This document shows positions 1 through 44,636 of a stretch of 44,636 nucleotides of DNA, piece by piece. Below the pieces are notes generated by a model. That model saw only the letters and a list, made by a program, of their open reading frames with translations, was not told the origin of the DNA and searched no databases. The stretch comes from Chloroflexota bacterium (GTDB taxonomy: Bacteria; Chloroflexota; Limnocylindria; Limnocylindrales; CSP1-4), in contig JANMNF010000155.1 of NCBI GenBank assembly GCA_031373765.1, positions 1 through 44,636 on the forward strand, written 5' to 3'. Every line of letters starts with the position of its first letter. The stretch's first letter is position 1. The translations under genes and the position numbers were made by a program.

Positions 1-468
1 CTCGCCGGCCGAATCCTGGGCATGGGCGATGTCATGACCCTCGTCGAGCGCGTCCAGGACGTCGTCGACGCCGGTGCGGCCCAGAAGCTCGAAGCCAAGA
101 TCCGCAAGGCAGAATTCACGCTTGAGGACATGCTCGAACAACTCCAGCAGGTCCAGAAGATGGGCCCGATCGGACAGTTGATGTCGATGGTTCCGGGTAT
201 GGGCGGCATGGCCAAGGAAGCTCAGGCCGCGGTGGATCGCGGCGAGATGCGCCGGACCGAGGCCATCATCCGATCGATGACCTCGCGCGAACGACGAGAT
301 CCGGGCCTCCTGAATGCGTCGCGGCGGCGGCGGATCGCCACGGGATCGGGGACGACGCTCCCGGATGTCAACCGCCTCATGAAGCAGTTCGCGGACATGC
401 AGAAATTGATGAAGCAGATGGCAGGCATGCAGCGCAAGGGCGCGCCCGGCATGCTGGGCCGGAGGTAG
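1..468 (+). CDS. ffh: Signal recognition particle protein Ffh, 3' part (truncated by window start)
   Basis: Frame open from base 1: LAGRILGMGDV...FTLEDMLEQLQQVQKMG...EAIIRSMT..ER..P.LLNASRRRRIA.GSG, the M-domain signature. Confidence 0.97.
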   Translation, partial: LAGRILGMGDVMTLVERVQDVVDAGAAQKLEAKIRKAEFTLEDMLEQLQQVQKMGPIGQLMSMVPGMGGMAKEAQAAVDRGEMRRTEAIIRSMTSRERRDPGLLNASRRRRIATGSGTTLPDVNRLMKQFADMQKLMKQMAGMQRKGAPGMLGRR

Positions 469-470
469 TC

Positions 471-2285
471 ATGGACGATCTGGATCCGCGCGCCGAGCCA
501 TCGGAATTCGCGCACCAACCTGACGAGCCCGCCGTCTCCGGCGTCGTTGGCGAGGCCATACCCGCCGACCCGGACCTGACAGCACCGACGGAACCGGCCG
601 TCGCGGCACCGGATGATTCCGTGGCCGCACCCGCGGACGGCGGCAAGTCACGACGAACGCGCTGGGTCCTCGCCGGCCTCGTGTCCGCCCTGGTCATCGG
701 TGGCGCCGTCGCGGCCGCCCTGATCCTCGGGGCCAAGCCGCTGCCCGAGGCGCTCCGCTATCTCCCTGCCGACAGCGTGATCGTGGCCGAACTGCGCCCG
801 GACCTGCCCGGAGATCAGCGGCAGCATCTCGGCAATTTCCTCGCCCACTTCCCGGGCTTTGCCGACCAGTCCTCACTCGCTGCCAAGCTCGACGAGACCC
901 TCATGCGTCTTGTGAACGAAGGATCGTCCGGCTCGGTCGACTACGTGACGCGCATCAAGCCGCTCCTCACGGGGCCGCTCGTGATGGGGACCAGCATCGA
1001 GGGCCTGAAGAATCAGGCGGCCCTTGCGGTGGCAAGCACAGGCGGAGTCGTCACGTGCGCGATCGTCTTCGGATCCGCGACGGCGCTGGAAACGCATCGA
1101 GCGGTGACGATCGAGTCAATCGAGAACGACATGGCCTGCGCCGTCGATGGTCGCTTCATGCTCGTCGGTGACCTGGCCAGTGTCCGGGCCGGCATCGACG
1201 CACACCTCGATCACAAGGGCGTTGATACGAACGCCAGGTTCACGACGGCGCGCACGCGACTCGAAGATGACCAACTTGCGCTCGTCTACGTCGACGGTAA
1301 GGCCCTGACGACGCTTATCGGAACAATGGCCAACGACGTCGCTCCCGGCAGCGGGATTGATTCCGCGATCGCCGACAACCTGACCGACTGGATCGTGATC
1401 GGGATGCGCGTCGTCGACGATGCCGTCCAGTTTGAACTTCAGGCCGCGCCGCTCAAGGAAACGGTGGTCGATCCCTCGTTGCCGACGCACCCGCCGGCTG
1501 CATCGAGTCGGTTTGCCTCCGTGCTGCCGCCGAATACCTACGGGTTCGTCGAGATCCACGGCGTCGGCGCAAATCTGCAGCGCGGACTTGCCGTCCTGAA
1601 GGCGGACCCGCAGCAGACCGACACGGTCACGCAGCTCGAACAGGCGCTGGCCGCGGTCGGCGGGATCGGGAACATCGCCGGCTGGATCGAGGACGCAGGT
1701 GTCGCGGTGATCCCGAACGGTGATTCGATTGGCGGCGCCATCCTCCTTCGTGGAACTGATGCCGCGGCTGTCCAAGGCCAGGTCGCGCAACTCCGGAACC
1801 TGCTGGTCCTCGCCTCGATCGGAAGCGACGTCACCGTCCACGACATCGATCACGCCGGCGTCAAGATCACGAGCGTTGATCTCGGCGACCTCGAAACCCT
1901 GTTGTCCGGCCTGGGCGTCGATCCGGGACTGACCGAGACCGGAGCCCGCGTGGCGTTTTCGATCGCCGTCCGGGACGATGTCCTCATCGTGGGGATTGGC
2001 GACGGCGTCATCGAGGGAATCCTGGACACGTCAGCGGGATCCAGCCTCAAGTCCAGCGGCGCGTACGCACGCGTCGTCGGCCTTGTTGGCAGCCCCAACG
2101 ACGTCGAGGTCTACGTGTCGCTCGACGGGATCTTCGGCTACGTCGAAGCGAACCTGCCGGCGGCCCTCGATGGAACCGGCTGGACTGAACTCAAGCCGTA
2201 CCTGGAACATCTGGCCTCACTGGGCGAGGCCAATGTCACCACCAGCGCAGGCGGCCGGAGCCGCCTTGTCATCACCGTCAAGTAA
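471..2285 (+). CDS. DUF3352-like membrane-anchored protein (604 aa)
   Basis: Acidic/Pro N-terminus, one TM helix ([23 protein letters not shown]), then a 'YLPADS' start and a large extracytoplasmic domain resembling DUF3352. Tightly packed between ffh and rpsP. Confidence 0.65.
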
Positions 2286-2332
2286 GCTACCGGGCCGGCA
2301 ATGGCCCGGAAACGAGGAGGAATCTGTACCTC

Positions 2333-2587
2333 ATGGCCGTACGCATTCGACTGACGCGCGTAGGCGCAAAGAAGGCACCGACGTATCGCGTGGTGATCAC
2401 CGATTCGCGCAGTGCACGTGACAGCCGCTCGATCGAGACGATCGGGCATTACAACCCGCTGGTTGAGCCGGCAGAAGTCGTGATCGACGCCGACAAGGCC
2501 AGGGCGTGGATTGCCAAGGGCGCCCAGCCGTCCGATACCGTTGCGCGGCTCCTTCGGGTGGCCGGCATCGTGACGGCCGGAAAGTAG
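2333..2587 (+). CDS. rpsP: 30S ribosomal protein S16
   Basis: [30 protein letters not shown]...IG.YNP...GAQPSDTV; SD GAGGAGG upstream. Confidence 0.99.
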
Positions 2588-2594
2588 GCCGGTG

Positions 2595-2828
2595 ATGGCA
2601 GCACGCGAACTCGTTGAATACGTCGCCAAGACGCTTGTCGACGATCCGGCCGCGGTCACCGTGACCGAGGTTGTGGACGCTGACGGCACGGTGATCGAGC
2701 TCCATGTCGCCGAAGAGGACATGGGCAAGGTCATCGGTCGAAACGGCAGTGTCGCCAAGGCACTCCGAACGCTGCTCAAGGTCACGGCCGCCCGCGATGG
2801 CGGTTCTGTGTCTTTGGAAATCCTCTGA
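2595..2828 (+). CDS. khpA: KH-domain RNA-binding protein (KhpA/YlqC)
   Basis: ELVEYVAKTLVDDP...DMGKVIGRNG..AKALRTLL; canonical position after rpsP. Alternative GTG start at 2592. Confidence 0.95.
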   Translation: MAARELVEYVAKTLVDDPAAVTVTEVVDADGTVIELHVAEEDMGKVIGRNGSVAKALRTLLKVTAARDGGSVSLEIL

Positions 2829-2836
2829 GCGACGCG

Positions 2837-3541
2837 GTGACGGGCGAGTCGCCCGGTGAGACCCGGCTCGTGGTCGCCCAGGTCCGCGGCCTGCACGGGC
2901 TCCAGGGCGTCGTGCGGATCGAGGTTCTGACCGATCAGCCGGAGCTCCGGTTTGTTGAGGGCGCCGTACTCCATCGCGAGGGCATGAGTCTGGACCTGAC
3001 CATCGTCGAGGCCGCGGCGGTCGAGGACGGCCCCGGGTGGCGTCTTCGGTTCGCCGAAATTCGGAGCCGGAATGCGGCCGAGGCGCTCCGGGACGTCTAC
3101 CTTGAGACCATCGTCGACCGGACACAGGACCTTGAGCCGGGATCGGCGTACTGGCACGAAGTGATCGGCTGTGAGGTCCGTGCTCTCGATGGCCGGGTTC
3201 TCGGCACGGTCGCCGACATCTATCGCGTCGCAACCGCCGAGATCTTCGTGGTCCGAGGTGGACCGGCTGGCGCATTCGATCTGCCGCTCGTGAAGGCCAT
3301 CGTCAAGGAATTCGCGCCCGAGCGCGGCGTCATCACCATCGACGAGGCCGTCCTCGATCTGGACGGCGACCCGGTGGATGAGCGGCCGCCCAAGCCACCG
3401 CGCAAGCGGCCACGCTGGTCCCGCCATGGCAAGGGTGCCGCCGAGACTCCCGGAAACGCCGATGCCGAGGCGGATCCGGACGGCGCGTCCGGTCCCTTGC
3501 CGGATGCTCCGGATCCCTCCCCGGACGATCCCGCCGACTGA
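2837..3541 (+). CDS. rimM: 16S rRNA processing protein RimM with a low-complexity C-terminal tail
   Basis: HGLQGVVRI, RNAAEALR, YWHEVIGCEV..LDG..LGTV (PRC barrel); rpsP-rimM-trmD-rplS synteny. Confidence 0.93.
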   Translation: MTGESPGETRLVVAQVRGLHGLQGVVRIEVLTDQPELRFVEGAVLHREGMSLDLTIVEAAAVEDGPGWRLRFAEIRSRNAAEALRDVYLETIVDRTQDLEPGSAYWHEVIGCEVRALDGRVLGTVADIYRVATAEIFVVRGGPAGAFDLPLVKAIVKEFAPERGVITIDEAVLDLDGDPVDERPPKPPRKRPRWSRHGKGAAETPGNADAEADPDGASGPLPDAPDPSPDDPAD

Positions 3542-3542
3542 C

Positions 3543-4292
3543 ATGCGGATCGATTTCGTCACGCTCTTCCCGGCCATGCTCGATGGACCGCTGGCCGAGA
3601 GCATTCCGCGCCGCATTCAGGATCAGGGTCTCGTCGACATGCGGATCCACGACCTGCGCACCTGGGGCCTCGGACGGCACCACAGTGTCGACGACTCGCC
3701 CTACGGTGGGGGAGCCGGCATGGTGCTTCGTCCCGAGCCCGTTGCCGGGGCGCTCGAAGCGCTGCGAGGGCCTGAGTCGACCGTCATCCTCCTGGATCCA
3801 GGCGGCGAGGTCTTCCGGCAGGCGCGTGCCGCGGATCTGGCGACGCGGAAGCATCTGATCCTGATCTGCCCACGCTACGAAGGCGTCGACGATCGAATCC
3901 GCGACCTCGTCGACCTGGAACTGTCAATAGGAGACTACGTGTTGACCGGCGGGGAGCTGCCTGCGCTGGTGATCGTCGATGCGGTGATCCGGCTCCTCCC
4001 GGGAGCCATCGATGCCGCGTCGACCGCCGAGGAGTCCTTTACCGACGGACTCCTCGAATATCCGCAATACACCCGCCCGGCGACCTTCCAGGGTCGAGGC
4101 GTGCCCGACGTGCTCACGGGCGGCAATCACGAGGCCGTACGGCGATGGCGCCTCGAAGCGGCCATCGAGCGCACGGAGAAGCGGCGCCCGGACCTTCTGG
4201 CGGAACGCACGTCGAGCCCGGAAGAACGCCGGATCCTGGAACGACGGGCGAGCCACATCACCGGGACTGACCGTTCGAACCCGGCGGGATGA
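3543..4292 (+). CDS. trmD: tRNA (guanine-N1)-methyltransferase TrmD
   Basis: MRIDFVTLFP, VDDSPYGGGAGMV, RYEGVDDR, SIGDYVLTGGE, LLEYPQYTRP. Start moved to ATG 3543 from the ORF track's 3378. Confidence 0.98.
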   Translation: MRIDFVTLFPAMLDGPLAESIPRRIQDQGLVDMRIHDLRTWGLGRHHSVDDSPYGGGAGMVLRPEPVAGALEALRGPESTVILLDPGGEVFRQARAADLATRKHLILICPRYEGVDDRIRDLVDLELSIGDYVLTGGELPALVIVDAVIRLLPGAIDAASTAEESFTDGLLEYPQYTRPATFQGRGVPDVLTGGNHEAVRRWRLEAAIERTEKRRPDLLAERTSSPEERRILERRASHITGTDRSNPAG

Positions 4293-4303
4293 CCCGAAAC
4301 CCG

Positions 4304-4312
4304 TGCTATACT
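4304..4312 (+). promoter_or_regulatory. Extended -10 promoter (TGnTATACT) for rplS
   Basis: TGCTATACT in the trmD-rplS intergenic region; the same motif recurs upstream of rpsB, rpsO and asd. Confidence 0.65.
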
Positions 4313-4391
4313 CCGCCGCCGGTCGGATGCGACCACCCGTATTGAACTCATCCCGCAGCCACGGCTGCCCACATGACCAGGAACCGCCACT

Positions 4392-4742
4392 GTGAACGTG
4401 CTCGACGAGATCGTCGCCGAACAGATCAGAACCGACCTGCCTGCCCTCGCAACCGGTGACACGGTCCGCGTCTTCGCGCGCGTCGTCGAAGGCGGCAAGG
4501 AACGCGTACAGGTCTTCGAGGGCACGCTCATGCGTCTCCGAGGCGGCGGGATCACCCGGTCCATAACCGTTCGGAAGCTGGCCAGCGGCGTTGGTGTCGA
4601 GCGAACCTTCAAGATCAACAGCCCCCGCATCGAGAAGATCGAAGTCATGCGCCACGGGAAGGTCCGACGCGCACAGCTGTACTTCCTTCGCGACCGGGTC
4701 GGCAAGGCTGCGACCCTAAGGGAGCGACGAGTCAACTCCTGA
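4392..4742 (+). CDS. rplS: 50S ribosomal protein L19
   Basis: GDTVRV..RVVEGGKERVQVFEG...TVRK...GVGVERTF...GKVRRAQLYFLR. Confidence 0.99.
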   Translation: MNVLDEIVAEQIRTDLPALATGDTVRVFARVVEGGKERVQVFEGTLMRLRGGGITRSITVRKLASGVGVERTFKINSPRIEKIEVMRHGKVRRAQLYFLRDRVGKAATLRERRVNS

Positions 4743-4768
4743 GGACGCTCGCGTTCGCGATCCAACGT

Positions 4769-4796
4769 ACGACCCCGTCACCCGACGGGGTCGTTT
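4769..4796 (+). terminator. Intrinsic terminator-like hairpin after rplS
   Basis: ACGACCCCGTC-ACCC-GACGGGGTCGT, a perfect 11-bp stem ending in a short T run. Confidence 0.7.
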
Positions 4797-4838
4797 GGTA
4801 CCCGGCACGAAGGGTGGCGTCCGGGTAGGCTTGGCCTC

Positions 4839-5657
4839 GTGCCCAAGGACCCGACCCTGCGGATCGAGCGAGCGCTTTGGAGCGCCGGGCTCGAGCGCGT
4901 CGTAGGCGTTGACGAAGTCGGCGTGGCCCCAACCTGCGGGGCGGTGGTCGCTGCCGCCGTGATCATTCGTCCGAACAGCCGCCGGATCCCCGGGGTCCGG
5001 GACTCCAAGACCCTCTCGGCTGCGCAACGCGAGCGTTTGGCGCCCGAAATCCGCCGTCGGGCCGTTGCATTCGCCCTTGGCGCCGCGTCCGTTGCCGAGA
5101 TCGATCGCCTGAACATCTACCACGCGACCCATCTGGCGATGCGCCGGGCCATCGCGCGGTTGGGCGGCCACGATCACGTGCTCGTCGATGGCAATCGAAT
5201 CAGCGGCTTCGAGACGGAAGTCGGACCCTACACGGCGATCGTCGATGGAGACGCGCTGTCGTACTCGATTGCGTGTGCCTCGGTGGTGGCCAAGGTGATC
5301 CGTGACCGCATGATGGCCCGTCTGTCGGTGCGCTACCCCGGCTACGGCTGGGAGCGAAATCAGGGCTACGCCACGCTCGAGCATCGCCAGGCGATCCGGC
5401 GCCAGGGGCTGACGCCCTTTCACCGGCGGAGCTTCCTCGCCCTGCAGCGAACGTTGGCCGGCGATCAACTCGCCATGGGCCTGCCACCGGATGACCGTGC
5501 CCGTCCTGCGCGCGTCCCCGTCCTGGCGACGAGCCTCCGACGCGCCATCGATGTCCAGGATCTCGTCGACGACCTCGTCGAAGGTCTTGAGGGAGCGGAG
5601 ACCCTCGACCTCGCACTGCCGGACGACGTTCAGGACGAGAAACTCCTGGCTCACTGA
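4839..5657 (+). CDS. rnhB: Ribonuclease HII (atypical GRG motif, acidic C-terminal tail)
   Basis: GVDEVG, DSKTLS, EIDRLNI, VDG, DGDA, SIACASVVAKVIRD, GY..LEH, HRRSF; rplS-rnhB-yraN synteny. Confidence 0.95.
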   Translation: MPKDPTLRIERALWSAGLERVVGVDEVGVAPTCGAVVAAAVIIRPNSRRIPGVRDSKTLSAAQRERLAPEIRRRAVAFALGAASVAEIDRLNIYHATHLAMRRAIARLGGHDHVLVDGNRISGFETEVGPYTAIVDGDALSYSIACASVVAKVIRDRMMARLSVRYPGYGWERNQGYATLEHRQAIRRQGLTPFHRRSFLALQRTLAGDQLAMGLPPDDRARPARVPVLATSLRRAIDVQDLVDDLVEGLEGAETLDLALPDDVQDEKLLAH

Positions 5658-5744
5658 CCAGGCACCCTCGGCGCGTCGTGTGCCAGCTCTGGCCGCGTGG
5701 CCCCAGATAAGCGGCAGTGCATTGACGCCTGCGATCCTCTGTCG

Positions 5745-6137
5745 ATGCGAACCGAAGCTCAACGGATCGGCGACGCGGCCGAGCAGCTCGTGGTTGATCG
5801 CCTGCTTGCCGGAGGTTGGCGGATTCTTGGGCGGCAGGTTCGCGTGGGCCGCGCCGAACTCGATATCGTCGCCATCGACGTCGTGCCGCCTCAACGACTC
5901 GTGATCGTGGAGGTACGGGCGCGGGCGAACCGGAACTTCGGTGCGCCGGAGGAAACGGTGGACATGCGCAAGCGGATCCGGCTCCGAAAGGCCGCCCAAG
6001 CGCTCCGTGAGCACGGCGTCCTGACCGATGGCACCATCGTCCCGCCGCTCCCACTTCGGCTGGATCTGATCGTCGTCGAGCCGGCCGACCGTCCTGGAGA
6101 TCCGGCACGCGTACGTCATCATGTGGCGGCGATCTAG
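5745..6137 (+). CDS. yraN: YraN family (UPF0102) PD-(D/E)xK nuclease-like protein
   Basis: G..AE..V...L...GWRIL...AELDIVA...VIVEVRAR....G.PEETV...K...LRLDLI. ATG 5745 chosen as start. Confidence 0.9.
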
Positions 6138-6236
6138 CGACAGCCGGACAGCACTCGCCCGCACGGGGAGCCATCTCGGCTGTCGTTGAAGCCTGGCGTC
6201 GGGGTCGACCGATCGTGGGGCGTGCGGCGGACCCTG

Positions 6237-6245
6237 TGCTACACT
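6237..6245 (+). promoter_or_regulatory. Extended -10 promoter (TGnTACACT) for rpsB-tsf
   Basis: TGCTACACT about 175 nt upstream of the rpsB start. Confidence 0.6.
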
Positions 6246-6303
6246 CCGGCCCGCCGCGGAGGGTCCGTGGTGCTCATGCCCATCGCCATTCGGCGTTGGA
6301 GCT

Positions 6304-6398
6304 CACACGCGGATCGTTCCGACCGGGACGGTGCCGAACAGGCTCGAAGATTCGAGACTGGGCGGTTCCCGGCGACGGGGTTCGCGGCGGAAACAACC
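6304..6398 (+). ncRNA. rpsB leader RNA (t44/S2 autoregulatory leader-like)
   Basis: Begins CACACGC, contains GGTGCC, has nested pairings (CGCGGA/TTCGCG, CCGGGA/TCCCGG) and ends GGCGGAAACAACC just before the SD. This matches the t44 layout upstream of rpsB. Confidence 0.65.
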
Positions 6399-6418
6399 GG
6401 ATCAGGAGGTCACGAACC

Positions 6419-7363
6419 GTGCCGTCCGTTTCAATGCGGCAGCTGCTCGAAGCTGGTATCCATTTCGGGCATCAGACCCGCCGCTGGAATCCCAAGATGC
6501 GCCCGTTCATCTTTGCGGAGCGCAACGGGATCCACATCATCGACCTGGCGCAGACCGCCCAGCGGCTTGAGGTCGCGCTCGACTTCGTCCGCGAAACGGT
6601 TGCCCGAGGCGAGCCCGTGCTGTTCATCGGCACGAAGAAGCAGGCCCAGGAGCCGATCGCCGAAGAGGCGACGCGCGCCGGCATGCCATACATCAACAAG
6701 CGCTGGCTCGGCGGGATGCTGACGAACTTCGTCACCATCAAGAAGCGCATCGGCCTGATGGAGCAGCTCGAAGCGCGCCAGCAGTCCGGTGAGTTCGAGC
6801 GCCTTCCCAAGAAGGAGGCCGCGAAGCTCACCGAGGAACTCACCAAACTGACCGCGACCCTCGGCGGGATTCGCAAGATGAAGCGCCTGCCCGGCGCTGT
6901 CTTCATCGTCGACCCGCACCGCGAGCGGATCGCGGTCACGGAGGCGAACAAGCTCGAACTCCCGGTCGTCGGGACCGGTGACACGAACGTTGATCCGGAC
7001 GAAATCGACTTCATCATCCCGGCCAACGACGACGCCATCCGGGCCATCCGACTCCTCTGTTCGCTCGTCGCGGACGCGGCGATCGAGGGCGCCCGTGAAC
7101 GGGCTGCCCGTGCGACCACCGAGCCGGAGCCCGAGCCGATGGCGGTAGAGCCCGAGTACGACGACGTGGGGGCGAGCGATGCGCTCGTAGCCGCACTCGC
7201 CGGCGGCGCTGCCCTGAGCTTCGCGCCGGATGATGACGACGACCTTCTCCCCGGCGCACCGGCGGTACCGGTTGTCGAAGAAGCGACCGCGACCCCTGAA
7301 GAGATCGCGGCCGAGCTGGCGCGCGAGGCTGCAGAGCGAGAAGCCGCCGCAACGGTCGGCTGA
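6419..7363 (+). CDS. rpsB: 30S ribosomal protein S2 with acidic C-terminal extension
   Basis: [43 protein letters not shown] 6419 follows SD AGGAGGT. Confidence 0.99.
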
Positions 7364-7386
7364 CCCACCAACCACGACGAACCATC

Positions 7387-7407
7387 ACGGTGCGCTCGGC
7401 GCACCGT
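7387..7407 (+). promoter_or_regulatory. rpsB-tsf intercistronic hairpin
   Basis: ACGGTGCGC-TCG-GCGCACCGT perfect inverted repeat with no U-tract; a possible attenuator or processing stem. Confidence 0.5.
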
Positions 7408-7431
7408 ACGCATCAGGAGCATCGAACGAGC

Positions 7432-8031
7432 ATGGCCACGATCAGCGCCGAGGCGGTGAAGGTTCTTCGCGAGCGAACCGGAGCCGGGTTCATGGATTGC
7501 AAGCGCGTACTCGACGAGACCGACGGAGACGTCGACAAGGCGATCGCGCTGCTGCGCGAACGCGGCCTCGCGGCCGCAGCCAAGAAGGCCGGACGTGATG
7601 CCCGTGAAGGCCTTGTCTCGAGCTACATCCACACCGGTGGCCGCGTCGGTGTGATGATCGAAGTGAACTGCGAGACGGACTTCGTCGCGCGGACCGACGA
7701 GTTCCAGAAGCTCGTCCGTGACCTCGCGATCCAAGTGGCGGGCATGGCCCCGACCTACGTGGATTCCGATGCCATCCCGGCCGAGGTACTCGCGGCCAAG
7801 AAGGCACAGCTCGCCGAGGATCCATCCGTGGCCTCGAAGCCGGCTGAGATCCGCGAGAAGATCATTGACGGCCAGATCAAGAAGTGGCTCCGCGAGGTCA
7901 CCTTGCTCGATCAGCCGTTCCGCGACGAGGATCGAATCGTTCGTGACCTCGTTACTGAACAGATTGCCAAGATCGGGGAGAACATCCGGGTGCGTCGGTT
8001 CGTCCGATACGCGCTCGGGGAGGAACTGTGA
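7432..8031 (+). CDS. tsf: Elongation factor Ts (short ~200 aa type)
   Basis: [42 protein letters not shown] 7432 follows AGGAG. Confidence 0.99.
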
Positions 8032-8786
8032 CCGCTGGATCTGACGAGACGCCCACCCGATATCGCCGAATCCTGCTGAAGCTGTCCGGTGAGGCGCTCC
8101 TCGGCACCCGGAGCTACGGCGTCGATCCGGCGATCTGTGCGTTCATCGCAAGCCAGGTCGCGCGGGTGCATGCCACCGGTGTCCAGGTCGGGATTGTCGT
8201 CGGGGGCGGGAACATCTTCCGCGGCATGGCAGCTTCTGCGAGCGGCATGGACCGGGCCACGGGCGACTACATCGGCATGCTCGCGACGGTCATGAACGGC
8301 CTCGCCTTGCAGGATGCGCTGGAGCGGGCCGGGATCCCGACGCGGGTGATGAGCGCCATCGCCATGAATGAGATCGCCGAGCCCTACATCCGTCGCCGTG
8401 CGGTTCGCCACCTCGAAAAGGGCCGCGTGGCCATCTTCGTTGCCGGGACCGGCAACCCCTATTTCACGACCGACACGGCCGCCGCCCTTCGGGCCGTCGA
8501 GATCGGTGCCGAAGTCCTGCTCAAGGCGACCAAGGTTGACGGCGTCTACGATGCTGACCCGATGATCTATCCCGAAGCGCAGCGATTCGAGACCCTGGAA
8601 TACACGGACCTGCTCCGCGACCAGCTCAAGGTCATGGATGCTGCAGCGGTTGCGCTGTGCATGGAGAATGATCTACCGATCGTCGTCTTCGATCTGAACA
8701 AGCCGGACAACATCGCTCGGGTGGCGATGGGCGAACCGGTGGGCACGCGCATCGCCGTCGAAGGCTCCGGAGGCACCCGCGAATGA
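8028..8786 (+). CDS. pyrH: UMP kinase
   Basis: [36 protein letters not shown]. Confidence 0.99.
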
Positions 8787-9340
8787 GCACAGAGATAGTC
8801 ACGACAGCCGATCAGCGGATGGGCCGCGCACTTGAGGCGATGGAACGGGACTTCACGGGCCTGCGGACCGGGCGCGCATCGACGAGCCTCGTCGAACGGA
8901 TCCACGTCGACTACTACGGGACGGAGACGCCCCTCAACCAGCTGGCCGGGATCAGCGTCCCGGAGGCGCACCAGATCGTTATCCAGCCCTGGGACCGCGG
9001 CGTTCTGGGCGCGATCGAGAAGGCCATCCTCAAGAGCGACATCGGGTTGATGCCGTCGGTCGATGGAACGGTGGTTCGCCTCAATATTCCGGTCCTCACC
9101 GAAGAACGGCGGCGCGACATCGTCAAGGTCGTTCATCGACGCATGGAAGAGGCCAAAGTCGAGATCCGCAACGTCCGGCGAGACGCGGCCGACCAGCTCA
9201 AGAAGCTCGAGCGCGACGGCGAAGTCGGTTCTGACGACGCCCATCGCCTGCTCGATGCGATCCAGAAAACCACGGACAGCCACATCGCGGAAGTCGATCG
9301 CCTGGGCGGGGCAAAGGAACACGAAGTCCTGGAGGTCTAG
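8783..9340 (+). CDS. frr: Ribosome recycling factor
   Basis: LRTGRAS, VDYYG..TPLNQLA, LTEERR, IRNVRR. Confidence 0.99.
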
Positions 9341-10134
9341 TGGTTCGGGGACCGCTCGTCCGGCCGACTGACGCGCCGCCGTCCGCCCACCAGACCGAGG
9401 ACCCGGTCGCAGACGATGAATCGCCGACGGTCCCGATCGGCCAAGCCGATCCCGACCTGCCACATCACGTCGCGATCATCATGGACGGCAATCGGCGCTG
9501 GGCGAAGCAGCGCGGATTACATGAGCTCGAAGGGCATCCAGCGGGCGTCGAGGCGATTCGAGAGATCTTGCGGCATGCCCGGAGGCGCGGCGTCCGCGCC
9601 CTGACCCTGTACGCCTTCAGTCGCGAGAACTGGGCCCGCAGCGATGACGAGGTGACGGCCCTGTTCGGTCTCCTCGAAGCAGCGATTCGAAACGAAACTG
9701 ACGAGCTCCGGGCCCAGGGCGTCCGTGTCCGGATGATCGGCCGAATGGACGAATTGCCGGACGAGACACGCCTGTCGATCGATGATGCCCTGGCGGCGAC
9801 GTCGGACGGAACCGAGATGCTCCTGACAATCGCCTTCAACTACGCAGGGCGGACGGAGCTGGTGGATGCGATTCGAAAGATCGTCGCGTCGGGAATTCCC
9901 GCCGTCGAGGTCGATGAGGCGATTGTCGCGGCGGCTCTGTACACGGCCGGAACCCCGGATCCCGATCTCGTCATCCGGACCGGCGGGGAGGAGCGACTCT
10001 CGAACTTCCTCATCTGGCAATCCGCGTATGCCGAGCTGATCACCACCGAGACGCTGTGGCCGGACTTCGGCGCGGAGGCGCTCGATGCGGCGCTCGCCGA
10101 GTACGCCTCGCGCCATCGCCGATTCGGACGGTGA
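9340..10134 (+). CDS. uppS: Isoprenyl (undecaprenyl) diphosphate synthase
   Basis: HVAIIMDGNRRWA, YAFSRENW, PDPDLVIRTGGEERLSNFLIWQ. Exact start uncertain. Confidence 0.97.
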   Translation: MVRGPLVRPTDAPPSAHQTEDPVADDESPTVPIGQADPDLPHHVAIIMDGNRRWAKQRGLHELEGHPAGVEAIREILRHARRRGVRALTLYAFSRENWARSDDEVTALFGLLEAAIRNETDELRAQGVRVRMIGRMDELPDETRLSIDDALAATSDGTEMLLTIAFNYAGRTELVDAIRKIVASGIPAVEVDEAIVAAALYTAGTPDPDLVIRTGGEERLSNFLIWQSAYAELITTETLWPDFGAEALDAALAEYASRHRRFGR

Positions 10135-10141
10135 TCACGCG

Positions 10142-10972
10142 ATGTTGATCGAGCGCCTGCGCAGCACGGCGATCCTCGTCCCGCCCCTCCTGGTGATCCT
10201 CTGGCTCGGTGGGCCGTGGTTGATCCTGCTCGTCGCGCTGGCCGTCGGGTTCGGTGCGCGCGAAGTATTCCGCCTCCTCGAGGCGGCCGGGCACGCTGCC
10301 TTTCCGGCCCTGGGCGTGGTCCTCGCCATCGTCATCGCCGTGAGTGAACCGATCTCGAGGCTGCCCTCAGGGTCCGGTCTGCTCCTCGCGAGCATCGGCA
10401 TTCTCCTGACCGGTGCTGCTTCACTGACCCGCGAGGATCCCCGCGAGGGGCTCGCCTCCTTCGTCACCACAACCTTCGGCGCGCTCTACGTCGGTCTGCT
10501 TGGTTTTGTACCGCGCCTGGCCGATCAGGCGCCGGCAACACCGAATGGAGCTCTGCTCGAAGCGGTTGGCGCCGGTCGGGGCTGGGTGCTCGTCCTGGTC
10601 CTCGGTGTCTGGGCGTTCGATTCGGGAGCCTATTTCGTGGGTCGTCGCTTCGGCCGTCGCCGGTTCATGACCCACATCTCGCCATCCAAGACCGTCGAGG
10701 GCGTCATCGGCGGAGCGCTCGCGGTCACGGTCGTGTCGGTCCTCCTTGTCGGTGGCCTTGGCCACAGCCCGCTTCACGGCCTCCTCCTGGGACCGATCAT
10801 CGCGGGCGCCGCTCAGGCCGGAGACCTCGTGGAGTCGATGATCAAGCGCGCCGCTGGGGTCAAGGATTCCGGCCGCCTGATCCCGGGCCACGGCGGCGTG
10901 CTGGACCGGCTCGATTCGTTTCTGTTCGCCGCCCCCGCGGTACTGCTCTATGTCCTCATCGCATTCCGCTGA
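10142..10972 (+). CDS. cdsA: Phosphatidate cytidylyltransferase
   Basis: Multi-TM; DSGAYFVG, ISPSKTVEG, GDLVESMIKR..GVKDSG.LIPGHGGVLDRLDS. Confidence 0.97.
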   Translation: MLIERLRSTAILVPPLLVILWLGGPWLILLVALAVGFGAREVFRLLEAAGHAAFPALGVVLAIVIAVSEPISRLPSGSGLLLASIGILLTGAASLTREDPREGLASFVTTTFGALYVGLLGFVPRLADQAPATPNGALLEAVGAGRGWVLVLVLGVWAFDSGAYFVGRRFGRRRFMTHISPSKTVEGVIGGALAVTVVSVLLVGGLGHSPLHGLLLGPIIAGAAQAGDLVESMIKRAAGVKDSGRLIPGHGGVLDRLDSFLFAAPAVLLYVLIAFR

Positions 10973-10982
10973 TCCCAGCGCC

Positions 10983-12203
10983 GTGACAGGGGTTCCGGAC
11001 GATGGCCGGCGGATCCGCGTCGTCGTCCTCGGATCGACCGGTTCCATCGGGCGGCAGACGCTCGATGTCCTCGGGCGCGACCCGCGGTTCGATGTCGTCG
11101 GGCTCGCTGCCGGGCGTAACGCGGCGCTGTTCGCGGCGCAACTGAGCCGATTTCATCCGTCGGTTGCGGTGGTGGCCGACGACGATGTTCGAAACGCCCT
11201 GAGTTCCGTCCCGGGCACGACGCTCGAATGCGGCCAGTCCGCGCTGGAGGCGATGGCATCTCGCCCCGACATCGACCTGCTGATCGTCGGCACCGGAGGG
11301 ATGGTGAGCCTGCGGCCAGTCATCGCGGCCCTTCGCGCCGGAACGCCGGTCGCGACGGCGAACAAGGAGACCCTCGTCGCGGGTGGGCATCTCGTCATGC
11401 CGATCGCGAGAGCACACGCGGCCGCGCGCGCCGCCGCTGATCCACGGGATCCGCTTGGAAGCGCCCTCGCCTGGGTCCGGCCGATCGATTCGGAACATTC
11501 GGCGATCTGGCAGTGTCTTGTCGGTGAGCGCCCCGAGTCAATCGCCCGGCTGATCCTGACGGCGTCCGGAGGGCCGTTCCTCGACTTTGACGCAGTGCAG
11601 CTTGCGGAGGTCACGGTTGCCCAGGCCCTGCGCCATCCGACATGGTCCATGGGGGACAAGATCACGATCGACAGCGCGACACTTGCGAACAAGGGCCTGG
11701 AGGTCATCGAGGCACACTGGCTGTACGATGTCGACTACGACATGATCGACGTCGTCATCCACCCCCAGTCGGTGGTGCATTCTGCCGTGCGGTTCGTCGA
11801 CGGATCCGTGAAGGCCCAGCTGGGAACCCCCGACATGCGATTGCCCATCCAGTACGCCATCACCTACCCGGAACGCAGCCCGTCTCCGGCGGCAGCACCG
11901 GATCTGGCGGCCATCGGGCGGCTCGACTTTCAAGAGCCCGACGTGGCGCGCTTCCCGGCCCTGCGGATCGCTCGCGAGGCCGGGCAGGCCGGCCCGTGGG
12001 CAACCGCCGCCCTGATCGCCGCCGACGATGTCGCCGTGAGCCGGTTCCTGGCCGGTGGCCTTTCATTCATGGGCATCCCGGATCTCATCGAGGCCGCGAT
12101 TGCCCGGTTCGGATCGCGCTCCGGACCGCCGCCCGACGTTGAGGATCTCCTGTCGATGGATCACGAGATCCGGAGCTGGTACGCACAGGGAGCCGTCGCT
12201 TGA
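10983..12203 (+). CDS. dxr: 1-deoxy-D-xylulose 5-phosphate reductoisomerase
   Basis: LGSTGSIG, ANKE, PIDSEH, LTASGGPF, HPTWSMG.KITIDSAT..NKGLE. Start is GTG 10983 or ATG 10950. Confidence 0.97.
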   Translation: MTGVPDDGRRIRVVVLGSTGSIGRQTLDVLGRDPRFDVVGLAAGRNAALFAAQLSRFHPSVAVVADDDVRNALSSVPGTTLECGQSALEAMASRPDIDLLIVGTGGMVSLRPVIAALRAGTPVATANKETLVAGGHLVMPIARAHAAARAAADPRDPLGSALAWVRPIDSEHSAIWQCLVGERPESIARLILTASGGPFLDFDAVQLAEVTVAQALRHPTWSMGDKITIDSATLANKGLEVIEAHWLYDVDYDMIDVVIHPQSVVHSAVRFVDGSVKAQLGTPDMRLPIQYAITYPERSPSPAAAPDLAAIGRLDFQEPDVARFPALRIAREAGQAGPWATAALIAADDVAVSRFLAGGLSFMGIPDLIEAAIARFGSRSGPPPDVEDLLSMDHEIRSWYAQGAVA

Positions 12204-13306
12204 TTGAAATCGGCCGAACCATCGTCACCGTTGTCCTGTTCTTCGGGATCCTCGGGGCACTCGTTGTCATCCACGAACTTGGTCACTTCATCGTGGCCAA
12301 GCTGTTCCGCGTCCGAGTGCTCGAGTTCGGGATTGGGTTCCCACCGCGGGCGAAGGTCCTGCGCGATGTCGGAGAAACGGTCTACACGCTCAACTGGCTC
12401 CCAATCGGTGGCTTCGTCAAGCTCGAGGGCGAAGATGGCGACGAGGCCAACGACCCGCGCTCGTTTGCGGCTCAGGGCCTGCCGAAGAAGCTGCTGATCC
12501 TCGTCGCCGGCGTGGTCATGAACGTTGCGCTGGCGGCGGCGATCTTCACCGGGATTGCCCTCACTGGCGACCCGGCGATCGGGATCTACGTCCCATATGT
12601 GGAACCAGGTTCACCGGCCGAGACCGCCGGCATCCAGGTGGGAGACGTCATCGAGCGCCTCGACGGACAGGCGTTTGGCGCGTTCGGAGCCGTCTCCCTG
12701 CTCGGGGAGCTTCATGACAGCGCCGGCAAGACCGTTGTGCTCGCGATCAGGCGTGCGGACGCAGTCATCGACGTCACCGCCACGCTTCGGACGGTCAAGG
12801 AGGTCAAGGACGGGCAGGGAGCGCTCGGCATCGGCCAGCAAAAGACGTTCCCGCTGGAGCCTCGCCCGACGCCGGACCGGATCCACTACTCCGTGGATAC
12901 GGCCATCGGGCTCGGGATCCAGCGGACCGAATCGGCCATGCGCCTGATTATCGACGGGGTCGGCCAACTGGCATCGGCCATCGTCACTCGGCCGACCGAG
13001 CCACCTCCCGCATCAGGGCCGATTGGAATCGCGACCCAGATCGGGGACATCTTCTGGACGCTCGGGCCGGTCGTGACCCTGTACCTTGCCGGGATCCTGT
13101 CGGCCAACCTGGCCGTGGTGAACATCCTCCCGTTCCCGCCCCTGGATGGCGGCCGGATCATGCTGTTGCTGATCAAGCGAGTGGCGGGCTCGAGGCTGTC
13201 ACTTCGGGCAGAGCGCCTCACCTATGTCCTGGGCTTCGCGATGCTCATGGCGTTCCTGATCTGGGTCACCGGCTATGACATAGCCCGGGGCCTCACCGGG
13301 GGATGA
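12200..13306 (+). CDS. rseP: RseP/RasP M50 intramembrane metalloprotease with PDZ domain
   Basis: [17 protein letters not shown] ([16 protein letters not shown]), [11 protein letters not shown]. Confidence 0.96.
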
Positions 13307-14553
13307 CGACGCCGGATCGCTTGCGGCCCGTGCGACGGTCGACGGTTTCCGTTGATGTCGGCGGCGTCCTCGTGGGCAGCGCCCACCCTGTCGTCGTCCA
13401 GTCGATGACCAACACGGACACGGCCGACGCCGACGCGACGGCCATCCAGGTTGCCCGGCTGGCCCATGCCGGTAGCCAGCTCGTGCGGATCACCGTGAAC
13501 ACCGACGAGGCTGCGGCGGCCGTACCGGAGATGCTTCGTAAGCTCGCCGATCTGGGGGTGGCGGTCCCGATCGTCGGGGACTTCCACTACAACGGCCACA
13601 AGCTCCTGATTGACCATCCGGCTGCGGCGGCCGGCCTCGCCAAGTACCGGATCAACCCGGGCAATGTCGGAGCGAAGCGCCACGACGAGCACTTCCAGAC
13701 GATCGTCCGGGTCGCCATAGAAAACGACAAGCCGGTCCGGATCGGGGTGAACTGGGGGTCGCTGGATCAGCAGCTCCTGACCGATTTGATGAACGTTAAT
13801 GCCGGGCTTTCGGAGCCGCGCGATGCCCGCGACGTGATGATCGAGGCGATGATCGAATCGGCCATGCGGTCCGCCGAGCTCGCTGAGCAGACGGGTCTCC
13901 GCCATGACCGGATCATCCTCTCGGCCAAGGTGTCCCGGGTCAGGGACCTGGTCGATGTCTATCGATTGCTGGCTGCCCGCTCCGATTACCCGCTCCATGT
14001 GGGCCTGACCGAGGCCGGTCTCGGCATGAAGGGGATCGTTGCATCGACGGCCGGGATCTCGATCCTCCTGGAAGAGGGGATCGGGGACACAATCCGGGTA
14101 TCGCTCACGCCCGCACCAGGCGGGGAGCGTGAGGAGGAAGTTCGGGTCGCGCAGCAGATCCTCCAGTCGATGGGCCTCCGCGCGTTCCTGCCCCAGGTGA
14201 GTGCCTGCCCCGGCTGCGGGCGGACGACATCGACGTTCTTCCAGGAGATGGCCGAGCGAATCCAGAACCATCTGCGCGACCGCATGCCCGAGTGGCAGGC
14301 AACCCACCCTGGGGTCGAGGAGATGACGGTCGCCGTCATGGGTTGCGTCGTCAACGGGCCCGGCGAATCGAAGCACGCGGACATCGGAATCAGCCTGCCG
14401 GGGACGTTCGAGGAACCGGTCGCGCCGGTCTTCATGGATGGCAGACTCGACCGGACCCTCCGCGGAGATGGGCTCGTGGACGAGTTCATCGGGATCCTTG
14501 AGGACTACGTGGAACGCCGCTATCCGCCGACCCCGGAGCCCGTCCGGACCTGA
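13303..14553 (+). CDS. ispG: (E)-4-hydroxy-3-methylbut-2-enyl-diphosphate synthase
   Basis: [48 protein letters not shown]. Confidence 0.99.
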
Positions 14554-14583
14554 CCCTCGGTCGACGGTCCACCCATCCGCGTG

Positions 14584-14589
14584 TATACT
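14584..14589 (+). promoter_or_regulatory. -10 element (TATACT) upstream of the nusA operon leader
   Basis: TATACT about 35 nt before the leader hairpin. Confidence 0.5.
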
Positions 14590-14622
14590 CCGGGCCGGAA
14601 TCGAATGGCCGCCTCCGAGGAC

Positions 14623-14649
14623 GCGTGGGTGACCCCCACGTATTTTTTT
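14623..14649 (+). terminator. rimP-leader-type attenuator hairpin in front of nusA
   Basis: GCGTGGG-TGACC-CCCACGT followed by ATTTTTTT. This matches the conserved GTGGG...CCCAC-poly(T) leader that normally precedes rimP-nusA-infB. Confidence 0.75.
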
Positions 14650-14695
14650 CGGGTGACCGAACCACAAACTGACTGTCAAGGAGGGCGATGCGACC

Positions 14696-16114
14696 ATGAG
14701 TCGAGATTTCATCGGTGCCCTCCTCCAACTCAACGCCGAGAAGCAGGTTCCGCGCGAACAGCTGATCAAGACCGTTGAGGAAGCGATCGCCTCGGCCTAC
14801 CGCCGCATCGCGAACGAAGAGGACATCCACGTCGAGATCGATGCCGACAGCGGCAAGATCCGCGTCTTCCGCGCCCGAATGGTCGCTGCGGAGGTCGAGG
14901 ATCCCCTGACCGAGTTCACGCTCGAAGAGGCTCGCGCGGTCAAGCCGACCGCCGAAATCGGGGAACTCGTCGAAACCGAGGAGCTGGACGGCGACACCTT
15001 TGGCCGGATCGGCGCCCAGACGGCGAAGCAGGTCGTCCTGCAGCGCCTCCGGGAAGCAGAGCGTGACGTGGTCTATGACCAGTTCGCGAGCCGGGAAGGT
15101 GAACTCATCACCGGCACCGTCAACCGGGTCGAGCCGCGCGCGATCATCCTCGATGTCGGGAAGGGCGTGGAGGGCATCCTCGCGACGACCGAACAGTCGC
15201 CCCTTGAGCACTACCGGATCGGGCAGAACGTCAAGGCGTTTGTGCTCGAGGTTCGGCGACTGCCGAAGGGGCCGGCGCTGTTCGTGACCCGAACGCACAA
15301 GGGCTTCCTCAAGCGCCTGTTCGAGCTCGAGGTTCCCGAGATCCATAGCGGAACCGTTGAAATTCGCGCCATCGCCCGCGAGGCCGGCAGCCGGAGCAAG
15401 GTCGCGGTCGGTTCCCGCCAGGAAGGCCTCGATCCCGTTGGCGCCACCGTTGGACAGCGCGGCGCCCGGGTCCAGGCGGTCGTTGCCGAGCTCGGCGGCG
15501 AGAAGATCGATGTCATTCCATGGAACGACGATGCCGCCGCGTTCGTGGCGAACGCCCTATCCCCGGCGCAGGTGCTCTCCGTCGACATCGACGTCGAGCA
15601 TCGGATCGCCAACGTGACCGTCCCGGAGCGGATGCTCTCGCTGGCCATCGGCCGTGAGGGCCAGAACGCGCGCCTGGCAGCACGCCTTACCGGCTGGCGG
15701 ATCGACATCCGGAGTGACGTTTCGGTCGCTGAAGCCAAGGCGGCCGAGGATGGTGGCGATGCCGTTGCCGTTGCCGGTGCCGTCGTTCCCGTTGACGTCG
15801 CCGACGCCGCCGATGCGCCCGAAGCCGCTACCGTGAAGAAGCCGCGTGCCCGCGCCAAGAAGGCCGACGAAGCCGCTCCCGCGTCCGAAGTGGTTGCGCC
15901 CGCACGCGTTGCGCCCGAAGTCGCGACCGAAGCCGCGATCGTGAAGAAGCCACGTGCCCGCGCCAAGAAGGCCGTGGAGACTGAGACCGGGGCTGCCGAG
16001 TCGGTCGCCGCAGCACCTGACGCACCGCCGGCCCAGACGACAGCAGACGAGGCGCCGGCCAAGAAGCCACGCGCCCGGTCCAAGAAGGTTGCCACCGAGG
16101 AGGTGGCGTCGTAG
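14696..16114 (+). CDS. nusA: Transcription factor NusA with an Ala/Glu-rich tail containing KKPRAR repeats
   Basis: FGRIGAQTAKQV, S1 domain, LFELEVPEI, AREAGSRSK, LSLAIGREGQNARLAARLTGWRIDI. Confidence 0.99.
   Translation: MSRDFIGALLQLNAEKQVPREQLIKTVEEAIASAYRRIANEEDIHVEIDADSGKIRVFRARMVAAEVEDPLTEFTLEEARAVKPTAEIGELVETEELDGDTFGRIGAQTAKQVVLQRLREAERDVVYDQFASREGELITGTVNRVEPRAIILDVGKGVEGILATTEQSPLEHYRIGQNVKAFVLEVRRLPKGPALFVTRTHKGFLKRLFELEVPEIHSGTVEIRAIAREAGSRSKVAVGSRQEGLDPVGATVGQRGARVQAVVAELGGEKIDVIPWNDDAAAFVANALSPAQVLSVDIDVEHRIANVTVPERMLSLAIGREGQNARLAARLTGWRIDIRSDVSVAEAKAAEDGGDAVAVAGAVVPVDVADAADAPEAATVKKPRARAKKADEAAPASEVVAPARVAPEVATEAAIVKKPRARAKKAVETETGAAESVAAAPDAPPAQTTADEAPAKKPRARSKKVATEEVAS
15833..16088 (+). 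repeat. Three dispersed coding repeats encoding KKPRAR(A/S)KK in the NusA tail
   Basis: GTGAAGAAGCC(G/A)CGTGCCCGCGCCAAGAAGGCC at 15833 and 15941; AAGAAGCCACGCGCCCGGTCCAAGAAGG at 16061. Confidence 0.85.
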
Positions 16115-16428
16115 GCGCGGGGGTTGCCGTTTCCCCTGTACGCAGGATCCCGACGCGCTCGTGCGTCGCCTGTCGGACATCGCGTCCGAAGCGTGATCTT
16201 CTGCGCGTCGTTCGTGCCCCCGCAGGGGGCGTCGTAGCCGATGAATCCGGCAGGCTGAGCGGCCGTGGTGCCTATGTGTGCCGCGACCTGGCCTGCATTG
16301 CCAGTGCATTGAACCGAGGCGTCCTGAGTCGGGCCCTCAAAACGCCGGTCCCCGAGGAGCTCCGCGCAGAGCTGCTCGCGACGGGCCTGCAGCTGAACAT
16401 TGAAGGAGGAGCCCGTGGCCAGGAGTAG
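16111..16428 (+). CDS. ylxR: YlxR/RnpM (DUF448) RNA-binding protein, absent from the ORF track; no canonical start codon
   Basis: Manual translation: ...RRIPTRSCVACRTSRPKRDLLRVVRAPAGGVVADESGRLSGRGAYVCRDLACIASALNRGVLSRALK...*, with the R.CV.C and GRGAY motifs, between nusA and infB. Start placed tentatively at GTA 16111 behind SD AGGAGGT. Confidence 0.88.
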   Translation, partial: VGAGVAVSPVRRIPTRSCVACRTSRPKRDLLRVVRAPAGGVVADESGRLSGRGAYVCRDLACIASALNRGVLSRALKTPVPEELRAELLATGLQLNIEGGARGQE

Positions 16429-18322
16429 GAGCGGCACTCGCGGCCGTCGTGGGCCCCGAAAGCCACCGCGTCGAGACGGCACGTTCACGCCCGGTGGCGT
16501 CCAGACAATCGACCCGCGTGAGCGAGGCGCCGTCGAGTTGCCCGCGACCATCACGGTCAAGGAACTCGCCGAGGTCTTCGGTGTCAACCCGGCGGATGTC
16601 ATCCGCGAGCTGATCAAGAGCGGTATCTTCGCGACGATCAACCAACTCATCGACCGCGACACGGCGTCCCTGGTTGCCTCCGAGCTCGGCTACGAAGTGG
16701 CCGAGACGGTCGCGCCAACAGCCGGTGACGGCAACGACGACACCGATGACGGCTCGTCGTCCGATGCCACGAAGGAGGAACTGTTCACTGAGGACGACGA
16801 ATCCAAGCTGATCGTCCGCGCGCCGATCGTCACGGTCATGGGCCATGTCGACCACGGCAAGACGAGCCTTCTGGACGCGATCCGATCGACGACCGTCGCA
16901 GCCGGCGAGCGGGGCGGAATCACCCAGCACATCGGCGCCAGCGAGGTCACCAAGGACGGGCGACGCGTCGTCTTCCTGGACACCCCTGGCCACGAAGCCT
17001 TCACGGCGATGCGTGCCCGCGGCGCGAAGGTCACCGACATCGCGATCGTCGTCGTCGCGGCCGATGACGGCGTCATGCCCCAGACCCTCGAGGCCATCAG
17101 CCACGCCAAGGCGGCCAAGGTTCCGCTGATCATCGCTCTCAACAAGATGGACAAGCCGGACGCGAACCCGGATCGCGTCAAGACCGAGCTGACCGAGGCC
17201 GGCGTGGTCGTCGAGGAGTACGGCGGCGACACGCCGCTCGTCGCGGTATCCGCCAAGAGCCGTCTCGGCCTTGACGATCTCGTTGACATGATCCTGCTCG
17301 TGGCCGATCTCCAGGACCTCAAGGCCAACCCTGCTCGCCCGGCAATCGGCACGATCGTCGAGGCCCGGATGGACAAGAGCCGCGGCCCCGTGGCAACGGC
17401 CCTGGTGCAGACCGGAACGCTTCGCGTCGGCGACGTCTTCGTCGTCGGTGAGACGTTTGGCCGCGTCCGCGCCCTCGAGAACGATCGTGGCAAGCGGATC
17501 ACGGAGGCCGGTCCGGCCACCGCGGCCGTCGTCCTCGGCCTGTCCGCGGTACCTGAGGCTGGTGACATCCTCCGAGCCGTGGCCGACGAAAAGGCCGCTC
17601 GGGCGATGGTTGACGGTCGCAAGGCCGACATTGCTGCCAAGGGCGGGGAGGGGAGCGGACGAGCGACCCTCGAAGACCTCTACAAGCAGATTCAGGCGGG
17701 CCAGGCCAAGGAACTCCGGATCATCCTCAAGTCCGACGTGTCGGGCTCGCTTGGCGCGATCACCCATTCGCTGGGCCAGTTGGCCACGGACGAAGTGAAG
17801 ATCAACATCCTGCACCAGGGTGCCGGCGAGATCACGGACAACGACATCCTGCTCGCCGCGGCCTCGAACGCAATCGTCGTCGGCTTCAACACGAAGATCA
17901 GCGACACGGCGCGCCGAGCGGCGGAGTCGGAAAAGGTCGACGTTCGCCTCTACGACATCATCTACCAGCTGACCGACGACATCGAGAAGGCACTCGGCGG
18001 CCTCCTCGAGCCCGACATCATCGAGGTGATCGAGGGCCGCGCCGAGGTGCGCAAGTTGATCAAGGTCGGCAAGACGACCGTCATTGCCGGCTCGTACGTC
18101 ACCGATGGCCGGATGGTCAAGGGTGGCGCGCGCGTCTGGCGCGGTGGCAAGGTCATCGTGACTGACAAGATCGAGTCGCTCCGCCGATTCCGGGACGACG
18201 TCCGCGAGGTCGCCCAGGGCTTCGAATGCGGCATCGGCCTCGTCGGCTTCTCCGACCTGCAGGAGGGCGATGTGATCGAGTGCTTCACCTCGCAGTCCGT
18301 GAGTCGGTCGCTCTCGTCCTGA
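16415..18322 (+). CDS. infB: Translation initiation factor IF-2 (short N-terminus)
   Basis: [42 protein letters not shown] 16415 follows SD AAGGAGGA. Confidence 0.99.
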
Positions 18323-18356
18323 CCATCGGCGCCGAGCGACAGCAGCCTTCCATCCG

Positions 18357-18914
18357 ATGAACCAGCGCACGCAACGTGTCGATGAGCTGATCCGCCAGGA
18401 GATCGGGATCATCATTTCGCGTGAGGTTTCGGACCCGAGGATCGGGTTCGTGACGATCACCGACGTGACCACGACACCGGACCTGAGCCACGCGACCGTC
18501 TCGGTCAGCTTCATCGGTAGCCCGGAGGAGCGGACGGCGAGCCTGCGTGCCCTGAGTCACGCGATGCCATTCATCCGGCGTGAGCTTGGCCGTCGCCTGA
18601 CGCTTCGACGGATCCCCGAACTCCATGTCCAGGCTGACGTGACGATCGAGCGGGGGACACGCGTCCTCAAGCTGATCAATGAACTGGCCCTCGGCAACGA
18701 CGCGCCCGAGGCCAAGGCAGAGCAGGACACGCTCCCGACCCCGGTTCCCCGGCTGCCGCACGAGGGCGACGGCCCGCCCCCGCCCATCGTCGTGCCGCCC
18801 GCACCAGCCTCCCGTAGCGCCAGGAAGAGCGGCAAGCGATCTGGCACCCGCGTCCGGCCCGCCGGCGCCTCGGCCCGGGATCGTGGCCCCAGATCGCGCC
18901 GGAAGGCGCCATGA
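18357..18914 (+). CDS. rbfA: Ribosome-binding factor A with Pro/Arg-rich tail
   Basis: RTQRVDELIRQEI, DPRIGFVTITDV..TPDL, LRRIPEL. Confidence 0.97.
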   Translation: MNQRTQRVDELIRQEIGIIISREVSDPRIGFVTITDVTTTPDLSHATVSVSFIGSPEERTASLRALSHAMPFIRRELGRRLTLRRIPELHVQADVTIERGTRVLKLINELALGNDAPEAKAEQDTLPTPVPRLPHEGDGPPPPIVVPPAPASRSARKSGKRSGTRVRPAGASARDRGPRSRRKAP

Positions 18915-19939
18915 CCGTCGCAATGAACCTCGACGCCTGGGCGATGGACGTGCCCAGGGCGGTGATCGAAGCGCTCACCAGGGGCCGTCAAGTCCTCGTT
19001 GTGAGCCACGAGAACCCGGATGCGGACACGCTCGGTGCAGCACTTGGGATCCGGACGATCCTCGCGTTCCGCGGCGCGCAGGTCACCCTCGTCTGCACGG
19101 ATGTGCCGCCTCCGCTCTATGCGTTCCTGCCGGGCATCACGGACTTCCGCACGGACCCGGATGAGGCCGTCGCCTACGACCTCCTGGTCATCGTTGACTG
19201 CGGGTCCCTCGACCGCGTTGGGGCCGTTCGGGATCGCCATCCTGCCCTGTTCGCGGCGCTGCCGACCGTAGTCATCGACCATCACGCATCGAACGGCGCT
19301 GCCGGTGCCAGCGATTGGGTCGAACCCTCCGCCGCGGCCACCTGCGAGATGGTGGCCCTCGTCGCCATGGCATTCGGGACGCCGCTCGACGTGAACGACA
19401 GTGCGATGGCAGCCGCGCTGATGGCCGGGATCATCATGGACACGGCCACGTTCGCGCACCCCAACGCGACGCCGCGAACACTTGCCGTCTCTGCGGCCCT
19501 GGTCGAAGCCGGGGCGCCGCTGTCCGAGATCTCACGACTCCTCTATCGATCGAAGCCGGGCACACAGCTCCGGTTGTTCGGGCGGGTGCTTGATCGACTG
19601 GCAACGTCGGCCGACGGCCTTGTCGTGTACTCGACCCTGACGCTGGCCGACATCGCCGATATCGGGGCGTTGAGCAGCCACTCCGAGGGAATCATCGATC
19701 TCCTGTCACAGGCCGAGGACGCCGAGGTCGCCATCCTGTTCAAGGAGGCCGGGCCGACGACGACGCGGATTTCCGTCCGCACCAGGCCCGGGGGCGTCGA
19801 CGCTACCGTTCTGACCGGAATCTTTGGTGGCGGCGGCCACGCACGCGCAGCGGGAGCTTCGGTGGCCACGAACGCCACCGAGGCGCGCACGAGCGTGCTC
19901 CGCGAGGCGGATCGGCTCGCCCTCGCCGTCCGGCGCTGA
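18911..19939 (+). CDS. nrnA: DHH/DHHA1 phosphoesterase (NrnA-type nanoRNase/pAp phosphatase)
   Basis: HENPDADT, VDCG, IDHH, DT..F, SVR, GGGGH.RAAG; rbfA-DHH-truB synteny. Confidence 0.93.
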   Translation: MTVAMNLDAWAMDVPRAVIEALTRGRQVLVVSHENPDADTLGAALGIRTILAFRGAQVTLVCTDVPPPLYAFLPGITDFRTDPDEAVAYDLLVIVDCGSLDRVGAVRDRHPALFAALPTVVIDHHASNGAAGASDWVEPSAAATCEMVALVAMAFGTPLDVNDSAMAAALMAGIIMDTATFAHPNATPRTLAVSAALVEAGAPLSEISRLLYRSKPGTQLRLFGRVLDRLATSADGLVVYSTLTLADIADIGALSSHSEGIIDLLSQAEDAEVAILFKEAGPTTTRISVRTRPGGVDATVLTGIFGGGGHARAAGASVATNATEARTSVLREADRLALAVRR

Positions 19940-19941
19940 GC

Positions 19942-20958
19942 ATGGCCCGACGGCCCGATCCGGGCGGTCTCGAAGGCGTGCTGATCGTCGCGAAACCAGC
20001 CGGCCCGACCTCCCACGACGTTGTGGCGCTCGTGCGGCGCCTGAGCGGGACACGTCGCATCGGTCACGGCGGAACGCTGGATCCCTTTGCGTCCGGCGTT
20101 CTGCCCCTTTACCTCGGCGGCGCAACGCGCCTCGTCGAGTACCACCTCGGGGATCGAAAGCGCTATCGGGCCACCGTCTGCTTCGCGGCATCGTCGAGCA
20201 CCGACGATCTCGATGGTGAGTTGACGCCCGTCGACGGCCCGACGTTGTCGTCCGAGGCGGTCAACCTCGCTCTCGAAGCCTTCCGAGGGCCCATCAGCCA
20301 GCGTCCGCCGGTCTATTCAGCCATCCAGGTAGGGGGCAGGCGCGCCTATGCGCTGGCTCGCGAAGGCTCACCTCAGGACCTGCCCGAGCGCCAGGTGACC
20401 ATCCACGAGCTCGAGCTGGTCGCCTGGAACGCCGACGATCCCGCCCGACCCATCGCCATTCTCGATGTCGCGTGTTCCGCCGGTACGTACATCCGCGCCA
20501 TCGCCCGTGACCTGGGCGCGGCGCTGGGCAGTGCCGCGTACCTCGGAGCGCTGACGCGAACGGGCAGCGGTTCGTTCGACCTGGAAGGGGCGCTGAGCCT
20601 CGAGTCGCTTCGAAACGCCGCGACCGACGGCCCTGAAAGCCTGACTGCGCTCCTTCTTCCAGCCGATGCCGGCCTCGAGGCGTTGCCGTCCGTTCGTCTG
20701 ACGGCCACCGAGATCCGGGATGCCCGGATGGGGCGGTTCGTTCGACCCGACGCCGGCCTGACGAACCTGCCGGCAGATGCACCCATTCGCCTGGTCGATG
20801 AAGAGGATCGAATCGTGGGTGTGGGCCTTCTCGATGGGCGTCGGATCGCGCCATCGAAGATGCTCAGCGGCATCAACGAGGCAACACCAGATGCGATGGC
20901 CGGTGCAATACCAGATCCGGCGGATGCGACGTCACCGAGCGAGACAGCGGGTGGGTGA
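19942..20958 (+). CDS. truB: tRNA pseudouridine(55) synthase
   Basis: KPAGPTSHDVV, GHGGTLDPFASGVL, PPVYSA, CSAGTYIR. Confidence 0.98.
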   Translation: MARRPDPGGLEGVLIVAKPAGPTSHDVVALVRRLSGTRRIGHGGTLDPFASGVLPLYLGGATRLVEYHLGDRKRYRATVCFAASSSTDDLDGELTPVDGPTLSSEAVNLALEAFRGPISQRPPVYSAIQVGGRRAYALAREGSPQDLPERQVTIHELELVAWNADDPARPIAILDVACSAGTYIRAIARDLGAALGSAAYLGALTRTGSGSFDLEGALSLESLRNAATDGPESLTALLLPADAGLEALPSVRLTATEIRDARMGRFVRPDAGLTNLPADAPIRLVDEEDRIVGVGLLDGRRIAPSKMLSGINEATPDAMAGAIPDPADATSPSETAGG

Positions 20959-21766
20959 CGCTCGGGTGCCCGTGCCCGAGGTCGTCCACGGGATCGATGC
21001 GCTCGCGCGTGACCATGGACGGCTGTTCGTCGTCGTTGGCGTATTTGATGGCCTGCACCTGGGCCACGCGTACCTGCTTCGCCACCTGAAGACCGCGGCG
21101 CAGGTGCGAAATGCCCGCACGGCTGTCATCACCTTCGATCACCATCCGGACGAGATCCTCATCGGCTCCGCCCCGCCCCTCCTGTGCGATCCGGACGACC
21201 GCCTCGAGCTTCTCGCTGAAGCCGGCGTCGATGTGACGATCGTGCAGACCTTCGACGACGCTCTTCGGATGACCCCATACGACGCCTTCATTCGACGAAT
21301 CGCCGATCGGGTCGATCTGGCCGGATTGCTCATGACGCCGGATGCGGCGTTCGGCCACGAACGCAAGGGCACGCCCGACGCCGTGGCGGCCCTTGGCGCC
21401 GAACTCGGCTACGACGTCGTCGTGGTCCCACCCATGGACCTCGGTGGCCATCCCGTGCGCAGCGGCGAGATCCGCGCGGCCATTGCCGACGGTGATCTCG
21501 GGCGCGCGGCCGGAATGCTCGGACGACCCTATGTCGTTCGCGGGTTCGTCGACCAGGCGAAGGCGACGGACGTACGGCTGCGGTTTCCGATGCCGGTAGC
21601 GCTGCCTCCGCACGGCGAGTATCGGGTTCGCGCCGGAACGGATCTCGACCCCTCGGCGAATGCAAGACCTGATATCGCCGACATCGATGTCAACGGCATT
21701 GTTCACCTGCGAGACGGCTCGTTCCTCGCGACCTCCACGCGCGTTCGGGTGACGTTCGAGTCCTGA
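20951..21766 (+). CDS. ribF: RibF-like FAD synthetase: FMN adenylyltransferase domain intact, riboflavin kinase domain degenerate
   Basis: GVFDGLHLGH, ITFDHHP, FG..RKG, EIR.AI..GD...A..MLGRPY; no GFPTAN afterwards. Start is one of GTG 20951, 20966 or 20972. Confidence 0.85.
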   Translation: MGDARVPVPEVVHGIDALARDHGRLFVVVGVFDGLHLGHAYLLRHLKTAAQVRNARTAVITFDHHPDEILIGSAPPLLCDPDDRLELLAEAGVDVTIVQTFDDALRMTPYDAFIRRIADRVDLAGLLMTPDAAFGHERKGTPDAVAALGAELGYDVVVVPPMDLGGHPVRSGEIRAAIADGDLGRAAGMLGRPYVVRGFVDQAKATDVRLRFPMPVALPPHGEYRVRAGTDLDPSANARPDIADIDVNGIVHLRDGSFLATSTRVRVTFES

Positions 21767-21859
21767 CATGGGCGACAACCCGAGACGCGCCCGGACGCGT
21801 CGCCTGCGCCGCGCCAGAGCCGGCGCTGATCGGGCCGCCTTGATCAATCGGGCCGTCCC

Positions 21860-21868
21860 TGCTAGCAT
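21860..21868 (+). promoter_or_regulatory. Extended -10 promoter (TGnTAGCAT) for rpsO-pnp
   Basis: TGCTAGCAT about 57 nt before the rpsO start. Confidence 0.5.
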
Positions 21869-21924
21869 GGGTCGGTCATACAGAAATGGAATGCATACAG
21901 TCACGTTCGCTTTCGGAGGAACGA

Positions 21925-22194
21925 GTGCCGCTCGCGCGGGATGAAAAGCAGGAGATCATGACCGGGTTTGCCGTCAAGGACGGTGATACCGGCTCGCCCG
22001 AAGTTCAGGTTGCGCTCCTCACGGGGCGGATCACAGGGCTGACGGAGCATCTTCGGAGCTTTCCCAAGGACAACCATTCGCGCCGCGGACTCCTCAAGCT
22101 CGTCGGCCAGCGCCGTCGCCTTCTCGCCTATCTCGTGAAGAAGGACAACTCGCGCTACCGCGCCGTCATCGCACGGCTCGGACTTCGCCGCTAG
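21925..22194 (+). CDS. rpsO: 30S ribosomal protein S15
   Basis: [20 protein letters not shown]....[21 protein letters not shown]; GTG 21925 after GGAGGA gives 89 aa. Confidence 0.99.
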
Positions 22195-22209
22195 CGCCAC
22201 GCCGCTGTT

Positions 22210-22232
22210 GACCCTGGGTTGATCCCGGGGTC
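22210..22232 (+). promoter_or_regulatory. rpsO-pnp intercistronic hairpin
   Basis: GACCCTGGG-TTGAT-CCCGGGGTC, a 9-bp stem with one G-U pair; terminator or processing stem. Confidence 0.45.
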
Positions 22233-22312
22233 TTGCGCATCGGGCGCCCGTCGAGACCGGCCCAGCCAGGAACCCTCGTCACCTCCTCCGCGAACAGGAG
22301 GAACACACACCA

Positions 22313-24895
22313 GTGTCCACAACTCTTGAAACCGAGATCGGTGGTCGAACGCTGACCATCGAAACGGGCAAGCTCGCTCGTCTCGCCGGTGGCGCAGTCA
22401 CCATCCGCTACGGCGACACCATGGTGCTCGGCACCGCCAACCGCTCCGATCCACGCCCGGGACTCGATTTCTTCCCGCTCACCGTGGAATTCGAAGAGCG
22501 CATGTACGCCGCGGGCAAGATCCCGGGCGGCTTCATCAAGCGCGAGGCGCGAGCCTCCGAGGCAGCAACCCTTGCGGCCCGCCTCACGGACCGGCCGATC
22601 CGGCCGTTGTTCCCCGAGGGCTACAAGGACGACATCCAGCTCGTCATCACGGTCCTTTCAACGGACCAGGAGAATGAGCCCGACGTCATCGGGACCGTGG
22701 CTGCGTCCGCGGCGCTGACGATCAGCGAGATCCCGTTCAACGGGCCCGTCGGGGCCGTCCGCATCGGACGGATCGATGGTGAGTTCGTTGTCAACCCGAC
22801 GTACAGCCAGCTGGCCGACTCGGAGCTCGACCTCATCGTCTCCGGCACGCGTGACGCGATCATGATGGTCGAGGCCGGCGCGAAGCTCCTTCCGGAAGAC
22901 GTGATGGCCGAGGCCATCCTCTTCGGGCACAAGGCGCTCCAGCCGCTCATCGATATCCAGCTTGAGCTCCAGAAGCTCGTCGGCAAGGCCAAGAGCACGC
23001 CGTTCCTCGAGGCCGGCCTCGGTTCGGTCCTCGAATTCGGTCGTGCGGTCGAAGCCGGCGAAGAGTTCGTCGTCGTTGACGTCGAAACGACCGGCACGGA
23101 TCCGAAGATGGCCGATCTCGTCGAGATCGCGGCCGTCAAGGTCAAGGGCGGCAAGATCACCGACCGGTGGTCCACGCTCGTGAACCCGGGACGCGCTATC
23201 GTCGGCAACCAGATGCACGGCATCAAGGACGCGGACGTCAAGAAGGCGCCGAGCCCCGCAGAAGCTGCCAAGCAGGCGGTCAAGTTCATCGGCAAGTCCA
23301 AGGTCGTCGGCCACTCGGTCGGGTTCGATCTGGGCTTCCTCGAGGCGGCCCTGGCCGACGGAACCCACTTCGAATCCGGTTCCTACCTCGACACCCTGAC
23401 GATCGCCCGCGAGGGCTACCCGGATCTCGAGAACTACAAGCTCGAGACCCTTTCAAGGTTCTTCGGCATCGAACTGTCGCAGGCACATCGTGCCGGCCCG
23501 GACGCCGAGGCCACCGCGAACCTCCTCATCTGGTTCGGCAACGACCTGCCGGGACGCCTGAAGGCGCTTCGCGAGGGGATTGCCGCTTCCATCCGGGCAA
23601 CGCGCTCGGGCGGGGACAGCAAGGCGCTTGCCGAGGCCGCTCGCCGCGAGGCACGGGTCAGCAAGAACCTGTTCAGCCTGACCAACAAGAAGGTCGCTCG
23701 CCAGATGGCCCTCGACGAGGGCATCCGGATGGACGGCCGCGGCCTCACGGAGCTCCGCCAGATCTCGGTCGATGTCGGCGTCCTGCCGCGCGCCCACGGG
23801 TCCGGCCTGTTCACCCGCGGTGAGACCCAGGTCCTGACCGTAGCGACCCTCGGATCGTCCTCGGACGTCCAGCGGATCGACACGATCAGCCCCAAGACCG
23901 AGAAGAAGTACATCCACCACTACAACTTCCCGCCCTACTCGACGGGCGAGAACAAGCCGATGCGTGGCCCGAGCCGTCGTGACATCGGACACGGGAACCT
24001 GGCCGAGCGGGCCCTCATCCCCGTGCTCCCGACGCATGACGAATTCCCCTACGTCATCCGGCTGGTCTCCGAGTGCCTGAGCTCCAACGGCTCGACCTCG
24101 ATGGCCTCGACCTGTGGATCGACGCTCGCCCTCATGGACGCCGGCGTGCCGATCTCGGCCCCGGTTGCCGGTGCGGCGATGGGCCTGATCAGCGAGCCGG
24201 ACGGCCGGTTCGTGGTCCTGACCGACATCCTCGGCAAGGAGGACTCGGTCGGCGACATGGACTTCAAGGTGACCGGTACGCGGGACGGCATCACCGCCCT
24301 GCAGATGGACATCAAGGTCCAGGGCATCAACGAGGCGATCATCCGCGGCGGCCTCAAGCAGGCCCTTGCGGCCCGTCTCGAGATCCTCGACAAGATGATG
24401 GAAGTCATGCCCGAGACTCGTGGCCAGATGAGCGACTTCGCGCCGCGCATCACCACGATCAAGATCAACCCGGAGAAGATCCGCGAGATCATCGGCAAGG
24501 GCGGATCGATGATCCGCAAGATCCAGGAAGAGACCCAGACCGAGATCAACGGCGAGGACGACGGCACCGTCGAAATCGCCGCGGTGAGCGGCGAGAACTC
24601 ACGGAAGGCGATCCAGTGGATCGAAAGCCTGACCCGTGAGGTCGAAGTCGGCGCCCTGTACCTCGGCAAGGTCACCCGGATCATGGGCTTCGGCGCCTTC
24701 GTCGAGATCCTGCCGGGCAAGGAAGGCCTCGTCCGGATCGGCGAGCTCGCCGATTACCACGTGCCGACCGTCGAGGACGTCGTGAGCGTCGGGGACGAGG
24801 TCATGGTTGTCGTGATCGAAGTCGATCGTCAGGGACGGGTCAACCTGTCCCGCAAGGCCGCCATGCAGCGACACCTGGCGAAGGATCCCGCCTGA
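22313..24895 (+). CDS. pnp: Polyribonucleotide nucleotidyltransferase (PNPase) with an inserted DEDDh exonuclease domain (860 aa)
   Basis: PH1 (DFFPLTV, KIPGGFIKRE, RLTDRPIRPLF), PH2 (RMDGR, HGSGLFTRGETQ, RRDIGHG, SNGSTSMAS, EDSVGDMDFK), KH (IIGKGG) and S1 (FGAFVEI); rpsO-pnp synteny; SD AGGAGGA. Confidence 0.99.
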   Translation: MSTTLETEIGGRTLTIETGKLARLAGGAVTIRYGDTMVLGTANRSDPRPGLDFFPLTVEFEERMYAAGKIPGGFIKREARASEAATLAARLTDRPIRPLFPEGYKDDIQLVITVLSTDQENEPDVIGTVAASAALTISEIPFNGPVGAVRIGRIDGEFVVNPTYSQLADSELDLIVSGTRDAIMMVEAGAKLLPEDVMAEAILFGHKALQPLIDIQLELQKLVGKAKSTPFLEAGLGSVLEFGRAVEAGEEFVVVDVETTGTDPKMADLVEIAAVKVKGGKITDRWSTLVNPGRAIVGNQMHGIKDADVKKAPSPAEAAKQAVKFIGKSKVVGHSVGFDLGFLEAALADGTHFESGSYLDTLTIAREGYPDLENYKLETLSRFFGIELSQAHRAGPDAEATANLLIWFGNDLPGRLKALREGIAASIRATRSGGDSKALAEAARREARVSKNLFSLTNKKVARQMALDEGIRMDGRGLTELRQISVDVGVLPRAHGSGLFTRGETQVLTVATLGSSSDVQRIDTISPKTEKKYIHHYNFPPYSTGENKPMRGPSRRDIGHGNLAERALIPVLPTHDEFPYVIRLVSECLSSNGSTSMASTCGSTLALMDAGVPISAPVAGAAMGLISEPDGRFVVLTDILGKEDSVGDMDFKVTGTRDGITALQMDIKVQGINEAIIRGGLKQALAARLEILDKMMEVMPETRGQMSDFAPRITTIKINPEKIREIIGKGGSMIRKIQEETQTEINGEDDGTVEIAAVSGENSRKAIQWIESLTREVEVGALYLGKVTRIMGFGAFVEILPGKEGLVRIGELADYHVPTVEDVVSVGDEVMVVVIEVDRQGRVNLSRKAAMQRHLAKDPA
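23066..23540 (+). other. DEDDh (DnaQ/epsilon-like) 3'-5' exonuclease domain in frame inside PNPase (about aa 252-409)
   Basis: ExoI FVVVDVETTG (D256, E258), LVEIAAV, LVNPG, HGI.D.DV..AP, ExoII GHSVGFD (D339), LDTL..AR..YP....YKL..L..FFGI, ExoIII HRAGPDA (H392, D397). Confidence 0.95.
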
Positions 24896-24912
24896 CCCTG
24901 GTTCGAACCTGG

Positions 24913-24941
24913 GAGCTCCTCGACAGCGCGTCGGGGAGCTC
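24913..24941 (+). terminator. Hairpin after pnp (probable terminator)
   Basis: GAGCTCCTCGAC-AGCGC-GTCGGGGAGCTC, a 12-bp stem with no clear U-tract. Confidence 0.6.
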
Positions 24942-25014
24942 TCGCAGAGCACGGCAGGACGGGCCCCGAATACCACCTTCAGCGGGTCGCCTCCCCGGAG
25001 GGAGCGCAACCCGC

Positions 25015-25023
25015 TGCTATACT
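25015..25023 (+). promoter_or_regulatory. Extended -10 promoter (TGnTATACT) for the asd-udg-rnj-ftsK run
   Basis: TGCTATACT, identical to the motif upstream of rplS. Confidence 0.6.
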
Positions 25024-25069
25024 CGGCCGGTGCCCGCATGATCAACCATCCCCGCGGAGCCATGCCCGG

Positions 25070-26137
25070 ATGAGCGCCCGAAGCCCACTCACCGTCGCGG
25101 TCGTCGGCGCCACCGGCGTCGTCGGTCGAACGATGGTTCAGGTACTTGCCGAACGGAACTTTCCGATCGGCGAGTTGCGCCTGCTTGCATCGGGTCGATC
25201 GGCAGGCCGCATGGTCTCAGCCGCAGGCCGGACCATCGAGATCCTCGAGGCCACGCCCGACGCGTTCCAGGGGGTCGACATTGCCCTGTTCAGCGCAGGT
25301 GGTGACATCTCAACGGAACTTGCCCCGCAGGCCGCCGCACGGGGCGCGACCGTCATCGACAACTCGTCGGCCTGGCGCATGGATCCGGCTGTGCCGCTGG
25401 TCGTGAGCCAGGTCAACCCCGACGACCTCGCCTGGCACGAGGGTATCGTCGCCAACCCGAACTGTTCGACCATGCAACTCGCGCCGATCCTCATGGCGCT
25501 CCGGGACGCGGTCGGTATCGAGCGGGTCGTCGTCGATACGTACCAGTCTGTCTCCGGGACCGGGGCGGATGCGCTGGTTGAGCTCGAGGGCCAGGTCCGG
25601 GCCCACGTTGCCGGCGAGCCCCTCACGGCTTCGGTCTACCCGCATCCGATTGCCTTCAATGCCCTTCCCGAAATCGATGTCTTCATGCCCGATGGCTCGA
25701 CGAAAGAGGAGTGGAAGGTCGTGGCCGAAAGTCGCAAGATCCTTCATCTCCCGGATCTGCGGGTTGCCTGCACGGCCGTCCGCGTCCCTGTGTTCGTGAG
25801 CCATTCCGAAGCCGTCCACGTTGAAACCACGCGCCCGATCGACCCCGACCGCGCGAGGGCGCTGTTCGCGTCCGTGCCGGGCGTGATCGTCGAGGACGTT
25901 CCGAGCCAGCACGAATATCCGCTCGCGACGCGGGCTGCGGGACGCGATGAGATCTTCGTCGGGCGGGTTCGCCAGGATGCGTCCATTGCCGACGGCCGCG
26001 GCCTCTCGATGTGGGTCGTCTCGGACAACCTGCGCAAGGGCGCCGCAACGAACGCGGTCGAGCTCGCCGAAGTCCTCGTGGCCCGAGGATGGGTCCGGGC
26101 AGCGGCACGACGCGTGGCCAATGAGGCCCGCGCGTGA
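25070..26137 (+). CDS. asd: Aspartate-semialdehyde dehydrogenase
   Basis: VVGATGVVG, IDNSSAWRM, ANPNCST, YQSVSGTG, RVPVFVSHSE, DNLRKGAA. Confidence 0.99.
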   Translation: MSARSPLTVAVVGATGVVGRTMVQVLAERNFPIGELRLLASGRSAGRMVSAAGRTIEILEATPDAFQGVDIALFSAGGDISTELAPQAAARGATVIDNSSAWRMDPAVPLVVSQVNPDDLAWHEGIVANPNCSTMQLAPILMALRDAVGIERVVVDTYQSVSGTGADALVELEGQVRAHVAGEPLTASVYPHPIAFNALPEIDVFMPDGSTKEEWKVVAESRKILHLPDLRVACTAVRVPVFVSHSEAVHVETTRPIDPDRARALFASVPGVIVEDVPSQHEYPLATRAAGRDEIFVGRVRQDASIADGRGLSMWVVSDNLRKGAATNAVELAEVLVARGWVRAAARRVANEARA

Positions 26138-26874
26138 CGTCCGCCGAGCGCCGTGCTGCGCTCGAGGTCATCGCAGCCGAGGTCACGTCCTGCACCCGTT
26201 GTCGATTGCACGCTGGCCGGACGAAGTCCGTGCCGGGTGAGGGCCACCCGGATACCGAGGTCGTCTTCGTCGGTGAAGGTCCCGGAATGAACGAGGATCG
26301 CGCCGGTCGGCCGTTCGTCGGGCGTGCCGGCGATCTGCTCGTCCGGATGCTCGGGACCGTCGGCTGGCAGCGCGATGAGGTGTTCATCACCAACGTCGTC
26401 AAGTGCCGGCCGCCCGACAATCGAGATCCTGAGCCGGATGAGATCGAGGCCTGCCTCCCATACCTGCAACGCCAGCTGGCCGTGATTGATCCACCGCTCA
26501 TCGTGACCCTCGGTCGCCACTCGATGGCCAGGTTCATCCCTGACGCGAAGATCAGCCAGATCCACGGCACGAGCCATCCCGTGGACCCGGCGACGGGAGC
26601 CTCGAGCGCCACGGTCTATGCGATGTACCACCCGGCCGCCGCGTTGCGCTCGTCCGACGTGGAGCGCCAGAGTTTTGAGGACGCCGCCGGGATCCCGGCC
26701 GCCCTCCTCGAGGCACGCGCGCGCCGGAGCGGACCGATCGGGGAAGCACAGCCTGCAAACGGCGCGGCGCGCGCCACTGAACCGCCACCACTGCCAATGG
26801 CCGACCAGCGGCCGACACCAACCACCGAATCCATCACCATGAACGCGGCGCCTGACGCGCCGACCCTTTTCTGA
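26134..26874 (+). CDS. Family 4 uracil-DNA glycosylase ([4Fe-4S])
   Basis: CTRCRL, VGEGPG..ED..GRPFVG, NVVKCRPPDNRDP, YHPAA. Confidence 0.95.
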   Translation: MTSAERRAALEVIAAEVTSCTRCRLHAGRTKSVPGEGHPDTEVVFVGEGPGMNEDRAGRPFVGRAGDLLVRMLGTVGWQRDEVFITNVVKCRPPDNRDPEPDEIEACLPYLQRQLAVIDPPLIVTLGRHSMARFIPDAKISQIHGTSHPVDPATGASSATVYAMYHPAAALRSSDVERQSFEDAAGIPAALLEARARRSGPIGEAQPANGAARATEPPPLPMADQRPTPTTESITMNAAPDAPTLF

Positions 26875-26889
26875 ACGGAACCAATCACC

Positions 26890-28575
26890 ATGCCCAAACG
26901 CACCAAGCCTGAACCAGAAGGCACGCCACTCCGCATCATCCCGCTCGGCGGGGTGGGGGAGATCGGCAAGAACATGTACGTCTTCGAGTACGGCGATGAC
27001 ATCGTCGTCATCGACTGCGGCCTCATGTTCCCGGACGAGGAGATGTACGGCATCGACCTCGTCATCCCGGACATCACATACCTCAAGGAGCGCCGCGCCA
27101 ACGTCAAGGCGTTCATCATCACCCACGCTCACGAGGACCATGTCGGCGCCCTGCCGTACGTCCTGCCGGAGTTCCCGGGTGTCCCGGTCTACGCTTCGAA
27201 GCTGGCCCGGGGCCTGCTCGGCAACAAGGTCAAGGAGCACAAGCTCCACAACAATCCGCTTCTGCCGCTCGAGCCGGGCGACGAGATCCAGATCGGTCCG
27301 TTCGGCGTCGCGCCGTTCCGGGTCGGCCACTCGATCCCGGACGCGATGGGGATCGCGTTGCGCACCCCGGTGGGCGTCGTGGTTCACACGGGCGACTTCA
27401 AGTTTGACCACACGCCTGTTGACGGGCGCCTGTCCGATTTTCACATCCTGGCCCGGTTCGGCGAAGAGGGCGTCATCTGCCTCCTGTCCGACTCGACCCG
27501 AGCCGAGAATCCCGGCTACACCCCATCCGAGCGAACCGTTGGCGACGCCTTCCGCGAAATCATGGAGCCACTCGATGGCCGGGTGATCGTGGCGACGTTT
27601 GCGAGCAACATCGCGCGGGTCCAGCAGGTTCTCGATGCCGCGGCGACCTTCGATCGCAAGGTCACGGTCATCGGACGCTCGATGGAACAGAACTTCCGGA
27701 TCGCGACCGATCTCGGGTACCTCAAGCATGCGCCGGGCATGATCGTGCCCAAGGACCGCCTCAACGAGGTTCCCGACGACAAGCTGGTGATCTGCACCAC
27801 CGGAGCGCAGGGCGAGCCCATGGCGGGCCTCGCGCGGATGGCGAATCGGGACCACCGTTTCGTCGAGATCAAGACCGGCGATACCGTCATCGTGAGCGCC
27901 AGCCCGATCCCGGGCAACGAGGAATACGTCAGTCGGACGATTGACAACCTGTTCAAGGCCGGCGCCAATGTCTTCTATCACACCATCAAGCGCGCCCACG
28001 TCTCCGGTCACGCCAGCCAGGAAGAGCTCAAGCTGATGCTCGGCCTGACCAAGCCGAAGCACTTCATCCCGATCCACGGGGAATTCCGGATGCAGGTCCA
28101 GCACGGGCGCCTGGCGATCGAGACGGGCGTCGAGCCCGAGAACGTCTTCATCATCGAGAACGGCCAACCGATCGAGTTCCTGGCTGACGGGACGGCCCGT
28201 CGAGCCGCGCCGGTGCCCGCCGGCTACGTATTCGTGGATGGCCTTTCGGTTGGTGATGTCGGCGAGGTCGTATTGCGCGACCGCCGGGCCCTCGCGAATG
28301 ACGGCATGTTCATGATCGTCGTGACCGTGGACAAGCAGACCGGCAGCGTCATCGGGCGACCTGAGATCATCACCCGTGGCTTCATCCACGGCGCAGAGCA
28401 TGACCGAGTCGTCGAGGCGGCCGTCGAGCGCGTCATCAAGTCGGTCCAGACGCCGGGTGACCACATCAGCGAGGTCGCGCTGCTCAAGACCCAGATCAAG
28501 GAAGGCGTGTCCCGCTTCCTGTATGAGCAGACGAAGCGCCGTCCGATGGTCTTCCCCGTGGTCGTCGAGGTCTGA
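26890..28575 (+). CDS. rnj: Ribonuclease J
   Basis: PLGGVGEIGKNM, THAHEDHVG, HSIPD, GDFK, FASN..R, TGAQGEP, HVSGHA, PIHGE. Confidence 0.99.
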   Translation: MPKRTKPEPEGTPLRIIPLGGVGEIGKNMYVFEYGDDIVVIDCGLMFPDEEMYGIDLVIPDITYLKERRANVKAFIITHAHEDHVGALPYVLPEFPGVPVYASKLARGLLGNKVKEHKLHNNPLLPLEPGDEIQIGPFGVAPFRVGHSIPDAMGIALRTPVGVVVHTGDFKFDHTPVDGRLSDFHILARFGEEGVICLLSDSTRAENPGYTPSERTVGDAFREIMEPLDGRVIVATFASNIARVQQVLDAAATFDRKVTVIGRSMEQNFRIATDLGYLKHAPGMIVPKDRLNEVPDDKLVICTTGAQGEPMAGLARMANRDHRFVEIKTGDTVIVSASPIPGNEEYVSRTIDNLFKAGANVFYHTIKRAHVSGHASQEELKLMLGLTKPKHFIPIHGEFRMQVQHGRLAIETGVEPENVFIIENGQPIEFLADGTARRAAPVPAGYVFVDGLSVGDVGEVVLRDRRALANDGMFMIVVTVDKQTGSVIGRPEIITRGFIHGAEHDRVVEAAVERVIKSVQTPGDHISEVALLKTQIKEGVSRFLYEQTKRRPMVFPVVVEV

Positions 28576-28577
28576 GC

Positions 28578-30941
28578 GTGGCGACCCGCCGAAGATCGGC
28601 CCCACGCCGCTCCCGACGCCGATCCGGCTTCTCGTTTTCCGCGATCACGCTCCCACCGGTCAACCCCGAGGTCGCGCGATCGATCATCGGGATCATCCTG
28701 CTGGTCCTTGGGGCGGTGACCCTCATCGCTCTCGTCCTGCCGGGACAGGGGCGCCTCACCGACTGGTGGATCGGTTCGGTCGGGCCGTGGTTCGGCAGCC
28801 TCCGCTGGCTGCTCCCATTCCTGCTCCTTGGCGGCGGCTGGTACCTCGAATGGGGGCCCGGGACGCGGCCGCAGTCCGGCTGGGGCGTGACCGTTCTTGG
28901 CTTGATCGTTGCTTACATCGCTGTCCTTGGCGCGGTCCAGGTCACCGCCCTCTGGAGTGGCTTCAAATGGAGTGGCGGCAAACTCGGCCGGTTCTTCGCG
29001 GATCTGCTGGTGGACCCGTTGACGGCGCCCGGTGCATTCGTGCTGTTGGTCGCGATTGGTGCCGTGGGCGTCATGCTCGCGTTCAACCTTCCATTGCGTG
29101 ATCTTGTGCGGCCCGGAACACGGCTCGCTCGGTGGCTCGGAACCACGGTCTCCGCCTCGATGCAGCGCGATGCCCGGCAGCCGGGCACCATCGACGCTCC
29201 CGCAGCCAGGGGCGACCGAACCCCCACGATCCGGACGGCTGCCGGCCGTGCCGCCCGCGGTGCCATTTCCGCCGCCGGGTCATCCGGCCAGACGGGGATG
29301 TGGGGCGGTGACGACGCCGATCGCATCCCGGTCGGTGTGCCGTCGCAGGCGCAGACGTCGTCAACGTTTGCTCCGGCCCGTTCGGTCGGTGGCGCGGTCT
29401 CGATGGCCCCGGCCGCCCCAGCGCCCGCTCCCCGGCCCGTTCGCGATCCGGACGACATCACCGATGCGTCCGACTCACCGCCGACGGTCGAGAAGCGCGA
29501 GTACGTCCTGCCGCCGCTGGAGCTGCTCGATGCCACGATCGAGAAGATCGTGCTGGGCAGTGATGACCTGATCCATCGAAGGAACGAGGAGATCATCGTC
29601 AAGAAGCTGGCCAGCTTCGATATTCCTGCCCAGATCATCGGCCGCAACGCCGGACCGGTTGTGACTCAATACGAGGTTCAGCCCGCGCCCCATATCAAGG
29701 TGAGCCGGATCGAGGGACTCGCGGACGACCTGGCGATGGCCCTCGCGGCCCGATCCCTGCGGATCGAGGCGCCAATCCCCGGCAAGAGTGCCGTGGGCAT
29801 CGAGGTGCCGAACGAAGACTTCAACGTCGTGACCTTGCGGGGGATTCTCGAATCGGTTGACTTCACGGCGACCTCCCGCCTCACGTTCGCGCTGGGTCGC
29901 GACGTGGCCGGGCGGGCCCAGGCCGTCGACCTCGCGAAGATGCCGCACCTGCTCATCGCCGGGGCCACGGGATCGGGCAAGAGCGTCATGGTCAATGCGG
30001 TCATCACGAGCCTGCTGTGCAACTCGACGCCGGACGACGTGCGGATGATCCTGATGGACCTGAAGCGTGTCGAGCTCGCCTCCTACAACGGCCTGCCGCA
30101 CCTGCTCGTGCCCGTCATCACCGAACCGGACCGGGCGAAGTCCGCGCTCAAGTGGGCGGTCAACGAGATGGAGGGCCGCTACCGGCGGTTCGCGGGTGCC
30201 ACGGCCCGCAATATTCGCGGCTACAACGACACGCGGGCCGATCCGGAAGACCGGATGCCGTACATCGTGATCGTGATCGACGAGCTGGCCGACCTGATGA
30301 TGCGTGAAGGCAAGAACGTCGAGGATCCCATCGTCCGGCTCGCCCAGAAGGCCCGGGCTACCGGGATTCATATGGTCCTCGCCACCCAGCGTCCCTCGGT
30401 CAACGTGGTCACCGGCCTGATCAAGGCCAACTTCCCGAGCCGAATCGCGTTCGCGATGGCTTCCCAGATCGATTCGCGGACGATCCTCGATACTCCTGGC
30501 GCCGAGGACCTGATCGGTCGCGGGGACATGCTCTACCAGCCGTCCGATGCGCCACGTCCGATGCGCCACCAGGGTGTCTTCGTCTCGGATGCCGAGATCG
30601 CACGGGTGACCCAGCACTGGTTCGATCAGATTGACGATCCGCACTACGACATGGCCATCATCGAATCGGACGAGGAATCGACAGGATCGGCCGAGCCGAT
30701 CTCCGACCAGGACGCTGACCGCCTGCTGCCGGACGCCATCGGCGTGATCCGGGAGTACGATCGAGCCTCGGCATCGCTCCTCCAGCGACGCCTGAAGGTT
30801 GGCTATGCGCGAGCGGCGAGGATGATTGACCAGCTCCAGGAACGCGGCTACATCGGCGCATTCGACGGCTCGAACGCGCGCGTGGTCCTTCGCCGGGACG
30901 AGCCCGGTTCCGAGGCGGACGAGACGAGCGGGGACGACTGA
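28578..30941 (+). CDS. ftsK: DNA translocase FtsK/SpoIIIE
   Basis: N-terminal TMs, RIEAPIPGK, PHLLIAGATGSGKS, VIDELADLM, LATQRPS, gamma domain ASLLQRRLKVGYARAAR. Confidence 0.98.
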   Translation: MATRRRSAPRRSRRRSGFSFSAITLPPVNPEVARSIIGIILLVLGAVTLIALVLPGQGRLTDWWIGSVGPWFGSLRWLLPFLLLGGGWYLEWGPGTRPQSGWGVTVLGLIVAYIAVLGAVQVTALWSGFKWSGGKLGRFFADLLVDPLTAPGAFVLLVAIGAVGVMLAFNLPLRDLVRPGTRLARWLGTTVSASMQRDARQPGTIDAPAARGDRTPTIRTAAGRAARGAISAAGSSGQTGMWGGDDADRIPVGVPSQAQTSSTFAPARSVGGAVSMAPAAPAPAPRPVRDPDDITDASDSPPTVEKREYVLPPLELLDATIEKIVLGSDDLIHRRNEEIIVKKLASFDIPAQIIGRNAGPVVTQYEVQPAPHIKVSRIEGLADDLAMALAARSLRIEAPIPGKSAVGIEVPNEDFNVVTLRGILESVDFTATSRLTFALGRDVAGRAQAVDLAKMPHLLIAGATGSGKSVMVNAVITSLLCNSTPDDVRMILMDLKRVELASYNGLPHLLVPVITEPDRAKSALKWAVNEMEGRYRRFAGATARNIRGYNDTRADPEDRMPYIVIVIDELADLMMREGKNVEDPIVRLAQKARATGIHMVLATQRPSVNVVTGLIKANFPSRIAFAMASQIDSRTILDTPGAEDLIGRGDMLYQPSDAPRPMRHQGVFVSDAEIARVTQHWFDQIDDPHYDMAIIESDEESTGSAEPISDQDADRLLPDAIGVIREYDRASASLLQRRLKVGYARAARMIDQLQERGYIGAFDGSNARVVLRRDEPGSEADETSGDD

Positions 30942-30943
30942 GC

Positions 30944-32383
30944 ATGAGCACGAGCGACGAGGCACGCCGCTCCCGCGACGCTGCCCGTTCCCGTGGCCGC
31001 ATCCCAATTCGGCCAAGTCGTCCGGTGACGCCGGACCGGCCGAGCGCAACGTCCGACACGACGCCGTCCCTGCCGGATCGATTGGCGAGTGCCCGTGAGC
31101 GCAAGGGCGTCGACCTGCTTCGAGCAGAACGCGACACCAAGATCCGAGCCCGCTACCTTGGTGCCCTGGAACGAGGCGACTACCGGGAGCTTCCGGGGGC
31201 CGTCTATACGAAGGGGTTCCTGCGCAATTACGCGGTCTACCTCGGACTGGATCCCGAGGACGTGCTCAAGCAATGGCGCCGCGAGCGCGGCGATCTGACT
31301 CCGACCGAGGCGGTCATGATCGCGCCGCGGACGATCGTGGAAACGCCGCGCACCCTGACGTTTTCGCCGTCCGTGGTCGTGGCCGCGCTCATGACGTTCG
31401 GCGTCATCCTGTTCGGCTTCTATCTCGCGGTCCAGCTCCTTCGATTTGCAAAGCCACCGGTGTTGTCCGTCTCGAATCCGGCCAGCGCGGTTGTCGATGT
31501 TGACGAATCGTCGACATCGTTCGTCCTCGTCGGCACCTCATCGCCGGGCGCCACGGTCACGGTCTCCGTCCCCGGCCAGGCCAATCCGCGGCGCGTCATC
31601 GCACTGTCGGACGGCTCGTGGAGCGTCACCGTGGACCTGCGCCGCGGAACCAACCAGTTCGACATTGATGCCGTGGACCCTGAGACCGGCAAATCGACCG
31701 AGACACCGCAGCAGGTGATCATCAAGGTCCCGTATCTCGTGATCCAGGCTCCGACCTTGACGGTGAGTCAACCGCAGGACGGCGCGACCTATGAGAACGG
31801 CGCGATACCGGTGGAAGGCACCACTTCGAACGCGAAGAGCGTCGTGGTGGCAGCGACCTACCTCGGGCCGCCTGACGGCTCAATTCCCGCCCCGACGCCG
31901 ACCCCTGCGCCAACGCCGACCCTCGCGCCCGGAACAACGCCTGAACCGGCGCCAGATGCGCACACCGTCGCCGTGTCCGATGACGGTTCATTCACGACGC
32001 CGCTCGAGCTCACTGAGGGCCGTTGGTCGATCCAGGTCACGGCAACCTCTCCCGAGGGCAAGACCACGTCGCTGACCCGATCGGTGACGGTTGCCTATAC
32101 CGGCGTCAACGTAGTCGTCGCCATCGTCGGCGGCGATGCCTGGATCAAGGTCTGGGTTGATGGGGTCCTTGATCCATCGATCTCGGCCAGCGGCAAGGTC
32201 TATTCCAAGGGCCGGACCCTCACGTTCACCGGCAAGACATCGGTCGAGGTCCGGACCGGCTCGTCCGGCTATACCCAGTTCACCCTCAACGGCGTACCGC
32301 TCGGCCCCCTCGGCCGACCCGGGATTCCCGAAACGTGGCTGTTCCAGCCGCCCGCCGCGCCCGCCCTGACGCAGCACCGCTGA
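30944..32383 (+). CDS. rodZ: RodZ-like protein (HTH, TM, two Ig-like repeats, DUF4115-like C-terminus)
   Basis: L..ARERKG...TKIR.RYL.ALE.G....LPG.VY.KGFLRNYA.YLGLD, one TM, C-terminal 'AWIKVWVDG...G...TF'; located directly after ftsK. Confidence 0.82.
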   Translation: MSTSDEARRSRDAARSRGRIPIRPSRPVTPDRPSATSDTTPSLPDRLASARERKGVDLLRAERDTKIRARYLGALERGDYRELPGAVYTKGFLRNYAVYLGLDPEDVLKQWRRERGDLTPTEAVMIAPRTIVETPRTLTFSPSVVVAALMTFGVILFGFYLAVQLLRFAKPPVLSVSNPASAVVDVDESSTSFVLVGTSSPGATVTVSVPGQANPRRVIALSDGSWSVTVDLRRGTNQFDIDAVDPETGKSTETPQQVIIKVPYLVIQAPTLTVSQPQDGATYENGAIPVEGTTSNAKSVVVAATYLGPPDGSIPAPTPTPAPTPTLAPGTTPEPAPDAHTVAVSDDGSFTTPLELTEGRWSIQVTATSPEGKTTSLTRSVTVAYTGVNVVVAIVGGDAWIKVWVDGVLDPSISASGKVYSKGRTLTFTGKTSVEVRTGSSGYTQFTLNGVPLGPLGRPGIPETWLFQPPAAPALTQHR

Positions 32384-32389
32384 TCGACG

Positions 32390-32899
32390 ATGACGGATCC
32401 GGAGCTCCTCGCGCTCGCCGAGCGATTGCAGGGCCTCTGCCTCGGTCGCGGACTCACGGTGGCCACGGCCGAATCCTGCACCGGCGGCCTGGTCGCGTCG
32501 ATCCTGACCGATATCCCCGGGGCGTCCGGGTACTTCCGTGGCTCGATCGTGGCCTATGCCGATGCCACCAAGGTCACGCTGCTCGATGTTCCCGAGGCCA
32601 CCCTGGCCGCCCACGGCGCCGTGAGTGCCCAGACAGCCCGCGTCATGGCAACCGGCCTCCGGGACCGGCTGGGCGTTGCGCTCGCGATTTCCATCACCGG
32701 CGTCTCGGGTCCGGATGGCGGGTCGGATGAGAAGCCGGTCGGCCTGACCTACATCGGGCTGGCCGACCGGCTCACCAGCGACGTTCGCCGCTACACGTGG
32801 GCAGGCGATCGAGCAGCGAACCGGCACGAGAGCGTGCGAGCGGCGCTTCGATGGCTGATCGAGCGAGCCGAGACGCCGGCACCGGACGAGGGCCCGTGA
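32390..32899 (+). CDS. CinA C-terminal domain / PncC NMN deamidase (standalone)
   Basis: VATAESCTGG, PGASGYF.G...Y....K, GAVS, SITGVSGPDGGS.EKPVG. Confidence 0.95.
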   Translation: MTDPELLALAERLQGLCLGRGLTVATAESCTGGLVASILTDIPGASGYFRGSIVAYADATKVTLLDVPEATLAAHGAVSAQTARVMATGLRDRLGVALAISITGVSGPDGGSDEKPVGLTYIGLADRLTSDVRRYTWAGDRAANRHESVRAALRWLIERAETPAPDEGP

Positions 32900-34458
32900 C
32901 GCGCACAGCCGCAGAGATCGGTGCCGGATTGGCCCCCGTTCGCGAAGCCCGGCCGATCGAACCCGGCTCCCGCATTCACATCGTCGGCATCGCTGGGGCG
33001 GGGGCATCGGGCGCGGCGCTGTTGGCCCGTGCAGCGGGCGCCGATGTCTCGGGCTGCGACGCGGGTGGGCCGTCGCCCTATTCGCTCGCGGTTGCCCAGG
33101 CCGGGATCTCGATCGATTGGCGCCACGATGCCGCTCACGTGGGTGGGGCGCACGGGCCATCACGGTTGTCCGTGACCAAGGCGCTGACCGCGATCTCACC
33201 TGACCATCCCGAACTGGAGGCTGCGCGTCGAGCGCACCTGCCGATCGAGCCGTGGCAGCAGTTGGTTGCGGACGCAGCAGTCGGGCAGCGCCTTGTCGCG
33301 GTCGCCGGGACCCATGGCAAGAGCTCGACCAGCGGATGGCTGGTCCACGTCCTGGCCCATGCCGGGTACGACCCTTCGGCCTTCGTCGGAGCGTTGCTGC
33401 CAGCATCGGTGACACATGCTGCACCGGCGACCGCCCGGATCGGAAGTGGACCGGCCTTCGTCGTGGAGGCCGATGAATACGCCGGGAACTTCGATGCCTA
33501 TCGTCCCGACGTGGCGATCCTCACGAGCATCGAATGGGACCATCCCGATGTGTTCGCCGATCTCGCGGCCGTCCAGGCCACGTTCGGGGCATGGATCGAG
33601 CGGATGCCCGCAGGCGGGACGCTCGTCGCCAATATCGGAGATCCAGGCGTTGCCGAACTGCTCACAGCGATCGTGAGCCCGCTGCCTGTTCGGTTGATCG
33701 CGTACGCCGTGACTGATGCATCGCCTGCGCGCGCGGGCTACCAGCGGGGCATTGCCGAGGAGTACGCGACGGCCATGGGTCCCGCGGAGGCACTGCTCGG
33801 GCGCGTGGTTCAATCGACACCTGAGGGGACGGCCATCGACATCATCGGGCTGGATGCCCTGGCCGGGCCCGTACGCGTGAGCCTGCCGACGGCCGGTCGA
33901 CATAACGTGGCCAACGCGCTCGGGGTGGCCGGAGCGGCCCTGGCGCTGGGGGTCGATGCGGCCTCGATCGCCGCCGGGCTGGAGACCTTCGCCGGCATCG
34001 GGCGGCGCCTCGAACAGAAGGGTGAAATCGCGGGAGTCGTCGTCTATGACGACTACGGCCATCACCCGACAGCCATCCGCGAAACCCTCTCCGCCGTGCG
34101 CCAGCGGGAGCCCGGTCGACGGGTCTGGGCGGTCTACGAGCCGCTGACATTCCATCGGACGGCTGCGCTGCTGCCCGAGTTCGCCGCGGCGCTCGCCGAC
34201 GCCGACGGGGTCCTGATCGCGGATATCTGGGCCGGCCGGGATACCGACACGACGGTCACATCCCCCGAGCACCTCGTGACCGCCATCCGGCGCCTCAGAC
34301 CGGAGCTTTCCGTCATCGCGTCCGGCTCCGCCGCGGCAACGGCCGAGCGGCTGGCTCGGGACGTCAGGTCGGGCGACGTCGTCCTGGTCATGGGCGGCGG
34401 CCAGAGCTACCAGATCGGCGAGCAACTCCTGGAATTGCTCGGGCGGGATCGGCCGTGA
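32896..34458 (+). CDS. murC: Mur ligase of the MurC/Mpl type
   Basis: HIVGIAGAG.SG, VAGTHGKSST, VEADE, DHPD, HN..NA, G..RR, DDYGHHPT. GTG 32896 overlaps the cinA stop. MurC versus Mpl is not resolved. Confidence 0.8.
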   Translation: MTRTAAEIGAGLAPVREARPIEPGSRIHIVGIAGAGASGAALLARAAGADVSGCDAGGPSPYSLAVAQAGISIDWRHDAAHVGGAHGPSRLSVTKALTAISPDHPELEAARRAHLPIEPWQQLVADAAVGQRLVAVAGTHGKSSTSGWLVHVLAHAGYDPSAFVGALLPASVTHAAPATARIGSGPAFVVEADEYAGNFDAYRPDVAILTSIEWDHPDVFADLAAVQATFGAWIERMPAGGTLVANIGDPGVAELLTAIVSPLPVRLIAYAVTDASPARAGYQRGIAEEYATAMGPAEALLGRVVQSTPEGTAIDIIGLDALAGPVRVSLPTAGRHNVANALGVAGAALALGVDAASIAAGLETFAGIGRRLEQKGEIAGVVVYDDYGHHPTAIRETLSAVRQREPGRRVWAVYEPLTFHRTAALLPEFAAALADADGVLIADIWAGRDTDTTVTSPEHLVTAIRRLRPELSVIASGSAAATAERLARDVRSGDVVLVMGGGQSYQIGEQLLELLGRDRP

Positions 34459-34844
34459 CGAACCTGGACCATGCGGCGGCAGCCGACCTGCTCGAACGGC
34501 TGGCGCGGACCCGCTCCTCGTTCGACGGTGACGCATGGGTTGACCTGTTCACCCCGGGCGTCGTGTGGCATGGGAGTCCATTCACGGCTCCGCTGACGGG
34601 CCATAACGAAGTCCGTGCATGGCTGCTCGAGGCCTCGAAGGTCGAAGAACAGGTAGAGTTCACGTTCGAACGCCACTGGGTCGTACCACCGACGATCCTG
34701 GCGCCGTGGCACGCCAGCCATGTGGATCGCACCCGTCGAACGCGGGTGCGTACCGCCGGGTTTGCTGCCTTCGAGATTGCGCCCGATGGACGCATCCGGA
34801 TCGCCCGGTGGTGGCCGGTCCAGTCGACAACAACGATCGAATAG
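34455..34844 (+). CDS. SnoaL/NTF2-like protein
   Basis: D.DAW.DLFT..VVW...PF..PL.G...VR.W and 'DGRI....WW' pattern; start overlaps the upstream stop. Confidence 0.8.
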   Translation: MTNLDHAAAADLLERLARTRSSFDGDAWVDLFTPGVVWHGSPFTAPLTGHNEVRAWLLEASKVEEQVEFTFERHWVVPPTILAPWHASHVDRTRRTRVRTAGFAAFEIAPDGRIRIARWWPVQSTTTIE

Positions 34845-34859
34845 GGAGGCTGCGCACGA

Positions 34860-35351
34860 ATGGCAGGAGATGTCTCCTTCGACGTCGTCAGTGAATTCGA
34901 TGTCATGGAATTGCGGAATGCACTCGACCAGGTCCGGCGCGAAGTCGGGCAGCGCTATGACTTCAAGGGAGCGATTGTCGAGATCGAGCAGACGGCAACC
35001 GAGGTCGTCATCGTCACCGATACGGACTTCCGGGCCGGTGCGATCAAGGATCTGATCGAATCGAAGGCCGTTCGGCGCGGCCTGTCCTTGAAGATCTTCG
35101 ATTGGGGCAAGATCGAACCGGTCGGCGGCAACAAGGTGCGCCAGAAGGTGACGCTCCGTGAAGGTCTGACCGATGAACTGGCCAAGAAGCTCGCGAAGCT
35201 GATTCGTGATGAGTTCCCGAAGGTCAAATCGCAGATCCAGGGCGACGCACTTCGCGTGTCCGGCAAGAACAAGGACGATCTGCAGCGCGTGATCACCCGG
35301 TTCCGTGATCTCGATGAGGTCGTCCCACTCCAGTTCCAGAACTATCGGTAG
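34860..35351 (+). CDS. yajQ: YajQ family nucleotide/c-di-GMP-binding protein
   Basis: SFDVVSE...E..NA.DQ..RE...RYDFKG, KV..QIQGD.LRVSGK.KDDLQ, PLQFQNYR. Confidence 0.98.
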   Translation: MAGDVSFDVVSEFDVMELRNALDQVRREVGQRYDFKGAIVEIEQTATEVVIVTDTDFRAGAIKDLIESKAVRRGLSLKIFDWGKIEPVGGNKVRQKVTLREGLTDELAKKLAKLIRDEFPKVKSQIQGDALRVSGKNKDDLQRVITRFRDLDEVVPLQFQNYR

Positions 35352-35357
35352 CGGTCG

Positions 35358-35459
35358 ATGATGCCGGGAGCGCGTTTCAGCCGGGTTGTCGTGGGGCTCG
35401 TTGCCGCCGTGCTTGTCCTGAGCATGCTGCTCGGCGCCCTGCCCGCGCCTGGGCTGTGA
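35358..35459 (+). CDS. Putative 33-aa single-TM small protein
   Basis: MMPGARFSRVVVGLVAAVLVLSMLLGALPAPGL*. Fills the yajQ-to-next-gene gap, and its TGA overlaps the next ATG (TGATG). Confidence 0.6.
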   Translation: MMPGARFSRVVVGLVAAVLVLSMLLGALPAPGL

Positions 35460-37270
35460 TGGATCAGCCCGAGGATCCCGCGAACCCTCAAGTCGATCCG
35501 CCAGCAAGCCCCGTTGGGCCGGGGGATGCGGACAACTCGGTGGTCGCTGAGGAGCCCGCGGCGGTCGTCGAGCCCGCTGAGGAGCCCGAGGCGGTCGTCG
35601 AGCCCGCCGAAGACGTGCCGGTCACGGTCGGGCGGATGATCGCCGACGCGCTGCGTCGAGCCGGGGTTCGCTGGGCGTTCACGGTCCCGGGAGAGAGTTT
35701 TCTCGGCCTGATGGACGGGCTGACGGCCGCCGGGATCCATGTCGTGGCCACTCGCCACGAAGGGGCGGCCGCCTTCATGGCCGAGGCGCATGCACAGCTC
35801 ACCGGCCGCCCGGCCGCGTGCCTGGCAACGAGGGCCGTCGGAGCGTCCAATCTCGCCATCGGGATCCACACCGCGACCGCCGATTCAAGCCCGATGTTCG
35901 CGCTGGTCGGACAGGTCGAACGGGCCTCAAAGGGTCGGGAGGGATTCCAGGAAGTCGATCTCCCCGGCACGATCGGCGGTCTCGCGAAGTGGGCCGCGGA
36001 GCCAGGCGACGTCCAGGAAGCCGTCGAGATGACAGGTCGAGCGGTCGCTGAAGCGCTATCCGGCCGACCCGGCCCCGTGCTGCTCTCGATCGGCGAGGAC
36101 CTGCTTGACGCCATGGTCCCGGTCGGACTGGTCCCGGAGGTTCCGCGCACTGCGCCGCGTCGCCCGGACGAAGCGGAGGTCGCGTCGGTACTCCACCTGC
36201 TGGCCAACGCCGAGAACCCGGTGATCCTCGCCGGAGGGGGCGTGCTGCGGGCCCGGACCTCGAATGACCTCGTTCATCTGGCAGAACTCCTGCGCGTCCC
36301 CGTGATTGCAGCGTGGCGCCGCGGCGATGTCATTTCGAACGATGACCCGCTGTACCTGGGCATGACCGGCTACGGGTCGCCGGCGATCGTCCGGGAGCGG
36401 TTGGAGCGGGCCGATGCGATGCTCGTCATCGGGTGCCGGCTGAGCGAGATTGCCTCGTATGGCTGGGCGATACCTTCGGCGTCAACCGCGTGGGCGCATG
36501 TCGATATCGCGCCAACGAGGCCCTCGCCCGACCTGGCGGCACCGACGATCCGGGTCGAATCGGATGCGAAGCTCTTCCTCCGCGCCGCGATCGTCCGCCT
36601 CGAGCGGAACGGCGTCCTGGATGCCGTCAGCACCGATGCCCGGGTGGCAAGGAATGAGGCGGATCGTGCGGCCTGGGAGGCGGCGACCATCATCGATGCC
36701 CACCCGTGGACCGGCCCCGGCATCCATCCTGGTCGCGTGGTGATGGCCTTGCGCGAGGCGCTCCCGGAAGACGCGATCCTGACGACGGATGCCGGCAGCT
36801 TCGGAAGCTGGGTAGCCCGAGGGTTCCGATTCCGACGGCCCGGCACGTTCCTCGGACCTACCTCGGGCGCGATGGGCTATGGGTTGCCGGCCGCGATCGC
36901 AGCGGGGCTCGTCCATCGCGATCGTCCGGTGGTTGCGATGGTGGGCGACGGAGGTCTCGGGATGACGGTCGCCGAGCTCGAGACCGCCGTGCGACACGGG
37001 CTTCGAACGGTTGTCGTGTGCTTTGACAATGAGCGATACGGGATGATCCGCTCCTACCAGGACCGTCGTGAGGACGGGTCCACGGCCGCCACGGACCTTG
37101 GCCCCGTGGATTGGGCCGCGGTTGCCAGGGGCTTCGGTGCCCATGGCACGCGCATTGACACGGACGAGGCGTTCCTGCCGGCCCTCCAGCGGGCGCTTGC
37201 GGCTGATCGGCCAACCCTTCTGCACCTCGTGATGGATCGACGATGGACCGGGGTCGACGCTCGTCCATGA
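35459..37270 (+). CDS. Thiamine diphosphate-dependent enzyme (acetolactate synthase-like family)
   Basis: VPGESFL, RHEGAAAFMA.A, FQE.D, GRPGPV, GAMGYGLPAA, GDGG...N ThDP motif. Substrate unknown. Confidence 0.92.
   Translation: MDQPEDPANPQVDPPASPVGPGDADNSVVAEEPAAVVEPAEEPEAVVEPAEDVPVTVGRMIADALRRAGVRWAFTVPGESFLGLMDGLTAAGIHVVATRHEGAAAFMAEAHAQLTGRPAACLATRAVGASNLAIGIHTATADSSPMFALVGQVERASKGREGFQEVDLPGTIGGLAKWAAEPGDVQEAVEMTGRAVAEALSGRPGPVLLSIGEDLLDAMVPVGLVPEVPRTAPRRPDEAEVASVLHLLANAENPVILAGGGVLRARTSNDLVHLAELLRVPVIAAWRRGDVISNDDPLYLGMTGYGSPAIVRERLERADAMLVIGCRLSEIASYGWAIPSASTAWAHVDIAPTRPSPDLAAPTIRVESDAKLFLRAAIVRLERNGVLDAVSTDARVARNEADRAAWEAATIIDAHPWTGPGIHPGRVVMALREALPEDAILTTDAGSFGSWVARGFRFRRPGTFLGPTSGAMGYGLPAAIAAGLVHRDRPVVAMVGDGGLGMTVAELETAVRHGLRTVVVCFDNERYGMIRSYQDRREDGSTAATDLGPVDWAAVARGFGAHGTRIDTDEAFLPALQRALAADRPTLLHLVMDRRWTGVDARP
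35546..35610 (+). repeat. 30-bp tandem duplication in the acidic N-terminus of the ThDP enzyme
   Basis: GCTGAGGAGCCCG(C/A)GGCGGTCGTCGAGCCC x2 plus a partial third copy, encoding AEEP(A/E)AVVEP. Confidence 0.9.
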
Positions 37271-37354
37271 TTGCAACTGGCTCCGTTCGGCGTCGCATCT
37301 GGCCGCGATTCGGCGGTCAGGCTTCACGCGAAGTCGCCCTGGCTTGAGGATTCG

Positions 37355-37840
37355 GTGAGCGAGCGTCCCGACCCCTACGCGATCCTTGGCGTGACCCCGG
37401 ACGCGATGCCGGCGACTATTCGCAAGGCGTATCACGACCGGGCCCGATCCGCGCACCCCGACCTGATCGGCGATTCGGGCCTCGCGACGATGCGGAACCT
37501 CAATCTCGCCTGGGACACCCTGCGAGACCCGGTCCGACGGGCTGAGTACGACACGTCCCGGATGATGGCGCGCCAGGCGGGCCTGTCGCAACCACGACAA
37601 CCGGAGTGGACAGGTGCGGCCGGCAGGCCACCTGGCCGACCGTCAGGGAGCCGCCTTGACTTCGGTCTCTACTCAGGATGGACGCTCGGCGAGATCGCCC
37701 GCCACGACAATGGGTACCTCATGTGGCTGGCCGATCGACCGGAGGGCAAGCCCTTTGCTGACGAGATCCGCGGCGTCCTGGAGGCCATGCGCCCGGCCGC
37801 GCCCGACCTGGATCGGGACAAGCCGACCTGGCGACGATGA
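37355..37840 (+). CDS. J-domain protein with a small C-terminal FG.Y.G...YL.W module
   Basis: DPYAILGV...IRKAY...A...HPD...LN.AW.TL.DP.RRA.YD; GTG 37355 follows GAGG. Confidence 0.88.
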   Translation: MSERPDPYAILGVTPDAMPATIRKAYHDRARSAHPDLIGDSGLATMRNLNLAWDTLRDPVRRAEYDTSRMMARQAGLSQPRQPEWTGAAGRPPGRPSGSRLDFGLYSGWTLGEIARHDNGYLMWLADRPEGKPFADEIRGVLEAMRPAAPDLDRDKPTWRR

Positions 37841-37847
37841 TCCGGCT

Positions 37848-38237
37848 TCAGCCGACCTGCGTCGCGAAGATCTGATCCAGCGTCGCGGCCGGGTCGTCCG
37901 TCAGGCCGGTATGCACTTCCGAGGGCTGGATCATCGTGCTCGAGGGGCTGGCCACCCAACGAAACCGCTCCGGATCCGCGAGCGACGCGATGGGCCCGGC
38001 GCCCGGCTCACCTCTGACAATCCGCCCGATGACGTCGAGATGCTCGCGGATAGCCTCGAAATCGACGTCCGCTGCCATCGCCCGAATCGCGGCCTCGCGT
38101 GAGGCGTCGAGGGACAGGCGCATATCGAGGAAGCGTCGAGTCCGGCAGAACACCACGACGCCGACGTTGATCCGCTCGCCCCGCTCGACCCTGGGAACAA
38201 GCCGGATCACGGTGTACTCGAACGGGTCAGCGGACAT
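37848..38237 (-). CDS. DUF3037 domain protein
   Basis: FEYTVIRLVPRVERGERINVGV...ERFRW...P.ST.IQPS.VH.G. Its ATG overlaps the end of the kinase gene. Confidence 0.9.
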   Translation of the reverse strand: MSADPFEYTVIRLVPRVERGERINVGVVVFCRTRRFLDMRLSLDASREAAIRAMAADVDFEAIREHLDVIGRIVRGEPGAGPIASLADPERFRWVASPSSTMIQPSEVHTGLTDDPAATLDQIFATQVG

Positions 38238-39003
38238 GTCGTCCGTCCTCGATCTCTGTTGCGAGGCGGGACTGCGCGACGACGCGATGTCCGAGGTAGC
38301 GGCAATACGACTCGCGCTGGGCCGTCGGGTCGCCCACGACGCGGTCGCTGCCAAGAAGGTCATCCGGGACGGCCGAAACCGCGTTCGCGATGGCCGATCT
38401 CGTCACCCGCGGGGCCATGCGCTCATGGGCTTTCACCAGCGAACCGGCGCGCGGGAGCAGAACGTGGTCCCGAATCGTCGGGAGGGCACGCTCGGCGTGG
38501 GCGTCGGGGTCAGTCCAGGTGTGGTGCACGTAGAGGGCGGCTCCGTGATCAATCAGGTAGAGGCGGCGGTGCCACGTGAGGATATTCGGGTTGCGCGGCG
38601 AGCGGTCGCTGTTCGTGACGAGCGAATCGAACCAGACGACATCGGCGCTGAAGTCCGGGTCGGCACTCGCGTCCGCCATCGGGCTGTAGGTCAGGGAGCC
38701 CGGCAGGTAATCGAGCCCGACATTGATCCCGGGGCTGGCGATCAGCAGCTCGCGTACCCATGGATCCGGTTCGTCGGCAGCGAGCACGGGATCGACATCG
38801 ATCAGCACAATCTCCGGGACGGGAAGACCGATGGCCCGGCCGAGTTCGCCGGCGATGATCTCGGCCACCAGCGCTCGCGGGCCCTGGGCCGCGCCACGAA
38901 ACTTGACGACGTAGAGGCCGTCATCGTCAGCCTCGACGAGACCCGGCAGCGAGCCGCCTTCTCGAAACGGCGTGACATAGCGCGTGGCTCGAACGGTGCG
39001 CAT
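38227..39003 (-). CDS. HipA-like kinase (HipA_2 type)
   Basis: RYVTPFREGGSLP, YVVKFRGA.QG, N.DR..RNPN.L (catalytic loop), LIDHG (Mg-binding). Confidence 0.88.
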   Translation of the reverse strand: MRTVRATRYVTPFREGGSLPGLVEADDDGLYVVKFRGAAQGPRALVAEIIAGELGRAIGLPVPEIVLIDVDPVLAADEPDPWVRELLIASPGINVGLDYLPGSLTYSPMADASADPDFSADVVWFDSLVTNSDRSPRNPNILTWHRRLYLIDHGAALYVHHTWTDPDAHAERALPTIRDHVLLPRAGSLVKAHERMAPRVTRSAIANAVSAVPDDLLGSDRVVGDPTAQRESYCRYLGHRVVAQSRLATEIEDGRHVR

Positions 39004-39082
39004 CGGGTGATGATGACGGGGCCAGCGAGTTCCAGCCGTGGACTCCGCCCGCGTTGGCGGTGCGATGGGCTAGGCTGCCGTG

Positions 39083-39967
39083 ATGGCACCGCGCAAGACC
39101 AGATCAGATGGTGACCCCGACGGAGGGGTGAAGGCAGGTGGCAGCGAGGTCGCTGGACAACGTGCGAAGCCAAAGGCAGCTTCCAAGCCGCCGCCGGACC
39201 CCATGGAACTCCGACGACAGGCGGCCGGGCGCCACGCGACCGGCGACGGCCGATTCGTCGTTGAGCAGTCGTCCAATGGCTGGATGGTCACGGACGCAGA
39301 ACGTACCAATGAACTCGGCCTGCCGCTCGTGCGTGGCCCGTTCGCCACGCTCGTCGCGGCGCGAGAGGCGGTCACGGCCGCCCGATCGGGTCCGTTGCCG
39401 ATCTCGAACCTCGCCGATCGGATCGCCGCGATCCCGAAACAACGCCCTCGTCCGTCCGTGCCGGCGCGGGGTAGGGGAGCGAACCGCGAACCCGTCGCAC
39501 CGCCGCCGCCTGTGGTCCGCGAGTTCCGGTCGCGCGATGGCGATGGCCTCCGATCCCTGTGGGCTGCAGGGGATGCCGGCGCGATTGATATCGACGACAT
39601 GCGCCTCCGAAAGTTCGCCCAACGGAACCCAGGCACGTTTATCGTCGTCGCCCAGGGCGATTTGGTGATCGGTGCGGGCCTCGGCGGCTGGGATGGGCGG
39701 TTCGGCTGGCTGCACCTTGTGGCCATCGCGCGCGACCACCGGCGGATGGGCCTTGGGACCCAACTGGTCCGGCGGATCGAGCGTGGGCTCGAGACGACCG
39801 GTTGCCGTCGGGTGCGGGTCATCGATGAGGGTAGCCCGAGCGACCTGGCCTTCTGGGACGAAATTGGCTACCAGCGTGACGAGGCCGGCTACCTGGCGCG
39901 GGAGATCGGTGCGGGATCGCCAGGCGCCGCGGATGCCGACGGACCGACGGAGTCGTCACGGGACTGA
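39083..39967 (+). CDS. GNAT N-acetyltransferase with an unknown N-terminal domain
   Basis: C-terminal half: G..L.GWDGRFGWL..VAI..DHRRMGLG..L, FW...GY. Confidence 0.8.
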   Translation: MAPRKTRSDGDPDGGVKAGGSEVAGQRAKPKAASKPPPDPMELRRQAAGRHATGDGRFVVEQSSNGWMVTDAERTNELGLPLVRGPFATLVAAREAVTAARSGPLPISNLADRIAAIPKQRPRPSVPARGRGANREPVAPPPPVVREFRSRDGDGLRSLWAAGDAGAIDIDDMRLRKFAQRNPGTFIVVAQGDLVIGAGLGGWDGRFGWLHLVAIARDHRRMGLGTQLVRRIERGLETTGCRRVRVIDEGSPSDLAFWDEIGYQRDEAGYLAREIGAGSPGAADADGPTESSRD

Positions 39968-40014
39968 CGCGGACCGGGTCAAGTTCGTGCCGGGACCAGG
40001 AGTTCGGGCCGGAG

Positions 40015-40206
40015 TCAGGGTTTCGCGCGGGGGCCCGTTTGACGTCGACGTTTCGGCAGCTCGATGGCTGCCTTCGCCTGCTTGTCCTGGATCTGCTTGA
40101 AGACCTTGCCCATGCCGGGCTTCATGAGCGCTCGGCTCTCGGCATCGAGGTCCTGGTCCCGCCGGCGGATCCGCTCCGCCTCCCGCGGGTCAACGTCCTC
40201 GGACAT
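40015..40206 (-). CDS. Hypothetical 63-aa charged protein
   Basis: ATG lies 3 nt after the DUF1304 stop on the same strand; GC-typical codon usage; fills the gap. Confidence 0.55.
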   Translation of the reverse strand: MSEDVDPREAERIRRRDQDLDAESRALMKPGMGKVFKQIQDKQAKAAIELPKRRRQTGPRAKP

Positions 40207-40209
40207 CGG

Positions 40210-40593
40210 TCAGGCGACGAGCCAGGTCACGAGGACCGTGATGGCAGGTGGGACGATCTGGATCAGGGCCGCGCGCAGGAACTTGCGATTGTTACCGATG
40301 AGCACCACGCCGGCGGCGACCATGGAACCGCACGCGAACATGACGATCGCGCGGCCGGGTGCCAGTTCATCGGTGGCGAGCAGCGACAGGCCGACGAGCA
40401 CACCGATGGCCAGGAATAAGTTGTAGAAACCCTGGTTGAAGGCGAATGAGCGAATGATCGCCGCGTGTTCAGGAGACTTCAGCCCGAACCGTGCCCAGAC
40501 GGCCGGGCGCATGAACCAGACGCTCTCGAGCAGAAAGAAATAGGCATGGATCCCCATGGCTATCAGCGCGGCGGCGATTGCGATCGGGTGCAT
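40210..40593 (-). CDS. DUF1304 membrane protein
   Basis: H.YFF.LES..F, NQGFYNLFLA.G, AAL.Q..P; about four hydrophobic segments. Confidence 0.9.
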   Translation of the reverse strand: MHPIAIAAALIAMGIHAYFFLLESVWFMRPAVWARFGLKSPEHAAIIRSFAFNQGFYNLFLAIGVLVGLSLLATDELAPGRAIVMFACGSMVAAGVVLIGNNRKFLRAALIQIVPPAITVLVTWLVA

Positions 40594-40679
40594 TCGGGCA
40601 GCATAGACTGGTGCTTCGAGGTGCAGCGGGGCCGCGGGCAGATCGTCTCCGTCCGCGCAGATCCTGACGGAGGGAAGCC

Positions 40680-41180
40680 ATGGGAATTGCCGAGAGTGTT
40701 GCGAATGCGAGCGCCTACCTGACTTCGCACCCGGACGAGGCGCGTTATCGCGACGGCGCCGCGACGGCGAGCCTGGAGTCCGGTCTTCGGGTTTCCGTGG
40801 CCGGACCTGCGGGCGAGTCCCTCACGACGGACATGCCATCCGGAATCGGTGGCGGGAATTCGGCCCCATCGCCCGGCTGGTACCTGAGAGCCGCAACGGC
40901 TGCCTGTGTCGCGTCGCTGATCGGGATCCGAGCCGCTGCGACCGGGACGATATGCGATGGCGTCGAGGTGATCGCTGATAGTGAATCGGACGACCGTGGG
41001 ATTCTCGGGCTGGCCGAGGACATTCCAGCTGGCCCGCTGTCGGTCCGGATCGTCATCTCGATCCAGTCGAGTGCAGATTCGGCGGATATCGAGGCGCTCG
41101 CTCACTGGGCAGTGGCTCACTGTCCCGTTTCCGACGCCGTCGCGAGGGCGGTCCCGGTCGAGATCGTCGTAACGGCGTAG
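40680..41180 (+). CDS. OsmC/Ohr family protein
   Basis: TDMP..IGG..SAPSPG......AAC ... HCPVSD, two conserved Cys; SD GGAGG. Confidence 0.88.
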   Translation: MGIAESVANASAYLTSHPDEARYRDGAATASLESGLRVSVAGPAGESLTTDMPSGIGGGNSAPSPGWYLRAATAACVASLIGIRAAATGTICDGVEVIADSESDDRGILGLAEDIPAGPLSVRIVISIQSSADSADIEALAHWAVAHCPVSDAVARAVPVEIVVTA

Positions 41181-41214
41181 TAGCCCTGCCCAGCGATCAC
41201 TCACGAGGCTTGCC

Positions 41215-41928
41215 ATGGCAACCGAGACTGCGAGATTTCAAGGGTTCACCCCGACGGCGATCCAGTTTCTCGTCGATCTCGCCGCGAACAACGAGCGGAG
41301 CTGGTTCCAGCCGCGCAAAGCCGAGTACGAGGGCCTGCTGAAGGAGCCGATGGAGCAGCTCGTGGCAGCCCTCGCCGAGCGGTTTGCGGCCGCCGATCTG
41401 CCATTGCTCGCCGATCCGAAGCGTTCCCCGTTCCGGATCTATCGCGACACGCGGTTCAGCAAGGACAAGTCGCCGTACAAGACGCACATGGCGGCGAGCT
41501 TTCCCTGGCTTTCCTTGTCGGCCGCAGGCCACGCTGATGAGGGCGACCACCCGCACGGAAACGGTGGCTACTTCAACTTCATGCCCGGCGAGATGTACGT
41601 CGGAGGTGGCATGTGGATGCCGGACAAGTCACGCCTTGATGGATTTCGGCGGGCGCTTGTCGACGAGCCGGGACGCGTTACGGCAGCGATCGAGGATGGC
41701 GAGTTTCTGGCCGCGTTCGACGGGGTCAACAGCCACGAGATGTACAAGCGTGTCCCGCCCGGCTGGCCGGCCGATCATCCGAAAGCGGACATGTTCCGGT
41801 GGAAGGACGTGGTCTTCGGACGCCGACTCTCGGACGACGATGTGTGCTCGCCGGACCTGCCCGATCAGCTGACCGCGGCGTATTCCGCCGCCATGCCGGT
41901 GTTTCGCTTCCTCGAGACGCTTCGCTGA
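41215..41928 (+). CDS. DUF2461 family protein
   Basis: F.GF......FL.DL..NN.R.WF...K..Y, FRIYRDTRFSKDKSPYKT, GGG.W.P. Confidence 0.93.
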   Translation: MATETARFQGFTPTAIQFLVDLAANNERSWFQPRKAEYEGLLKEPMEQLVAALAERFAAADLPLLADPKRSPFRIYRDTRFSKDKSPYKTHMAASFPWLSLSAAGHADEGDHPHGNGGYFNFMPGEMYVGGGMWMPDKSRLDGFRRALVDEPGRVTAAIEDGEFLAAFDGVNSHEMYKRVPPGWPADHPKADMFRWKDVVFGRRLSDDDVCSPDLPDQLTAAYSAAMPVFRFLETLR

Positions 41929-41987
41929 CGCTCAGTGGAGGGCGCGGCCCGGGGACGCTCGGGATCGTGTGGCCCGGGGGGCTCGGG

Positions 41988-42251
41988 TCAGCCGCCCGAA
42001 ACCGCCGGAATGATGTGCACGACCGCGTCATCGGCGACGTCGGCATCGAGGCCGGAGCGCGCGCCATCGACGTAGACGTTCAGATGGGTGCGCAGGACCG
42101 GCCCCGAATCGACAAGTCGGTTGCGGATCCCGGGGACCTGTTGGTCAAGACTGTCGATCACGCCGGCAACAGTCGCCCCCGTCACCGCAAGCCGCCGCGG
42201 CGCTCCGGGGAAGAGCGCGACGAGTGAACGAGGCAGGTGAACGTCGGCCAC
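41988..42251 (-). CDS. MoaD/ThiS ubiquitin-like (beta-grasp) protein
   Basis: V.LP..L, G.TV..V...L....PG, NVYVDG, C-terminal IIPAVSGG. Confidence 0.93.
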   Translation of the reverse strand: MADVHLPRSLVALFPGAPRRLAVTGATVAGVIDSLDQQVPGIRNRLVDSGPVLRTHLNVYVDGARSGLDADVADDAVVHIIPAVSGG

Positions 42252-42262
42252 CGGCGCTTCGA

Positions 42263-43336
42263 TCAGTCCAGGATCGCGATGTCGACCGACCAGATCGGAG
42301 GCAGGTTCTCCGCCACGAGGCTCCAGGATCGCCCTTCGTCACGGCTGCCGTAGACCTGCCCGTTCGCTGTGCCGAAGTACACGCCGACGGGATCGAGCCG
42401 GTCCGCGGCCATGGCCTCGCGGAGAACGCCGATGAAGGCATCCTTCTGGGGCAGGCCATCGCCGGATCTGGTCCACGAGTCGCCGCCATCGTTGGTGCGC
42501 CATACGGCGGCGCTGCCATCCGGGACGTATCGACCGAGCTCGGCGCCATTGAGCGGGATGGTCCAGACGGTCATCGGATCGCGCGGATGGGGGGCTATCG
42601 GGAACCCGAAGTCGGACGGGAGACCAGCGGTGATCTCGTCCCAGGTCTTGCCGCCGTTGAGGGATCGATAGACGCCGCAGTGGTTCTGTTGGTAAAGGTG
42701 CTCACCACCATCGGCCGCCATGACGAGCTTGTGGACGCACTGGCCGTACTCGGGGTACTTGTCCGGCGAGAATTCCGCGCGGACACCCTTGTTCCGGGTT
42801 TCCCACGTCAACCCGCCATCCTGCGTCTCGAATGCCCCGACGGACGAGATCCCGACCCATACGCGATCAGGGTCGGTTCGATGCGGGACGATCGAGTGAA
42901 GAATCAGACCGCCGGCGCCGCCGACCCATTCCGATCGAGTCGGGTGGTTGGTGAGACCCTCGATGTGCTCCCAGGTCGCACCCTCATCGCGGCTGCGGAA
43001 CAGGCCGGCAGGCTCGACGCCGGCGTAGATCACGCCTTCGGCCGCCGTCACGTTCCAGACGGTCTTGAGCTTGGGTCCATCGTCGCCGTAGGTCAGGCCC
43101 TCGCTCGAGTGGGTCCAGGTCGCGCCGACGTCATCGCTGCGCCAGACCGCGGGTCCATACCAGGGACTGCCGCCGCCGGCCAGGATCGCGCCGGTCGCAG
43201 CGTCCACGGAGATGTCGTGGATCGGCCACGCGTCGCACATCGGTCCGCGAAGGGACCACTCGCGTCTGTCCGTGTCGCCGTCGATGATGAAGGCGCCTTT
43301 GGGCGTTCCGATGAGCAGGGCCACTCGATGGGACAT
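42263..43336 (-). CDS. BNR/Asp-box repeat beta-propeller protein (WD40/YVTN/sialidase-like)
   Basis: Repeated S/T-x-D-x-G-x-T/S-W Asp-boxes (SDDVGATW, SRDEGATW, TQDGGLTW, SLNGGKTW, TNDGGDSW, SRDEGRSW); no signal peptide. Confidence 0.9.
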   Translation of the reverse strand: MSHRVALLIGTPKGAFIIDGDTDRREWSLRGPMCDAWPIHDISVDAATGAILAGGGSPWYGPAVWRSDDVGATWTHSSEGLTYGDDGPKLKTVWNVTAAEGVIYAGVEPAGLFRSRDEGATWEHIEGLTNHPTRSEWVGGAGGLILHSIVPHRTDPDRVWVGISSVGAFETQDGGLTWETRNKGVRAEFSPDKYPEYGQCVHKLVMAADGGEHLYQQNHCGVYRSLNGGKTWDEITAGLPSDFGFPIAPHPRDPMTVWTIPLNGAELGRYVPDGSAAVWRTNDGGDSWTRSGDGLPQKDAFIGVLREAMAADRLDPVGVYFGTANGQVYGSRDEGRSWSLVAENLPPIWSVDIAILD

Positions 43337-43423
43337 TCGAGCCTCCGGGGTCAGTGGGTCGTTCGACTGAATCTACCCGAGGATGGCGCAATCGGTTCGG
43401 TCTCGATCCGCGCTCGGTGCCGA

Positions 43424-43525
43424 AGCTCGGGCGCGGTGCCAGGCTCGGGCTCGGCGCTTGGGCTCGGGCGCGGGGTGGGGCTCGGGCTCGGCGTTTGGGC
43501 TCGGCGTTTGGGCTCGGCGCTTGGG
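43424..43525. repeat. Degenerate tandem repeat of GGGCTC / GGGCTCGGCG(T/C)TT units
   Basis: About eight GCTCGG cores, including three consecutive 13-mers, in the intergenic region. Confidence 0.8.
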
Positions 43526-43557
43526 TCCCGGCTATGGCCTGGGCGCATTGCTCCGGT

Positions 43558-43956
43558 CTAGGGCTTCTTGTTCCCGCCATTGCGCAGGTGCGGACTGCCG
43601 CCGTCACGCGACGCACGAACCTCGGACGGACGAGAGATCTCGGCCGGTCGATGCCAGCGCAGCGGGCGGGCTAGTTCGCGGACGACTTCGCCCTTGGCTT
43701 CAAGATCGAGCTGAACGGCCTTGGACCACCAACCAGCACGCTCGCCTCCCGGGAACAGGTCCTGCGGGAGGAGCGGGACCACGGCATCGCGCATTTGCTG
43801 TTCCGTGAACCCAGGCTTCATGGCCGGAAGCGCTGCAAGGAGCGCATCACGCATCGCGCGGTACTTGTCGCCATCCACGGGCGTGCTCTTGCCCGGATGG
43901 TTGACGTTCTCGATCCTGACGCGATCGGGGAGTGGGGCTGGTTGTGCTTTGGGCAT
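43558..43956 (-). CDS. DUF6958-like protein
   Basis: ENVNHPGK...VD..KY.AMR.A.L..LP, LFPGG..AGWW.KAVQLDLEAKG; SD GGAGG. Confidence 0.75.
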   Translation of the reverse strand: MPKAQPAPLPDRVRIENVNHPGKSTPVDGDKYRAMRDALLAALPAMKPGFTEQQMRDAVVPLLPQDLFPGGERAGWWSKAVQLDLEAKGEVVRELARPLRWHRPAEISRPSEVRASRDGGSPHLRNGGNKKP

Positions 43957-44040
43957 TCGATCCTCCGGGGTTCGAGAGTACTCCAGGGTGGGTTTGAGCG
44001 GGCTCGCCTTGTTCGGTGCCGGGTCTCGGCGCGGCGCGGC

Positions 44041-44295
44041 TTAGCGGCCGAGCTCGCGACTCAGGAGGCCCGGTTTGAAGTCCGTTTCCTTCACGAGGTT
44101 CCCGGATCGATCGAATGTCCGCCATACACCGACCTGTTGGCCCCGCTCGAAGGTGCCGGCCCGCATCACGCTGCCATCCTTCCGATAGAACTCCCAGGCG
44201 CCGTGCATCTCGCCATCGAGCTTGAAGCCCTGCCACTGGATGGCGCCGGACGCGTAGTACGAATTCTCGGGCACGGGCTTCTTCGTTGAGGGCAT
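44041..44295 (-). CDS. Small MORN-variant repeat protein (YwqK-like)
   Basis: MPSTKK...YYASG...G..HG.W.FY..DG....G.F..G..VG.W..FD..G. ATG 44295 chosen; the ORF track's extension to 44568 runs through repeats. Confidence 0.8.
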   Translation of the reverse strand: MPSTKKPVPENSYYASGAIQWQGFKLDGEMHGAWEFYRKDGSVMRAGTFERGQQVGVWRTFDRSGNLVKETDFKPGLLSRELGR

Positions 44296-44354
44296 ATGCG
44301 GATTATCAGGGACTGTGGAGTTTCTGGTCACATGCAACCTGGGCGGCGTTCGCC

Positions 44355-44382
44355 CCGACCGGCTCCGACCGGCTCCGACCGG
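44355..44382. repeat. 10-bp tandem repeat CCGACCGGCT x3
   Basis: CCGACCGG at 44355, 44365 and 44375. Confidence 0.85.
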
Positions 44383-44480
44383 ATCAGGGGCATCCTTTCC
44401 TGCCATTACGACATCCCGGGTCGCCACGGCACACAGCCGGGCCTTCAGTGACGGTCCGAGGCCCGGCCGAGCCTTCCGAT

Positions 44481-44537
44481 TCGTGCAGGCTCGTGCAGGC
44501 TCGTGCCGATTCGTGCTGACTCGTGCTCGGTTCGTGC
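44481..44537. repeat. Phased TCGTGC repeat x6 with 10-11 bp period
   Basis: TCGTGC at 44481, 44491, 44501, 44511, 44521 and 44532, with variable 4-5 nt spacers. Confidence 0.9.
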
Positions 44538-44636
44538 CGTACCGCGCCCCGTAGGCTTGGTGAAGCACCCGATTTCGACGAACTTGTCCGCCTCACCGAC
44601 CGTGCATGTCGATCTGGCATACAGCCGAGCTTTCAC

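Follow-up and report, generated by a model that had tools for sequence, protein, structure and literature searches.

A DEDDh exonuclease domain of ExoDinG type inserted in the PNPase of a Chloroflexota clade: a candidate two-site 3′-5′ exonuclease

The window analysed here is a single stretch of 44,636 nucleotides from a Chloroflexota bacterium (contig JANMNF010000155.1). On its forward strand it carries an rpsO-pnp pair in which the PNPase gene includes a complete additional nuclease domain. The features of the locus and of the encoded protein are as follows:

21886..22194, forward strand: rpsO, ribosomal protein S15 (Pfam Ribosomal_S15, E 7.7e-34), the canonical upstream neighbour of pnp
22195..22312, forward strand: rpsO-pnp leader; a GC-rich hairpin follows rpsO and precedes a GGAGGA ribosome-binding site
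22313..24895, forward strand: pnp, a PNPase of 860 aa with a DEDDh exonuclease domain inserted (open reading frame, Pfam, TIGR03591)
22313..22993, forward strand: RNase PH domain 1 (PH1), aa 1-227 (Pfam RNase_PH and RNase_PH_C; E. coli PNPase residues 10-230)
22994..23065, forward strand: N-flank, aa 228-251, a fast-evolving linker whose origin is not traceable
23066..23539, forward strand: DEDDh 3′-5′ exonuclease domain, aa 252-409 (PF00929 over its full profile)
23540..23725, forward strand: C-flank, aa 410-471, of which the last helix alone can be traced to the end of the PNPase helical domain
23726..24412, forward strand: RNase PH domain 2 (PH2), aa 472-700 (phosphorolytic-site residues by alignment to E. 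coli PNPase)
24452..24625, forward strand: KH domain, aa 714-771 (Pfam KH_1, E 5.3e-10)
24641..24856, forward strand: S1 domain, aa 777-848 (Pfam S1, E 9.6e-18)

The gene starts with GTG, about 11 nt 3′ of the Shine-Dalgarno sequence GGAGGA, and lies in a cluster of genes for translation and RNA processing; the S15 gene is directly 5′ of it, in agreement with the synteny proposed in the initial annotation. The fold of the leader (22195-22330; -51.9 kcal/mol, z -1.55) is not exceptional. Scans returned no Rfam family across the whole window, no promoter or terminator in 21700-25300, and only short, chance-level repeats at the junctions of the insert. PADLOC gave no sign of a defence system, the matches being to DEDDh at the domain level alone. 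Contigs from two RNA libraries, in which DNA carry-over is possible, cover the insert in part (e.g. 23063-23242); none of the listed pieces bridges a junction, and the uncovered bins (2 in X15, 8 in X17) carry no meaning.

By its score, domain order and PH2 residues, the predicted 860-aa product belongs to PNPase. Pfam finds RNase_PH and RNase_PH_C twice each, together with RNase_T, KH_1 and S1, and the two RNase PH domains are followed by KH and S1 in the order typical of PNPase. The NCBIfam PNPase equivalog TIGR03591 scores 933.5 bits (cut-off 525.05); the insert divides its match into two stretches, the second of which pairs aa 441-849 with profile positions 280-688. Between them, RNase_T (PF00929; cut-off 24 bits) covers aa 253-405 with its entire profile, positions 1 to 164, at 96 bits and E 4.7e-27. 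Compared with solved PNPases, the matched PNPase stretches lie about 160 aa further apart, and in the alignment the 224 residues 228-451 correspond to only 64 residues (231-294) of the E. coli enzyme. The essential reading of the initial annotation is thus upheld: a full DnaQ-like domain lies between PH1, which ends at K227, and PH2, which starts at R472-x-D474-G475-R476, and profile search recovers the order RNase_PH, RNase_T, RNase_PH, KH, S1.

The same annotation viewed the domain as an insertion rather than a replacement of the helical domain. Length arithmetic supports this, as does the last helix (approximately aa 441-471), which is traceable to PNPase, whereas neither residues 228-246 nor residues 406-446 could be matched to the canonical helical domain or to ExoDinG, so that the claim holds in part. 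PNPase matches in the PDB resume from aa 415-454. The N-flank has a mean pairwise identity of 0.42, and BLASTP of the flanks against ExoDinG and against the unfused helical domain gave no significant match. Using hhalign, the C-flank aligns with the canonical helical domain over its last 24 columns alone (E 0.015, probability 3%), and nothing was found against the region that follows the exonuclease in ExoDinG. The C-flank also includes conserved basic residues (R415, R428, R445, K459 and R463).

Both catalytic sets, hydrolytic and phosphorolytic, are intact and conserved as judged from the alignments. D256, E258, H334, D339, H392 and D397 are invariant in 43/43 fused sequences, which span two orders and in which identity of the domain falls to 31%. 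They map to D10, E12, H90, D95, H149 and D154 of Staphylococcus aureus DinG (SaDinG). The D-E-D-D acids are accompanied by His, and not Tyr, at ExoIII, which places the domain in the DEDDh group. ExoII reads H334-S335 here, as the initial annotation had pointed out; Ser replaces Asn beside the ExoII His in 14 of the 43 sequences. In PH2, R555 R556, S594 T595 S596, D644, D650 and K652 align (with 7ogk) to E. coli R398 R399, S437-S439, D486, D492 and K494, which we take to be the phosphate- and metal-binding residues of this domain. They are invariant in 39/39 fused sequences, and the PNPase motifs are thus retained along with KH and S1, as had been proposed.

The insert is under strong purifying selection. 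For the 16 closest pairs, which share sequences and are therefore not independent, dN/dS is 0.075 for the insert, 0.072 for PH1, 0.038 for PH2 and 0.141 for the N-flank; values from all or moderately close pairs were set aside, as a GC3 of 0.88 leaves their synonymous sites saturated. These data bear on whether the domain cuts at all. It might instead be a binding or regulatory module, involved for example in phosphate/NDP gating or partner docking: the helical domain of PNPase is thought to govern access to the active site (PMC6181284), and pseudo-exonuclease variants of DinG exist (PMC11981726). We consider this very improbable in view of the invariance of the five catalytic residues and the substrate-threading His across two orders and of a dN/dS as low as that of PH1, while the Ser-for-Asn change falls at a position which is non-catalytic in SaDinG.

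The architecture is confirmed as real, clade-wide and far beyond chance. Its distribution was assessed through contiguous matches of a query spanning both junctions (aa 200-500). The fusion is present in 196 of the 201 genomes of the order, including all 121 of high quality, and in each of its 32 genera; it also occurs in a second order of the same class. At the level of the class, it was found in 115/115 genomes of family f1, 13/13 of f2 and 105/110 of f4 (98/103 for f4 when unpublished genomes are removed). In a sample of the phylum it occurs in 45 of 401 genomes, all belonging to these three families, and in 0/356 others, and the five f3/f5 genomes checked all have an unfused PNPase of the ordinary 736-739 aa. 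The homologue search suggested at the outset therefore shows a fusion common to f1, f2 and f4. The named relatives of the host clade are titled Candidatus Limnocylindria / Limnocylindrales (Chloroflexota), and the fused enzyme is the housekeeping PNPase of this clade.

The genome from which the window derives is fragmented (360 contigs), and a chimeric assembly or mis-joined contig would be the most trivial explanation. It has practically no probability left. The fused frame is free of stops in hundreds of independently assembled genomes, some of them in only 1-4 contigs; one run of another study yielded contigs that tile either junction without a single difference, which answers the concern over junction coverage; and the GC3 of the insert (0.87) matches that of the remaining gene (0.88). 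This recurrence across genomes and the tiling contigs together refute an artefact of assembly. Several lineages with an apparently decayed insert (P0053, P0045, P0093, P0097, P0065 and others) turned out to belong to the same lineage, their gene calls being frameshifted. The weak or absent Pfam RNase_T match in these calls reflects neither degenerate domains nor independent fusions.

Among solved structures, the relatives of the insert are, nearest first, PolC, DinG and epsilon. PolC-type DNA polymerase III (2p1j, 9qpc) is the closest in sequence (3e-37 for the insert profile against the PolC exonuclease) and provides a precedent for the same DEDDh subfamily as an internal insert, which the domain order of P0055 fits; the PolC exonuclease sits within the PHP domain. 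There the exonuclease proofreads DNA within a replicative polymerase, whereas the host here is PNPase. Solved RNase T chains rank well behind PolC and DinG (E 1.2e-11 to 6.9e-9), and solved Orn chains match positions 20-48, the ExoI motif, only (E 2.8e-4 to 8.8e-4). By profile comparison the domain is epsilon/PolC/DinG-like, as first described, and falls outside both the Orn/REXO2 and RNase T groups. Neither is it a DnaQ subunit: it scores 68.7 bits with the equivalog TIGR01406 dnaQ_proteo, below the cut-off of 222.7, barely passes the broad domain model TIGR00573 (72.7 against 71.5), and is embedded in PNPase rather than forming a stand-alone protein of about 240 aa.

More specifically, the insert is of ExoDinG-type affinity, as far as sequence comparison can tell. 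It shares 40% identity with residues 3-163 of ExoDinG from the sister families, and NF005981 (ExoDinG) matches no more of the protein than aa 250-408, with 127.7 bits where the cut-off is 789. In the insert tree it clusters with a Chloroflexota ExoDinG group with moderate support (94/80), and the six neighbours checked are all ExoDinG. The inserts are not nested within the ExoDinG clade of their own class in this tree; a clade uniting the two is not rejected by the AU test (p = 0.30). The phylogenies indicate that the insert arose once: inserts form one clade (support 99/96), and PNPase cores from which the insert columns were removed place all fused sequences on one side of a 100/100 branch, against unfused kin and outgroups. 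Pfam detects no helicase domain (DEAD, Helicase_C_2) in the fused protein. Since the helicase core is absent both from the protein and from genome G000, the fused PNPase is not an ExoDinG member but the bearer of its module.

The DinG helicase itself is largely missing from the fused clade. Its family PF13307 is present in 21/21 f3 genomes and in the single f5 genome, compared with 1/44 for f1, none in G000, 0/5 for f2 and 2/49 for f4. Of 134 other Chloroflexota sampled, 96 have ExoDinG-like genes, as against 0/17 f1/f2/f4 genomes. In each of five fused genomes, an ExoDinG query matches the pnp insert alone and only with its exonuclease part, and the insert is the sole RNase_T domain in G000, in 38/45 f1 and in 44/49 f4 genomes. 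Sister families with an ordinary PNPase and an ExoDinG, together with fused genomes lacking the DinG helicase, fit relocation of the domain. The complementary distribution carries no statistical weight, because kin are not independent and this is effectively one event.

We consider it probable, if not by a wide measure, that an ancestral ExoDinG module was inserted in PNPase and then kept vertically, giving a two-site exonuclease acting mostly on RNA 3′ ends. In their common ancestor, the two orders would have gained the insert when a DEDDh module, N-terminal in an ExoDinG-type protein, entered the alpha-helical domain of PNPase; the fused pnp would thereafter have been inherited vertically while the ExoDinG gene and its helicase were lost. 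Each protomer of the trimer would carry a phosphorolytic PH2 site and a metal-dependent hydrolytic site in the insert, both of 3′-5′ polarity. The insert is predicted to lie beside the entrance to the PH2 active site, and the helical domain of human PNPase touches RNA entering at the bottom of the ring (PMC12685370). From what is published on the helical domain, the three hydrolytic sites may lie on the ring face away from KH and S1, as the initial annotation proposed. The PNPase ring with KH and S1 would bring single-stranded 3′ ends to the nuclease, formerly the task of the DinG scaffold. The likeliest substrates would be RNA 3′ ends such as those of unprocessed or defective rRNA and of decay intermediates, as for Listeria ExoDinG; ssDNA or the RNA strand of R-loops could also be attacked. 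DinG of Listeria is reported as a 3′-5′ exoribonuclease whose target in vivo is unprocessed rRNA and for which the helicase ATPase motif is dispensable (PMC12774634), and S. aureus ExoDinG degrades both ssDNA and ssRNA (PMC11981726). Compensation for a missing RNase R was also envisaged and rejected: only 24 of 251 genomes in the phylum have RNase R/II (RNB), so that its absence is not specific to the clade.

The RNA-first role is not secure, because the solved structures closest to the insert are those of DNA exonucleases, DinG of Listeria shows a preference for DNA in vitro (PMC12774634), B. subtilis DinG leaves ssRNA uncut with Mg2+ (PMC12525004), and S. aureus DinG acts in crosslink repair. 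The same fusion might accordingly use its DEDDh site chiefly on DNA or R-loops, which we regard as possible but rather unlikely. B. subtilis DinG clears R-loops and digests ssDNA as well as the RNA strand of hybrids (PMC12525004), PNPase of both B. subtilis and E. coli has a documented part as a DNase and in repair (PMC2709576, PMC3241651, PMC5379764), and a gene of the uracil-DNA glycosylase family lies 1.2 kb 3′ of pnp. Crosslink repair by SaDinG requires its nuclease but also its helicase (PMC12345164), which the fused genomes lack. The host is moreover an RNA enzyme within a translation and RNA-processing gene cluster, and the RNA role of Listeria DinG in vivo is independent of the ATPase motif (PMC12774634).

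PNPase leaves short oligonucleotides behind, and it was initially suggested that the second site finishes these products. In its strongest form, the DEDDh site would be a built-in nanoRNase for the 2-5-nt leftovers of phosphorolysis, similar to Orn/REXO2; REXO2 clears nanoRNAs from the human PNPase-SUV3 degradosome and so supports it (PMC7261184), and no gene of the Orn, RNase T or RNase D/NrnC type was found in G000. An NrnA-like DHH/DHHA1 gene lies a few kb from pnp in all five genomes checked, fused and unfused alike, which means that the fused clade has no nanoRNase gap of its own. The insert also barely matches Orn (E at least 2.8e-4, ExoI motif only). With NrnA present in the cluster and the domain remote from Orn, the suggestion is weakened and such a role is improbable.

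Compared with known systems, the fused enzyme conserves the PH1-helical-PH2-KH-S1 order of canonical PNPases (E. coli, S. antibioticus, C. crescentus and S. aureus; 7ogk, 3cdi, 1e3h, 4aid, 5yjj), their phosphate/metal residues and the rpsO-pnp synteny, but has about 160 extra residues in the helical domain, making up a complete second nuclease domain, and FIKR in place of the FFRR loop. A comparison with solved structures turned up no PNPase organised in this way. With ExoDinG (S. aureus, B. subtilis, L. monocytogenes; 8zef) it shares the kind of exonuclease module and all six functional residues; it differs in lacking the SF2 helicase, in carrying the module internally rather than N-terminally and in having an RNA phosphorylase as host.

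The eukaryotic exosome teams an RNase PH-type ring with the DEDD-family Rrp6. The Caulobacter degradosome likewise joins PNPase to a DEDD hydrolytic 3′-5′ exonuclease, RNase D (PMC4245959). These are separate polypeptides held by protein contacts, with a DEDDy nuclease (RNase D/Rrp6), whereas the nuclease here is DEDDh and covalently inserted, which would fix a 3:3 stoichiometry. In human mitochondria PNPase-SUV3 and the DEDDh hydrolase REXO2 jointly complete RNA decay (PMC7261184); REXO2 acts as a separate dimer specialised in nanoRNA and is homologous to Orn, from which the insert is remote. The impression of the initial annotation that the architecture had not been described agrees with the literature searched, in which none was found, including a DinG-family review (PMC11981726) and a Limnocylindria genomics paper (PMC13212565).

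The domain architecture of PNPase is among the most constant in RNA biology, and in this clade it has acquired a second nuclease of different chemistry, which strong selection has maintained. The insertion is a clean molecular marker for the clade of families f1, f2 and f4, and corrects the annotation of a protein whose public records variously read "polyribonucleotide nucleotidyltransferase", "DNA polymerase III epsilon subunit family exonuclease", "exonuclease domain-containing protein" and "hypothetical protein". The host class consists of abundant, uncultivated bacteria of soil, sediment and freshwater (PMC13212565). The fused enzyme offers a natural case in which to study how phosphorolytic and hydrolytic 3′-5′ decay may cooperate on one scaffold and a handle on ExoDinG, whose part in DNA repair or rRNA quality control is debated and whose nuclease evolution has here split from the helicase. 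More tentatively, and with a good deal of doubt, it may represent a single-polypeptide bacterial counterpart of the exosome plus Rrp6: a ring with three covalent DEDDh sites near the RNA path, in which the same captured RNA would undergo joint phosphorolytic and hydrolytic decay and which would have wholly replaced ExoDinG. If this is true, the selected role of the ExoDinG nuclease in the phylum would be RNA surveillance, such as the removal of unprocessed rRNA, independently of the helicase.

The pnp gene of the window encodes a PNPase with an intact DEDDh exonuclease domain between its two PH halves; the KH and S1 domains are kept and the gene is linked to rpsO. The features concerned are:

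18911-19939, + strand: NrnA-like DHH/DHHA1 gene, in the nusA-infB-...-truB-ribF-rpsO-pnp cluster
About 11 nt upstream of the pnp GTG start: ribosome-binding site GGAGGA
22313-24895, + strand: pnp, open frame of 860 aa with a GTG start
pnp aa 253-405, between the PH halves: RNase_T (DEDDh) domain (Pfam; profile 1-164 of 164; E 4.7e-27; 96 bits, gathering score 24)
pnp aa 714-771: KH_1 domain (Pfam)
pnp aa 777-848: S1 domain (Pfam)
26890-28575, + strand: RNase J gene, 2 kb downstream of pnp

Pfam recognizes RNase_PH and RNase_PH_C twice each in the PH halves, and the PNPase equivalog model TIGR03591 scores 933.5 bits (cut-off 525) in two stretches, the second from aa 441. The gene order is ispG, nusA, infB, DHH/DHHA1 (NrnA-like), truB, ribF, rpsO, pnp, asd, a UDG-family gene and RNase J. 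Every detail of the architecture proposed in the initial annotation is borne out by these domain models and this gene order, and the residues that it named (D256, E258, H334-S335, D339, H392, D397, K227 and R472/D474/G475/R476) lie where it had placed them. Three RNA-decay enzymes (NrnA-like, PNPase and RNase J) are encoded within 10 kb. The pnp leader (window 22195-22312) includes a GC-rich hairpin (GACCCUGGG...CCCGGGGUC) directly after rpsO, of unexceptional folding energy (z -1.55), which is reminiscent of the processed leader hairpin of E. coli pnp. The pore loop (aa 72-78, nt 22526-22546) reads GGFIKRE in all fused sequences, GSFPRRE in unfused sister families and GSFFRRE (FFRR) in E. coli.

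An assembly artefact is excluded as the explanation of the fusion. The full protein has stop-free matches at 78-97% identity elsewhere in the genus and at 68-70% in a second family, whose genomes measure 1.0-1.4 Mb. A query of 301 aa spanning both junctions (aa 200-500) is matched contiguously in 196/201 genomes of the order, including all 121 high-quality genomes and all 32 genera; the five genomes that lack it have a completeness of 60-88%. Sequencing run X1, possibly the source of the window itself, contributed one contig across 22800-23900 with a single difference. Run X5, from a different study, supplied contigs of 209 and 347 bases that cover 22853-23061 and 23389-23735 without any difference, so that both junctions are bridged independently, as the initial annotation had proposed to check. 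In GC3 the insert matches the remainder of the gene (0.87 and 0.88). The contiguous matches in the order, the junction-bridging X5 contigs and the equal GC3 together rule out a chimeric assembly.

The fusion is found in three families of the class (f1, f2 and f4), all of uncultivated organisms, and two sister families (f3 and f5) have an ordinary PNPase. In a class-wide sample of genomes at least 80% complete, the junction query gave contiguous matches in 115/115 f1, 13/13 f2 and 105/110 f4 genomes, and only weak split matches in f3 (61/61) and f5 (1/1). The f4 genomes, from another order, share ~40-46% identity with the junction query and have open frames of ~870-950 aa. Ten genomes of this sample are unpublished (f4 G277, G283, G325, G370, G373, G359 and G301; f3 G286, G264 and G308); without them the counts are 98/103 for f4 and 58/58 for f3. 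The ordinary PNPase, present in all five f3/f5 genomes examined, is 736-739 aa long and matches the window protein only on both sides of the insert; the DEDDh domain of these genomes is located elsewhere, outside PNPase. These unfused proteins (L034-L038) carry an Arg/Gly-rich C-terminal tail, absent from fused PNPases, which extends ~45-50 alignment columns past the end of the latter.

On a broader scale, the junction was matched at E <= 1e-30 in 45 of 401 genomes of a phylum sample, all of them f1, f2 or f4, and in none of the 356 others. Among 1.84 billion representative proteins searched with HMMER, 56 matched at E <= 1e-30; of the best 150 matches listed, 37 include both exonuclease and PH-domain sequence (PH identity 50-97%) and 113 match the exonuclease only, 20 of the latter being short fragments at 55% identity or above. 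In public protein sets, 1310 proteins among 8000 scored reach E <= 1e-10; PF00929 and PF01138 occur together in all of the best 120 (precomputed Pfam lists), and the names of public copies, of which OGO51608.1 and HEX7950969.1 are examples, are inconsistent. Odd-looking matches were considered as separate fusions and rejected, being frameshifted gene calls from the same lineage. Many public calls of this pnp (P0009, P0022, P0038, P0045, P0053, P0065, P0093 and P0097) contain numerous frameshifts, visible as Arg/Pro/Ser-rich out-of-frame stretches, and the apparent family diversity in clustered protein sets is inflated because of such calls. A full-length insert match occurs in 22 titled genome records, of which 19 are Chloroflexota MAGs (Candidatus Limnocylindria / Limnocylindrales, uncultured Chloroflexia or similar) and three are short contigs under other phyla. 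Contigs of 2-16 kb in Verrucomicrobiia, Patescibacteria and Polarisedimenticolia MAGs (L063, L067 and L068) carry the insert of the fused pnp at 64-78% identity and have probably been mis-binned from Limnocylindria.

Both catalytic sets are intact, as the initial annotation had held. Alignment to E. coli PNPase (7ogk) places R398/R399, S437-S439, D486, D492 and K494, which we take to be its active-site residues, at R555/R556, S594/T595/S596, D644, D650 and K652, and these are invariant in 39/39 fused sequences. In the exonuclease domain, D256, E258, H334, D339, D360, H392 and D397 are invariant in 43/43 (the window sequence and 42 others from f1, f2 and f4), with domain identity down to 31% pairwise; the ExoII His is followed by N in 29 sequences and by S in the other 14. 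D256/E258, H334, D339, H392 and D397 align with D10/E12, H90, D95, H149 and D154 of S. aureus ExoDinG (8zef), a DinG helicase with an N-terminal DEDDh exonuclease. The study of that enzyme describes its five DEDDh residues as essential and H90 as holding the phosphate of the second nucleotide and as required for digestion down to single nucleotides (PMC12345164). The dN/dS ratio, pooled over the 16 closest pairs, which are not independent of one another, is 0.072 for PH1, 0.141 for the segment N-terminal to the insert (N-flank), 0.075 for the DEDDh domain, 0.126 for the C-flank, 0.038 for PH2 and 0.034 for KH-S1; more distant pairs were left out on account of saturation at synonymous sites. 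The idea that the DEDDh domain is catalytically silent is contradicted by its invariant active site.

The closest relatives of the insert are exonuclease-helicase fusions. The top NCBIfam models for aa 250-410 are DEDD-exonuclease (PRK07883), DinG (NF005981) and PolC. Among solved structures the ranking is PolC exonuclease (profile E 3e-37), PolC, ExoDinG 8zef (3e-30), Cas2-DEDDh, DnaQ/epsilon (~1e-19) and ExoX; RNase T (1e-11 to 7e-9) ranks low and Orn barely appears (2.8e-4 or weaker, ExoI motif only). The DEDDh domain of f3 and f5 is the N-terminus of a DinG helicase with an open frame of ~890-910 aa and a four-cysteine cluster, whose best family is NF005981, over its full length, at ~600 bits (below the cut-off of 789). 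This protein is an ExoDinG in the terms of the DinG review (PMC11981726), and aa 247-405 of the PNPase match its residues 3-163 with 40% identity (E 6e-25). Two examples are:

L138:1058-3733, - strand: f3/f5 ExoDinG P0151, four cysteines in the FeS-cluster region
L140:1050-3782, - strand: f3/f5 ExoDinG P0152, four cysteines in the FeS-cluster region

According to the same review, studied ExoDinG proteins of Bacillales and Lactobacillales have no FeS-region cysteines, and an 'ExoDinG with intact FeS domain' is called for (PMC11981726); judging from its cysteines, the f3/f5 protein would be a candidate.

The PNPase inserts group together as a single clade (UFBoot 99 / SH-aLRT 96) in a tree built from 81 exonuclease cores, within a 29-row cluster (94/80) that also holds one Calditrichota sequence and a Chloroflexota ExoDinG group (99/88) including the class's own ExoDinG (98/97). 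All six tree neighbours checked are exonuclease-helicase fusions. A clade of inserts and the class's ExoDinG is not rejected by the AU test (p = 0.30), and holding the inserts with the Chloroflexota group, which was named after the tree had been seen, reached a higher likelihood than the unconstrained quick search (p = 0.77). A second tree was built from the PNPase core, with insert and helical columns removed, from 19 fused sequences, unfused f3 and f5 sequences and five outgroup PNPases of other Chloroflexota families. The 19 fused sequences fall on one side of a 100/100 branch and unfused f3+f5 on another (100/99); the outgroups, long-branched and not monophyletic, fall outside both. Since the split of f4 from f1+f2 is the same in the core and insert trees, vertical descent of the fusion is indicated.

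The DinG helicase domain (PF13307) is present in 21/21 f3 and 1/1 f5 genomes, versus 1/44 f1, 0/5 f2 and 2/49 f4 genomes and none in the window's genome (G000). Of the exceptions in fused families, one is a giant multi-helicase protein, one a frame of 107 aa at the end of a contig and one a weak match (8e-7). The giant protein (L155:2190-7499, + strand, genome G073; >1770 aa) joins a partial sub-threshold RNase_T match to a DinG-type Helicase_C_2 and to a second module of the DEAD/Helicase_C type (Cas3-like C-terminal); its occurrence is sporadic (1/45 f1 genomes). An ExoDinG query picks up nothing but the pnp insert, at 39-46% identity, in five of five fused genomes (92-99% complete). In another sample of the phylum the query was matched in 0/17 genomes of f1, f2 and f4 and in 96/134 outside the class; among the matches listed, ~67 of the latter begin within its first nine residues. 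Most class genomes have exactly one RNase_T-family domain, which is the pnp insert in G000, 38/45 f1 and 44/49 f4 genomes (41/46 without unpublished ones) and the ExoDinG domain in 16/21 f3 genomes. Additional DEDDh proteins, reaching no NCBIfam cut-off, are a stand-alone 181-aa protein in 4/5 f2 genomes (L152:736-1278, + strand, G025) and a 306-aa protein in one genome of the window's genus (L154:355-1272, - strand, G006). Stand-alone dnaQ was not found in the whole G000 genome or the class sample. DnaE-type genes number two in each of five genomes; in G000, G051 and G229 one copy is matched by Pfam in split form, which suggests that this copy carries an insertion. The simplest history, as read from trees and gene content, would be that an ancestral ExoDinG donated a copy of its exonuclease module to pnp on one occasion and that the remainder of the ExoDinG gene was lost afterwards. 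The complementary pattern of PNPase insert and ExoDinG is descriptive and carries no statistical weight because it reflects one event in one lineage.

The initial annotation favoured an insertion over a replacement, a reading which stands in part. Compared with solved PNPases, the window protein is longer by one domain: its residues 228-451 (224 aa) stand against 231-294 of E. coli (64 aa), and its residues 220-453 against 235-309 of 5yjj. The end of the helical domain is recognizable, from aa 441 with TIGR03591 and from aa 415-417 with 8zaw and 4nbq, and in a profile-profile match, itself weak (E 0.015, probability only 3%), the last 24 columns are in register with the helical domain. The remaining flanks (aa 228-246 in the N-flank, and aa 406-446) match neither parent, that is, neither the unfused helical domain nor the region following the exonuclease in ExoDinG. 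Because of this recognizable helix end and these unmatched segments, insertion into the helical domain is the best reading, with only the C-terminal helix demonstrably ancestral PNPase.

The analysis shows the anatomy, conservation and evolutionary history of a protein whose components are known. Their combination is not: no PNPase with a DEDD exonuclease domain was described in the papers covered by a full-text literature search; PNPase and Chloroflexota are mentioned zero times in the DinG-family review (PMC11981726), as are PNPase, DinG and exonuclease in a 2026 Limnocylindria genomics paper (PMC13212565).

Going by gene content, these cells have a lean set of RNA-decay enzymes resembling that of Bacillus. 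RNase Y is present in 5/5 class genomes checked, RNase E/G in none of the five, and RNase J is encoded close downstream of pnp in the window. RNase R/II was found in none of five genomes and in none of the 29 class members of a phylum sample, and its RNB domain occurs in only 24/251 Chloroflexota genomes of that sample (at least 90% complete). No RNase D/NrnC-type domain exceeds the cut-off in G000. An NrnA-like gene occurs in 5/5 genomes, near pnp in all four besides the window's; its presence in fused and unfused genomes alike, together with the distance of the insert from Orn, weakens the view that the DEDDh site is a nanoRNase.

As judged from characterized relatives, the donor module is a proven dual 3'-5' RNase/DNase. 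For Listeria DinG, breakdown of unprocessed rRNA has been shown in vitro as well as in vivo; the enzyme remains active as a nuclease when its ATPase motif is mutated, and its role is likened by the authors to that of RNase R (PMC12774634). S. aureus ExoDinG cleaves both ssDNA and ssRNA (PMC11981726). A site directed at DNA or R-loops is a serious alternative: the solved relatives of the insert act on DNA, work on the DinG of S. aureus and B. subtilis deals with DNA, and a DNase and repair role of PNPase is documented in three studies (PMC2709576, PMC3241651 and PMC5379764). The PNPase helical domain, host of the insert, is considered to control how phosphate or NDP reaches the PH2 site (PMC6181284). 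From this presumed control of PH2 access and the dual activity of the donor module, we infer the activity, substrates and geometry of the DEDDh site and propose that it shares single-stranded 3' ends with PH2. A captured 3' end would have a choice of two sites in each protomer, phosphorolysis at PH2 yielding NDPs or hydrolysis in the DEDDh domain yielding NMPs, and the PNPase ring with KH/S1 would take over the substrate-delivering part of the DinG scaffold.
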